Of a stretch of DNA of 64,000 nucleotides, positions 1 through 64,000 are shown in pieces (position 1 is the first letter of the stretch; each line of letters begins with the position of its first letter). The stretch lies in the NCBI GenBank assembly GCA_021613535.1, contig CP075494.1, positions 10,726,001-10,790,000 of the forward strand, read 5' to 3'. Below the pieces are notes generated by a model that saw only the letters and a list, made by a program, of their open reading frames with translations, was not told the DNA's origin and ran no database searches. A program made the translations under genes and the position numbers. The stretch is from Adineta vaga (taxonomy: Eukaryota; Animalia; Rotifera).

Positions 1-580
1 TCTTAAAAGAAAAACTATTCGTTTGTATATTATAACACAATTATCAAATGCACTTCGTTATTTGGAATCTCAACAAATCATTCATCGTGATATAGCAGCA
101 CGAAATTGTTTGATTTATTCAAATTTTGAAATTAAATTAACCAATACTGCTATGATATCCGAACAATTTCAATCGCATTATTATAAAATCAATCAAATTC
201 AATTACCTATTCGATGGATGCCACCCGAATGCATTATTCATGTAAGTCAAATCGTTCAAGAAATGTCTTATGAATGTTTTCTTTTTTATGATGATTTTAA
301 GAATCAATTTACATCACAATCGGATATTTGGTCATTCGGTATTACACTTTGGGAAGTCATGACGAATTGTTTAAGTTTACCGTATAGTTTATTAAATGAC
401 GAAGAAGTTTATCAACGATTAAAAACATGTCATGGTTTACAATTATCAAAACCAGAATATTTAAGTAAAGAATTAATTGATTTAATGTTAGAATGTTGGC
501 GTCCCTACAATGAACGACCAACATTTCAAGAGATTTATAATTTTTTTAATAGACGTCTCTATGGGATGAATATTATTTGA
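1..580 (+). CDS. 3' end of a tyrosine-kinase-domain gene, DDR-like, probably a pseudokinase (DFG absent); 5' part lies outside the window
   Basis: Motifs HRDIAARNCL, LPIRWMPPECI, SDIWSFGITLWE and LMLECW..RPTF. In-frame intron 242-301 (gtaagt..ttaag). KLTNTAM sits where KIADFGM is expected. Confidence 0.8.
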   Translation, partial: LKRKTIRLYIITQLSNALRYLESQQIIHRDIAARNCLIYSNFEIKLTNTAMISEQFQSHYYKINQIQLPIRWMPPECIIHVSQIVQEMSYECFLFYDDFKNQFTSQSDIWSFGITLWEVMTNCLSLPYSLLNDEEVYQRLKTCHGLQLSKPEYLSKELIDLMLECWRPYNERPTFQEIYNFFNRRLYGMNII

Positions 581-735
581 AATGAATGGCAATACTTGTA
601 TATAAATACGATCGATTTTATTGTCTTATGTTTGACATATTTGAAGTTTATGCTATCTTAGATTTAGTATATAAATAAAAAACAAAATTCATCATTTCGT
701 ATATTTATTTGATTCGAAATTAGACTATTTGAAAG

Positions 736-900
736 TTAACCAGTTATTTTGATATTGTTCTTGTATATGAAGCGAACGGGAATGACCACCGATCCTTTTC
801 GCTTTTTTTGATGATCCTTTCGTTTACGATCTGCAGATGTTAGATCAATACGAAATATATATTTCAAAATATTCAGAATGCCGATGTCGATGAAATTGTA
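736..900 (-). pseudogene. Relic C-terminal (post-TM tail) fragment of a third NHL-EGF-TM receptor paralogue
   Basis: Minus-strand frame reads ..GILNILKYIFRIDLTSADRKRKDHQKKRKGSVVIPVRFIYKNNIKITG*. This matches the tails ALDILEHVFHINP..HPIRFTYID (gene A) and ILDILRYCFDIDP..HVQYVNK (gene B). Stops lie upstream and no EGF or NHL exons were found. Confidence 0.6.
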
Positions 901-1934
901 TCTAGTGGGTAAAATGCATCTTATTTGCAGCCGTTTTCATTCCAACAAATCTTACTATTTATTATTCCCTTTTCTGAAAGAAAATGTTATACAGCATTAA
1001 AATCATGGCCTAGAAAAGCATAAACTTTGTCTGTCCAAGTCAATCAGAATTCAGCATGCGTATAATAGTAAAAACGAATCGTTGATCACCACAGAAGAGA
1101 ACTCGAATATGGTATTCGTTTTTCAAAATGTTTCATGCTCTCTCTTCGTGAAGATAAAGATTTGTTTCTGAGGTTGGAAGGAGGATTAAATATATGTGTA
1201 ATTTTCTGTATATGTCTGATCAGAAAGGGGTATGAAGAAGAGGTGTCAGATAGATTGGTTTATGCAATAAGGTGTGGGTGTGGGTGTATTTGAGAATCGA
1301 TGAAACAATACTCACACTCGCATCGTCACACACATCCTCATCTTCATCAATACTGCACGTAAATAATGATGTTGAGCAAAAATGACATAATTTTTTCTTT
1401 AATTTATTAAGATTGTTTGAGTAATAAACAAGAATTCATTTTCATCTGATTTTATGTTTTTTCATTGTTCAATCATAAAATTTACTTTTCGCGTTGACAA
1501 AAGTATTTTCTTCTTCTTCTTCTTCTTCTTCACACTCGACACGTTAAAAAGGTTTTTAATGAAAAATGGATTCATTTTTTTTACGGTGTCGATAAATTAC
1601 GTAGTTGTAAGGAAAAAACAGTCAGTATATTGAACCTTCGATTTCGTATCGATTCGAATGAATTCTATATCATTAAAATATCTCTGTGTTTCGACAAGAT
1701 TATATTTACCATGTTGGTTTGTTTACTGCGACATGTTATTTACACGCATGGTTGAGAATTTTCTAGCAAATACAATCGAAAATAAAGCAACAGTATGTAA
1801 AATTTTATTTATTGCAGACTGCTTTGACGTGCAAGAGAAATATCATTGATAGAAAATCCATCTCATGAATTTTCATACTTTCAAGTTTAATCACATCTTA
1901 TTTTTCTTTTAAGAAAAGCGAAACTCGAATACAG

Positions 1935-4502
1935 TCACGTTATTTCAGGCATTGATTCCACCTTATCAATGTACGTGAATCGTATCGGATGACAAACTTT
2001 TTTCTTCAATGGACGACTCTGTTGTTTATGTTTTTTACAATATTTATCTGTTGGATTGATATGGAAAACATGTTCCAAAATATCGAGAGCACCAACGAAA
2101 ACAAATACACCAACTATAAATATGATTGCAACATATCCAAATGATTTCGATACCATCTGAAGAGTAGCTAATGTATTTCCAGTGATCTCACAATGTCGAC
2201 CAGAATAACTCTTTGTTAAACATTCACATTCATAATCTTGCAATGTCGATCGACACACACCCATATTCTGACATGTCACATTCCAACAGTGATTGATCAT
2301 TGTTTCACAATGCACACCTGTCCATCCATTTGCACAGTCACAAACATAATCACTATTACTCACATTGATACAAGTGCCTAGAAAAACAATAAAGACATAG
2401 CTTGTGAGTAAGAAAAGAATGATTTGTGGAAAACTACTATTATGCCAACAAGTATCTGGTTGACATGGTTGAATATCGTGTTCACAATGAGTTCCATTGA
2501 AACCAGATGAACACTGACAGAAATAACCATCGGATGTAGTGTTATCGGTGATGCATTTGCCTTGATTTTGACAAGGCTGAAGTATATCACAAAGAGTACT
2601 AGAAATATTGCATGATGAACCAATAAAAGAGGACGATGGGCATGTAGGAAGGATAAACTTAAACAATGATTCAGCTAAAATGGTAAGAAAGAAACGATGA
2701 ATTTGAGTGTAAATTTGCAGGAACTAACTTTGTGTTATGGACGTTGTTGGATATGAAGCTGTGAAAAGAGTTGAAGATTCTTTGTTCATTTTTGAAAGAT
2801 GTTCATCAGTTGTGGTCATTGGATGAGTGATTGTTGTTATGTCATAAATTCGTGTGGTTTGAACAGAAGCTGTAACATCTGATGATCAAAATATATAGTA
2901 GAAATAGCTATAACTTACTAGTTTGTTTTTGTTCCAATGTAGTTGAAATCGATAATAGGGTGGAATCTATCAAATGAAATTAGTAGGTTAAAATGGTCAC
3001 TAATTCTTGCTGAGAATATGTCTTACCCATTACAGTTGACGTCAACATCTTCTGAATAGTAGTTGTAACAATTGATGCGGGGTGAGTAGGAGCTAAAAGA
3101 TATCGTCTGTACAAAAGTAGAAGAAAATAAGCAACACACTTATTATTGGATGTATCGTTGTTGTGATGATGGATGAAAACACTATATTTATCAAGTCATA
3201 TGCATCATTCAATATTCTGATATACAACTTACCAACACTTGTTGTTATTGGAATAATCGATGTTGTGCTTACTGTTAAAGTAGATTCAGCATGTGTTGAT
3301 TGAACAGCAACTGTTTCGTTATAATTCAAGATGAGAAATAAAAAAAAAGAATTTGAAACAAACCTGTACTGGTTTTTTGTATTGTTGTCACAATGGTTGT
3401 GAAGATAGATTCTAAACACCGGAACGAACAGAAAATGTCTGCGACTAATAAGAAATGAGAACTCACCGATAGTGGTTGTCAGTACTGTTGTATTTAAATT
3501 TTGTTGTATTTGATTATAAACTGAAAACGAGAGGACATATCATTACTCATCATAAGTTTCAAGATGGATGAATTCTCCATAGAATAGACTCAAAAATAGA
3601 AATATCTTAGTTCTAAAGAAACTCACCGCAAGAATTAATGGAGAGAGAAAACTTTTGAATTCTATTATTGTCATGATCGGTTACATATATATTTCCGTAA
3701 CTATCGAAACTGAGACTTTGTGGTTTCTTTAATTGATATAGTTTGTCGCCATCTGTATTAGCACATCCAGCCAAACAGCGAAATCCATTTGGTCCTGATC
3801 CTAATATTCGATGATTGTCCGTATCGGCAATATATATATAACTGTCTCCGTCGAGAATCACTCCTTTAGGATCAGATAAAGTAAACGATCCTGTTACTAC
3901 AGTTGTACCATTTGGATTATTTAAACTGAATCGCTGAATTCTATTATTGTTTGAATCTGCGACGTACAAATCAAAATTAAAATCAACAAATATTCCTCTA
4001 GGTTTATCCAGTTGGTATGGTTTATTGCCATTAGACCCTGTTCCAGCAGCATCGACTAATGATGAACTATTGAAATTCAACGACTTCTTCAGAACTTTGT
4101 GTTTAGCTTCAATAGAACAATAGAGATTGTTGTACAAATCAACAAATAACGCATCACATCGCTCAGTAACTACCATCACTGTAGCACCACTTGTGGCATT
4201 AACAGACCATTTACTAACAATCTTATTATCTTTTCCATTATCTATATAAATATCACCAGTTGTGGTAGCAAAAATTCCTCGTGGTTCTTTTAAGCCATTC
4301 GAAATAGTTCTTGATAAACTAATATTACTATTATACCAAACTAAAACACGATCATTTTTTTCATCTGCGAAGTAGATTGTATTATTTGTATTAATGAAAA
4401 TACCAACAGGATTATCTCCGATATCGTTTTTCTCTATCAAAGTGGTTGCATTAGGATTCCACGTTGCATTAGAACAGAGTCTTGGCAAATTATATGAAAC
4501 TA
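1935..4502 (-). CDS. Receptor A: NHL beta-propeller, S/T-rich micro-exon stalk (7 exons), 3 EGF-like domains, TM helix, basic cytoplasmic tail; first (signal) exon not resolved
   Basis: NHL exon 4502-3627 (PRGIFVD..LYVADSNNNRIQRF repeats). Stalk exons 3520-3467, 3411-3364, 3310-3233, 3181-3140, 3092-3027, 2966-2919, 2878-2729. EGF/TM exons run from 2674 to the stop at 1935. Confidence 0.8.
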
Positions 4503-5284
4503 CTTTGAAGAAAAAAAATACACATTTTCACGAATACTTTGAGAGCAAAACGAATCATCAGAAGTATTATGAATATACCATAATCGTTTTCTGATTTATC
4601 CACGGAAAATAGTTACAAACGAATGTTTTTGTTTTTGAAAGTTTTTCTTAGTATTAACATATGACAACGAATAACGAACAACCACTATATTATTCATCAG
4701 TAAATTCATTTCATCATAGTTTTACTATCTCCTAAAATACTTCGATTTTCTAGGGTGAAAACATACCAATATTTTGACCAAAACATATCATACTCTTAAA
4801 TATGATACTCCGTAAGATGATTTCCATTTTATGCATCTGTAGTTCTTATGTTGTTGTATTACGTACTTCACGAACAGAAAATGTCCTTATATACTAGTAT
4901 CATTGGCGTATAAAAATTTTCTTCGATCTTTATTTATGTATGAATTTTTAATTACAAAATAAGGTAGACTTGTTGATTCAACATACGATTGAACTCCAAA
5001 CAAAAAATAATTATTATTTATGATAAATACTATAAATTCAATTCAATAGTTTGCCTTTTCTCCGGACAAAAACCAATAAATTTTAATCAATAGTTTGAAT
5101 TTTTATGTACCTCATCTGACTTTTGTTTTTCTTAATATCTTCCTACGGAAGTAGTTTTCTCCTCAAAAAGCAATCTTCTTCTAGAATTATCAGCAGATAA
5201 GTATATTGAGTCGATCAATATTTTATTCAATAGCAAATAGTTCTCATATTCTCGTTTTTTTTTAAAGAGATAGATATTGTATCT

Positions 5285-8050
5285 TCATTGCTCATCAAGT
5301 TCTGTTAAACGTGGCCAAAGTTTTTCACATTGCTCCAGAACAATACTGGGTGGAACTATACGTAAATGTACGCAAATCAATTCCAAATATCCGATCGATG
5401 TTTTATCAATCATTGATGAATAATTTTCATACGCTAATGCTCTAGAAAAGAAAACAAATTGTCGGTTGACATTCACTATAAACAGAATTACTTGTAAAAA
5501 TCAAAATATAAGATACCAGGTGGTTGATATTCTACGAACGGTTTGTGAACTCGCATAGATGCACCCTAAAAATCAAACAGACAAATGTTTTAGAGATTAG
5601 TATAGATCTGAATCATCATAGTATCAATAGTACATAAGTACATACATTACTTTCTTGTAATCTTAACGTATAATTATACGTGAAATATTCATCCGTCACT
5701 GTATATGATGAACAACCACGTTTTAATGCTGAGAGACATTCTAATTCAAATGCCAATATCTAGAATAAAGACACTATCGAATACATTGCAGAATATTACA
5801 TTCAGTTCTACTTACTTTTTTTTCAATAAGATGTTCTAATCCGTGATTATTCATATATTGTTGAAATTCATCTGTATACAAACCTGGAGTAAAGATTTGT
5901 CCACGAAAACGATCAATAAATGCAAAATGTACAAGACCAGGAAAATCATTATGAAAACTAAATTGTAATATTCAATCGAAAACATCAATCTCTATCGAAG
6001 AAATCAAGTACGTACAAGTTCATTGTAATATTTCGTTGTGCTTTAATTTCAATAAATGAAAACCAATCACCCAATTGTTCGCATAATTTATTACGAAGAA
6101 TTTGAATAAATGATGACTCAATTAAAGAATCATCACCTATGGATAGATCAATTTGTTGGTCATTTTCAAGAGCATATTCATCTGATTCGAAAAATAAATG
6201 ATGAAATATTTTAATAGAATAATCAGTCATTTGACTTAGATTGATTAGAATCTTTTGACCACTAGAAAACGAAATCAAAATCGATCAATGAATCAATCTG
6301 GAACGATTTGAATTACTCGTCATCTTCTTCATTAATAATATCCTTTGTTTTTCGTGATGATTTATAAATTGATGGTGAATCATTTAAGATAGTTGAAAGA
6401 AAATTCGTTCGAAGTTTTCGATTTTCAAACTGAAAAAGAAAAAATCTTCAATCAATGATAAATCTCGCATAAATCATATAAATCTTACATATCGTCGAAT
6501 AATTGCATTCGTTTCAATCGATCTGATGTGATTACTTAATCGAGTGTATATAAAACGTGATTGAGTTTTAAAGAAATCGAGTTGATGTATAAATTCTGAT
6601 AGGATTGAACATGCAGAACTACTTTTCCACTGAAATTTATTAATTATAATGGAACTATTTGATCATAATTTTGAACTTACTTCAACGAGAATCAGAGCAG
6701 AAACTTCATTTGTCAATTGTATTGTATACATTGTGAATGGTACGAGTGATTTATTTGATGTTTTCATAAAGACAACTTCAATACGACGATTTTCATTTGT
6801 TTTCGAAATTTCTATTGGAGGGAAATTCGGTAATGATAATGTCTATCGTAAACGAATTCAAAAATGTTAATCAAATGAAAAAAGAATGAAATTTTACTCG
6901 TCGAGTTGAAGAAAATCGAATATCGTCTGTTAATTCTCTTGCTGAACTCGTTAGATTTTGATGATCGATATCATTATTTGTTTTATATATATGAGCCATG
7001 ATATTTGATGAAGGATTCTTTTGTAATTTAAATTGATTACGTAATCGACGGCTAGTATTATTCAATAATAATAAGAAAATATCACTATTACTTAGTCGGT
7101 ATTGTTCATTACTAAATATTCAATTAATACAAACATTTACAATTGAAGAACAATCAAACCTGAAATGCATATAAACAATTTTATCTTTACATGTAATAAG
7201 TGTAAATGTAGGTATAGTATGAAGTAAAGATTCAACTTCTTTATTGAGGATTGTACATGTATTAGAACATTGTTGATGAATCAATGAATTAATAAGTAAA
7301 TATTCACAACTCTATTCATAATAAGAAAAATTACCAAAAAAATCAAGTAAGAGTTGAAATTTACTTCGAACACAAGTGCTTGATTAGTTAATATATTATT
7401 TAGATAGTATTGAAGCGAAGCAGATATTCGATTGATTAATTTGCCAACAGTTTTACTTTTTCTATTTGTAAATGTATTTCACACAATTATGTGAGGAGAA
7501 TTCTTCGAATACTTACGTGAATGGTAAAGCACCTAGATGGAATTTGACTAATGTTTTGAATAGATTGATTGCCTTTAATACAACGATATTACCAAATGAT
7601 TCGTCAACCATACATATCACTCGATTTTCTCCAATCTATCGATAAAAAATAAGACAAGATTTCGATACTAATCATCCACAACAAAATGTCTTCATCATAC
7701 CAAATCGAAGTAGACTCGTATATGTGATTGAAGTGTTATTTGTCTAATAGGACTTTTTCGATATAATGTTTGTTCATAAAAAGTCAATAATGTAGAGAAA
7801 TGTTGAACGAAGACATCATCAATTGAAAAATTGATTTCCAAATCATTCTGGACATTCATTATGAAAAGATTTTAATTGACAAAAAAGTAACTAGTTGAAT
7901 TATTCTTACTTGATTATTTTCATCAAATGAATAACCTCGATCGATAAATGATTGTTGCAAATATGTAAAAAGATCATTTGTTAAAAATCGATAGACTAAT
8001 GAAGAATTTTTTTCAAAAACAAATATACCAAATAGACAACGTGTGACCAT
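5285..8050 (-). CDS. HPS1: Hermansky-Pudlak syndrome 1 protein (BLOC-3 subunit), multi-exon
   Basis: DFPGLVHFAFIDRFRGQIFTP matches the HPS1 motif DFPGLVHFIYVDR. C-terminal YLELICVHLRIVPPSIVLEQC matches the HPS1 C-terminus. N-terminus is longin-like. Confidence 0.8.
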
Positions 8051-8161
8051 ATTTTTTCAAACTCAAAATGAAGATAACATTTGCATGTTTAAATATCTAT
8101 ATGACAGGTTTTATTTATTTTAGAAAAGAAAGAAAAGAAATTCAGAACGTTAAATGAATCA

Positions 8162-10153
8162 TCAGTTTGTCGCATTTGTAACAGCACATTTGTTTTGGGA
8201 ACGTTGTTTCAATCGAAGATGAATTTCAACAAATGCATAACAAATCATACTCAGAGATAAATAGACGAGAAGAAGAATTAGAGATAAACGAATAGTAATA
8301 TAACTAGAATACTAAAATATATCAAGAATATATATTCAAATATTTTTGTTTTCAATTCAAGATAAAGAAACTTACACTGTAAGTAATAACAAAACCAACA
8401 GATTTCCAAAGACGATATTTTGCTAATGCACTTGGATCAGTTTCCGAATAAAGAACCGTATAAGTCGCTAAAATATAAATGAATTTTGTTTGTTACTTAA
8501 TACTGTTCTCATTCTTACCAATCACTTGTGTTTGCCAAATAGCATCTGCTATTCCCCAAAATCCCGCAATAACAAATAATAAAACCATTTGATTCGATTG
8601 TGGATTCCAAAGAAACATTAAAATAATCATTGCATAATTAATTAAAGCAGCAACAACAAATACAAAAATTCGACCAGTATATTTAACCAATCGACCAAAT
8701 ACATAACTACTCAAAGCTTGAAATACTCCATTACATACCATAACTAATCCAACATAACTAAAGAGAGAAATCTTGAGAATGTTTGAAGCAAAAGAGAATA
8801 TTGAATTTTACCGGATGCCAATTAAACAAGTAATAAAAGCCTAATCATTAAAGAAATCGAAATTTAATACTTTTACGAAAAGAAATATTTTATTTTTCTA
8901 CTCGAGTGAATTGTGCAGTGAAAAAAGCCGTTTCAATTGTTGTCCACATTGTTAATGGAATAAGAAAAAATTGATCGATATATTTCCATTTTTTCAATGA
9001 TAAAAGTACTTCTAAACTTTTGTTTAATAACTGTTTCATTGTTTCTGAAAGCCAAAGAATAAATCTTCTGAATTCAAAAATTTTCTTTCTTTCCTACGTT
9101 TTTGTGTTAATTGAATTGAATCCAATGTAAAGAATAATAATAACATTGATAAAAAACCCATTCCCGTAAATATTCCACAAAGAATATAACGCTACAAATG
9201 AAATATATCATTTCTATTTGACATTATTTCGATATTTTCTTACGGTAGTATCATTTACATCTTGCGTTGTATTCGTTGGTAGAGCAGATTGTGGATCAAA
9301 ATGAATTCCACAATTGTATTTTTGTGCAGTACTAGATTGATTTAAAACAAAATAGGAGATAAGATTTCCCCAGATTGTATTTGTACCAAAGAGTGCAAAG
9401 AAAATACCGAAAAATAAACTAACAGATATTTCATGAGTTTGATTTTTATGTTGAGAATGATAACGAGCTATTTGATTAAGATAGGTTGCTTTTGCAGTCC
9501 ACAAGGGTGCAGCTGCTAAACCGACAAATGCAGCACCTAGGAAACAAAACGTTTCATTTTTATCATAAAATAATAAACACAATTGTATAGATACGATGTT
9601 ATAAAAAAAAAAGAACTTGAAAACTTACTGATATACATAAGTACTGGTAAAGGTTTGATATTCGCAGCTATATAAAATATATAACCAATTTCAGCAAGAA
9701 TAATTGTCCATTTTAAACCAAATAAATCCATTGAAACACCAATTAAGGCAATAGAACTAAACTAGGATGTACAAAAGAAAAATCTTATTACAAAATCGAA
9801 TAATTTGATAAACTTACAATTAAGAACGAATATGTAATAATTAAAGAATTAACACCGACATTATTTTTTACATTTAAACTCGATTGTAATGTTACCATAC
9901 CATTGTAAGCAGTAAACATAAGAATAAAAGCAATGGAAATTAAAATTAAATTCTTATAAATTTTTCGAATAGAAAATATCGGTATAATATCATTTGGAAC
10001 GGATTGCTCTGTAGAATCTATGGTTGATTTCAATGGATCAATTGTCATAATAGCTATTTTACTTGCTGCATTAGTTTGATCTTCACTTGTTGAACTGATA
10101 AAAGATAATTTTCGAGGTATTTCATTCGGTTCATCGATATTATTCTCAACCAT
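8162..10153 (-). CDS. UNC-93 family MFS-like membrane protein (UNC93A-like), multi-exon
   Basis: KNLILISIAFILMFTAYNGMVTLQSSLN, GLAAAPLWTAKATYL, FFGIFFALF..IWGNLIS and WGIADAIWQTQ are UNC-93 signatures. Stop at 8162-8164. Confidence 0.9.
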
Positions 10154-11156
10154 GTTTTAGTTTTTCTTTCGACTCAATGAAATAGACGAGAGACAGAGAT
10201 TATGGGTGTGCGACTGATAAGGTTAAAAAGAAAATGTGGACTTGTGTCATAAATAATGAAAATAAATATCTACTTTTTCTTTTGTTCTTCAATGAAAGAA
10301 ACTTTTCGATTTTAGAAGAAAATGAACAATAAAATATTTTGTTATCGTGTGATTTATGAAAATATAAGCACGAGTTTTGTCGGATTATCACTGTCAGTAA
10401 ATAACATATCAAGATATGTGAGACATAGAAGAACTAGATTTGTCACAAGTGATGTTTTTTATCAATATTTGAGTACTGCAAAGGTTAGAGTTTGTGAATG
10501 AATTATTGTGATCTTTAGTAAAGATTCGAGGATCATGAATGAAAATATTTCTTTCTAGGTCAGATGAAATTCTTTTTGGAACAAGTGAAGATTACAAGAG
10601 AAATCGAGAAATAAAATCAATAATTATATAATGAAATTCTAATTGTTCTGTGAATATTTATACCATTAAACACATAGAAAATGTCAGGTTTTATGTTAAA
10701 CTGAAATATAGACAATCATTCCTTTTTATTCAAAACTTAGTGGCGTCTATGTCAGAAATGGAGAAACCCGCATTTCTTATGTTTGTTTATCAACGGAACT
10801 AAATTGTTTTTAAGAGAAAAAATATTTAATCTCGGTCAATAAATTTTTCCTGCATCTAAGTTTTCTATTTTGTTTGTCCAAGAAATTGAATTACAGATAC
10901 ATTCTTCGGAAACAGAAATAGTTTTTGGAAATTATGTTAAATATTATAAGTCTTCAGGTAAATAACTCAACTTTATTTGTTGTTAATATATATATATTAG
11001 TATTTTTTCAAATTGTTGCTCAGTAACGTTCTTTTCTGGATCAATTCAGCTTGAAATGTAATTCCGTGTCGAGAGAATGTTTAATATTGGAAAGGTATAT
11101 GAGATAATTCTGAACAATTTTTCAAATATATTTTTGTAACTTTGATGTAGTCGAAT

Positions 11157-14100
11157 ATGGTGAAAACAATATTATTTATTGTCCTGATTCTATCGGTTGA
11201 TTGTCATTTCAGTAAATAATAATATTATAATTAAATCTAAACAGTTCATGAACTATTTTGCTTTTCTTCATATCGTATAGATGTTTCCTACAATCAACCA
11301 ACATTTAGTCCATGTGCGGAATGGAGTACTATTGGTACTACTTTCGTTAATCAACCTACAATTGGATTTGATTTTGCCGATATTTTTGTTGATACGAACA
11401 ATACGATTTACTTTGCAGATCAATCAAATAATCGCATTCTTGTATGGTTAGCAAATGATACAAATATCTCAAGAATTATTACAGATGATTTATATAAACC
11501 TCTTAGTCTTTTCGTCATGTTAAATGGTGATATTTATATTGATAATGGTTATAGTAATGACAGAGTAAATTATTGGACATTGAACAAAACAAGTAATGTG
11601 TCTGGATTAACTTTGCGAGACAGTTGTTATGGCTTATTTGTTGATTTAAATAATACATTATATTGTTCGATAAAAAACGAACATGTCATTTATACGATAT
11701 TACTGGATATTGTCGGAGCAACAGCTTCCATCGCAGCAGGAACAAAGCAAAGTGGATCAAACTCATATGAACTTGAAGAACCTCGAGGAATTTTTGTTGA
11801 TCAAAATTTTACTTTATACGTCGCAGATTCAGAAAACGATAGAATTCAAGTATTTTTTGCCGGATTAACATCTGCCTTAACTGCATCAACAGGAACAATC
11901 CGACTTAATACACCAACAGACGTTGTTCTTGATGCTGAAGGAAACCTATTTATTGTGGACTCAAAACAAAATCGCATTATTAGTTCAGGATCCCTTGGAT
12001 TTCGCTGTGTCGTTGGATGTAATCCTGGAACATTAGTCGCCAACAATCAGCTAAATAAACCACAGGCTTTCAGTTTCGATAGTTATGGAAATATGATTAT
12101 AGCCGATAGAGGTAGTCGTCGAATTCAAAAGATTTTTTTAACAAGTAATTCCTGTGGTAAGTTAATTGCGATGATCAAAGATTCTTTGTAATTTAAAATA
12201 TCTTACAATATGAAGTTCTAAAATATATCAATGAATAAAATCAACTTTTTAGTTTATAATACAACAATAATTTCAACAACAACAACAACGATCGCAAAAA
12301 CAACAACAACAACTACTGGTGAGTTTCAATGTAGGTGAACGAATAATTAAAAACTTTCTTTCAAACAGAATTGGCTTTCCTATCAACCGATGAAATGAAC
12401 ACAGGTTCGTTGTTGCTACTGTTTTTTTTTTCATTTGCGTGTACAATTTAAATTGTTCAGATGCACTGAAGTCAACAGTACAGGATGAAACAACATCAAT
12501 CGAAATGATCACCGATAAAGACACTTCAATAGCGAGAATTTCTGGTACGTTCTTCCAAGAGGAAAACATTTATCAATGAAATTATGAATCAATAAAAATC
12601 TGTATTATATTTGATAGATACCTATTCACAATTTGAAACGACAAGTGCAGATGATGAATTGAGTACAGGTTAGTTTTTGTATCATTTCTTTCAATGGTTC
12701 TATCAAGATTATTTAGATATTGATAAACCAACAGAGGATGATGAGATGACATCATTTGAAACAACATTAGCTGAAGAAATAACATCAGACGAAATCACTA
12801 GTAAGTTTTACTGAAAACAAAAAGCTAAGACAACCACTCATTATTTTATTGAATAGATTCATTTATATCATCAGAGATTAGTCTGTCAACAGAAGCTGAT
12901 GATAAATCATCTATCGAAGCAACTATAGACGGACAGATTTCAACAGAATTAATTGAAGGTATTTACATTGATAAAAGTCATTCATACATCAGTATCATTT
13001 TAACTAGACTCAACCGAGATATCAAGCATAGCAATAACATCAGATGAAACAGATTCAGGTATGCTATTACTTTCTTTCCTCTTTCAGTTGTTCATTTAAA
13101 ATGATTTAGTTTCTCAAAAATCAACATCAATGGATGACATAGCTCACATCGAGACAAGTCCAATTTTAGAAACTACACTTGATTTAGGTAAATAATAGCT
13201 TACTAGTATGTATGATCATATCTCAGTTTTACTCTATTGTATAGATACAAGTCTAATATCTACAATGGAAACTCAAACAAATGCAGGTGAAATATGAATT
13301 CGTTTCTTTCCTATAATAATAAATTAATGAAAACTATTTAGATTCCATTGCTTCTACGATCATTGATCAAACGACGCTAGGTTTGCAAATAGTTTTTTTT
13401 CATCCTCTATTAACTGACTCTAAAATCATATAGATTCTACTCAATTATTACAAAATGATGAATCAACAAAAGAACTAATCATCAGTAAATTTAGTAGTAA
13501 ACTTTATTCAATCGAATTATATTCGTGTTCTTCTCTTTAATAGGTTCAAGTATGTCATCGACCATAGAACAACAACCAGACACGACGACTAAAGGTTTGT
13601 TTTTCATTGTTTTATTTGAGCTATTCAGTTAGAACCATTTAGAATTAACGCAATCAACACTTAACGATGATATCGAAACGTCAACTCGAGAGATAATGGC
13701 AACAGATAGTGAGTTTATTTTAACATTAATTGAGCATAGAAGGAACGATTATATCTATATACTATCATCATTTAGTTGAGACATCAACATTGGACATAAC
13801 AACAGAACAAACAAGTATAGTTGAATAATTTCTTTTCTGTTTTCGTAATTTGTTCAAATGAGTTTATATAGGTCCCCCAACGTTCACATTAAAAGATGGT
13901 AGAACAAATTCGACTTTTGAAATTCTTTCAAGTGCCAGTAAGGATGATGTTCGAGAACATTCAATGAAACCATGATAAGAATTTGTTTAGATTCAATTCT
14001 CTTGACAACAATGAAAATGAAACTAGATGCAGGTTAGTTGCGACCTTTTCTGTTTAATGTACCAATGAATATTGTTTAGATTCGAGTCTATCAACAGAAC

Positions 14101-16176
14101 AAGAATATTCAACTGTAATCCGTATAACTAATGATATAGAAATTACAACAAGTACTGGTATGTTTTTGATATAAAATAATGAATAGACACATCATTTATG
14201 AAGTTCTATCAAAAAAATCTGATGCTTTTATAGATACAAGTTCATCTTTTACAAGGACCACAGATATAACAGATAAAAGTTAGTTTTTAGTTAATTTGAT
14301 TAGCTGTCTAAGGATAATTATGTAGATTCTACGGGAACAATACAAAAAACTGCTTTAACAACAATTGAAACAACAGTAAATCAAGAGATTTCATCTAAAT
14401 CAATGATCGGTAAGTTTTCTTATTTAAATAAAAGTTGAATCAACAGTAGATAGCAAATGTTAAATGATGTTCTATCTCAATTAATAGATTCAACAGTGTT
14501 GTCAACGGTGGAAATATTCACAGATAAAACAGATGCTGGTTTGAATATGTTTTTGTGCAATATATATTTTTCTTCACACAATATTGTTTAGTGTCGACCC
14601 AAATAACGGAAAGTTATAATACGATAACTATAGAAACCTCATCAGTTCTACAATCGACAGAAATTTCAGGTGAGTGTAAGCAAGAAACAATCAACCCCAC
14701 TGATTCCATTTCATAGACGCCAACATATCATCGACAATGATAACATCACTCGGTAAGTTTGAAGCTAAAAAAAGCAAAATCAGAAATATAAATAGCTCTT
14801 TTCCACAAAAGCATATCAGATAGTAGGTTTCACATCATTCTAATTTATAGATTCTGTTGTCTCATCATCATCAAAGACAACAACGTCAACAACGTCAACA
14901 ACGTCAACAACATCAACAACGTCAACAACATCAACAACGTCAACAACGTCCACGTCAACAACGTCAACAACGTCAACAACATCAACAACGTCAACAACGT
15001 CAACAACATCAACAACGTCAACGTCAACAACGTCAACAACGTCAACAACAACAACGTCAACATCGTCATCAACAACGGCATCAGTTGTCTACAGTTAGTT
15101 TTATTATTAGCAAACTCTCATCAAATTCATTTGTGATTCTATTTTATAGATTCAACTACGTTGTTTCCGTTAACAGCAACAGTGAACCAATCCATACCAA
15201 GTTAGTTATCTCATATTTTCCTCGAGTATCTATCAATCATACATTGCTTTAGCTTCGCTTCATTGAATATCACCCTTACTCACACCCACATCCTAAGTAA
15301 TAGTACTAACTCAATTCTTTTCTCTCATTAAATGACCTATTTTATGAATTCATCGATCACATATTTTCTTATTATGGACACGGGGGGATGTATATATTTA
15401 TTTGATTCTAGTTTCATCAATTGCTAGTTTCATTCCACCAACGTGCAATTCTTCGTCTATGATTGGTACATTGTGCAATATCTCTAGTGCTCCTTGCGAC
15501 GCTCTCAATCCATGTCAAAATTCAGGCAATTGTATTAATAGCAATAATTATGCAGGTGGTTACAGTTGCATGTGTTCTGCTGGCTTCAGTGGAGCTCGAT
15601 GCGAATTTGACATTCGCGCATGTAAACCAGATACCTGTTGGAATAATGGTACGTTTTAAAGAATATGGTTGCCTTTAAAAATGAAATAGACTTTTGTCTA
15701 ATATAGGTAGCTGTACTACTAATAACTCTCAAAATACTTTCGTATGCGAATGCAAAGCGGGATGGGCAAGTATTCATTGTGAAACTATTGTGAATCATTG
15801 TTTAAATGTGACATGTCAAAACCAAGGTATATGTCGACCATTACATCAGGATTATGAATGTGAATGTTTACGTGACAAGTATTCGGGTCGTCACTGTGAG
15901 ATCATTTACGGTGGTTTAATTGTTCGAAGGATCCTTGCGAAATCAATTGGTTATATTTCTCTTTTATGTCTTATTGCAACAGCATCATTTATTGTTATCT
16001 TAGATATATTACGCTATTGTTTTGACATTGATCCAGTTCTTGCTGAACGTGAACGCATGCAACGTAAGAAAGCACTTAAGACAAAGAAAAAATCCCGTGC
16101 TACTACCCATGTGCAATACGTAAATAAAAAACCAACACAACCGAAGAAACTGGAAACAATCGTAGAAGATGTTTAA
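11157..16176 (+). CDS. Receptor B: signal peptide, NHL beta-propeller, about 538-aa mucin stalk from 24 micro-exons, 3 EGF-like domains, TM helix, basic tail
   Basis: Exon 1 reads MVKTILFIVLILSVDCHF. NHL exon 11281-12156. 24 in-frame phase-1 exons between 12253 and 15200. EGF exons from 15412. TM SIGYISLLCLIATASFIVIL. Stop at 16174-16176. Confidence 0.85.
14872..15076 (+). repeat. Coding tandem repeat (ACAAC[GA]TCA)n encoding (Thr-Thr-Ser)n inside stalk exon 14851-15093
   Basis: The 9-nt unit is directly visible. Splice phase puts it in the TTS frame, not the poly-QR or poly-LT frames of the ORF track. Confidence 0.9.
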
Positions 16177-16353
16177 GGATATGAAAAAAGAAAGAAAACT
16201 TATATTGTTTTAGTTGTTGTCATTGTTTTATTTTCTCCGCGAATTCGAAACCAATCTGTTGCTTATGTGATTTGAAATTGAAATTAAACAAAAATCATTT
16301 TAAACTATAAAAATTGATTTATTCAAAAATCAAAAGATAAAAAATATAAAAAT

Positions 16354-19300
16354 TTAAGTTTTAGCACTTTTTATTCGTAACATTCTAACTGATGTCGAAG
16401 GGGGTTGTGTTGTTACACCTAAATTTGTAAGAAGCTCTTCTGTTAATGGCGTTATTTTTTCAATATGTACATTCGCAGTTTGTGGTCGTTTCATTGACGA
16501 TGTTGTTTGAAGACGTGAACGTGTATTCGTCAAACGTTGTCGATCACGTAGATACATAGAATTCGATGTCATCGGACGATTACGTGTCAAAAGAATTTGA
16601 TAAGGTGTTACTGGTCGTGCTGATGTTACTGTTCGTGAATTTTGTGTCATCATAGATGGTGATAGAAGATTATTTGTTCCATCATTTAATACAACTTGTT
16701 CAAATTCTTCTTCAATTTCATTTAAATTCGTACGTAAAGTTTCAACTTGATGAAAAGCATCAATTTTCAACGAACGTTCCTGTTCTAGTTTTTTCTTTGT
16801 TTGCATTAAATCTCGTTTGACATAAGCTTGTGCTACTTTCATCGCATGATTTTCTCGTTGAAATTCACTTGTTTTCTTTTCTAATTCATGATCTTTCATT
16901 ATCAATTGATTACTTTGTTCTTGCATCCAACGTAGTTTTGTTTCAATGATTTGATTTTGATTCAATGCTTGACGTAAATCACTAATACGTTCAATATTGG
17001 CTTTATTTTCTGTTTTACTTTCTGTTTCAAAGATTTTCTTATATTGTCCTTCATTAGTAGTTATACGTTTTCGTAAATAATTATTTGCTTTTTTCAATGC
17101 TTGAATTTCTTCGACTTGTTTCGTTGTTTTATAAACATAACGTTTTTGATGTTGATGTAATTCATATTGTAACTGTGCAATCGTTTTTTCTAATTCACTT
17201 TTATGTCGACGATATTCACGTTCAGTTTCTTCAATTCGTTCTCGTTGTATTTTTTCATCTTGATAATGTTGATCATGTAAATCTTCGATTAATTTCGTAT
17301 GTTTATTATGAAGATCATCAGCAATCATCTTTGCACTTGTTGCTAATTTTGTTCGAGCTAATTCATGTGTTTCAACACGAATTGCTTTGATTATCGCGAT
17401 CGTATTAAGAAATAATTCTGCACGATATTTTTCAAATTCTGTACGCAACTGTAGATTCGTTTCTAGTAAATCTTGAATTTTAATTTGAAAATTTTCACGA
17501 ATATGAATTAATTCTTTATCAAATCGAAGTTGTTTATCAATTTGTAGTTGGCCATTCAATGAACGAAGTTGAATAAGTTCATTAAGAAGATCAAAATAGG
17601 CAGATAAGGCGAGTAATTGAGAATCAATTTCCATTGTATATTGTTGATCTTGAAGTTGAGAACGAAGTGATTTCAATTCATTATCACGTTCAATCATTGC
17701 TTGACGAATATTATAGAGAACATTTTCATAATAACTACTATAATTCACGTAATTTTCACGTTCACGTTGCATTAGACGATTACCAGCTTCTTTTAAACAT
17801 ACTTCTAAATCACTTCGACGAATACAATAAACATCTGTTGATCGAAAGGAATTTGATGACGTGATAGTACTCTCGGTGTCTTCTAGAAAGAAACAAACAA
17901 ATAACGATTGTCTTTGAAAATATAAGAGTTTATTCTTACTAGAATTATCATTGGTAGAAGGTGAATTAGGTGTTGATTGTTCATCTTTATATTCATATTC
18001 TGATAACATTTGACTAAATTCATCTAAGATATTTGATCTTAATACCGAAAATGTTTCAGTAAATTGTTGTTTTTTCCATATATCAGTTGGAATACTACTT
18101 TCTTCTCGAAGTCGTTCAGATAAAACAATTGTTCGTTCTTTTTTCAAAACTTTTAATGTATCAGTCATCATAAATTTTCCTTCTAATTCAATTAATAATC
18201 GTATTACTAATGCATGCTTATATTCATATTCAGTTACATGTGGTGGTAATTGCCCATTGACTAGAGCAACTGGAAAATCATTATAAAAATTACTATGTCC
18301 CGTTGTTATAGACAATTGTCGTAGAATTGGACTGCGAACTTCATCACGATAACTAATAAATCCATCATCGAAGATTTTCAATGTATTTATTGCAGCAACA
18401 TTTAGTTTAGCAGTACACCAAGCATATCGAATAAGTTCAAAGCGAATACATTCAATAATGTAAAGTTCAAGATGTAAATAATTTGTTAGATATTCATCTG
18501 TAGATGCCTAAAGAGATTGATTTCATTGATTAGATAGACAACTCGCACTATACTATTTACCTCTTTTCGACGTAGAATAGTTGTTGCTAAATCATTTGTT
18601 TTCTTTGGTTTAACAATATCTTCAATATTTTTTAACATAACTTGTGTGGAAATAAATTCCGTATTGGCTAATGCTAATTCTTGTGGTTTCAAACCAATTA
18701 AACATAAATGAATGAGATCAATCAAGGCATATGTCGGCCACGAAAGTCTTTTTGCATTGATATTATATTGATATTCATGTACTGTCCATGGATAGAATTG
18801 TTTTGCAGATGCTTGAACAGGTAATAATGGTTCAGGTAAAATCGAATAGATCGGTCGATAACGATTGAAATCACTAACAAAATTTTGTAAAACCGGTAAA
18901 GAATGAGAACGAAGATTATTGAATGCCATTTGGTTTTTTCCTTTGAGAAAACAATCTGGAATAAGATATCCTATAGAAAAATAGATTTGAAAGATTGTTA
19001 AACGTCGTTTCGTTTCTAGAAGATTCGCAACATTTGATAATGATGTAGACGATAATGAATGAATTTCTTGTTGAATTTCATGTAATTCAGATGCAAATTC
19101 ACCACTTTGATCAAATGTTGATAATTCATTCGTTCGTTCACTAACTAAAACATAGAAACAAATGAGTTGCTTTATATATTTCGAGAAAAAAGAAAAATCT
19201 AATCTTTTACATCGTTGTTCCACATTAGCTACGAGTGCATTCAATTGCGCATAACCAACAAGTATATGAATGAGATCATTAAATGATGATATAATACGTA

Positions 19301-22300
19301 GAATATCTTGTAAACGTTTCTGTAATTCATTCAAATCTAATTTAAGTTCACGAAAGATATTTAATTGTTCTAAAAACGATGGAATATACCAAAGATTAGC
19401 AAGTTCGGTTCCATTTTCATTTAATAAGCTTTTCGGTCGATGTTTATAACCATTACTGGTTAATTCTTCTGCGATCACAGATGATGAAACATTTGAATCA
19501 GATTTTGAAGTTATTGCTGCTGTTGGTAGAATTACAGGTATAGGTTTTGGCCAAAGAAAATGTGATCGACTTGTTAATGGAAATTGTTGTAAAAGATGAG
19601 TTAAACTTAAATAAGCTTGAATAATTTGTAATCGTAGAAGAATTAATGTGTTTCGTTGATGAATACGATTGATGAAATCATTGAGAAGAGAACGTTTTAA
19701 TTTTTCAGCTTCACGTACTTGTTGATATTGCATTGGTTTTGAGTCACGTTGACGAATAAATTCCGTTAGCATTGCATTACGATAAGGTGTTTTTTCGAAT
19801 TGAATTGAAATAAAATAATTCTCACGAAAAAGTTTACGACGATTTGTTTCATTGAGAACATCGGTTAGAAGAGCATTCGGTTGATCAATTTGTGATTTAC
19901 CTAGATGAAAGATTAAAATCTCCTTCTCTTTTACGAAACAATTAAAAAAAAAGTTACCTGATGTTGGTCGTTTTCCACCTGATGAACTTTTTGTTTGTTC
20001 GGTATTTGTATTCAATTTCGTTGCTTTTAATTGTTGTGCAATACATATAATTGCTATTCGATGTTGTAAAATTGCTGAATAGATCAAATGATTATGCATT
20101 AATTGTAATCGTAAAACTGTTTTGAAATTATTGATTGCTTCATCTGCATCATTCATGTAAGCTAACCATTGATCTTTTTGTCGAAAATTCATTCGTCCAA
20201 TTGTACCTTCTTCTAATTCATGTATAGCAAATAATAAATGCTGTTGACCAGTTATTTTATCTAATTGACCATCAACTAATTGACTGGTAATATGATGATT
20301 ATCTGTACTGATATTTGGTAAATTTCTTGATTGTGCAAATTCAAATTGAATAAAACGTAAGGATAAATGTGATTGATCAATCGACATAGTATCCAATTGT
20401 TGTTTATAAACTGTTGTTAATAGTTCTGTTTCACTTGCCGAACGAATTAAACGATAACGCAATGTAACTAATTCAATTAGATTCGAATTTAATTTTAAGT
20501 ATTTTTCATATTGTTCTTTTTTTGTTGTTCGAGCTTCATCAACTTGTTTAAGAATTTCATAGGCTAATTTACCCATCATGGATGGATGATCACTATATAA
20601 TGTATTGAAAATATCACGCTGTTGATTAGGAGAATACATTGAACCTGGTTGAGAAAGTTTTTTATATGATGCAAAGATTTCTTCGAGATATTCAAGTTCA
20701 TAAATGAGTTTTTCTGTTAAAGATAAATTTGTTTGTCGTTGTAATTGTTCGAATTCTATTAATTCATTAAAAGAATTTTTCAATATATGTGGAAGACGTG
20801 TTAACGTTGAAAGTGATTCAATAAATTCAAAAAGATAATAACTATGCATTTTTGAAATACTTAAATAAATTGGTGGTGAAGTTTGTATTCGTGTCGATGG
20901 AAAATATGCACCATAATCGGTTGTATCAAAAAGATTTTCAGTTATTTGTCGCATATCATTTACATGACGATCGATATATTCACGAATAAGTGAAAGATAT
21001 TGTTCAAGATAACGAATTTCTAATGAATAGGAATGAGCAAAATACTCATCCGTACGAAAGTCAATTCGTGGACGACGAACACTAATATCTAGAATTGTTT
21101 GAGCAATAATATGACGTTCATCCTGATCGAATGTATGTTGATAGATTTCATAATAACAATCGATTAATTGACGTTTTAATTGAAGATAAATAAATTCATA
21201 TTCCCAAAGATTATAAAGAATTTCAAATCGATCCATTTTTTTGATAGATTCACTATCGTTTGTTGTTTTTTGAGATTTTAATGAAGCTTTCTCAAGAAAA
21301 TAGGAACCAATCGAAATGATTTCTTGTTCAAGTTCATTTAAATCATCAAATGAACAATCATAGATAATATGTATTCCACTTGGATCTTGAACATGAATAA
21401 TTGATCCATCATTTTCAATCGTTGTTTCATGAGAAAAATCTTCAATATTATCAATATGTTCTCCCGATTGCATATATTCTAATGTATCAAGTGTACATTC
21501 ATGTGGAGTATCGAATAGATATGTGTGTGGAACATAATTATTAAAACGTTGATCGATAACTTGAAGATCTTTTCCTTTAGTTGAAATTGTTAAACGTTGT
21601 TCATAGATAGTTATAGTTCGTTGTAATGAACGAAGATAATTAAATTCATTTAAACAACGATAACGAAGAGTACGAATACGAAGTAAACGAAGTATTAAAT
21701 AGGATAATTGTAAACCATACGATTCCGATGCATCATTATTTTCTGTATCATTATCACGATTTTGACCGGATGTATCATCAAGACCAAGTTTTTGTAACGT
21801 TTCAAGATAATTGAATTCATCTCGTTTCATATAATGATTTGAACGATTCGATGAATCTTGAAAATCATAAGAATCTAATTGAAACAAACAAATTATGATC
21901 TAATCTCGTATACTATTTTCGAGATAAGAGTATTTTTGATACAATTCATCGTTAACATTCGAAAAAACTTCTTTCATTATTTAGCCGCATGTAAAAAAGC
22001 AACTACAAAAGTTTACCCTCGTAGCAATTTGAAACGTTAGTTTATTCTAAAATGACCTTGAAGGTATCTATAACTAAGTAATCAATTAAACAAACATTTG
22101 CATCGACCTATTCTTCTACTTTTCATTTTGAGAAATTTTACCTTGTAAATCATCATTATCTTGATTATCTTTGCTGTTTTCATCTTCTTTATTTGTTCCA
22201 TTTTCTGAATTTAAATCAAAAATATTCTTCCAAAAGATATCACTCATTGCCACAGCTCGGGCTGAATTTGTCGTTGAAGCATCTAAAACTAATTTCGCTG

Positions 22301-23599
22301 TTGTATTCGTCTTTGCTTTTAAAGCTAAGAGATATTGTTTAAGAACATTGATTCCTTTATCGGCATTTCTTACATGTAAAAATTGAGTAATTTTCATTAA
22401 TAATTCATCATTTTTACTATTTTTTATATATTTCCAATAATCACGTTCACGTTGAGGATCACGTTCAGCTTTCAATGTAACAAAAGGTATCCATGTTGAT
22501 TTCTTGATTAATTTACAAGTTGAAGATTGTCGTGCTTGAGAAATCATTTTTGGTCTAGCAGATTCATAGAGTACGCTAACTCGTTCACGTTCTTGTTCAG
22601 AAAAAATGACTCGATAATGTCGAATAACATTCGCATATAACTCCATTTCATCTCCAGTTGTACGAATTTTTGAAGTGTCCAATGGTAATGAATAAAGACG
22701 AAAAAGTAGATTTAATCTTTCAATACTCTGTTTTTGATCCAATTCAATCGATGGTATACGAGACATAGCTGTTGTGGTTTGAAATGGTGATATTGGAGGT
22801 TGAAGATTAATTGTGAATGCTTGAGTATCTGGTGAAAAACGTGTACGAAATTTTAAATGAGAGATTCGAATTAATTCCGTTAATTGATCGAAATATTTCT
22901 GACCACGATATTGACAAACAAGAAAACGAATATAAGCAACATAATCATCATTGACAACTGCCTACAATTGAAATGTTTTCCATGAATACAAAAGATGAAT
23001 CAATGATTTACCTGATTGGTAATTTTTGAAGCTGCAACTTGTGGTAACAATAATGCTTCTCGAATAGAACTTAATCGATGTGAACGTTCAAGTGCATCAT
23101 TAAATTCTGCTAAGATTCTTGCAGATCTATCATGAAATTGTTGTTCAACTTGAGTATAATCAATTTGTTGTTGACAAAAACGTTTCCATCGTATCGTATG
23201 TAATGTTTTTGCATATGTTAATGAAGATAATCGTTTTAAATAGAATGTTTCTAAAAGTAATGGTAAAGATTCAGGTGAATAATCACTTTGCGATAATGAA
23301 CATGTATTTAATTCATCTTCGAATTCATTCGATAAAATTGGTAGATCCGGTACAGTTGGAACATGTGCAAGACGTTCTAAATATAATCGACGTTCTCGAC
23401 TATAATGTGCTGGATCTTTTGGTAAAAGATATGAACTAAATGGTCGCGTAAATGTTAAATCATGTGCAACTTCATTTTCTTCAATATCTGCTTTAATTTC
23501 ATTATATTCATGTAGAATTTGTTGTTCAGTTTTAATCAATTGATTTCTGTCTTCAATATGATCCAAATGTGAATCAAGTTCATGTGTCCATACTTGCAT
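16354..23599 (-). CDS. Very large coiled-coil protein, CCDC162/C6orf183 (DUF4549)-like, multi-exon
   Basis: Long co-oriented ORFs (229, 216, 1133 and 675 aa) joined by short introns. ESLPLLLETFYLKRL..LHTIRWKRFC resembles DUF4549. Coiled-coil C-terminus. The ATG (MQVW) follows an acceptor at about 23601. Confidence 0.7.
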
Positions 23600-24458
23600 T
23601 CTTAAGAGTATAGATATGTCTATTAACCTTGAACGTATGTTTTCTAACTTTCTCTCTACTCGTGCTTGATTTGATGTCTTGATGGACAATCAGAAAAGAA
23701 AAATTCTCCACCGTTTTTTTTTCTTTCGTTCTATTTTTTTTTGTTGCTATCATCGTTCACGATTTCTTTTTCTTCTCGTTTTCTTTTTAAACAAACGAAT
23801 AAAGCCAAAATAATAACGGAACAGTTGAGTTGATTGGAAAAGGGGAGAGAGCGGGAGAAAGAAACCGATGACGACGATGTGCATACAACCATCGTCTAGT
23901 AAACAGCATTTAGATTGTTTGAAAGATTTCTAACAAATATAACTAGACAACGACAAAAGAGAAAAATGATCGACATGGTTACTATGTATATAATAAGAAA
24001 AAAAGTATGCCATATGATTGGTTTTGAAAAACAAAACACTTCTAAGATTACATGAGACTAATTAGAACAAAGTAAAAGAAAATCAGATTTCATTATTATC
24101 GATGTTATCGATCAAATAACAGAAATGTTATTATTTCAATTCAAAACAAAAAAGACTCATAGAAAAGGAAGTGAGTCTATTTCACGAGTTTATTGAAATC
24201 AAGTTCAATACGTGATAATCAAGCTTGAATGAAGTTCATATAGAACTCAATGTCGAGACATAGACAAATATTTACAATAACTCTTCAATTTACATATGAC
24301 ATTGGATCGTCTCGTATTTCTTTCTTCATTATTCATATCTTTATTTTGCTTACAGAAAATTCAATACAAAAACAGTTAGATCGGATACATAATATACACA
24401 TGAAGGAATATCGGAACAATATAACAAGAGATAAAAGAAAAACAACATGGAGATAATA

Positions 24459-25661
24459 TTAATTCTCTTCATAGATCGGGATATTTTCGTTAAGATAGAC
24501 ACGTTTAAGGAATATAATCGGTTGAGGATATTCATGATTTCTCATTTCTTCCGTCATTTGAGTCATATTCATCGAAATTGTTTTTTTTTCACTAACGTCG
24601 TTAACTTCATTATCATCTTTCACATGTATTATTCGATTGTCGGAAATAGTCGATGAACAAGCTAAACAAACAAACAAATGTTTTTCTTTTGTAAAATATA
24701 GATGTCATTAAAATCACATACATGAATCAGAAGTTATTTCAATAATATCAGAAGAATTTGCTTCAGAAATTCGTCGATTCTGTGTATCTTTCAACATTGA
24801 TGTTCTAAATCAAATGTTCGTTTTTGTCTTACGTTGATAAAATAATTCACTTACATTTCATCATTATTTTGTTGATTTGTTCGTTGTAAAAATGAAGTTA
24901 GTACAAGTTGTTGATATTTTCGAAGACCAGCATTCATTTTAGTATTGATATCAATCGATGGAGGGAGTGCTGGTGATAATCGAGCTTGAGAACTAAAATA
25001 GGTACAGATATTTATTTGACTATAAAGTCTCATTCAAATATTCATAAGTTTTGATCTTATGTACAACTTTAGAATACGCACTCATTAGAACGATGCTGTT
25101 GATCGTTTGCTGCTATTGTTTGAGATGGTCCATTTGGTGAGAAGAATATTTCATCTTGACTACTACTATCCTTTTAAAAAGAAATGAAATAGAGTAGAAT
25201 TTTGTATAATATATTGAAAATACAAAGCTTACAGACGATAATAATGTCATTGAACGTTTTTTTCGATGACGTCGACGTTCATTCGACGACGACGATGATG
25301 ATGATGATGAAGATGAACTCGATCGACAACGATGTTTCGATTTTGATCGACAGTGACAATGTGATTTCGAACAGTTTTCCATAGATGGATGCATCATATA
25401 AACAACTTGTGTCTGTGGAATCGGTGTAATTAAGGAGGTTAAATGTTTTTGACATGTATTTATATTTGATAGATTTGGTAAAATTGAACATATTAAACAA
25501 CAAGTTCGTCTTGGAGATGATGGACTATTTTCATTACTGGATAAATCGGAACTACTGTCTGATTTTTCAATTGGATCAATTGTTGATGTATCAGTTTCTG
25601 ATTCATCCCATAGATCATCTGTTTTTTTCAAGCTATTTTTTAGTCTCGATGAACGATTCAT
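24459..25661 (-). CDS. Uncharacterised low-complexity Ser/acidic/basic protein, multi-exon
   Basis: ORFs 25113-25673, 24851-25033 and 24459-24677 are separated by GT-AG introns. Poly-Ser tract and a CLICS..CQKH cluster. No family recognised. Confidence 0.5.
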
Positions 25662-26217
25662 GATTGAAATCAATTCGTTCGTATTCGAATTCGAATTCGA
25701 ACACGATCGAAGAGATAGAATAGAAGTTAGAAGTAAGTAAGTAGTCAGACGTCTAGAGAATGGTCTATTGATTTGACCATTTATCTAATTTTTCTTTTCT
25801 CTTAGCACACAAATGCATTTGAAAAAAAGGAAGGCTTTCTAACTTGTCATCATGTTTTCATTGGTTATTAGTACTTCGTCGTTATTTCTTCTTATTTACT
25901 GTTGTCTATCTTTCATTCAAATGTATGGTATTTTCTCTCACTCCCAGGCAAAGTAGATAAGAAGTGTGCTAGTCTGAAAAAGTTCATTATCCTTCATCTT
26001 CTGTTCGAGATCTTCGATAACGAATTAGATCAGTTCAAAAGATGATTTCTCCCTCTATCTATCTATCCATTCATTAGAAACGAATTAGATTAAGTAAATC
26101 ACGTGTTTAAAATACTCGACTTGATTCAAATTTACTATGAATGAGTCATTGATGTTTTTCTCTTTTTTTCTTTTGTAGATAAGAAAGGCAAGTCGTAGAA
26201 TAAGAGTAACATCAAAA

Positions 26218-27262
26218 ATGAGTTCAAGAGGCGGAAGCGTATGTTATAAATGTAATCAAGTAAGTGTGAATGAATTGAAAAGTATTTGTTGAGTAATCTT
26301 CAATATATTTTAGCCAGGCCATTTTGCTCGTGAATGTCCCGATGGTGATGGTGGCAGCGGTAAGCAACAAATGAATAAAAATGAATAAATGAATACAACT
26401 ATTTTTATGAATTTTTATTTGTTGTAGGTGGTGGCAGTCGAGGAGGATTTAGCCGAGGTTTGAAAATGGAACAAGTTTTAAAACTTCTGGCAACAAGACG
26501 TTGAATTTATTTTCTAGGTTCGTACGGTGGTGGAAGTTCGTACGGAGGACGTGGTTCATATGGTCAGTTATTAACTAAAACTAGAGTCATTTAATACTAA
26601 GAACCAAAAGAGGAGTGAATTTAAAGCTGGATTAAAGAGAAGATCGTTTTCTTTTTTTTGAAACCATTGATTTTTATATTATAAATTTTCTTTTATTTCA
26701 GGTGGAGGTCGAGGAGGATATGGCGGCGGTGGTGGTGGTGGTGGTGGTGGCGGCGGCTCATACGATAGATCAGGTGGCCGTTGGTAATAACCAAATCTAT
26801 GCATTAAGAGAGGAAGGTTCAAATTTTTTGTCTTAGTTATCGTTGTAACCAATCTGGTCATATGGCTCGTGATTGTCCATCAGATAGTAGTCAAAGTGTT
26901 TGCTATAACTGCAATCAACCTGGTTTGTTAATCGATGATTTATTATTTTAATACAAAGTTTCTTTTGATTTTTCGTTTAGGTCATATAAGTCGTGATTGT
27001 ACTGAACCACGCTCAAGCAATTTCGGTAGTGGCGGTGGTGGTGGTGGTTTCCGTGGTGGCCGTGGTACGTCTATATATAACTCCTTTTTTTTTCTTAACA
27101 ATATAATTGTTTCTTTTTTGTTTTGAAGGCGGTGGCGGTGGCGGTGGTGGTGGCGGTGGCAACTGCTATCGATGCTCTAAACCCGGTCATTTCGCACGAG
27201 ATTGTACTGAACCAGATACACGTGGTAGTTCCAATCAACAAGCTGGTGACGATGATCATTAG
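26218..27262 (+). CDS. CNBP/GIS2-like Gly/RGG-rich protein with four CCHC zinc knuckles, multi-exon
   Basis: Spliced translation gives [42 protein letters not shown] and [14 protein letters not shown] separated by GGG/RGG linkers. ATG 26218, TAG 27260-27262. Confidence 0.85.
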
Positions 27263-27889
27263 ATAACGAATGAAAAAGAAAGAAAATTCTATATATTTTT
27301 AACGTATGAACAGCTTAGAAATTCCATCAAACAGCGTTTATATAAAAACAGCATATGATAGATTTTTCTCAAATTTTTTCGTTGTTTTTTTTTCCTTGTT
27401 GTTTATCTAACTAAGCATGTTTTTGATTATAATATAAAAAAAAGATGGCAAAACAACACAAGAACATATAAATTATATCATAATTCATCTCTTCTATTCT
27501 CATAGGTTTGTGTTTTTCTTTTGTTCTTTCCGTTATATGTTGTTCTTATTTTGTGTTTACTTGTTTATTGATCAGTTTTGTTCTACCATAACTGCAATTA
27601 ATGCTCTTGTATGTACAACTTTGTTGCTACATTGGACTTGAGATAACAAGAAAATTTGAAAAACATTACATACATATCTAGAGAAATTGAATAAATTAGA
27701 CTAACAAAGTATCGATCTGAAAATGATTTCTATTTGAAAACGTATGATTAAGTTGCTTTATTCTGCTTTATTGAGGATTAATTTTCTAATAGGATATCAA
27801 ATATAAAATGATATTTGAAAGCATTTGTTCTTATATTTATTTCAATGATGTAAAACAATTCTTATGAAAAGTTTCTTATTGAAATAATG

Positions 27890-28135
27890 CTAATCTTTAT
27901 TCAAGAGTTTTTTTAAGAATTTCATACGATCAATGTCTGGTCTATTAATTTCATTATCACTGTAATCATTATCGTGAATATCTCGCGTAAACCAAGCATA
28001 GGCAAAATTACTTCCTGCTGATCGTTGATTTGGTCCGGCGATTGTACGAGGATGTTCATATCTAGCCAAAACCATATTTAATAGTAGAACAAGAATTGTT
28101 AATTGAACAAGTAATCGAACGGATGATGAAGTCAT
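27890..28135 (-). CDS. Small secreted prepropeptide 1 (81 aa) with YAWFTRDI core
   Basis: Hydrophobic signal peptide (LLVQLTILVLLLNMVLA). Motif shared with the two neighbours. TATAAAA upstream (about 28207-28213) and AATAAA downstream (about 27757-27772). Confidence 0.75.
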   Translation of the reverse strand: MTSSSVRLLVQLTILVLLLNMVLARYEHPRTIAGPNQRSAGSNFAYAWFTRDIHDNDYSDNEINRPDIDRMKFLKKLLNKD

Positions 28136-29313
28136 GTTGAGGAATGTTGTTTAATAGAATATAATGAATTTACTTGATATTACTAAGTGACAAAATATTA
28201 CCGGGATTTTATAAAGTGAAATCAAATCTAAAATAAATATGAAATATTTGCATTGACACGTCAAACGGAAATGAACCACAATTTGCCTTTTACTTGTTAA
28301 TTTAGAGATAGAAAGAAACGATCGTCGGAGGAAAAATAGAAATATGCAAATATTATAAAGCGAGATTATTGTTCATTTATTTGACTTTTCTATCTATTAA
28401 ATAGAATAGAGAACATTTCATCATAGTTAGTTCTTTGTGCAGATTGACTAACGATTAAAATATCTTAATCATGTCAACATATATATAAAAGACAAGATTA
28501 CCTTAGGCATCATATTGTTCAATAAGTTCTCTTGGTATATTTCTATTGTTTTCTGTTTCATGACTATTCTACGGTTTATATATATATATATATTGGGAGA
28601 GGGAGAGAAAAGCGACATGTTACGGTATGTTCATTTTAGAATAATAAATAAAGCATGAAAACTATGATAAAAGAAAGGTAATATTGACTCTTTTGCCGGA
28701 GAAAAGAAAACTTCTCTGTTCTTAAGTTCAAAATGATATACATAAATTTCATCAATATGATTGCTACATCTGATAGTCATTAGACTAATAAAGAAAAGTA
28801 AAATCTTTGGATTAAAACTTTTTCCATTTCTTCAAAAAGAAAATACGAACAAAACAAAACAAAACAAAACACACACACTACTTACTACATCTAAGTGCAA
28901 AATTTGAGTTAGTATTTCGAATGATTCGATACGTTTTCTATATTTTAGTAGAGTTCAGTTCAGATCTTTCTCGAACGTAGAGACATTAGATGGAGTCAGA
29001 GTATTTCTTATATTTGAATGAAAATTACCTAACTGTAGAAAAAAAAACATGACAAACTAAACCATCGATGAAATTAAATGCGACCATTTCATTTTTCTAA
29101 AATGTTTCTTCTTCTGCACTTCATCGAATTCACTTCGATCACAAGAAGGGAAGAAAAGTTATTTATGTATTATAAAATGTTTAAACAACGATTCATTCTC
29201 TTACTCACAAATAACAACCTACGGGTAATTGCTGAAATACTTTAGTTTTTCTAGATCGTTGCGAATGGACATTTATTTTATGAAAAACGTTCACATGAAA
29301 AAAAACTAGAACT

Positions 29314-29568
29314 TCATCGATATTTGTTCAATAGAATATTTAACATATCTTTCGAAGAATATTTTTTTGAATGTTCCATTTGAGATTGAAATTCATCGAT
29401 ATTCGTATCTTCATGAATATCACGTGTAAACCATACGTAACGATTATCATGTTCGGGAGAGATCGGTCGTGTTAATTTTAAACCTTTTCGTTTCGAAGAA
29501 GTTGCTTCGGTTGATTTACATACGACGTTAAGTAATAGAATAATAAGAAGAATTTTTGCATAAATCAT
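29314..29568 (-). CDS. Small secreted prepropeptide 2 (84 aa) with DNRYVWFTRDI core
   Basis: Signal MIYAKILLIILLLNVVCKSTEA, KRK basic site, shared motif, AATAAA just downstream. Confidence 0.75.
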   Translation of the reverse strand: MIYAKILLIILLLNVVCKSTEATSSKRKGLKLTRPISPEHDNRYVWFTRDIHEDTNIDEFQSQMEHSKKYSSKDMLNILLNKYR

Positions 29569-30078
29569 GATTAAATTAAATTCAATATATCGATCGCTAT
29601 TGTATTGATAAAGAAACGATCGCTCCTTCTTTAAATACACCTTGACAAGGATGGAAGGAGAAGGTAGTTTGTCATGTCTGTAAAAAGATCCATTGTCTAT
29701 TTATCTATTAAATAGTTGTAGAATGAACACAATGATTAAATACAACTGACTCATGAATCTCTCACCTAAGTTTCTGATTCTCCTACAGATCTCTTGATTT
29801 TAATGTTATATTGAATTCGTAATCATGAATATTTTATTTTAATAGAAGCTATCAAATACGAAGATCAATCTTGATAATGCGTAAAGTAAATATTTTCTTT
29901 CAATTAATACCCCCTCGGTTTCGATGAATCGTGATGATTGTACAATATTTAGTCAGTTCTTTAAAACCTGTACATGAACTTTCCGTAGCGTAATGAAACC
30001 ATAAGCAAATGGTTTCGACTTTTTTTTATTCAAGAAAATCTTTCAATTTACTTTTTACAAGAAAATCTTCAAATGCAA

Positions 30079-30339
30079 TCATTGATAATAAAGCAGTTCT
30101 TTTCGAAAGAGATATTTGAGTAAATTTCGTGTTCGATGTTTTTGTAAATGATGTTTTGTATTTCTAAAGTCACTCTGAATACTTCGAGTAATCCACACAT
30201 ATCGATTATCACAATCGGGTGCACATGACTGTATCAATTGAGAATACTTCTGTTTAGTGTAGAACAGATTTGGAAAGCCATAGGTAAAATTTAACAGAAT
30301 TAAGAAGAATAAAACTTGTTTCGAGGGCATGATTTTCAT
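30079..30339 (-). CDS. Small secreted prepropeptide 3 (86 aa) with DNRYVWITRSI core
   Basis: Signal QVLFFLILLNFTYG, shared motif, probable 5'UTR intron about 30374-30429, AATAAA downstream (about 30025-30030). Confidence 0.7.
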   Translation of the reverse strand: MKIMPSKQVLFFLILLNFTYGFPNLFYTKQKYSQLIQSCAPDCDNRYVWITRSIQSDFRNTKHHLQKHRTRNLLKYLFRKELLYYQ

Positions 30340-33300
30340 ATGGACATACGAAGTTTAAGAGAGATGATTAGAGCTAAAAAATAGCAAAGAAAGGAATAAT
30401 CGGAAGAAATTTCGAATGAGTAAACTTACTGTTAGGAAAAGAAATCAATATGATTGAGTTCAAGAGATTTAAAAACAATTGATATATTTCTGACTCAGAA
30501 GACGTAGGATGAGAGTGGGTCTAATTTATTTCCAGAAATAGAGAAAAATATAATCGTGAATGACAAGTATGATATGAAGAAAGAATGAAAACGAAGACTC
30601 GAGAAAGGAATGCAATTAGAATACATTTGCACCGAATCTTTATAATATCCGCTTCACAAACGAAGTTTGAAATACGAAATCATAGAGATGAAAACATTTT
30701 CATAAAGATTTCAATAGAATAAAATAGAATCTTTGTTCAGATAATTATATACGAACTTAAGAAGTTCAAATTAAATCAAATAAGTAATCATTAAGGAGAA
30801 GTTATGAATAAAGGTTAGAAAAATAGCTAAAAAAGGCTTGGAGACATGATTTCCAAACATTGTTTTGGTACATCTATCGTCAACCCACATGTTAAAAGGA
30901 CATTTCTGATTAATCTTCTATTTGTATTCTAATGAAATTAGATGATTGTAAAGGTTGTCTTATTGTATAATCAATCGAATTCTAACGTTTATTTTCTTAT
31001 TCAAATAAGCAATTGTAATTGTCATTTTGTGTATATAAAAGAAAATATTGTGCCGGTTAGAATTAACAAGAAAGAAGTTCTATGAATACATTTTCAGTGC
31101 TATTGACAACCGTCGTTGACGCTTTTTTTCTTCATGTTTTCAAATGATCACAGCAATAACATATTGAGAAATCATATCTTCAATTAACAATCTTTTGATG
31201 TATTTTCTTTTTCTTTTTTTATTTATTCATTCATTAAAGAAAGAAAAACACACATTATACACAAACTGCCAAAAATCATCTCTTGCTAGGCTATAACTTG
31301 ACATTTGCCATTCTAATGATGTTTTATAGTAAACAAAATCGTACATTGGATGGCATTACGTTGAAATCAAAAGAATATCGACGAATGAGCTTCTCAAATC
31401 CATACACGGCTAAACTGTCAGATAAAAGTATTTATCCATTTATGACTGATCAGTCAACCATGTAACGATCGATGGAAGCATAAGAGATATTCAACTATAC
31501 ATGTCTTCATAAACCTACCTGTCTAGCTCGTTATAAGAAAAACGAACGACTGATACTTGTTGTGGTTATATGCCTAATGATGCTTCGAATAATCATGCGC
31601 GACAGAAGCAACGACTCGTTACTTTTCTTCTCGTTTTTTTTCAAGCTAGGAAGATATCTTTCTACCATAGTGGTGTTTAGAAGCATACATAACATGGCCT
31701 TCAAGCTTCTTTCTTCTCCTTCTCTCCTTGGTTGTAATTGCGTTTGTATCTTGTTGCTTATACGAAAGGATATCGAGGTGGTGACAAACATACGAAAAAA
31801 AAACGTACCATCAGCATACACTCCAATAAACATGCGTTGTTTTTCATCTTTCACCTTCAAACGATATTTTTTTCTCCACAGTAAAAATATCCCAAGAAGA
31901 CAATGTCGTTGATCGATACTTGTACACAAGCATCACTACTAACAAACATACATACATACATACGTACATATACAAAAAAAAAGAATCTGTTCTTAAAACG
32001 AAACGCGTACGCGAACATACATGAAGAAAGTGTTTGCATCACTCGCTTACAGCGTTCGTTTTCTCTCTATGTCTCTGTCTCTGTCTCTCCTTTTTTTTCG
32101 TGTGCACCACTCATACTAATGCAATCATTTCTCTCTATCGCTTGTCTTTTTTTTCGTAGTTTTTCATGCTCTGCATTTTTCTTTCTCATACTCACATGCT
32201 TTATGTCTATGGGAGTCTTAATTTCGTTTTTTTTGTCCTCTCTCTTTTCTCTCTTTCCGATTACATACATCGATGGCGACATTCGTACTGAGAGACAAAA
32301 TCTTAGTGTAAAAGAAAAAAAGAACATGTATGTGTGTGTGCCAACACAATCATACACAACAGTAGACAGAGAGCCTTCGAAATTTCTATGTGTATGTTTT
32401 TTTTTCTATTTTTTTCTTCTTCTTCAAGGTCAAAATACAGAGATAAGCGACAATCGACAATTATTTTATAAAGTATAATAAAATTTAACTAAGTAAATAT
32501 CAGTTTCTTAGATGAAAATATTGAGATTTTCTCTTAATAACACTCACGAATGATATGAAATCAATCATCAAGGAAGGTATCAGTTGAATAGAACGATATA
32601 GAAAAACCAATTGTCGACATCTTCTTTTTGTCGTATCGAATATCTCTATTGCTAATAATAGAAAATTGTTATATGTTGGACATAGTTTATTACTTTCGAT
32701 GAGCCGCATACCCATCATCTGATATAATCATATAGGCAAAAGAAAAGAAACATCGAATGACATTTGCATTTCCATTAGCGAGTGCATGGAACAGTCTTAA
32801 TTTTCTTGCTCATCTCGACAGCTGACAATACATATAGACAAAAGATATGTATCTAACGGATACTACTGACATACAGGCACATCATCTTTTTGCTATAATA
32901 TGAACGAGAGTATGTCTGTCTTTGTATATATACATACAAATGCATATAGAGGAATAGAGAAAGATATCTTTATACACTTCATCTTATCATTGTCAACTGT
33001 AAAAGAGAATTGTTGAGAGGTATACATATCAATAGAATATCTTTCATTGGACAGTTGCTGTTATATAGAAAAGTAATATAACTGATCGATGAAAGAATAT
33101 ATATATATATATATTACTCATCAGAAATACGACAAGTCAAAGGATATTGATTGTTAAAAATTGCTTCGTCAAACAAAGTTTATCCGTCGTTTTTTTCTCT
33201 TTCTTTTTTTCGATAGATTCGTATAACAATCAATTAAGCGAACGTTTGTTGTTTCGATATAACATCTTGTCAATTATATACAAGTCTCACATCGATATTC

Positions 33301-33448
33301 TTCTCTCTTCACACAGTGACTAGACTCCATGCAATAACACTCATTAATCATTTGATCATATGTATTCAATTAATAAAGAAAAAAAAAACTATCTGTGAGA
33401 CGACACAGTTTGTCATAGAACTTCTTTTATTTGTAATGAATAACTTTT

Positions 33449-33871
33449 CTACCATAATAATGATTTATTACAATCGTCTTGATCATCTATTGTTGTCGTT
33501 GTGGATTTATATGAACAACCAACTGAAGAAAAGATTAGAATTTTTATTCCACTATGTTCAATTAAAGCAAAATGTTGTGAATAGATTTGATCATGATCAA
33601 ATGAGTTTCCAGCAATAATTGAAAATTGATATTGAGAATAAGTTCGTTCAAGTTCTTCTTGTAGATAATTAATTAAATCTTGTAATGTACCAATTAAATG
33701 TGGAAATGATTGATGTGTTTCATGTGCAACATTTACTAAACGTTCAATATACGAACCAAAACCATTACCTTGACTATGTATAACATAAGCACGTGGTGGT
33801 TTTAAAACAATTTGACTAATTGTATCTGTGGATTCAGATTTTATTAGGTGATTATATGATGTCGTAAGCAT
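33449..33871 (-). CDS. Divergent dynein light chain (LC8/DLC1 fold)-like protein, single exon
   Basis: DLINYLQEELERTYSQYQFSIIAGNSF..QHFALIEHSGIKILIFSS parallels LC8 [44 protein letters not shown]. Confidence 0.6.
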   Translation of the reverse strand: MLTTSYNHLIKSESTDTISQIVLKPPRAYVIHSQGNGFGSYIERLVNVAHETHQSFPHLIGTLQDLINYLQEELERTYSQYQFSIIAGNSFDHDQIYSQHFALIEHSGIKILIFSSVGCSYKSTTTTIDDQDDCNKSLLW

Positions 33872-34669
33872 GATGTCAAGTTAGTTAAAGAATAAAAGAC
33901 GACTTTAAACAAATAATGATAACATAGATATCTCTCCTATCGTTTCTTTTATATTAGAAAATGATTGCAACATGTCGAAAGATATATAGAGTGCATCGAA
34001 ATGAAAACAACAGTAGAAGCAGCTGTTGTTATTTTGAATAGTACTACTTGAATGGTACTCTCTTGTAGTCGATTTTTGATACTGTAATATGTTCATGAAT
34101 ATGTATCAAATGTACATAGCCTTATTAGATTCCTAACTAACCCTGATACGATTACAAATTCCATACTGATTAATAAAAATTTTTCCATTGATTGTATATT
34201 GATTTGTAGGAGAAAAAACCCTAATACTTTGTCTAATCAATGATCAAATATTGACTTTTGAATCTACAAGATAAATGAAGTTTTCTATATATTTCAATTG
34301 ATTATTTGACAAATTTGTATAATCCGATGGTAATAATACCGGAATACTTTTAGTGGAGAGAATACGTATGACCTTTACATTTCAATTTATTTGTTTTTAC
34401 TCAGAGTTCTATAAAATCTATTGATCTTCTTCGGGATCAATTATTTGTGTGTGTATACAGATAAGAATCTTTATCATGAACATTCTGTACTGCTGTTTAT
34501 GAATGGTTCTTCTTCGAACAAATCATATGATAAGCGATTGATGTCTTTATTTCGTTCCGTTCCATTCTTCTTTCGTTCGTTTGTTGTTTTCATTTCGACG
34601 GTCATTTCGTTTAACATTCATTTTCATCGAAGACGTGGATCGTATTAGTAGCACACGTTCAATTTGAAG

Positions 34670-35503
34670 ATGATCGTTCGATTTCTAATCATCTGTTATG
34701 TATTCACATTTCCAATTACTATTCAAGCCTTACGTCGTCGCTGTAACAACACAGGTGTTTTATTTACGGATAAAATTTTCGGTTCACCAATTATTGTTTA
34801 TGGTGAATCGATACGAAAGGCAATTTATCTCGAAACTGAAACTGAATTATTGTTCAACGTTACATTTCGTGTCGATTGTATTCTCAAAGGTGCAAAACTT
34901 GAACATCAAATTGAAATAACGAGCGCAGGTATTTCCTAAAGTTTTTAGTAATTGAAATGGCAATTTTGCTCTTTAGGTATCAAAGAAGGACGTAATGCAT
35001 GTCAATGGCTTGATCCAGGGTATTCCTATGTTGTTTTTCTTGAAAAATGTCAATCAAATATGACTCTCTATTGTCCATTTGATTATCAAGAACGTGTTGT
35101 TGATGAAATGACACATGAATTATTACAAAGAACATGTCATCTAACAGGCATTCCTCCATTACATTCAACAACCAATAATTGTCCTAATGTATCAATGCCT
35201 GAATCCTGTCCAAGTAAGCTTTTTTTTTCATTTTATCAAAAATGACTCCATTATTCATGATTGTTATTAGATGAGGAAGGTGAAATGAAAATCATACCGA
35301 AATCCAAACATATAGATGATGATGATCATAATATTAATATGAGAACATCATTTAATAATATCAATCAATTTCATTTACAGTCGAATTCTACTTCGTCAAG
35401 ATCAATCGTTGGTCAAATTGTAGATAATCCAAATAATCACAATCGTTTAACACCATTAAATTCGATTTGGATAATTCTACTTATAATTTGTATATACAAT
35501 TAA
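34670..35503 (+). CDS. Secreted, possibly GPI-anchored Cys-rich protein with an agrin NtA/OB-fold-like domain, 3 exons
   Basis: Signal peptide. SPIIVYG..VTFRVDCILKG..ITSAG..CQWLDPGYSYVVFL pattern. Hydrophobic extreme C-terminus IWIILLIICIYN. Introns about 34929-34976 and 35214-35270. Confidence 0.6.
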
Positions 35504-35913
35504 ACTTTTTCTTCTGTGTTCTGTAGATTATCAAATAATAATTCGTTTTCGTCATAGACAAATAAATGGACTAGAATTTCAACTGCTATCTTTTTAAATA
35601 TATGTCTAGTGTTCAAAACAATAATTCTAACAGCTTGAAAGCAGAGCGTGTATGATTATCACTTAATAAAGTAAATTGACTATCATTATGATGATAGTTT
35701 GAATAAGGAAACAAAAACAATCAATCAATCATTTTTCTATTTAATAGTTCATTCTTGTCTTTGGAAATGAATTGATGATCTTCTATAGAATGTTTTTCGC
35801 TTCTTTTTTCTTTTTATTTCAAATCGGAAAACGATTGACACACAAACATCGTTTATATGAACAAAAAACGATGAACGATAGTTTTGTTATGTGTGCTATT
35901 AATTGATGGATGT

Positions 35914-36317
35914 TTAATCGAATAAGCCAAAGCCCTAAAAACAAGAAAAAAGACCATCAATTCAAATCTTTTTCGATGACAAAACAAATGTTCACATACC
36001 ATTTCATCATCCGACTCTTTTTCTTCTTTCTTTTCTTCTTTCTTCGCTTCTTTCTTTGGTGCTTCTTTGGCAGCTCCAGCAGCTGCAGCAGCTGGGGCAG
36101 CAGCACCGGCAGCTGGTGCTGAACCAATATTTTTAATAAGATCAGTGACTTTCGTGCCTTCTAAAGCACCAGCAAAGAGACCAGGCCAGTATGGTTCGAT
36201 TTCATAATTTGCAGCTTTTAAGATTGCTGAAATTTTGTCACCTTTGATGTCAACATTGTCATCAGCTAAGATAAGGGCTGCATAGACGCAAGCAAGTTCA
36301 TCGTTGCTTAAGGCCAT
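35914..36317 (-). CDS. RPLP1: 60S acidic ribosomal protein P1
   Basis: ELACVYAALILADD, EPYWPGLFA, Ala-rich hinge, and ESDDEM|GFGLFD* after intron 35999-35935. Confidence 0.97.
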
Positions 36318-36510
36318 TTGTGTTGAGTAAAAGATTTTCTAATTGAAAATAGAAGAAATTTGATCTGAAAAAGGAAAATGAGAATATTCATACAAGAGAT
36401 TATCGTTAAACAAACAAATACACGCGCACACACACAAAAAATATTGCATAACTTTTGTAGTTTTTTTTTGTTATAAGATACTGTTTAAAATTATATACAA
36501 AGATTCTATT

Positions 36511-39501
36511 CTAGGTCATAAATGTTGCAGAAGCTTGAGCAACACCTGATTTTGATTGGGTAGATGTAGATGATGTTGTTATCGTAGAAATAGGAGTTTG
36601 ATAAAGTGTACTAGATAATAATCGTGAAGGAGATTGTGCTTGAAGTTCACCATCTTGTCGAAGATGATTAAATTCATCAGTAAATTTCTTTCGAAGATTA
36701 AGTAATGTGGTATAACGTTGAGTAAGAACATCCTAACAATAGAAAAAAGTAAGAATTTCGAAATGAATGACACAATTTTTCATTACCAATGTCGAACGAT
36801 AACCAGGCATATAACGACAATAATAATTTTTCCATAGTTTTATATGTCGTGTTGAATTATTTAATAGTAAAACTTTATCTGATTTTTCTGTATAAGAAGG
36901 ATTTAAATATAATGCACGTTCGCGTAAGATCGGATACCATGCTGACATCGTATATTCCGAAACTTTCATTTCTGTCCGTAATTTATCCGAATTGAGTAAA
37001 AATGTACCATATTGACATGAATAAAGATTATCAGCAATAGTAACTAATAATTTTTCATTAAATTCAAATGCAGATGGAAACTAGAAATCGAGTACATTAG
37101 TAAAAAGTTTTATCTTTCAATCTATAGAAATTTACTTGTTGTAATAATTGAAATGTACAATCAAGAAATTGTAAGAATACAGGTGATCTTTCCGAATCAC
37201 TTTTATCACCATGACCAATACGCTAAAGAACATAAAATAATTAAATTTTCTTGAATTTTATCTTTCCTTACTAAGAAGAATTTATGTCCAAAACTAATCC
37301 ATTCTTTTTCAATTAAAATCATATAGCCATTCAATGTTCGATAATGTGCATCAAGCATTAACATTGCTAATGATGTTAACTATAAATAAATCATTGAATT
37401 TAATTAAAAAGAAATTTCGAAGAAAAAAATATGTATTCTTACTTGTGCAGTTCGATCCCATCCATCTGAACAATGTACTAATACTGATCGTTTTTCATTA
37501 TGAACCAATGAAACTAAACGAATAGCAGCAGTTAACACAGCCTATATAAGAAAGCATTTGTGAAATAACATTTAAAATATTCTTTTCTTCCTACTCGTAT
37601 GTGAAATAACCAGTTTGAATTCTCTAAATCGCTAAACCATGTCTTGTCTTCATGTGCAGCATTACGTATAGCAGCATGTAATTTGCGTAAGCTAAAATGA
37701 AACTTACATAAGTCTTCTGTTTCCTTTCGTTTCATTATTTACCTTTCTCTCATGACGTGAATATTTTGAATATTATGAAATTCTAATTCACAATTCGGAT
37801 AGTCTTCATATCCACCACCATTTGCCATATTAGCCATCGCATTGACTTTTGGACGAGCATCAAGTATGATTAGTTTAAAACCTTGATTGACATTAGCATC
37901 GGCGATTTTACGTAATAATTCAATATCATCGTCACATGTACGATTTGCTAAACCAGTCAATGGTTGACTTGATCGTGTTATAGTCGCATATGTTTCGCGA
38001 GAATACCAACTAAGTACCTTAAAGAAAAACAAATGATCAAGTATTGATTTGTCTTTATACATACTGGAATACGATTTCGACTACGAAAATCAGCTACACG
38101 TTGTAATCGTGTTGTATCAAAACTAGATGGAAGAACGAGAATATCTGGATATGTATCGCATAAGGCATAGTTTTTATTGATTTCTGCATTGATTGTCCAA
38201 TGTGGATCAGAATTTTGTTGAATACCCTAAATTCCAAAAAAAAAGAAGTTAAGATAAACAACACGCCAAACAAGTTTACCATTCGTGTAAAATCTTTCAT
38301 TTTATTGTATAGTGTCCAACCTTCATCAATAGTATTTGGACACATTTTTTTCTTATAATCCAAAGCAAAGAAAGCCTAGAAGAAAATAGATCGAATAGTT
38401 TGAAAAGACAATCGATGTAAGAAATTGAAAAGACTTACACCAAAGAATTGTAATGGATTTGTAATATCTGCTTTAGTAATAGAAAAGGGGAAAACAAGAC
38501 GAGTTAAATGATCTAATAAATTTCGCCGTTGATTTTGTTCTTTTGCATTTCCAAAAAAGAAATGACGTAAATCCTGAAAGAAATAATCGATAGATTTCTT
38601 TCTCAAAAATCTTCTGTTATATTTACTTTGCAAGTTATTTCAATTCCATATGCAGCACCATCACTCATATTACTTCTTGTTTGCCCGCCGATCTTTTCTA
38701 TCTGACTAATCATTCCTAATGGTACATCAACAAGTACCTACAAATAAAAACAAGAAATTCTTTGTAAGATAAATAAAGATAAGATTTCATACTTGAACTG
38801 AATCAGATGATTTTGTAACGAACATTAAACGATATTTTGTTACAACTAATTCTCCTCGACATGTTATTGGTCGATTGTGAATACGATAAGTAATTTCTAC
38901 AAATAGATTTGATTGATTTTGAATTCCGAAAAAAAACAGATTTTTCTTATTCTTACCTTCTCTCAATTTCACATCATCTTCTCCAGGAAGTAATTTAATC
39001 GGTAATGACAATTCGTACGTATGACCAACAGTTGGTTGTTGATCTTGTATAGCTGTTGTATGATATCGATCAAGCCCATATCCACGTGTTGCACCCTTAG
39101 GAAAAAGAAAATAGTAAGAAAACGATTTCTTTTAATCATTAAAAACTATAAATTAGCAAAAGAAGAAACGAGAGCCCATACAAAAGTGGACGATAATAGA
39201 TCAAATATCTGGACGGATGAGAAAATAACAGTAGGGGAGAAAATAAATTTGGGGAAAAAAAAAGAAGAAAAGAACTTACCACTATAGCTGATGATGTATT
39301 TTGGTAAGGAGATGGTGCAACATATTCATTTGATGATGATATCGATGAACCATCATCTCGTGCGCCAAAACTCATTTCACCGGCACCATGAGATGTTGGT
39401 TTTGAATGGATTAATGTGGCCATTGGACGTAAATGAATATCATCATTACTATTCGATCGATTGAAATTATTCATCGACTCACGATGAACATCGCGAGACA
39501 T
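36511..39501 (-). CDS. Myotubularin-family PI3P phosphatase (MTM1/MTMR1/MTMR2-like), multi-exon
   Basis: Catalytic [14 protein letters not shown] (about 37443-37485). Also [46 protein letters not shown] and an N-terminal PH-GRAM region. Confidence 0.95.
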
Positions 39502-39972
39502 ATCGCGATGATTTCAATTTGGCAAAAAATCTAGATGATCGTATTAACTCTGAAGAACGATTGAAATGGAATAAATATAAATAAACACTTGTAATTTGTG
39601 GATGGAGGAATGATTGGAACTCCAATGCATTAAATGAATATAAAAAATTTAATTTAATTTAGAATTTTTTCTAATGTTTTATTAATAATTATCCATTATT
39701 AGCTAAGAATAAGAGTACAAAAGTCTTTTGAGAATTTTCCTATGTTGAAAGATGTCGCTAGCTTCATATCGAAATTTTCGACTGCAAAAAGTTATTTATC
39801 TCTATTGTAAGAACGCGTGTTCTTAATTTTCCATCTATTCTTTTCTTTTACTTGAAATGAATTATCTCTGAAACGAATAGTTAAGTCATATATTTTCTTT
39901 AAAAGAAACATTAATCATCTAGTGATATTCGAAGATAATTTTCAACAATTAGAAAATCAATGTGGCTGAAAC

Positions 39973-41496
39973 CACAGGCGGCGGAGCCATTAGACTTGGT
40001 GAGGCTAAAGGTGGTTTATGTTTTCAAGAGAATTTCAACAGTGTCATGAGAAAACTGAACAAATAATAGTTTTCTCAAAACAATCAAAGTTTAGTGATCT
40101 CCGGTAGCTATCACTGTCAGAAATCGTGCACTACGTTACAGTTATTGCGAACAACACCGTAAAGAATACGTAAACGAATAAAAATGAGTATTTTTTCTAT
40201 TTTTCTCATACTCAGACGGAGAAGAAAGAAAAGACTGAATGTTATAAGATCCAGCTTCCTACTTCCTCTTTTTCTTTGAGTATTTTTTTTCTTTTTTTTT
40301 AAGAAGTAATGGACATTATTAAATATAGGACTGTAACAGATGCAAAGCAATGGTGTCGGTAAAACAATATAGAAGTAGACCAAGAAGACAGGAAAAAGAG
40401 AAGAGGTGGGTTTGACAGCGTAAGGTGTAAGAGAACAACTCGGGTTGTAGTAAAAAATGTCTTCCATGGTAACCAATTTTAAAAGAATTTATTCTGACTA
40501 CTATACTTATTTTCACTCAAGAAAATATTTTGCATCCTTCAAAATGCACAATTTTCATGGATAAAACGTTCACTATTCGTTACGTGTTTGAACGAATAAA
40601 TCCCACCTAGCATTGAAAAGTGTCGTAGTGGCGAAATTCCAGGCAGAATAAGAATCTTCCTGCAAGCTTTTTGATCCACATCTTACCCACTTGCTGAACA
40701 TAAAATGAACATTTTCGTCGAGCAACTCTTACCATACAACATTTACAATTGTCCAGTCTCTTCTGACTTTGACTTTGAGGTAAAATACACGCCACCCAGA
40801 TATGAAAAACTTCGAGAAGATTAAATCCTTTCCTCTATTCTATCCAGATTTATAGGTATTTTACTCGAAGTTTAGTCGGATAAATGCTACAATATTCATT
40901 GATAAATCCAATGATGACATTTCTACTTAAGATTCTGTCCACAACCGTGACAATCTATGAATAGAACATCTCGAGAATTTCAATCAAAGAGACCGGTTCC
41001 TTCATGATACAGTGAAATCCGTATAAACTGAAAGAGCATTCCAATCATAAATGGATCAGTTTTTGAACTAAGTCTCAGCTCCAAATATCATCAGTCGATT
41101 TATATTTGTATACGTTACGACAGCGTAAATAGTGAAAAGCTTATAACGCTGATGAGAAAAATCGTAAGAGATCCAATGCTTCAGGACTTTTATATTTCAT
41201 TGTGGTTTATATTTTACAAAAAGTTCAAACTCACAGAAGCTTGAACAGTCGAAAACTTTACTCATCGATAGATAGTCAAGAAGAACTGATAATCGTTTAC
41301 ATTATCCAAATTAACAATCTACTTTAAAAACTTCTGTTAATCGCGAACTTAAGGTACGCAGTGTTAGTAATACTACGAATACGAAGCAGAAACTTACAAA
41401 TTCATAGAATTAACTGTCACCTCTGCTTCGTTCTCTGGCCATGAATTTTTAATTTTTTTGAGCCTCCTCTAAATTGACGATCGTCCACCGCCTATG
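39973..41496. mobile_element. Degenerate hAT-like DNA transposon remnant (non-autonomous)
   Basis: Imperfect terminal inverted repeats: CACAGGCGGCGGA..GAGGCT (left) versus CATAGGCGGTGGA..GAGGCT (right, reverse complement). 8-bp flanks GCTGAAAC and GTAGAAAC (6/8 identical). Decayed internal W..LFCLEFRHY fragment resembles a TTF-type zinc finger. Confidence 0.6.
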
Positions 41497-41944
41497 GTAG
41501 AAACACTGGATTAGTGAGGCCGAGACAAACGATGAAATACAATACTTTCAAGCTGTATCCTATCTTCTTTCTGGAATAGTATTACTACAATCACATTATT
41601 GAATATAACTTCACAGTTATATAATATTTTTTTCAGTATTCTTTTGATTATGCATGACAAATATTTCACTTTTATCAACGAATCAAATACGAAAAGAATT
41701 CACTCTCTAAATAAATTACAAAGTTCGTCATGAATTTTGAATCATTATGAGTGAATATTCATTACATAGAAAATGGCCAGACATTGTCGGATGAGATATA
41801 ACAAAGATATATTATACAATACTTCATGAGAAAAGAAAACTAACATTGAAAACTATTTTGTAGATATCAAGAGAAAAAGAAGATATAACAGATAAGATAT
41901 AGACAACAAAGCGACGATCATTTATTTCATTGTTATCTACAAAT

Positions 41945-43093
41945 ATGCGCGTTTGGCTGTTTTTATTGTTTGTGTGTGTGCTAACCACAAATAGTCAAGA
42001 GTTGCAGACATTCGGCACAGGTTTATCTAGTCAACGACTTTATAAAGCTGAGGTGAGCTATCATGTTTTAAAAACTTGACGGATTTGATAAGATTTGTTC
42101 GACATTTTAGACTGAAATCTTCAGTTACACACTTTCTGCTGGTGCGAAATTTGGTGTTCTTACCCATTTTTGGACAACTGGTGATCCAGGTAAGTTATCG
42201 TGTAAGATATTCTTCTGATAATTTTGGTATGTCATTATAGCTATTGATGAATCAACTTTTTCATATTATATTGATGGAGAAGCTGTTCCATCTATTCAAT
42301 TTGTTACTTATATGCTAGCCGGAGCGGGATTTACTGATAGAACTGCTCCTTGGGGAACAAAATGGATTGGTAAAGGAGCAAAATCAGGTGGTTGGTATAA
42401 TAATTTGTAAGTTTAAATGCATTTATTTTTCTTCGTGAAACTTTATTTTCTATGTTTAGTCGAGTTCCGTTTCAAAAATCTATTCGTGTCACTGGTAAAT
42501 TACCATCCACTGGTGGTGATGATAAAATCATTTGGATTATTGTTCGTGGAACAGAAAATTTACCAACAGCATTTCATGGTTTTTCGCTTCCACCAACGTC
42601 ACGCTTGACTTTACACAAAATTGAAAGTGTTTCATACGATCCATTAGCATGGGTTCGAATAGTTGATATTCCTACGGGTCGTGGTTTACTTCTATCACAT
42701 ACATTAGCTGTAAGTAGTGGAAACTTGAATTTTCTCGAAGGCTGTTATCATGCATATACACAATATGAACAAAAATTTCCAGGTGTAATTATTTCAACTG
42801 GCACAGAGGATTATTTTGATAGTGCTTTCTATTTTGATGGTGGACAATTTCATTTCGAAGTTTCCGGTTTTACACATTTTCAACAAGTGACAAATACGAC
42901 ATTAGAATGGTCAGCGTATCGTATGCATGATTTAGATCCAATCTTTTTTACGAACGGTTTTCGTTTCGATTGGAGAAATGGTGATGTTGTTGATGATCGT
43001 GGATTTAAATGTATTGTTGATCAAGGTGGACATGTTGTTGGATCACCAACACAATCGAATGTGACATCATATGCATGGGTATATGTTTGGTAG
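41945..43093 (+). CDS. Secreted DUF2961/GH172-family glycoside hydrolase-like protein, 4 exons; horizontal-transfer candidate
   Basis: Signal MRVWLFLLFVCVLTTNS. Motifs THFW, YYIDGEAVPSI, RVPFQKSIRVT, FLEG, GTEDYF and SAYRMHDLDPIFF. Introns 42052-42110, 42190-42240, 42407-42460. Confidence 0.85.
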
Positions 43094-43191
43094 AAGTAGA
43101 ACATATTGTCATTTTTCTGTACTAAATCTTGAAAAAAAGATTACCTCTTCTTTTGTGATTAATTAAATAAAATTTCAAGAAAAACAAATTA

Positions 43192-43265
43192 CGCTCCTGG
43201 GTGGGCTCGAACCACCAGCCTTCCGGTTAACAGCCGAACGCGCTAACCAATTGCGCCACAAGAGC
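43192..43265 (-). tRNA. tRNA-Asn(GTT) copy 1
   Basis: GCTCTTGTGGCGCAATTGGTTAGCGCGTTCGGCTGTTAACCGGAAGGCTGGTGGTTCGAGCCCACCCAGGAGCG; cloverleaf, A and B boxes, T-run downstream. Confidence 0.97.
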
Positions 43266-43497
43266 ACATCTAATTTAGGTTTATGTCCCGTCTGTATCCT
43301 TTCGCCGAAACATATTTACTTGTAAAAAAATTCTTATTGTATTTGACGTCATAGGTTACGACGCGAAAGTTAAAAACCATATCATTGGTATGAATAATAA
43401 ATGGTTGATTCATTCATAAAATTCAACTTCAACCGAACTACAAAAGGATTTTTTTAAATTTACCACTGCAGAACTAAGACTTGAAACAAAAAGGAAG

Positions 43498-43571
43498 CGC
43501 TCCTGGGTGGGCTCGAACCACCAGCCTTCCGGTTAACAGCCGAACGCGCTAACCAATTGCGCCACAAGAGC
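43498..43571 (-). tRNA. tRNA-Asn(GTT) copy 2
   Basis: Identical 74-nt sequence; TTTTT Pol III terminator downstream. Confidence 0.97.
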
Positions 43572-43720
43572 ACATCAAATCTGAATTGATTGCCCCGTCG
43601 GCATCCTTTCGTCGAAAACTTTTACTTGTAAAAAAATTCTTATTGCATCTGATGTCATAGGTTACGACGCGAAAGTTAAAAGCTATATCATCGGTATGAA
43701 TATTAAAAACAAAAAGGAAG

Positions 43721-43794
43721 CGCTCCTGGGTGGGCTCGAACCACCAGCCTTCCGGTTAACAGCCGAACGCGCTAACCAATTGCGCCACAAGAGC
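43721..43794 (-). tRNA. tRNA-Asn(GTT) copy 3
   Basis: Identical 74-nt sequence; T-run downstream. Confidence 0.97.
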
Positions 43795-44027
43795 ATGTCT
43801 TATAATCCAGATTCACTGTCGCACCTGAATCCTTTTGTCTAAAATTGTTAGTTGTAAAAAAATTCTTACTGCATCTGACGTAGTAGATTACGACTGAAAA
43901 GTTAAAAACCATATCATCTGTATGAAGAATAATTGATCGAATCATCGAATTCAACTTCAACGGAACTAGAAAATCATTTTTTAAATTCACCATTGAAAAA
44001 TTAAGATTTAAAACAATAAAAAAGATG

Positions 44028-44101
44028 CGCTCCTGGGTGGGCTCGAACCACCAGCCTTCCGGTTAACAGCCGAACGCGCTAACCAATTGCGCCACAAGAG
44101 C
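44028..44101 (-). tRNA. tRNA-Asn(GTT) copy 4
   Basis: Identical 74-nt sequence; T-run downstream. Confidence 0.97.
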
Positions 44102-44304
44102 TTGTCTAACTATTTCATCTGGCTTTTACTAATTTCGACTCAGCTGAATCAGCTGATATTCATCAAATAGATCAGTTCAGTTCAGTGTAGTGCATCGATT
44201 TATGATTTAAGACAAAAGTTTCTCGGTTATAAATCTTTTATTTCAAAATAAAAATCATGTTTGAAGATATACAAAACAAACAACCAGTAATCGATTGTCG
44301 GTTA

Positions 44305-45738
44305 TTATGATAAAAAGGTCGTTAAAAAAACGAATAATAATATAAAAATACCAATTCCAATAAACATTAATTTAATTTTCAAAAATCGTGTTTGACGTTG
44401 CACAGCTTTCACCAATTGGACATTGCCTTGTTCAATTAAATTAACCGTATCATGAACAACACATTCGATTTGATCGAGATTTGTTTTCTGAAAATAATCA
44501 AAACAAAAACTCAAATAAAAAAAGAAATTATTCTTCGTACCTGATGAACAACCATTGTTGCTATATCACCAAATATACTATTCACTTCATTCATTGATTG
44601 ATATGCATCTCGAATTTCTTTATCACGTTGCATGGAATATTCATCGATTTGTGGAGTACTTTGTTGTTGAACTTCTGATAAAAGCTAGAATAATTAGAAG
44701 TTGTCAATGATAGAAAAAATAAAGATTCATGTTCTTTTCCTTACAGATATCTGATCGAATTCTTTATCACCAAATGGATTCGCATTCATATCAATCATAA
44801 CATGAGGCATCATTTGATTGAAGTTTTCTTTTTGTGATTGTAATTCTACAGAGAAAAAAAAAGTTTCATTCATTCTTAGAATTAATCGAATCACCTTTAT
44901 TTTTATATTTCAATTCACACGGAGAAGTAGCAATATATGAGCAGCCATAAATTGATCTAGAATTTAATTCAAATCGAGTACGAGCAATAGCAAGATGAAA
45001 TAAAGCTGCACATTCATTAAGAGACTTACTTTGAAAATATGTTGTTTGACATTGACTAAATTTTAGAAGTAAATCTTGAAGTGTATTTGTTGTAGCTTGT
45101 GCAGCGTTAGAAATTAAATGTCGATCGTAAGAATTTTCATGTGATTTTCTAGTTAATGAGGAAAATTGTTGAACAGATACTCGACAGTTATTTAACATCT
45201 ATATAAATAAGGTAAATGATCATGATTTTCTTCAGTGATGAGGAAGAACTGAATTTCAAACCGAGGTGATGTCCTTTGTAAGCAATTCCATCTCTTCATC
45301 TTTATTCAAATCATCATCAAAATCATGTCGTCTTAGACGTTTATCATGTAATTGCTGTAGGCTTTTAACTAAATCAGATATGAAAAGTTTCATTTTTCGA
45401 AGAACAACTAAATTCTTACTTTGCTTTCGTACTTTATCGAATTGTAATTGAATTTTTCGATGAAATTCTATCCTACAAACAACAGTTGACTTGTAAAACA
45501 AAGGACATCAAATAATCTACTACCATAATAGTGAATCATCCCTTTCGAAATGTACAACATCTTCATCCTCATCCTGTATTAATGGTGTATGATCATCATA
45601 GATCTAAATTAGATATTGAGAATAGTAATCAAAGTAACACATTGTTAAGCATACTTTATTATCTGCGTGCAGATTTTGATTACGAATAGCTCGATTTCGA
45701 AATTCGATAAAATTCGATGTTAAATTTCGACTACTCAT
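44305..45738 (-). CDS. STX16: Syntaxin-16-like Qa-SNARE, multi-exon
   Basis: N-peptide MSSRNLTSNFIEFRN, LQQLHDKRLRRHDFDD Habc segment, SNARE motif (RDKEI..FGDIATMLVHQ..LDQIE) and C-terminal TM anchor. Confidence 0.75.
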
Positions 45739-45942
45739 ACTATAATGCTTTTATTATCTAGAAAAAAAAAACCCTTAAGCAATCCAAATGCAAAAAATAG
45801 AAATACATATCAATACTGAAAAGTTAACACTACTTTATTGATGATTAATAGTGTTATCACAATGGAAAAAAATGAAAACAAGCAGACCGGCTAGTATTAG
45901 ATAGGAAGAATTTTGATATTGTTACTTGAATTTCGGATACTT

Positions 45943-47067
45943 TTAATGTTTCATAACTGATTCTTCGGTACGATTACGAATGGTTTCTAAGATTGCTGTC
46001 CAATCTTTTTGGCCAATCTTAGTGATAGTTCGTTTAAGAACTTCCATAGCTTTTGGAAATGTTGCCTTAAAGATTGTTACGACTTCATTAGGCTCGACAA
46101 TACCTTCAAACAAAAAACAAAATCATTTTCCAATAAATAAATATCGTATTAAACGAACCATCTTCTTTCCAACAGATATCATCAGTAACAATGCCAAGTG
46201 CAGCATATGGCATACCTAATTCTTTTGCAAGCGCCGTTTCTGGTGCTTGTGTCATGCCAATAGTTGTACAACCCCAACTAATAAAAACTTTATTTTCTGC
46301 ATAAGTAGAAAATTGTGGACCTTCAATAACAACAACTGTTGATTTATCTTTGAAAGTAACATCAGGTGTTTCAGCACAAGCTTGAAGTAATAATTGACGA
46401 AGTTCACGGTCGTATGGTGGATGCAAACTCATATGCATGACACCTACGAAAAAATAGAAAGTTTAATTGTCATACTATTGTCACATGATGAACAAGAAAC
46501 AACAAACATAAGAATTACGTGAAGAGATTTGTCAATCTTTCTGATATCTATAGTATAATTATTTACAAACCTTCAAGATGACCTGGTTCATGGTCATAGA
46601 ATGTATTTGGACGAAATTTCGTTGTATCAATAAAGTTATCTAAATAATCATCGACATTTTTCAAATCGAAACTGATCATTATTGAGCAAAACCATACCGA
46701 AAACGACAAGATTTCCGCGAGAAAAATCGGGTGATAATGATCCAACAGCTGTCGTTGCTAAGATAACATGCACACCAAGTTGTTTCAGCGCCCAAATATT
46801 TGCACGATAACTACAATCAACTTATACAGATGATCAATATTTTTCAAAAGATTCCACAAACTTAAGTCGCGAAGGATTATATGAATGACGACGACCATGT
46901 CGAAAACATAATACACATTGTACACCATTAATAGTTCCACTAACTAAATTATCTGATGTTTTTCCATATGGTGTTTCAATATTTTCATGTTCCACACGAT
47001 CTGATAAGATATCACTTCGATCAAAACCTGATCCACCAATAATTCCTACACGTATTGCTGATGACAT
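45943..47067 (-). CDS. MTAP: S-methyl-5'-thioadenosine phosphorylase, multi-exon
   Basis: VGIIGGSG, ETPYGKTSD, RHGRRH, NYRANIWALKQLG, IEGPQFST.AE and IGMT..PE..LAKELG. Confidence 0.93.
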
Positions 47068-47115
47068 CTAAAACGTACACGAGATTGTAAACGATCATTG
47101 TTCTTCGAATTCTGT

Positions 47116-47140
47116 TATTATTATTATTATTATTATTATT
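47116..47140. repeat. (TTA)n microsatellite upstream of MTAP
   Basis: About 8 direct TTA units. Confidence 0.8.
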
Positions 47141-47385
47141 GAAAATTTTCAGATCAACCAAACAAAAACGAATATTTTATATGTATATATGTTCACAAAG
47201 AAACAAGGAGAAAAGAAAAACTATGCATTGAATTTCCCTTTGCTGTTGATCATTGTGCTATAAGAAGAAAATGAAGATAATTAGAATTTGCAAACAAGCA
47301 AACGGGGAAAAATGAAAGCCCAAAAAAAAACGAATCATAAAGCAAGAAAAAAAAAATCATCCAATCAAATATTCGAATCATTAGA

Positions 47386-49300
47386 TCAATGATGCGTTCC
47401 AGAGAGATGCGAAAGCAATGGTATTTCATTATTTGTTGTCACAGGCGTTGTTTTACCATTTTTATGGATTATTGTTGTTGTTGTTGATGAGCCATGTTTT
47501 CGTCGACGTTGTTGATCATTTGATAAGGACGAACCTTCACCATTTACTCGCACTGAAGATTGAATACTATAATGATTGTCAATGGTGATATTTGTCAAAG
47601 GCTTAGCATTCTGAGCAGTAGCAATCAAAGGCGATTGGCGTAAACAATCAGCAAATGATTCATAATCACTTGTTTGCTGAATACTTGACATACCAGATGT
47701 ATTCATAGGAGGATTCGTTAGTGAAAGAGCATCCATCGATAATGAACTGATAGAATTCGATAGATGTTCATCATCATCATTAATTTCTCCTTCATCTTCA
47801 TCATCTGATGGATCAATTTTTGGAAATTCGGTTAATTCTAAATGATAGAAAAAAATGGGCATAATATAAAATAATCAAATAAATCAGTAAATAAAACACA
47901 GCAAATCAAGGCAAAAGTATTATGAATTGAATTTCGAATCAATTACCTCGACCTACAGATAAATCCGTTTGTAAATCTAGAATGTTTTGTTTTTCTTTTT
48001 CTATAGAAACAAAAAAGTGAAAGAGTGAGACGAAGTTCTTACCAAGATCAGGAAGTTCTATAAATTCATCGGGCTTATCTGAACCAACACCTGGCTCACG
48101 AGGAGGTAATTGCATTATTAATTGAGTTTTACGTTTTATATGAATCTAGAAATGATGAATATAGAAAAACAGACCAAAATATTCATTGATATGATCATAC
48201 TTCTTCAGATATTCGTTCGAGATTATTCAATGCAGTACGATACATTTTTTTGGCTTGACTAATTGCTTTTTGTACAGCTTCGATGCGAAGTTTTTGGTTC
48301 TAAAACGAAATAAAAAGCCAGATTTATTTGACATCTAGTATTCGAACAGATAATAATGCTATTTTTTATTTACTTGTAATTCCTCTTCAGCAGATTCTTT
48401 GGCAATGAAATAGGGTCTAGACAACAATAGATAAAGATTTCCATTCGAAATAATCAATATTTCTTTACTTTGCTTTAACAATTAATCTTTTCAATGATCG
48501 TTGTAATGTTACTCGTTGTTGTTCACATTCGATATAAAGTTTTGACTTTTCTTCGTGTGTTCGTTCACTTCGTGTTTTATCTTGTTCGGCTTGCATCACC
48601 TTCAATAGCGTCAATGTAAATGTCACATACAAATTCACATTAAATCCCTTACTTTCATTGTAGCATGATTAACATATTCTTGCCATGCTGCATCAAATTC
48701 ACGTTTATCTGCTTTCAATAATTTACTTTCAGCTAAACTTAATGTTTCTTTTGCAACACGATACAATTCAACAGAACGTTGATATTCTTGTGCAGCTTTT
48801 TGTGTTTCTGATTGTGCCTGGATAATATCAAAAATAGATCATTTACATAGGTTTATTTTATGTAATTTACTTCATCGGCATGTTTACAGGCATCAAAAAA
48901 AGGTCGTGAACGTTCGACACAACTACCAAGTTTCTTTGCAAGAATAGCCAATTGCTGTTTACAATTGGTAAAACTTGTTTGAAATGTTTGTTGTGCTTCC
49001 TAGAAATCCATAATTTCATATTTCATTTTTAAAAACAAAGCACATGACTTACATCAAGTTGTGTTTCAAGATTATTTATTTCACTGGTTGCAGCATTGGC
49101 ACGTTCTAATTCAATCTATAATAATAATATTCAAAAAACAAAATGCCATAAATTTTCTCTATTATCTAGTTTACTTGTATGCGAGGATCGAGTGGTTCTT
49201 CATTAGCTTCATCGGATTTGTCAGTTACATCATTCGTTCGATTATCGGGTTGATGAACATTTGGATCGTTGTTATCGAATGATTTTGATGAAAATGACAT
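47386..49300 (-). CDS. SH3BP5: SH3 domain-binding protein 5 family (SH3BP5/REI-1 Rab11 GEF), multi-exon
   Basis: PLDPRIQ|IELE..N..INNLE, KKLGSCVERSRPFF, FDAAWQNMLNHAT and YRTALNNLERISEE. Confidence 0.9.
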
Positions 49301-50304
49301 GAAGAATATTTATGAATTGATAGGAAGAGAAGAAAAACAAAGTATCAGTTGCTTTTACACATAGAACATTATCTAGAAAATAGAAAATAATTTGTCAAAA
49401 AAATACGTAGGAAATGAAGAAAAAAAATGACGCATGAATCAAGTGCAATTGAAGATAGCATTCCAAAAATGTCATGAAAAGTGTACGTGATGATATTCTA
49501 GAATGGTACATACGATTTTTTCGTATCAAAATATGAGATTGATTGCGATAATAGGTATTTCTCGAATTTCAAAACGACTAATCTCATTAGAATAGTTGAT
49601 TTTTCTTACAATGAGGTAGAGAAACTAAAGTATCGATTCATAAATGAAGCCAATTCTGGACACTTCATAATTCATTCAAGCAAGTAAAAGAATATATTAA
49701 TGTATTCTTATCGATAACTGAGATGGATAGAACGACGCACCTGATGCAGTTCTAAAAATAAAATAACAACAAGAAGAGTCTATCGTGGATTGGTGGTAGA
49801 TTTGATGAGTGAATCATGATCGACTAACTAATAGTGAGTAACATGAGAATGTGTATGACATTTAACAACTATCAGTCGTCTATTTTTTATGCGAAATCAA
49901 TTGATGAGAATCCTTGGGGCTAGTACTAACAATTTCACTTTCCACCAAGGTTTGTTTCGGTACAAATTTACATTATATAATTGTAGATGTCGCTACATGC
50001 AACAGTTAGCAATTATAGAATAAGTGCGAAGAATATATGTGCGCAACTGAATAGAATTAGTACATGATTGAAGATCTAATATTTAAACAGTAGATAATAG
50101 TCTTTTATATAGACTCTACACGTTGTCATGTCTGAGCAATAGTGTGTAAAATCATAAGAATAAAACGGAAATATAAATATTATGTCAGTATTCAATCTTA
50201 TAATGAAAATATTTATTTTTAATAAAAGTTCACGTCGGAACTGAGCATTCAGAAGTTAAATGAAATTTGTTGTAAAACAAAACTAACGAGAAAAGGAACG
50301 TTGC

Positions 50305-50514
50305 TTATAATAAATTGCAGCAAGGTTTTTCAACTTCATGACATTGTGTACAAAATCCATAGCCCGGCCCTCGGACATTGTAACATTGTAAACAGATGAT
50401 TTTTTGACATCGATAACATTTGTGATCACCCACAATTGTGGGATGATTTGCACATGTTAAGACGCTTGCATTCTGTGCTGTTGTATGATATCCAGATCGA
50501 CCTGATGTATCCAT
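50305..50514 (-). CDS. Small B-box-like zinc-finger protein ending in a CaaX box (CCNLL); upstream exon uncertain
   Basis: CANHP..C.RC.K.IC..C..C..CH pattern; acceptor immediately upstream. Confidence 0.6.
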   Translation of the reverse strand: MDTSGRSGYHTTAQNASVLTCANHPTIVGDHKCYRCQKIICLQCYNVRGPGYGFCTQCHEVEKPCCNLL

Positions 50515-51191
50515 TTCTGGTTGCAAAAAGAATTAGAAATACAATAGAAAATAAAATTTATTAGAACATGTAGTATATATAGAACATCTATTCGTAGGAA
50601 GAATTGATAAGCAAATACAATATTGACGCCACGTTGCATATTGATGGTGCAATGTGCCTCACTTTGTCCTTATCAGAAAATCTTTGATATTGACTTAGGA
50701 GTTTAATTTAGTATAAAATGCCTAAGAAACAGAAAGCACTTGAGTTTACACTATAATAAAAATGAAAAAATGATATCGTTTGATAGTTCCATTCGTGCTT
50801 ATTCAATCCGAGGAAAGACATTTTCTTCTCTTGCGATCTTTCTATCGTCAAAAATGTAGATTATTTACCTGTAGAATATGAAACAACGATTGTATCACGG
50901 ATTATTTGTTTCTAAATTTCTCTGAAAGTACAAATTTAAGTAATTCAAAGAGTAAAATAATAGCGCACTCTATCGTTTACAAAAGTTTTTTCTTCATAAA
51001 GGATTCTATAGTAAGTTTCATAGAGCTGGAATACAGATTCATCAATATCTTCGAAGCTTTATACTACATAATATTTTCCTATATGATATTGAAAATTTCT
51101 TTGGTTCGTTTCCAAGTATTGTAAATTTACAATGGCAAAAGAAATTCATCTGTTAAATTTTATAAAACAAGGTTAAAAACACAGGTGTTCA

Positions 51192-52336
51192 ATGTCATCA
51201 GCAAGCATTCGATCATCAATGGTAAGCGACGATGTACCCGAAATTCGAAAAATTCGTAGTCGTCATAATTGGGTAAGATAATCACTGATATTTAGATGCT
51301 ATTTCTTCTTTTTTTTCAATTGTATAGAAATTAGGAAATTTAAATCATCATAAAACGCAAACAATATCAAGAGAATCCATTCGATATGTACAAAATGAAA
51401 TAGCGAAAAAGAAAGAGAAATTTCATTGTATGTTCATTTCTAACATTGAAATTCTTCGTTTAAGCAATTGTTTTCATAGTTTCTAAACAAGAAATTGATT
51501 TACTTTGTACGGTATTTCGATTTCTTATCCAGAACGATGAAACAAGTAATATATACGATCGATCTTCTATGTTATTGTTAATTTATATTTAATTTAGATA
51601 CAATTGATCGAACTCGTTTTCAGAATATTCTTCATAATACATTTGAAACGACTGATGATCTTATCACAGATAGAAGTAAAACGAAAAGCAAACTTTTGAT
51701 TTACATTTTTTTGTCATTAGTTTTCAAAGTCTTTGATCGAGACAACGATGGACAAATAAACATGTTAGAATGGGTAATTGGCTTGAATGTTTATCTGCGT
51801 GGAACATTAGATGAGAAAATAATATGTAAGTTTTGCACAATGAAAGAGATAATCGAGGTACAAGTAATTACTATCAAATCTGTCTTTTCAGTTGCTTTCG
51901 ATTGTTATTCTCTCAAAGGTGAAAAATTTATCACTCGTCAAGAAATGTTTCAATTATTAAAATCGTGTGTTCCAAAAGTAATTCATTTCTTTCGATAAGC
52001 AATCGAATACATATATTTCTCTAATCTAGCAAAATAATGATGAAAATCCTGTTGAAAATATTAAAGAATTAGTGGAAATTACATTGAAAAAAATGGATAA
52101 AGATCGTGATAATCGATTGAGTGATGAAGACTTTGCTACATCCGTTCATGAAGATCCACTTCTACTGTGTTGTTTTGGTCAAATATTTCCCAATTCTACA
52201 GTTAATATCGTACAAATCACAATACTATTCATTTATTTTATCTCTTTAGAGAAAAGCCGAATTCGAACGAATTGTTTTCTCTCAACGATTTAACAAAGAT
52301 CAATTCGAAGCTATTTTTGATTATAAAAAGAATTGA
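51192..52336 (+). CDS. EFCAB1: Calaxin (EF-hand calcium-binding protein 1), multi-exon
   Basis: IDRTRFQNILHNTF..TDD..DR.FKVFDRDNDG, GLNVYLRGTLDEKI and KELVEITLKKMDKDRD..EDPLLL.CFG match calaxin. Confidence 0.88.
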
Positions 52337-52411
52337 ATTTTATTGAAAAGAAAAAAAACGATGATTACTTTTATCATATTATATCTGAATCTGAGAAAAT
52401 TTTCATCAGAA

Positions 52412-53396
52412 CTAAGCAACAAGAAATTTTAAATACAATTTTAATTGATTGTGAAGAGGAAGTATATTGATTTGATCGTCGGATTGGAGATTCGATAACA
52501 ATGTCGAACGACATAAACTTCGAAGTGTACTTGCTAGAAAGAAAAACTCTAGTTTTCGAAAAGTTCTGCGAAATCGACAAATACTTACGTCCATAGAGTT
52601 GAACAATTCGAACTCTTGTTGTACCACCATAAACGTCAACAAACGCCCAAAATTTTGTATGTTCATTGATTGGTTTCGGAGAGTTCAGAAAAGTTCGTTG
52701 ACGTTTTTTTGGTGGAAAATAGATTTCATCAGTTTCAGTTACTGATGATTCAGTTTGTAGAATTGCAAAAGGTCCATAGTCGAATCCATTCAATATACTA
52801 TGCATATGTATGGATTTATATTTCAAGGCATAAACAACACCAATTCGACTACCAGTACAAGATGGACATATGTTAGCATCATCACTTTTTGCTTTTCGTA
52901 TAGACTCGAGCTCTTGTCGGCGCACTGAAGCAAATGGGGTATGAATATAAGTGTCAATACTACCAAAATTAAATAAGGGTCGATCTAGTCAATAAAAAGG
53001 TAGATAGTTGTTTCGTTCGATAGGACAGTAATACTCACAAAAACCACATGTACACGTACACTGAGTAATTGCTTTACTTGGTACTAAAACGATGGGAATG
53101 ATTTTTATATGAATTTCTCGTTTCTATCTATTACCTGTCATATGAAAAATATGATCATAGATGACTTCTTCAGTACATCGTTCAAGAATTTCATTTGGTG
53201 AAAGAGATGTAAATCCAATCTTCAAATGACCAGTCCATCGATCAGTCGTATCCTGTATTTCGATTAGAAATAACTCTCCAGGACACAAAGGTCGTTCAGA
53301 AAAAACCATGGCATGTGAAAATGAATTGACTCGTGTTGCACAAAGACGTTGTTCATCAAACGAAATATTCTTGCCATGTTCTTGATGAAAACGCAT
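52412..53396 (-). CDS. NEURL2: Neuralized-like protein 2 (NHR domain plus SOCS box)
   Basis: RFHQEHGKNI..ATRVNSFSHAMVFSERPL and WAFVDVYGGT. Last exon TLRSLCRSTL..INILPLHNQLKLYL is a SOCS box. Confidence 0.85.
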
Positions 53397-53549
53397 TGTT
53401 TAATTCATAAGCAAACAAGAAATCGCTTGGTAAATCTCATTGGTTTTAAATATAAACCAATCAAAATCGAGGTATTCGTATTGATAGTAGCGACTGTCCT
53501 CTTCTCAAATTATATCAATGAAAAAAAAAAATCGAACGTTTTTATAATT

Positions 53550-55488
53550 ATGTTTCGAACATACATACTTTTTCTTCTGGCTGCGCTTCAACGCACAATC
53601 ATTTTTTTTGTTTTAGATAGACACCAATCTTTCTCATTCCCAATGTTCCGTAAATCAACAAGCGGTAGTTATTGGTTCATATTCCTACAGTGTTTTTTTA
53701 CATTGAAGTTTTTGTTTATTTAGGTGATTTTTTATATATTTTATTGTTTTTTATTTGTGTATTACAAATAAATGTCCATGCAGAAGAAGAAGAACGTATT
53801 CGAGTGCTGGAAAACCGTATCAAAGATTTAGAACAACAGTAAATCGTTTGTATTTTGGAAATATTTTCATTGAAATTCTTCTTGTAGACGAAGACAATAT
53901 CCAGAAGTAAAATTTTTATCATACAAAGATCGAAAACGAATTTTAGTATGTTTGCACCTCATCGAAATCTTTTCCTTTTCTATTAATCTCTACGTTTTTA
54001 TAGGTTACTGGTGGAGCTGGGTAAATTGATCTGTTAAATTGAAGAAATTTATTCTATTTTCCTTTTCGAATATGAATAGTTTTGTTGGTTCACACCTTGT
54101 CGATCGTTTGATGTTACAAGGACATGAAGTAATTGTTGTGGATAACTTTTTTACTGGTCGAAAACGAAATATTGAACATTGGGTTGGTCATGAAAATTTC
54201 GAATTAATCAACCATGACATTGTCAATCCACTATATATCGAAGGTAAAAAATCTATACAGCGATATAGTTTTATCTCAAGGTTTCTTACTTTGTTTTAGT
54301 GAATGAGATTTACCATTTAGCTTCGCCAGCTTCACCTCCACATTATATGTACAATCCGGTGAAAACGATCAAGGTTAATTCAATAGGAACAATCAATATG
54401 CTTGGTATTACTTACAAAAAAAACATCAGATTTAGAATAGAAAAAAATTCATTGATGTTCTATTCCAATAGGTTTAGCTCGTCGTGTTCGTGCTCGTCTT
54501 TTATTTGCTTCAACAAGTGAAGTTTATGGTGATCCAGAAGTTCATCCACAAAAAGAATCCTATTTCGGTAATGTAAATTCATTTGGACCACGAGCATGTT
54601 ATGATGAATCGAAACGAGTTGGTGAAGCTATGTGTTATGCATATGCTCAACAGGTTTGTTATGAAAAAATACGAAAGAAATTAATCTAAATGAGATTTCT
54701 TTTTCATAGGAAGGTATTACTATTCGAATTGCTCGAATCTTTAATACCTATGGACCACGAATGCATATGAACGATGGACGTGTTGTTAGTAATTTTGTTT
54801 TGCAAGCATTACAAAATGAACCAATTACTGTAAATATGAAGTATTGAAATTTATGAAAAGAATTTTAATATATTTCGTTTTTAGATTTATGGAAATGGTA
54901 AACAAACACGTTCATTTCAATATGTAAGTGATCTTGTTGATGGTCTTATTGCTTTAATGAATAGTAATTATTCAATGCCAATGAATTTGGGTAATCCAGA
55001 TGAATACAAAATTGAACAGTTTGCAACAATAATTCGAGAAATAATTGGTATGTTTGATCTAAAATAATGTAAAAATTAGATTCACTCGAAAAAGATTCGA
55101 TGAATAGTTTTCTTTGATGTCGTTCGTTTTATTCATTGAAGTGTAGTATTAATAAACAATTTCATTTTAGGTTCAAAAGCAACATTAAAATATAGTGATG
55201 CAGTTGTTGATGATCCTAAACAACGTCGACCAGATATCACTTTAGCTAAAACATGGCTTAATTGGGAGCCACGAGTATGATCTTTTTTTTTTCTTCGAAA
55301 AAGATCGAAAATATCAATTCTATTCTTTCAAGGTTTCACTTAGTGAAGGTTTAAATAAAACAATCGAATATTTCCGTAATGAACTTCATGTAAAACATCA
55401 TAGTGAACGCAATATTTATTTTCCAAAAGAATGGTTACATACACCAGACATCACAACTGTAATCTCCGATGATCACAAAGAACTTTAA
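53550..55488 (+). CDS. UXS1: UDP-glucuronic acid decarboxylase (UDP-xylose synthase), multi-exon
   Basis: RKRIL|VTGGAG|[50 protein letters not shown] and [10 protein letters not shown]. Confidence 0.96.
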
Positions 55489-55620
55489 TTTTCTTTTTGA
55501 ATTTGAATTTTTCCAGTTTTAACTGTGATACTAATTTCTCATTAGTTTAAATAGATAATTAACATTTTCTTTTCCATTTTTTCAATTCAATAGTTCTCTT
55601 GTTTTTTCTTTTTAGATGAT

Positions 55621-55836
55621 ATGTACTGCATTCAATGGCTTTTACCGTTATTTCTCTTACCTCATCCAATTTTACCCAGTATTCATCATAATTTATTTCT
55701 GGTGCTTCATTTGCTCAATTTTTTAATTGAAAAACGTCCTTGTAACATATGTTTATTTGTTTTTTTTGTTGCGACTATTCTATTTTGTTATAATTCTTGG
55801 GAACAGTGTATACTTTGGCCACTATGTTCAGGATAA
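55621..55836 (+). CDS. BLCAP: Bladder cancer-associated protein (BC10) homologue
   Basis: MYCIQWLLPLFLLP..LLNFLIEKRPCNIC..CYNSW matches BLCAP MYCLQWLLPVLLIP..LLSFLLERKPCTIC..CYSCW. Confidence 0.92.
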   Translation: MYCIQWLLPLFLLPHPILPSIHHNLFLVLHLLNFLIEKRPCNICLFVFFVATILFCYNSWEQCILWPLCSG

Positions 55837-56188
55837 TTATGAAGAATTCAACGTGAAAAATATCCAAACTGTGCTATTTTTCTATGCCAAGTTCCAAAAT
55901 ATTGAAATTCATCTTAGAAGAATGTTAAATCTTGTTTTATTTTCAATTGTTTTTGATTCGAATGAAAATAAATCAAGAAAATAATTTTCCAAAAAACCAT
56001 TCCCTAATCATATGTGTGTGAAATTGAAATTTAATAATAACCTTTTGTTTTCTGTTTATATGTAATGACTAAAACGTATCTTGTTGATTTATGACTAATA
56101 AACAAAGTTGTTTCGAAAAGAAAAACCTATCTTATCTTTCATATAAAGTAGTATGATCTCGTTTATTTATCTTAGTTTTCATTTTCAG

Positions 56189-57838
56189 ATGAGTTCGACG
56201 CAATTATATAATGTACCGATTATATCCGGCGATCTTCGTCGGGCAGAATTTGTTAAACAAATCGCTGATACATTTGACTATATGGATGTCATATCACAAG
56301 ATATGTTCAATCGTATTGCTATTCGTTTAAATGTTTATCGTGCGCAATTAAATAAATTTGACGAACGTATACAACATGCAAATACACATATTGATCGTGT
56401 CAAAGGTTCAAAACGTGCTATTCAAGTTCATTCAAGTGCACGCTATCCTGTTGAACAAAATCGTTCGACATATAAATCGATTTTTGAATGTGATTATGAA
56501 AATGAAGAGAATAAACCACCGGTGTTACATTATAATTTATTTCGTTTAAATGAAACTGTGGATAAATTTATTGATCCAAATGATAAAGGTTCGAAATCGA
56601 ATGATGATACATTAGTCATATTAAAACAATACGATGATAATTTTATTCAGAAAACGAAACGAACAGTTCTCAATGGATTAGGAAGACCACCAACAAATAT
56701 TAAATCAGTTGTTTCATTTCTTAAATATAATACACAAGAAAATCCGTAAGTGATCAACGAGTATCTGTCAATTAGATGATCACTTTTTACATTGTAGTTA
56801 CACACAACCAACAAAAATCGATCCGTTGAATGTAGGTGGTCGAGTACGAAAACCAATTGAAGAACCTTCACAACCACGTATGATTATTTTCTCCAGTATT
56901 TTCAAATAGATCCAACTTGATTTGTTTTGCTTTTCTGAAAGGTATTGCTGAAACACCATTACCTGCTTTCTATAAACAAATGTCTGAACGTCCGACAATG
57001 GGTGATTTTGGTTATAATCCAACTTTGGGTCTTATTCCAGAAATGTCTCTACCAGATAATTTACCTGAACTTGGTAATTTTGCTACATTCGATGATAATA
57101 CAACGATTGATTGGACAAAACAACAAATGACATCAATTGCACCTTCATTAGCTATTTCAATGTTACCAGACATTAATGATTTATCATCAACGATGACATC
57201 TATGCGTGTAATCGAACCTCCGAAATCAGCAGGTAAAACTTTGTTTACCAAAAAAAGTTTATTTTGTATCTTTCTTTTGAAATTTAGCACCTGCTCCTCC
57301 ACCAGTTGATATTCCAGCAATTATTCCTCTAACATCTGCTTCGACTTCAGTTCCTCCTCCAGCACCGCCACCACCAGCTCCACCATTACCATCTACAGTT
57401 CCTTCAGTTTTAATTCCACCAACAATCAACAATGAACTCCCCACTCTAACAGATAATATTGCCAATAATAACGACAACGGCAACGGCAACGGCGGCGACG
57501 ATGATGATGATGGTGGTAATCCTTTACTACAACAAATTCGTGATTTTGCTAAAACAAACAAACTTAAATCTTCTGCACGATCAAATCCAGTTGATGAAGT
57601 TCCATTGCCAAGTTCGAATGATCAAGAAAGTATTATGGAAACGTTAAAAAAACGTTTAGCTCAACGACGTGGTTTTATTGGCGGTGAAACTTCTTCATCG
57701 TCAGCACCACCTCCGTCTACGGGTAGTTCAATGGTGGATGCGATTGCTGTTAAAGCAAAGGAAATAGCCGAGCAACAACAACGACAAAAAGATGATTCAG
57801 AAAGTTCTGATAATGGCAACGAAGATGATTGGGAATGA
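56189..57838 (+). CDS. WASHC1: WASH complex subunit 1 (WAHD domain, poly-Pro, WH2/central/acidic), multi-exon
   Basis: YNVPIISGDLRRAE..KGSKRAIQVHSSARYP, GLGRPP.NIKSV.S.L..NTQENPY, LPDNLPEL, LKKRLAQRRGFIGG and terminal EDDWE. Confidence 0.92.
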
Positions 57839-58834
57839 ATCAATTGATTACTTTTAAAATTAATTTATTGATTATCTTTTTTTTTCTCTTGTAATTTATT
57901 TTGCTAATTAAAATATTCATACACATACATCTGTAACCTTCATTGTTATTTTGTTTGATTATTTTAGAATGAGCTGATAATCATCCGATGTTATTCTATT
58001 TATTGTAGAGATAGGAAGAAATCAATGGCTGTGTAATGATTTACTCATCAAATACGTATGTATACAGATATATGCGCTTCTTTAAGCAGAATAATTATAA
58101 ATAGATCGATTAATTGAACGAAAATGTTGACATTTCGTTAGTTAGAATTGGGATTATTAAGCTCATACACAACTGTCTATAATGAAGTTAATTATGAAAA
58201 AAAAACGATGAAGAAATGTGCAAATAAATCAATGAATAAACATATGTGCATCTATATCCGCGATGGATAGAAAGGAAGTTATATAATGAGAAGAAATAAG
58301 TCTCTTTTGTTCTGTAGATGTGTATGTGTTATATCGTTAAATAAACAATCGAATTCATTCAAATGGAGAGGATAGGACTCAATGGATTGAGTTTGAGAGT
58401 GTTTTTTTTATCTGAATAAGAACGGAAGTTGTATAATTCTTTTCTTTTCTTTTCAAAGAACAAAGTAGATATAAGCAAGAAAAAAAAAGAAAGAAAAACA
58501 ATAATGTTTTATTTTCCTATGTTACCTGTTCCATATGTATTTTCTCTTCTCTTCTCTTCTCTTTTTCTTTCTCTCTTTCTTTTCTAGATATCAATGTTTG
58601 ATCTTTTCTTTCTATTTGATCAGAAATCATTGGCATCTGCTTGCTCATAAATCATCTTCAACCAACGGCAGAATTATGATGAACGTAATGACAAGGTCAA
58701 AGAATTCTATCGACTAATAACGAACACTTCTTCAAAGTTGGAAACAGTTCAGAGAAAATTAACAACATAGAATTCTCATCAAGGTAAATATCAATATTAG
58801 TTCTTTCTATTTACAAATCGATTCATTTTTCAGT

Positions 58835-59710
58835 ATGTCAAGAAAATCTAAATCATCAAATGAATCAACGACAAAGAAATCCAAAGATAAACCAACATAC
58901 AAAATCATTGTCTTAGGAAGTGGTGGTGTTGGAAAAGTAAGTTCAATATTGTAAGATAAGAATTCTTTTAAGTTCCATATGTCTCATGCTATGATGATGT
59001 TCGATATGTGATTATCAGATATTTGTATATCATACTCATCTGTCATTCATTAAATGACAGCAGGAAGAGTACATGTTCATTAGATATGATGATACTCTTA
59101 CACTAAAAGAATAACATGATGATCAGATCTGGAAATCTTCTGATTGATTGATTGATTGATTATTTTTCTTTTCTAGTCTGCAATAACTATTCAATTTGTA
59201 AAATCATTCTTTTTTTCGGATTATGATCCAACTATTGAAGATTCTTATGTAAAACAATGTTTAATTGATGATCAATTAGCTCAATTAGAAATTCTTGATT
59301 CAGCTGGTCAAGAAGAATTTAAGCCTATGCGTGAGCAATATATTCGTGTTGGTGAAGGTTTTCTACTTGTATTTTCTTTAACTGATCGTCATTCACTTGA
59401 AGAATGTTATAAATTACATCGTGATATTATACGTATCAAAGATTCAGATAATGTTCCAATATTATTAATTGGAAATAAATTAGACATACGTCAGATGGAT
59501 CTCGATATTCAAGCACGAAATGCTGCTATTGCAATGCGAACACCTTATTATGAAACATCAGCTCGTACGCGTTATAATATAGATGAAATCTTTGTTGAAC
59601 TTGTTCGTTTAATACGAAAAAATAAATATCAAAATCAACTGATGAATGAAATGTCTCTTGTTAAACAACAACAGACATCTTCTTGTTGTTCTTTTTGTAG
59701 TATTTTGTAG
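58835..59710 (+). CDS. Ras-family GTPase, R-Ras/TC21-like
   Basis: GSGGVGK|SA, effector loop [26 protein letters not shown], CaaX CSIL with upstream Cys. Intron 58937-59176. Confidence 0.9.
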
Positions 59711-59789
59711 ATTTGTTTTCTTTTTGAATTGTTAGTTTTATCTTCTTCTTCTTCTTGTTTTGATAAAGAAAATGAAAATCTTTTTTTAG

Positions 59790-60590
59790 ATGAAAGATAA
59801 TTTTCATGAACAAATTCAAGTTCTTCGTGCAATATTTTCTCGTTCAAATGAAATTGTCTATGATGATCTATCGGAAAGACTTACATACAATGCATTCGAT
59901 GATCAATTACAATGTGTCGCCTTTTCAACGAATGTCTATGCAAATGATATGATCATTGTAGATAGTAATGTGTTAACAAATGATGAACTTAAAGAATTAA
60001 GAGCAAAAACATATGTTACAACAACATTATACGATTTATTTACTACATTAAAAGATTATTATGATCATTTAATGATGAAAAGAACCAAAGAGAATTTATC
60101 ATTGATTGAAAATACAGTTTCGATGTTGATGAAAATCGATCATATGCGTTCACCGAATGTTTATATGAAACATCTTGATCAATGGTCGAATCAATTGAGT
60201 ATTACTGGTCGAGTTTTAGTTCTATCACATCCTATTTTTATACTAATCGAAGGAACGAATGAAAATATTAGAGTGAGTTATGAAAACAATAAAAATACTT
60301 TGATATAATTAACTTTCTTTTTAGAAATTTATTGTTAGATTAAAAACTGAAACTGTTGATATTGATAGTCGAGGTCGGCCTTGTAAAGAACGTTTATTAA
60401 CCCAACTAATTGAATTAAACAATCATTCATCCAAGTAAATTATCAACTTTTCAATTCTATTCATATAATCCATCGTTTTCTATTTAGATTTACGAATTTT
60501 CAAAGAATCGAATTCAATAATCATCAGGAACTTCTTTCATATCTAAAAAATCATAATTATGAACAACTACTCGATTGTATTACACGTTGA
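59790..60590 (+). CDS. RWDD3: RWD domain-containing protein 3 (RSUME)-like, 3 exons
   Basis: IDHMRS..Y.KHL..WS..L.ITGR..ILIEG..VDIDSRGRPCKERLL matches the RWDD3 C-terminal domain. Confidence 0.8.
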
Positions 60591-62060
60591 GAAAGTGTTC
60601 AACAGCATGAAATGAATTCATGAAAAGATGTATGATTTTTAAATCTTAAATCTGAAGTAAACCGTTATTGATCAATTGAATACTATGTTATTTCTTCTTG
60701 GATCGATCAATTATCATATTATATTTCCAAACATCAACGATAACTACTCAACTAATGATATAACTTTCCAAAATCAACAGAATTTACTTCATGAAAACTA
60801 TCAATCATATTTATTATAATATATATATATATATTTCTTAATAAATACTTTCTTAAAATTCTAATGTTTTATTACTCTGAGAAGGTGTTGTTTTTTTTTT
60901 GTTATAGTCTTTGACGTCAATTTGCATCATTTTCATTGAGAAATTAGTTTCTTATAAATGAATGCGTTCCTGTCAATAGCGTGTCAAATTCTTTTGGCAG
61001 GATGTCGCTTCGCGATTCAGCATATTTAAGTAGATTGATAGTATTAGATCAAGATAAGGAGAAGAAGAAAGAGCGAGAAAAAAAGGATATCCACCTGATT
61101 TATTGATGCTAAAATGATCTAAGATGTTGGTGACATTTTCTTTTGCCCGATTTCTTTTTCCTATAAAGATGGTTGTTGAACATTTATTAATCTAGAAAGA
61201 TGAGGGGAAAGGCGGAGTTAGCGACATGCATATATTTGATTATCAATTAGGTGAAGATTTCATGAACTTGACGAGAGAATTGATTAGATCAAAGGTAAAG
61301 TACAATCATTGTGTGTTAGCTTGAGCGCTTGAATGCAGACGAAGAAGTAAAAGATAGATTGTATTAGATGTCGAAATCAGTTCTTTTTATTTTCTCTCTC
61401 TCTCGTTGCCTCATTTTTTTGTGATTGATGATGTCGATTACAAAACAATATCAGTATAGATTGATCGAAAAATCGAATATAAAATCTATTCGAACTCTAG
61501 TCAATTCTTTCCTTTTCTTCCAGATCTCTTTCTCCGCCTCTTTCTTCTTCTTCTGTCTGTTTCTTTATCGACATGTTAAATGTAAAGTTATGGCTGGTAA
61601 TCGATCATACACAGCTATTTCCAATAAAGTTGTCAATGTATGTATATATATATGCGTATGTAGACGCAATCATTCACTAGGCCGTGACTTTATAGTTAAA
61701 TCGATAACATCATGATCGGAACAAATATTCGAAGTAGGAAAAAGGCAAAATAAAAAGAATGTAGGAGTAAAGAAAGATTTTTTATCCAGCTTGGTTATCA
61801 GTTTGCACATTCACTTGTTCTTTCGTACACAGACAAGTCAGAACTATATATATATATATATACATTAACAGATGTAAGTAAATACGTACACATACACATA
61901 CATTTTAAATCGATATAAAACAAATCATTGAACATGTAAATTCATTTCAGATCTAAATAATTTTTTCTATCCTGTTGCCGGAACGAACAGGTAGGACGTA
62001 TTTATCAATCAATGAAAAGGTTTTTATCAGAGAAAAGAAAACTTCATTTTTAGACAAAGA

Positions 62061-63690
62061 ATGACGGCAACAAGTAAAAATATTGAATTAATTTTGAAAC
62101 AATGGACAACATTTGATTTAAAAACGACGCAGGTAGTATAAAGACATTCTTGATCGTCTGAGTTGAACTTATCAATTAACTTTATCAGAGATTACTATGT
62201 AAGATGAAGACTATTGGGTAATATCTAGTTGATATTGTCCCATTTTTGATAGAAATGTTGTCAACTTTCTTCCGGAGTTCGACAACTAATTATCAACATA
62301 GATATTCGCGGTCGGTTGACGATAATCGATTGAATTGTGCCCTGTAGAAATTATCGTTGACTCGCCTACTCAACTTGTGTTGTTCTTCTAGAATACTCCT
62401 GTGATTAGACATCTCTCTCTCTCTCTTTCTCTCTCGTTCGCTTGTTCGTTGCCTACTTATTAAGCTTGTCAATGAAGAGACAAACAGATATATCGTCTTT
62501 TCAGCAATCGTTCGTTGACTGTTGTTTTAGTAAGTATCCTTCTTTTTCTAGTAAGAATTGAGACACGTAATGGAATGGCAAGTGATTGAAATTATGAAAT
62601 AGAACTACTTGATAGATATATGTGAAACAATGTTCGTTTATTCTTTCATGAGAAAAGTAAAAATCCAAAATTCCTTTGATGATTGCTTTTATATCAAAAC
62701 TATTGCTTTTTATTGTTCTTTTTCTTTTCTTCAAATCATTCGATCGATATGAATAAGTAAGTAGAGATATGTATGTTGGTATGTATTTTAAAACCCGAAG
62801 AAATCGTATCTTTTTATATGCGTTTACATCTATGTTTGTCTATGATGATTGATTTGAGAAATCTACAGTCAATGTATATGCATATGATAAAACTTGCCGT
62901 TGTGTTTATTGGTATAGCCCATGAGACACTTTGTAGTCAGTTATTGACACACATCATATAGACAAAGATAAGAAAGAAGTTGTAAGAGAGACGAACAAGC
63001 TCTTTTCTCCTTGTATTCGTTTATCAAGCCAAAAGAAATAAAGAGAAAAGCGACATTGACTGGAGTAACTCTCTGTCAGAAGACATCGTTGATTTCTTCC
63101 TTGAGAACGAATGCCGTGTCTAATCTATATCAATCAACTCTCTTTTTCATTAACCCAAAAGACTGGATGAATAAACCTAATCTTCAATTGGCAACAAACA
63201 GTTTTGTTATTTCTTCGTTCTCACTAGAGAGATGTAGAAAAGAACAAGAGAGAGAGAGAGGGAAGAGAAAACGATATTGTCAACAACAAACATCTAATGA
63301 TCCATGATCGTTAATTATGATCATTTCCACTATCGATGACAGATAACTCTGTTTGGATATATACATATATACAGTTGAATCAATAGACAAAAAAGATATG
63401 GCATTGTCAATGATGACAATCTAACAAATCACTTTTAAGGTTAAGAAAAACGACAAGTAATTAATTGTATACAACACTTCGATTGACATAAGAAAGTATC
63501 AGTATAAGGCGTTAGAATATAGAGAATGACTGATGAGTCTTCTTTTGTTATACGAATTAAATTTATATTTTTCTTTTAGCATGATTTGGATGTAACAACG
63601 ACAGAAATTGCAAGTCGTGCCGATGAAAGTGATCAATCGAGAAAAAAATTAGTCGAATTAAGTCGTGATTTTAAGAAAAATACAAATGAA
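62061..63690 (+). CDS. CUX1: First two exons of CUX1/CASP (runs off the window)
   Basis: Exon 62061-62132 reads [24 protein letters not shown] and exon 63580-63690 reads [37 protein letters not shown], matching the N-terminus shared by CUX1 and CASP. Confidence 0.88.
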
Positions 63691-64000
63691 GTACGTGCAA
63701 ATCATATTTTTTATGTCTTAAACTAAAGAGAAAACATCAGCCATGTATAAGTGCGCATACTCTTCAGTTTACATGTATGAACGTGATGATCAGGAAAGTA
63801 AACTGATCAATTAAGATCCATAACGAAACCAATTTAAGTAACATGCCATGTTATGCACGATCTTATCATTGACTTTTTTGTTTGTCTATATTTATATTTC
63901 CATCACTGTCCTATAAATCATAAGTTAGCGAATCTATCTATACAAGACATTTTGTTTAAGCTGTCTAATAATGTAGTTAATACTATAGTTCAATGAAATT

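Follow-up and report, generated by a model that had tools for sequence, protein, structure and literature searches.

Gene structure of the locus

The window analysed here is a stretch of 64,000 nucleotides of the Adineta vaga genome (GenBank assembly GCA_021613535.1, contig CP075494.1, positions 10,726,001 to 10,790,000 of the forward strand); positions are counted from its first letter. At 11157-16176 on the plus strand lies an intact, transcribed gene whose product is a type I membrane protein of 1083 residues. When the exons of the 28-exon model were joined by a script, a 1083-aa open reading frame with one terminal stop was obtained, in the order signal-peptide exon, NHL exon, 24 small exons encoding a stalk, EGF exon, and EGF-TM-tail exon (Table 1). 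All 26 internal exons, including the NHL and EGF exons, are phase 1-1, as in the cassette architecture of the tropoelastin type. The 24 small exons hold 1614 of the 3252 coding nucleotides, and about half of the coding sequence lies in the large domain exons. The single-pass type I topology is seen in the hydrophobic N-terminus encoded by exon 1 and in one C-terminal membrane helix; the hydropathy maximum (19-residue window) was 2.57 at residue 1011, and a basic tail follows.

Table 1. Exons of the gene and the tandem repeat in the stalk, with their evidence
Feature	Position	Strand	Description	Evidence
Exon 1	11157..11211	+	ATG and hydrophobic signal peptide MVKTILFIVLILSVDCHF; phase-1 end	sequence; RNA contig joint 11211/11281
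NHL exon	11281..12156	+	876 nt, phase 1-1, predicted six-bladed propeller	Pfam, AlphaFold2, Foldseek
Stalk exon 1	12253..12318	+	66 nt	3' joint in RNA contig, 5' joint absent from contigs
Stalk exon 2	12369..12404	+	36 nt	both joints in RNA contigs
Stalk exon 3	12461..12544	+	84 nt	both joints in RNA contigs
Stalk exon 4	12618..12668	+	51 nt	both joints in RNA contigs
Stalk exon 5	12717..12800	+	84 nt	both joints in RNA contigs
Stalk exon 6	12857..12958	+	102 nt	5' joint in RNA contig, 3' joint absent from contigs
Stalk exon 7	13008..13058	+	51 nt; 67% identical to exon 20	sequence model only
Stalk exon 8	13110..13187	+	78 nt	sequence model only
Stalk exon 9	13245..13286	+	42 nt; 67% identical to exon 16	sequence model only
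Stalk exon 10	13342..13380	+	39 nt	3' joint in RNA contig
Stalk exon 11	13434..13484	+	51 nt	both joints in RNA contig
Stalk exon 12	13544..13594	+	51 nt	both joints in RNA contigs
Stalk exon 13	13643..13708	+	66 nt	both joints in RNA contigs
Stalk exon 14	13776..13814	+	39 nt	both joints in RNA contigs
Stalk exon 15	13872..13937	+	66 nt	both joints in RNA contigs
Stalk exon 16	13991..14032	+	42 nt	both joints in RNA contigs
Stalk exon 17	14080..14157	+	78 nt	both joints in RNA contigs
Stalk exon 18	14234..14278	+	45 nt	both joints in RNA contigs
Stalk exon 19	14326..14409	+	84 nt	5' joint in RNA contig
Stalk exon 20	14488..14538	+	51 nt	sequence model only
Stalk exon 21	14592..14669	+	78 nt	sequence model only
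Stalk exon 22	14717..14752	+	36 nt	sequence model only
Stalk exon 23	14851..15093	+	243 nt, (Thr-Ser-Thr)n	3' joint 15093/15150 in RNA contig
Tandem repeat	14878..15074		9-nt unit CAACAACGT, about 23 copies, inside stalk exon 23	Tandem Repeats Finder
Stalk exon 24	15150..15200	+	51 nt; 211-nt intron to 15412	5' joint in RNA contig; no RNA joint for the following intron
EGF exon	15412..15648	+	237 nt, phase 1-1	Pfam EGF 28.6 bits (cut-off, 21.5); joint to last exon in contig
Last exon	15707..16176	+	two EGF-like modules, membrane helix ISLLCLIATASFIVILDIL, basic cytoplasmic tail with YVN motif, stop	Pfam EGF, hydropathy, tail alignment

The preliminary description of this DNA had proposed 24 GT-AG exons, all phase 1-1 and free of stops, between the NHL and EGF exons. 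Between 12156 and 15412 every one of the proposed lengths was located, with AG before and GT after each exon, and together the exons make up 538 codons with zero stops. The introns between them are 47-98 nt long, and the last one, before the EGF exon, is 211 nt. Half of the exons share a start motif, TAG followed across the exon boundary by AT(T/A)C; 12 of the 24 start with Asp, and nine with D-S or D-T. With a model trained on this gene, a splice-chain search with the phase unconstrained recovered the same 24 exons (score, 737); in 20 shuffled versions of the gap it reached 74-134, and the phases of those chains were mixed. When the window was scanned for phase-1 chains, a single long chain was found, of which the 25 links were the 24 stalk exons and a false start located in the NHL exon; chains in shuffled windows had at most three links. 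The splice-site scores of the stalk exons were unremarkable, and no decayed "ghost" exon above the splice-score thresholds was found in the longer introns.

Domains of the protein

Database searches and fold prediction were performed with single exons or with public paralog proteins, and the joined 1083-aa chain was used for frame and composition. The NHL exon matched the Pfam NHL family (PF01436) with 50.2 bits (cut-off, 20; E = 1.9e-13). Its fold was predicted with AlphaFold2 at a pLDDT of 89.9 and a pTM of 0.90, and the best Foldseek matches of the predicted fold were the six-bladed NHL propellers of Pizza6, PknD, TRIM2/71, and Thin (E, 1e-17 to 1e-12; TM, 0.7-0.9); the NHL exon product is predicted to be a six-bladed propeller. 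Among cluster representatives, no protein identical to this product was found (best single-domain match, 55%), and word-index searches with the NHL exon, under a length filter, and with paralog P0085 likewise yielded no public protein model of the present gene. In the two exons after the stalk, PF00008 (EGF) gave 28.6 and 24.3 bits (cut-off, 21.5), and 22 cysteines lie C-terminal to the stalk. The domain order originally described, an NHL propeller, a Ser/Thr-rich stalk, EGF modules, and a membrane anchor, was upheld. A teneurin was also considered and rejected: TEN_NHL (25.6 bits; cut-off, 27.1) and EGF_TEN (22.1 bits; cut-off, 65) both stayed below threshold, and the type II topology of teneurins differs from the type I topology here, given the N-terminal signal peptide.

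Character of the stalk

The 538 stalk codons specify 27% Thr, 19% Ser, 10% Ile, 8% Asp, and 7% Glu, in accordance with the richness in S, T, D, and E noted before. The stalk has neither Cys nor Trp. The only tandem repeat in it is the (TST)n stretch of exon 23. For the paralog P0085, the AlphaFold2 model has a pLDDT of 22-46 in the stalk, which is flanked by a confident propeller and confident EGFs, and a helix at 621-656. A folded head, a Ser/Thr-rich stretch, and membrane-proximal EGFs are the usual layout of an O-glycosylated stalk, and the stalk of the present protein is probably disordered and O-glycosylated.

The term "mucin" used for the stalk at first holds for its Ser+Thr content (46% of the 538 residues) and fails for the Pro-rich tandem repeats of mucins. 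Pro occurs only seven times in the 538 residues, Ile makes up 10% of them, and the acidic residues (84 Asp+Glu) outnumber the basic ones (21 Lys+Arg). In these respects the strongly acidic stalk is unlike classical Pro/Thr/Ser mucin domains, and it might be, instead of a glycosylated mucin-like rod, an acidic disordered region that serves in cation binding or adhesion or as a shed or cleaved linker. We regard this as unlikely in view of the Ser+Thr content, the lack of Cys and Trp, and the placement of the stalk, with a folded head on one side and EGFs near the membrane on the other.

Transcription and splicing

The RNA evidence consists of contigs (2-6x depth) of four runs from two studies, in which rare variants drop out; the runs are presumed to be RNA because spliced joints are present in the contigs. 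Of the 25 introns that flank stalk exons, 15 showed GT..AG joints at exactly the predicted boundaries, in agreement with the exon model proposed beforehand, and joints were also found for the gene's first intron and its last. Twelve of the 24 stalk exons (2-5 and 11-18) were confirmed on both sides. Contig coverage is absent for exons 7-9 and 20-22, and ten stalk introns have no RNA support (12157-12252, 12959-13007, 13059-13109, 13188-13244, 13287-13341, 14410-14487, 14539-14591, 14670-14716, 14753-14850, and 15201-15411). The multi-exon contigs (exons 1-6, 10-13, 12-16, 16-19, and 23-24) are all consecutive. Most of the array is thereby covered, and in the transcripts seen each stalk exon is joined to its neighbour, with none skipped.

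A rival reading, built on the earlier suggestion of a combinatorial, length-tunable stalk, is that one gene yields many stalk lengths through regulated or combinatorial skipping among its 24 symmetric exons. The formal basis of this suggestion is sound: any subset can be skipped in frame, all exons being phase 1-1, and skipping creates no new stop because no stalk exon ends in T. CD44 and tropoelastin are precedents for the cassette use of such exons, and six exons and ten introns of the stalk are missing from the contigs. The count of exon-skipping joints was zero in the contigs of the four runs, with exons 7-9 and 20-22 uncovered and minor isoforms liable to be missed, and the only long-range joints lay in (ACA)n low-complexity sequence and had no GT..AG ends. 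The contigs join neighbours only, and the ordinary splice-site scores also speak against cassette use, which we consider very improbable.

Family in Adineta

The gene belongs to an NHL-EGF-TM family of about 45 members inside a far larger expansion of NHL exons; in the A. vaga genome, NHL exons number at least 134 and EGF-TM exons about 45. NHL expansions in A. vaga have already been published (PMC3846280). The closest NHL exon in the genome is 48% identical. When NHL-EGF-TM genes were tabulated for stalk exons, 21 paralogs had 0-7 small Ser/Thr-rich exons (0-256 aa), nearly always phase 1, at the stalk position, and the present gene had 24 (538 aa); it is the long extreme among the paralogs examined. 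The stalk was entirely phase 1 in 17 of the 21 paralogs by a search free in phase, which matched the public protein models exactly in three of four checkable cases. Stalk length varies between germline paralogs (0-24 exons); among the transcripts seen, no such variation was found.

Paralogs P0085 (I4U23_025351) and P0148 have the same plan as the present gene (signal peptide, NHL exon, phase-1 Ser/Thr-rich exons, EGF, and EGF-TM-tail) and tail motifs in common with it. P0085 is a neighbouring paralog. In the tail alignment, the Tyr motif is conserved. A relative in Adineta steineri shows the same design with at least eight stalk exons, all phase 1; exon-by-exon orthology with it was rejected, since the matches were compositional or motif-level only and not collinear. 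In the literature on rotifer micro-exons and bdelloid NHL repeats, we found neither this NHL-EGF-TM architecture nor any micro-exon stalk of a rotifer described.

Origin of the exon array

Stalk exons of the same length were 43.6% identical, against 34.5% in codon shuffles (P < 0.002), two exon pairs (7 and 20, 9 and 16) reached 67%, and the recurrence of exon lengths had a P of about 0.002-0.01. These values favor the origin by exon duplication that was put forward at the outset. A recent duplication was rejected: Tandem Repeats Finder detected no repeat on the exon-intron scale, local alignment of exon or intron pairs gave none above the shuffle maximum, and no other genomic copy of the stalk DNA was found. 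Duplication of multi-exon blocks was likewise rejected, since a matrix of z-scores for all exon pairs shows no diagonal. Most likely, though the similarity between exons is weak, the array grew by repeated old duplication of exon-intron units, which then diverged. Because every internal exon is phase 1-1, an added exon had to be symmetric and of phase 1. Tandem duplication of symmetric exons that encode disordered regions is a general pattern already published (PMC3632108).

Many intron gains into one continuous Ser/Thr-rich exon, for which the weak exon-to-exon similarity and at least one paralog with its stalk largely in one exon (L062, 639 nt) could be cited, are a highly doubtful source of the array, since independent gains would be expected in all three phases and the stalk-flanking introns are phase 1 in 25 of 25, and since same-length exons are significantly alike, lengths recur, and the start motif is common to half of the stalk exons.

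Comparison with known systems

All splice sites of tropoelastin are phase 1:1, and its exons are cassettes (bioRxiv 10.1101/2024.12.03.626628). The present gene resembles it in the long run of small exons, the low-complexity extracellular protein, and the phase 1:1; tropoelastin, to which it has no sequence relation, differs in being secreted into the matrix and in its alternative splicing, which is extensive and well documented, whereas no skipping was seen in the present gene. Symmetric phase is obligatory for exons between phase-1 introns, so the uniform phase 1 is expected, as known from tropoelastin. The stem of CD44 is encoded by ten consecutive cassette exons, v1-v10 (PMC6982006). CD44 and the present protein share the type I topology of a surface receptor, a binding head folded at the N-terminus, and a stem of consecutive small exons, glycosylated in CD44. 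However, CD44 has a Link-module head instead of an NHL propeller, its stem exons are alternatively spliced whereas those of the present gene are consecutive in the contigs, and there is no homology between the two.

The likeness to schistosome micro-exon genes (MEGs) drawn in the preliminary description fails for several of their defining features. MEG exons are 3-81 bp long with introns up to 5 kb, and their products are described as secreted (PMC10526429); their coding region is mostly micro-exonic, they vary by alternative splicing, and they are apparently restricted to platyhelminths (PMC4350168). Many very small symmetric exons and a signal peptide are common to MEGs (PMC4350168) and the present gene. 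Unlike MEGs, the latter has introns of 47-98 nt, half of its coding sequence in large exons (1614 of 3252 coding nucleotides being small-exonic), a 1083-aa membrane protein as its product, and no splice variation seen.

Interpretation

We consider it quite likely that the stalk is a long spacer that arose by old exon duplication and is spliced consecutively, and that it is not a splicing-based variation system. The protein consists of a signal peptide, a predicted six-bladed NHL propeller, an acidic Ser/Thr-rich stalk of 538 residues, three EGF-like modules, a membrane helix, and a short basic tail with a conserved Tyr motif. The stalk is encoded by the 24 small exons between phase-1 introns, most likely descended from exon-intron units that duplicated repeatedly long ago and then diverged. 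Since the transcripts seen join neighbouring exons and skip none, the stalk would serve as a spacer of constant, large length that keeps the propeller well away from the membrane, and length differences would arise between paralogous genes, not isoforms.

The design as it stands follows known rules, namely phase-1 exon shuffling and symmetric exons for disordered linkers. It provides an RNA-backed example of an animal lengthening the stalk of a surface receptor through small symmetric exons, in an extreme member of a large uncharacterised family of bdelloid NHL-EGF-TM membrane proteins. A bolder proposal, which we think improbable, is that stalk length is a used variable of a recognition repertoire of about 45 paralogs that would present diversified propellers at germline-set heights (0-24 exons), the longest member perhaps skipping blocks of exons under conditions outside the four runs, such as infection or recovery from desiccation. 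If stalk height were functionally tiered, or if skipping occurred under stress or infection, this would bear on the diversity of surface recognition in an asexual animal without adaptive immunity.

Gene model and transcript evidence

Each of the 24 exon lengths proposed in the preliminary description was sought between 12156 and 15412 with AG before and GT after it, and all 24 (numbered 1 to 24 in 5' to 3' order) were located there; read in phase 1-1 as had been proposed, they give 538 open codons with zero stops. The window is AT-rich (G+C about 30%) with short spliceosomal introns, and those of the stalk measure 47-98 nt with ordinary ends of the GTAAGT and TTTAG types. The 28 joined exons (3252 nt) encode 1083 residues with one terminal stop only, and all 26 internal exons, including the NHL and EGF exons, are phase 1-1. 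Candidates for a hidden exon in the longer last stalk intron were tested by splice-score thresholds, and none passed. For the NHL exon, a 24-sequence alignment gave a high-confidence prediction of an all-beta propeller fold (pLDDT 89.9, pTM 0.90), and the closest structural matches of the model were six-bladed NHL propellers.

A splice-chain dynamic programme in which any phase was permitted returned the identical 24 exons with a score of 737, against 74-134, with phases always mixed, for 20 shuffles of the 3255-nt gap, a comparison that is partly circular since the focal gene was the training gene. Outside the training set, all-phase-1 stalks were predicted in 17 of 21 paralogs, and the prediction equalled the public protein model exactly in three (P0085, P0002 and P0148) of the four paralogs for which a model was fetched. 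When the whole window was scanned for phase-1 chains, the stalk array was the single long chain; shuffled windows gave chains of three or fewer. The same scan chained five symmetric exons at 19979-21088 on the minus strand.

Contigs of four runs from two studies (depth, 2-6x) were aligned to 11000-16400; the runs are probably RNA, a guess with which the spliced joints, hard to account for in another way, agree. Of the 25 introns that border stalk exons, 15 showed GT..AG joints exactly where predicted; exons 2-5 and 11-18, twelve in all, are supported on both sides. Unbroken single contigs spanned exons 1-6, 10-13, 12-16, 16-19 and 23-24, and none omitted an exon within its span. Combinatorial exon skipping, as previously claimed, found no support: no skipping joint was listed for these 2-6x contigs across 11000-16400, which lose rare variants and covered neither exons 7-9, 20-22 nor ten introns. 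Long-range joints (for example, 12291 to 15033) were rejected as skipping events, having TC..CG ends inside (ACA)n low-complexity sequence that is common to highly expressed unrelated transcripts. Alternative splicing of the stalk exons may yet occur in the focal gene, but is improbable.

Features of the focal gene and its relatives (window coordinates unless a contig is named)
Feature	Position	Strand	Remark
Signal-peptide exon, 55 nt	11157-11211	+	ATG + hydrophobic; upstream of stalk
NHL exon, 876 nt	11281-12156	+	upstream of stalk
Stalk exon 20	14488-14538	+	AG/GT-flanked, listed length
9-nt tandem repeat CAACAACGT	14878-15074		inside exon 23; about 23 copies, 69-nt higher-order period; encodes (Thr-Ser-Thr)n
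Last stalk intron, 211 nt	15201-15411	+	about 4x usual; outside introns with RNA joint
EGF exon, 237 nt	15412-15648	+	downstream of stalk
Last exon	15707-16176	+	two further EGF-like modules, membrane helix, basic tail; downstream of stalk
Tail, distal motif form HVQYVN	15990-16176	+	alignment with paralog tails
Joint, signal-peptide/NHL exons	11211/11281	+	GT..AG in contigs
Joints, exons 1-6	12318/12369, 12404/12461, 12544/12618, 12668/12717, 12800/12857	+	GT..AG in contigs
Joints, exons 10-16	13380/13434, 13484/13544, 13594/13643, 13708/13776, 13814/13872, 13937/13991	+	GT..AG in contigs
Joints, exons 16-19	14032/14080, 14157/14234, 14278/14326	+	GT..AG in contigs
Joint, exons 23-24	15093/15150	+	GT..AG in contigs
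Joint, EGF intron	15648/15707	+	GT..AG in contigs
P0085, hypothetical protein I4U23_025351 (Adineta vaga), 699 aa	about 1947-4570	minus	neighbour paralog, NHL-EGF-TM gene
Tandem-NHL member L052	G000:C1:12526900-12531500		NHL exons before stalk and EGF exons
Tandem-NHL member L047	G000:C1:12071400-12074800		NHL exons before stalk and EGF exons
Tandem-NHL member L057	G000:C1:11771100-11774500		NHL exons before stalk and EGF exons

Stalk length in the family

NHL expansions in A. vaga have been published (PMC3846280). At least 134 copies of the NHL exon were scored in the genome out of 930 candidates, the nearest among them being 48% identical, and EGF and EGF-TM exons were also present at about 45 loci. 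The interval from the last NHL exon to the EGF exon is 60-1103 nt in 21 paralogs, with 0-7 small Ser/Thr-rich exons, versus 3255 nt in the focal gene. Some intervals seem long because the NHL exon is present twice or three times in tandem (L047, L052 and L057), and at L062 (P0148) the stalk lies mostly in one 639-nt exon. The P0085 gene, head-to-head with the focal gene and 6.6 kb upstream, has seven phase-1 stalk exons (54, 48, 78, 42, 66, 48 and 141 nt). AlphaFold2 models the propeller and EGFs of P0085 with confidence, and the pLDDT of 22-46 for stalk residues 315-484 fits with disorder.

The propeller of the partial Adineta steineri protein CAF4243577.1 is 55% identical to that of the focal gene, and threading on its 2130-nt contig gave stalk exons that are phase 1 throughout (75, 48, 204, 51, 78, 42, 78 and at least 41 nt); the micro-exon stalk design is therefore common to Adineta species, and the focal gene is its long extreme. 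Such stalks also recur in the A. vaga genome, as judged from sequence only, since a 12-exon phase-1 Thr/Ser-rich chain (first exon, 114 nt; remainder, 18-36 nt) lies at L066:3966-5121 (G000:C5:14414965-14416120).

Origin of the array

Had the stalk introns been gained many times independently, they would not share phase 1 throughout, as they do; constraint is therefore the best reading of the uniform phase. Under the classical exon-shuffling rule, an exon inserted between two phase-1 introns must itself be symmetric phase 1. Symmetric exons have been tied to disorder and tandem duplication (PMC3632108), a pattern that the uniform phase of the stalk matches.

The exon duplication previously proposed is most likely an old event. 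Recent duplication was ruled out by repeat search, pairwise alignment and genome uniqueness: Tandem Repeats Finder gave nothing beyond the 9-nt repeat of exon 23 and a short one within exon 1, local alignment placed no exon or intron pair above the shuffle maximum, and no further copies of the stalk DNA were found in the genome. Weaker signals point to old duplication, namely the recurrence of exon lengths beyond uniform or smoothed nulls (P about 0.002-0.01), the identity of ungapped same-length exons (43.6% versus 34.5% in codon shuffles, P<0.002), the 67% identity of exons 7/20 (51 nt) and 9/16 (42 nt), reached by no shuffle, and a TAG|AT(T/A)C start context, giving a split Asp codon, shared by half of the stalk exons. 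Through slippage in the exon-23 repeat, individuals or alleles could come to differ in the length of the stalk. Contigs of other (ACA)n-rich transcripts cross-map at this repeat at high depth.

Proposed function and comparison with known systems

In the proposed arrangement, the NHL propeller would be presented atop a long acidic Ser/Thr-rich spacer, probably disordered and O-glycosylated, beneath which lie three EGF modules and a single membrane helix. An extended glycosylated mucin domain is assumed to measure roughly 0.2-0.25 nm per residue; if similarly extended, the stalk would reach about 100 nm, far beyond those of the paralogs. As a mucin stalk, it is Ser/Thr-rich as proposed (T 27%, S 19%, I 10%, D 8%, E 7%) but departs from classical mucins in its scarcity of Pro (only 7) and its net charge of about -63. 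The tail of the focal protein has two motifs in common with most paralog tails (L043-L062), one of MDILKYCFGIDP type in the juxtamembrane part and RF.Y(V/I)N distally; a basic run also recurs among the paralog tails. The family may therefore have a signalling or trafficking role in common, and the distal motif may be a Tyr-based signalling or sorting signal.

The likeness to schistosome micro-exon genes (PMC10526429, PMC4350168) fails in intron length, micro-exon share of the CDS, protein type and observed splice variation. Closer analogies are tropoelastin, phase 1:1 at every splice site (bioRxiv 10.1101/2024.12.03.626628), and CD44, whose stem is ten consecutive variant exons (PMC6982006), although both are alternatively spliced, and no such splicing was seen in the focal-gene contigs.

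The original observation is confirmed and its interpretation partly supported. Within an uncharacterised family of rotifer receptors, the focal gene adds a new and extreme case of an architecture whose kind is known; its significance would be more than modest only if isoform diversity or a role for stalk height were demonstrated.

Follow-up and report, generated by a model that had tools for sequence, protein, structure and literature searches.

Neuropeptides described from rotifers are very few. Before 2024 the sole neuropeptide precursor known from rotifers was AKH-like, and more recently PDF, NPF, orcokinin and allatostatin precursors have been listed for Adineta ricciae (NP-HMMer preprint, 10.1101/2024.07.20.604414). 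Because the families added since then were found by homology to arthropod peptides, lineage-specific rotifer peptides have remained invisible. Among short non-amidated peptides, the proctolin precursor is defined by an RYLPT-type pentapeptide that comes immediately after the signal peptide and has Arg as its next residue. Considering these systems as the closest described ones, we characterized a tandem trio of small genes of Adineta vaga that lies in a stretch of 64,000 nucleotides, hereafter the window, and compared the proteins they encode with peptide precursors.

Three expressed genes in tandem

On the minus strand, positions 27890-30339 of the window contain three ORFs, which are 81, 84 and 86 aa long. 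The ORF listing and the alignment agree that these are three co-oriented, unbroken small coding sequences with a Y[AV]W[FI]TR core, as first proposed. The features of the three genes, in window coordinates, are the following:

27814-28227, minus strand: gene 1 mRNA body (contigs spanning 27814-28229 in three runs, each from a different study)
27836-27841, minus strand: gene 1 AATAAA, with the poly(A) site 22 nt further downstream
27890-28135, minus strand: gene 1 coding sequence, 81 aa, with the stop inside these coordinates (ORF listing and sequence); YAWFT type, subtype A'
27983-28000, minus strand: gene 1 core YAWFTR, residues 46-51
29246-29704, minus strand: gene 2 second exon, with the remaining 5'UTR, the entire coding sequence and the 3'UTR (contigs)
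29272-29277, minus strand: gene 2 AATAAA, read from the sequence
29314-29568, minus strand: gene 2 coding sequence, 84 aa from the first ATG; YVWFT type, subtype C
29422-29439, minus strand: gene 2 core YVWFTR, residues 44-49
29705-29765, minus strand: gene 2 5'UTR intron, 61 nt, GT..AG (joint 29704 to 29766, CT..AC on the plus strand, two runs)
29766-29820, minus strand: gene 2 first exon, non-coding, extent limited by contig reach
29986-30373, minus strand: gene 3 second exon, with the end of the 5'UTR, the coding sequence and the 3'UTR (contigs)
30025-30030, minus strand: gene 3 AATAAA, read from the sequence
30079-30339, minus strand: gene 3 coding sequence, 86 aa; YVWFT lineage, subtype D
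30184-30201, minus strand: gene 3 core YVWITR, residues 47-52
30374-30429, minus strand: gene 3 5'UTR intron, 56 nt, GTAAGT..AG (joint 30373 to 30430, three runs)
30430-30527, minus strand: gene 3 first exon, non-coding, extent limited by contig reach

The ORFs of the trio are not chance open frames, since both homologues and RNA evidence exist for them. The transcript contigs of all three genes stop 22-39 nt downstream of AATAAA, the poly(A) signal that had been predicted for each gene, and two of the genes show poly(A) tails: loose T-runs stand ahead of 27814, the poly(A) site of gene 1, and a loose T14 ahead of 29986, the poly(A) site of gene 3. At its 5' end, the gene 1 transcript is trans-spliced to the rotifer spliced leader, with the acceptor AG at 28228-28229; the loose contig end at 28229, read as its reverse complement TTATTACAACTTACCAAG, matches the Rotifera SL GGCTTATTACAACTTACCAAGAG (PMC3795323, Table 1). 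Transcripts, on which the original prediction hinged, were thus seen in the RNA runs of three studies, where splice joints, poly(A) tails and the rotifer spliced leader mark them. The trio are real, expressed genes for small proteins with a signal-peptide layout.

The gene 1 protein displays signal-peptide-like residues 1-24, then RYEHPR...NQR-SAGSNFAYAWFT-R-DIHDND..., and ends in the basic tail MKFLKKLLNKD. The gene 2 protein reads ...PEHDNRYVWFTRDIHED...MLNILLNKYR; its ORF would reach 108 aa with an upstream GTG as start, and the start Met of the 84-aa form is matched by the start Met of its orthologues. A uORF of 20 codons (29631-29693) is located in the 5'UTR of this gene, inside the second exon. 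The gene 3 protein, ...CAPDCDNRYVWITRSIQSD...LLKYLFRKELLYYQ, carries in its core the sole F-to-I change seen in the family. Pairwise identity within the trio is 22-28% over the full length, and the invariant positions include five core residues (Y, W, T, R and I) as well as L..L..K close to the C-terminus.

Distribution and genomic arrangement of the family

A word search returned 113 relatives, and an exhaustive profile (HMM) search of 1.84 billion proteins gave 66 short real representatives, the two sets together ranging from 57 to 181 aa in length. In both searches, every relative with a named source comes from Adineta or Rotaria, and nearly all of the 66 carry Y[AV]WFTR, in agreement with the expectation that the motif be kept in related species. 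The clusters of the ten most divergent members carry no organism names. A 388-aa repeat protein (P0143, E 6e-4) was discarded as a low-complexity false match. Pfam gave no consistent family, whether for the trio with E up to 10 or, with E up to 1, for all 91 members of the alignment, and a profile search of PDB sequences gave no match. Full-text literature searches for YAWFT, YVWFT, AWFTR and VWFTR returned chance strings only, and the family is not present in the text of NP-HMMer, which covers the rotifer neuropeptidome, or in its 13 supplements. The earlier statement that no family could be assigned therefore holds for Pfam, PDB, papers and that neuropeptidome, and by these sequence comparisons this is an undescribed gene family, by name seen only in bdelloid rotifers.

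The A. vaga genome harbors five copies, three of them on C5 (in the window) and two at a duplicated syntenic locus on C2. The trio is one of two duplicated (ohnologous) clusters. Two further segments, C6:10533358-10533471 (E 0.46, internal stop, no ORF) and C1:4385702-4385839 (E 0.04, internal stop), were considered as copies and rejected as noise. The trio, in the order D-C-A' and adjoining a CCHC gene, shows the same order in A. steineri, and a B-then-A pair is found both on C2 of A. vaga and on a metagenome contig of 323 kb; the two types always lie in tandem, with the V gene first and the A gene second. The C2 and L010 clusters have a cathepsin gene upstream; it is without a counterpart in the window and was not retained as part of the unit. 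A tree computed after removal of the core columns separates the A type from the V type with a single change (SH-aLRT 96), which points to YAWFT and YVWFT being two ancient paralogue lineages.

Orthologues of gene 1 are found in A. steineri (L008:9100-9354) and as P0035, P0039 and P0048. Gene 2 shares 63% identity with its metagenomic orthologue P0046 (L007) and 40% with an unannotated A. steineri ORF (L008:7557-7775). Gene 3 is the most divergent copy, with an A. steineri orthologue (P0065) that is 48% identical and retains YVWFTR. The gene 3 protein itself is absent from the database matches of the word search, and this gene is apparently without public annotation. Together with gene 3, the A. 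steineri subtype C gene has no public model, and one Rotaria gene model merges two adjacent family genes; the family shows that short genes of such kind are under-annotated.

Leader, chain and conserved block

Leader, Cys, amidation and AlphaFold2 results were obtained on the aligned set of 91 members. Each protein of the trio begins with a short, usually basic n-region followed by an apolar run, and K/R stands ahead of that run in 79 of the 91 members. The signal peptide originally claimed for the trio is thus predicted, from layout, in all three proteins, and it is through this N-terminal segment that they would be secreted. An uncleaved leader would instead yield a tiny signal-anchored membrane or ER-resident micro-protein with the motif facing the lumen or the outside, a reading to which we assign a very low probability: the single long helix modelled by AlphaFold2 (gene 2 residues 2-28) and a polar Asn conserved within the apolar segment are compatible with it, but none of the 91 members has an apolar run of 19 residues or more, the length of a membrane span, and small residues occupy -3/-1 of the predicted cleavage points (VLA/R, TEA/T and TYG/F, with the slash marking the cut).

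After the leader, Cys is absent in 89 of the 91 members, and each mRNA of the trio encodes a Cys-free protein of 60-110 aa with no predicted fold. AlphaFold2 on the 91 sequences gave a pTM of 0.26, being confident only in the leader helix and showing the core as coil. An amphipathic C-terminal segment had also been proposed, and with it a role in host defence. In a precursor of that kind, as in those of frog-skin peptides, the conserved leader, core and acidic stretch would be the pro-region and the variable basic tail the active cationic peptide. The order of the parts is in agreement with this idea, with an acidic stretch (net charge -4 in gene 1 and -5 in gene 2) between the leader and a basic tail, as are the variation of the tail among paralogues and the tandem duplication of the genes. 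However, the best 11-mer of the basic, Leu-rich C-terminal segment has a muH of 0.57, a value reached by 611 of 1000 shuffles of the same protein, so that neither the amphipathic segment nor the defence role drawn from it finds statistical support. The tail has a net charge of only +2, and a cationic amphipathic helical mature peptide, as in antimicrobial precursors, was not found. Moreover, constraint is strongest in an aromatic hexapeptide, which is atypical of a pro-piece, and copy number is small and stable (five in A. vaga), the order of orthologues being kept across species, unlike in fast-expanding defence families. We consider a host-defence precursor improbable.

Conservation is concentrated in a block of about 20 residues, [NK]-Q-R-S-A-[DE]-x-x-[YN]-[KRE]-Y-[AV]-W-F-T-R-D-[IV]-H-[DN]-[DE], with the compact consensus QRSADxx[YN][KR]Y[AV]WFTRDIHDD. 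In 113/113 word-search relatives the core residues W, F, T and R are invariant, and only three of the 66 representatives from the HMM search, which was unbiased, depart from [YF][AV]WFTR (P0123, P0133 and P0139). Basic residues frame the core, with R at -8 in 87%, K/R at -1 in 73% and R at +5 in 100% of the 113 sequences, and a dibasic site occurs somewhere in the mature part of 81 of the 91 members. Across nine genes the core codons show synonymous differences, with Arg encoded by either CGN or AGA, which implies selection on the peptide and not on the DNA; whole-gene dN/dS is 0.24-0.65. The short, strongly conserved core inside a variable precursor that had been described for the trio extends to the 113 relatives, where the core is near-invariant and the rest drifts; peptide precursors usually show just such a contrast between a constrained core and a drifting remainder. 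The same class is indicated by the absence of a globular fold together with selection on the peptide, and by a short conserved peptide framed by basic residues amid variable flanks, the sites being monobasic and of non-classical context.

With modest confidence, and on the strength of these sequence features, we favour the reading that the genes belong to a new bdelloid family of signalling-peptide precursors. Function would reside in the block of about 20 residues around Y[AV]WFTR, and the proteins would enter the secretory pathway as prepropeptides of neuropeptide- or hormone-like peptides. The prohormone convertases PCSK1 and PCSK2, each with four paralogues in A. vaga (10.1101/802215), would cut after the Arg at -8 and after the invariant Arg that ends the core. 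Carboxypeptidase trimming would then leave non-amidated peptides of about 12 residues, SA[DE]xx[YN]xY[AV]WFT, and where K/R directly precedes Tyr (73% of members) the pentapeptide YAWFT or YVWFT would also be possible. The acidic stretch past the core would act as a spacer, and the basic tail (R.K.LK.IFNRKY, with RK frequent) may be a second product under weaker constraint. A Gly-K/R amidation signal after the core is present in 0/91 members, just as had been noted for the trio; a signal of this kind, Gly plus a basic residue, is common in signalling prepropeptides and not obligatory. In language-model features, the nearest named clusters are almost all peptide-hormone precursors of different families (PDH, DH31, NPF, spexin, GnRH, galanin, bombesin, CAPA and PrRP), with scores of 0.84-0.88 that lie below the 0.9 level and serve as leads only.

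The cleavage that we infer at the conserved Arg would take place in an unusual setting: both proposed sites are monobasic, and the post-core site, where K/R occupies P7 but is missing from P4, P6 and P8, does not satisfy the classical monobasic convertase rule. Conservation of the residues past the Arg (DIHDD), unexpected for a mere spacer, calls for caution on cleavage; the DIHD[DE] positions are conserved at 54-91%, and a functional epitope may span the core Arg. The proteins could then be secreted, unprocessed or leader-trimmed disordered mini-proteins in which the whole of Y[AV]WFTRDIHD[DE] is a short linear binding motif and the Arg a contact residue; they might serve, for example, as ligands, as modulators of extracellular enzymes or receptors, or as components of matrix or mucus. 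Such a role would account for the unbroken conservation across the Arg in the 113 sequences (D 84%, I/V 91%, H 84%, D/N 84%, D/E 78%), for an Arg without the classical monobasic context and for a disordered protein without a fold, and the high word depth of gene 1 contigs, a poor measure, would fit an abundant secreted product. We nevertheless regard it as unlikely, given that the Arg at -8, the K/R at -1 and the frequent C-terminal RK give the chain a segmented look, that the remaining protein drifts freely in length and sequence, and that both the architecture and the language-model neighbours are prohormone-like. Carrying the signalling-precursor reading further, we propose tentatively, as somewhat short of an even chance, that the family is part of a previously unknown peptidergic system, so far named from bdelloids only, with two ancient lineages of non-amidated aromatic ligands, ..YAWFT and ..YVWFT. 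Their genes would have kept the tandem arrangement from a time that predates the genome duplication of bdelloids, and the ligands would act on receptors that are as yet orphan.

Relation to known precursor systems

The family is expressed, conserved across Adineta and Rotaria, marked by a near-invariant hexapeptide and absent from every family database searched. Its candidate ligands, SA..Y[AV]WFT and Y[AV]WFT, are testable in animals studied for their asexuality and their tolerance to desiccation and radiation. If the peptidergic system proves true, it would offer a new entry into the almost unexplored neuroendocrinology of bdelloids; if the proteins are unprocessed, the motif would nonetheless represent a new extracellular linear motif that is conserved.

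A loose likeness to proctolin had been pointed out; taken as kinship, it would place these genes in the proctolin/whitnin family ([RK]-Y-x-x-T, then Arg) as its bdelloid form. The superficial similarity of [KR]-Y-[AV]-W-F-T-R to R-Y-L-P-T-R, the non-amidated product and the short precursor agree with it, but the core exceeds that of proctolin by one residue, lacks Pro and begins a median of 47 residues from Met and 30 past the apolar run, whereas in proctolin precursors the peptide immediately follows the signal peptide. There is no Pfam or profile match either, the exhaustive profile search having returned the family itself only, and NP-HMMer gives proctolin to another A. ricciae gene, Aric30294 (..ARYHP-RR..), and leaves the present family unlisted. 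On these points kinship with proctolin finds no support and is extremely improbable. What the family shares with the proctolin and whitnin/SPTR precursors is a short, putatively non-amidated peptide with Tyr near its start, Thr at its end and a single Arg, in a small precursor; it differs in the position of the core, in YAWFT versus RYLPT and in the lack of detectable homology.

Amphibian-type antimicrobial precursors combine a conserved prepro-region with a C-terminal cationic peptide that varies. The family resembles them in that its leader is followed by an acidic region and then by a variable basic tail; it differs from them in a tail that is not significantly amphipathic and weakly cationic, in a conserved element that is an aromatic hexapeptide and in a low, stable copy number. 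Compared with the neuropeptide and hormone prepropeptides of invertebrates, the bdelloid family has no sequence or profile match, monobasic core sites, no amidation Gly, one core per precursor and conservation that runs on for five residues beyond the Arg of the presumed cleavage. It resembles them in its short length, its signal-peptide layout, its variable unfolded chain and its acidic spacer, in the one short, strongly conserved segment framed by basic residues, to which conservation is otherwise confined, and in the small sets of tandem paralogues.

Structure and expression of the three genes

The window, C5:10726001-10790000 within the 100.8-Mb, six-contig Adineta vaga genome, is AT-rich (about 30% G+C). 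Three small ORFs on its minus strand encode proteins of only 22-28% pairwise identity. The core Y-[AV]-W-[FI]-T-R-x-I is common to all of them, as is a tail that is basic and rich in Leu; the ORF list and the alignment bear out the Y[AV]W[FI]TR core of the original prediction.

Peptide genes (window positions; transcripts from assembled contigs)
27890-28135, minus: gene 1 ORF, 81 aa; transcript 27814-28229, minus
29314-29568, minus: gene 2 ORF, 84 aa counted from the first ATG; transcript 29246-29820, minus; GT..AG intron 29705-29765, 61 nt
30079-30339, minus: gene 3 ORF, 86 aa; transcript 29986-30527, minus; GTAAGT..AG intron 30374-30429, 56 nt; poly(A) tail at 29986

Contigs from three runs of three studies coincide exactly with these gene units, and none lies between units. 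The RNA nature of the runs was guessed; since splice joints, poly(A) tails and a spliced leader are impossible from DNA, the contigs count as transcripts, which were thus found for all three genes. Genes 1, 2 and 3 are real, expressed genes. The gene 1 transcript has a poly(A) tail at 27814, 22 nt past an AATAAA, and 18 additional letters at its 5' end, whose reverse complement, TTATTACAACTTACCAAG, matches the rotifer spliced leader, GGCTTATTACAACTTACCAAGAG (PMC3795323); the AG at 28228-28229 is therefore the site at which its mRNA is trans-spliced. Both introns of genes 2 and 3 are confined to the 5'UTR and thus leave the coding parts unbroken, as had been proposed. The gene 2 5'UTR holds a 20-codon uORF (29631-29693, minus) with two in-frame ATGs, the main ORF being in another frame, and gene 3 has a 3-codon mini-uORF (ATG 30345-30347) that ends in a stop overlapping the ATG of the main ORF; translation may be affected by these uORFs.

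Run X8 (2013) contains a gene 3 contig (30146-30494) with 10 substitutions, one of them (30184) synonymous in the core Arg codon, and a 1-nt 5'UTR gap, probably representing another allele or strain. Base 27908, at the 3' end of the gene 1 CDS, is missing in two low-depth contigs, which may be a sequencing error. Run X10, labelled as a different organism, has two 151-nt pieces identical to the window (29592-29742 and 29788-29938) from non-coding sequence surrounding the promoter and 5'UTR of gene 2; coding parts are absent from this run, and the pieces may reflect contamination or mislabelling. Elsewhere in the window, an intron-free 213-aa ORF (42452-43093, plus) matches DUF2961 (Pfam E 3e-20). 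This domain occurs mostly in bacteria and fungi, so the ORF was possibly acquired horizontally, a common thing in bdelloids.

Family membership, synteny and history

A word-based search seeded with a five-sequence alignment and requiring exact shared 5-mers returned 113 proteins, all 113 with [YF][AV]WFTR. Because that requirement could make core invariance an artefact, an exhaustive profile search of 1.84 billion representative proteins was run. It gave 67 matches, 66 of them real and all of 57-181 aa, and brought up neither longer proteins nor other families or distant relatives among those representatives. Three of the 66 depart from the pattern (YSWFTR, DIWFTK, YAWFAR), and several others, e.g. 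P0137, carry FVWFTR. Every named member is bdelloid (A. vaga, A. ricciae, A. steineri, Rotaria sp. Silwood1, R. socialis, R. magnacalcarata) and annotated as hypothetical or unnamed; the others lie on metagenome contigs. The motif is thus kept in proteins of other Adineta and of Rotaria species. The family's unrecognised status also held: Pfam scans gave no consistent family, no PDB relative was found, the literature search yielded no paper on it, and it is absent from NP-HMMer, the sole systematic rotifer neuropeptidome. The Y[AV]WFTR family of small proteins, predicted from their layout to be secreted, is real, expressed and conserved and was hitherto undescribed.

These short genes are poorly annotated. 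The gene 3 protein (30079-30339, minus) is missing among the database proteins found, an A. steineri subtype C gene (L008:7557-7775, plus) has no called gene, and the 150-aa Rotaria sp. Silwood1 protein P0010 looks like a fusion of adjacent B and A genes.

A. vaga has exactly five copies; the two C2 paralogues are identical to the NCBI Adineta vaga proteins I4U23_008121 and I4U23_008122.

Gene order (A and A', YAWFT lineage; B, C and D, YVWFT lineage)
A. vaga C5: gene 3 (D), gene 2 (C), gene 1 (A'), opposite-strand Gly-rich CCHC zinc-knuckle gene
A. vaga C2: cathepsin, B (NEYVWFTRDLH), A (YRYAWFTRDIH), paralogous CCHC gene
A. steineri: D-C-A'-CCHC, same as C5; C unannotated
323-kb metagenome contig (L010): ribosomal P1, cathepsin, B, A

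The multi-exon CCHC gene (26700-27262, plus), encoding a Gly-rich protein, lies tail-to-tail with gene 1; its paralogue at the matching C2 position is 76.7% identical over one exon, and the CCHC gene anchors the synteny between the two ohnologous clusters. Some 5.5 kb upstream of the window's cluster, and oriented like it, is a gene for ribosomal acidic protein P1 (35853-36317, minus). This neighbour is also found on the metagenome contig (88% identity), and microsynteny therefore reaches past the peptide genes.

In a tree computed with core columns left out, a single change parts the YAWFT from the YVWFT genes (SH-aLRT 96), genes 2 and 3 share a V subclade (98), and gene 1 is one of the four members of an A' clade (97). 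From synteny and tree, the simplest history would be an old tandem duplication giving a V and an A gene, the bdelloid genome duplication giving two loci, and a further V-gene duplication on the C5 lineage, predating the A. vaga/A. steineri split.

Protein anatomy and proposed function

Protein parts, N- to C-terminal
1: leader; n-region usually basic, apolar run never of membrane-span length
2: about 20 variable residues, often Y-E-x-P...[KR]R
3: conserved block, [NK]-Q-R-S-A-[DE]-x-x-[YN]-[KRE]-Y-[AV]-W-F-T-R-D-[IV]-H-[DN]-[DE]
4: acidic or Gln-rich stretch of variable length
5: basic tail, R.K.LK.IFNRKY; RK in 60-80% of members

Basic residues frame the core: Arg(-8), eight residues before it, in 87%, K/R(-1), directly before its Tyr, in 73%, and Arg(+5), its last residue, in 113/113. 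With variable flanks, this agrees with the predicted conserved core next to a basic residue in a variable precursor. As originally noted for the three genes, no Gly-basic amidation signal follows the core in any member (n=91). Post-leader Cys is lacking in 89 of 91 members, and AlphaFold2, run on a 91-sequence alignment, found no globular fold (pTM 0.26; pLDDT 53-68 outside the leader; core as coil). Core codons differ synonymously among nine genes (TAT/TAC, GCT/GCC/GCA, GTA/GTG/GTT, ACG/ACA/ACT, CGA/CGT/CGC/AGA), and constraint therefore acts on the peptide; outside the core the protein is weakly constrained (whole-gene dN/dS against orthologues, 0.24-0.65).

These features are in keeping with signalling-peptide prepropeptides as a class, given the secreted layout, small size and absence of a fold, the single short constrained segment framed by conserved Arg, and the acidic spacer and stable low copy number. 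The neighbours that a language model gives for two members are, with few exceptions, peptide-hormone precursors from unrelated families; their scores (0.84-0.88) are a lead towards the precursor class and no particular family. The convertases PCSK1 and PCSK2 are present in A. vaga. We lean slightly towards cleavage after Arg(-8) and Arg(+5), which would release a non-amidated SA[DE]xx[YN]xY[AV]WFT, possibly the shorter Y[AV]WFT; speculatively, the acidic context (ENDNEY, SADSGY) would allow Tyr sulfation. The main caveat is that conservation runs unbroken through R-D-I-H-D-D and that the Arg lacks a classical monobasic context, which makes an uncut secreted mini-protein carrying a linear motif the main rival, though an unlikely one. 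The other alternatives are weaker still. A host-defence peptide precursor is quite improbable, its chief argument being lost: the C-terminal segment, originally described as amphipathic, is no more so than shuffles. A signal-anchored micro-protein is very improbable in view of the leader lengths. Membership of the proctolin family, to which a likeness had been noted, is scarcely credible, since position, sequence and homology all fail and NP-HMMer already assigns proctolin to another rotifer gene.

The peptide-precursor reading is directly testable through peptidomics, and the family is of use for rotifer biology and for research on how neuropeptides evolve. It belongs to a known kind, the secreted peptide precursor, rather than being a new kind of system.
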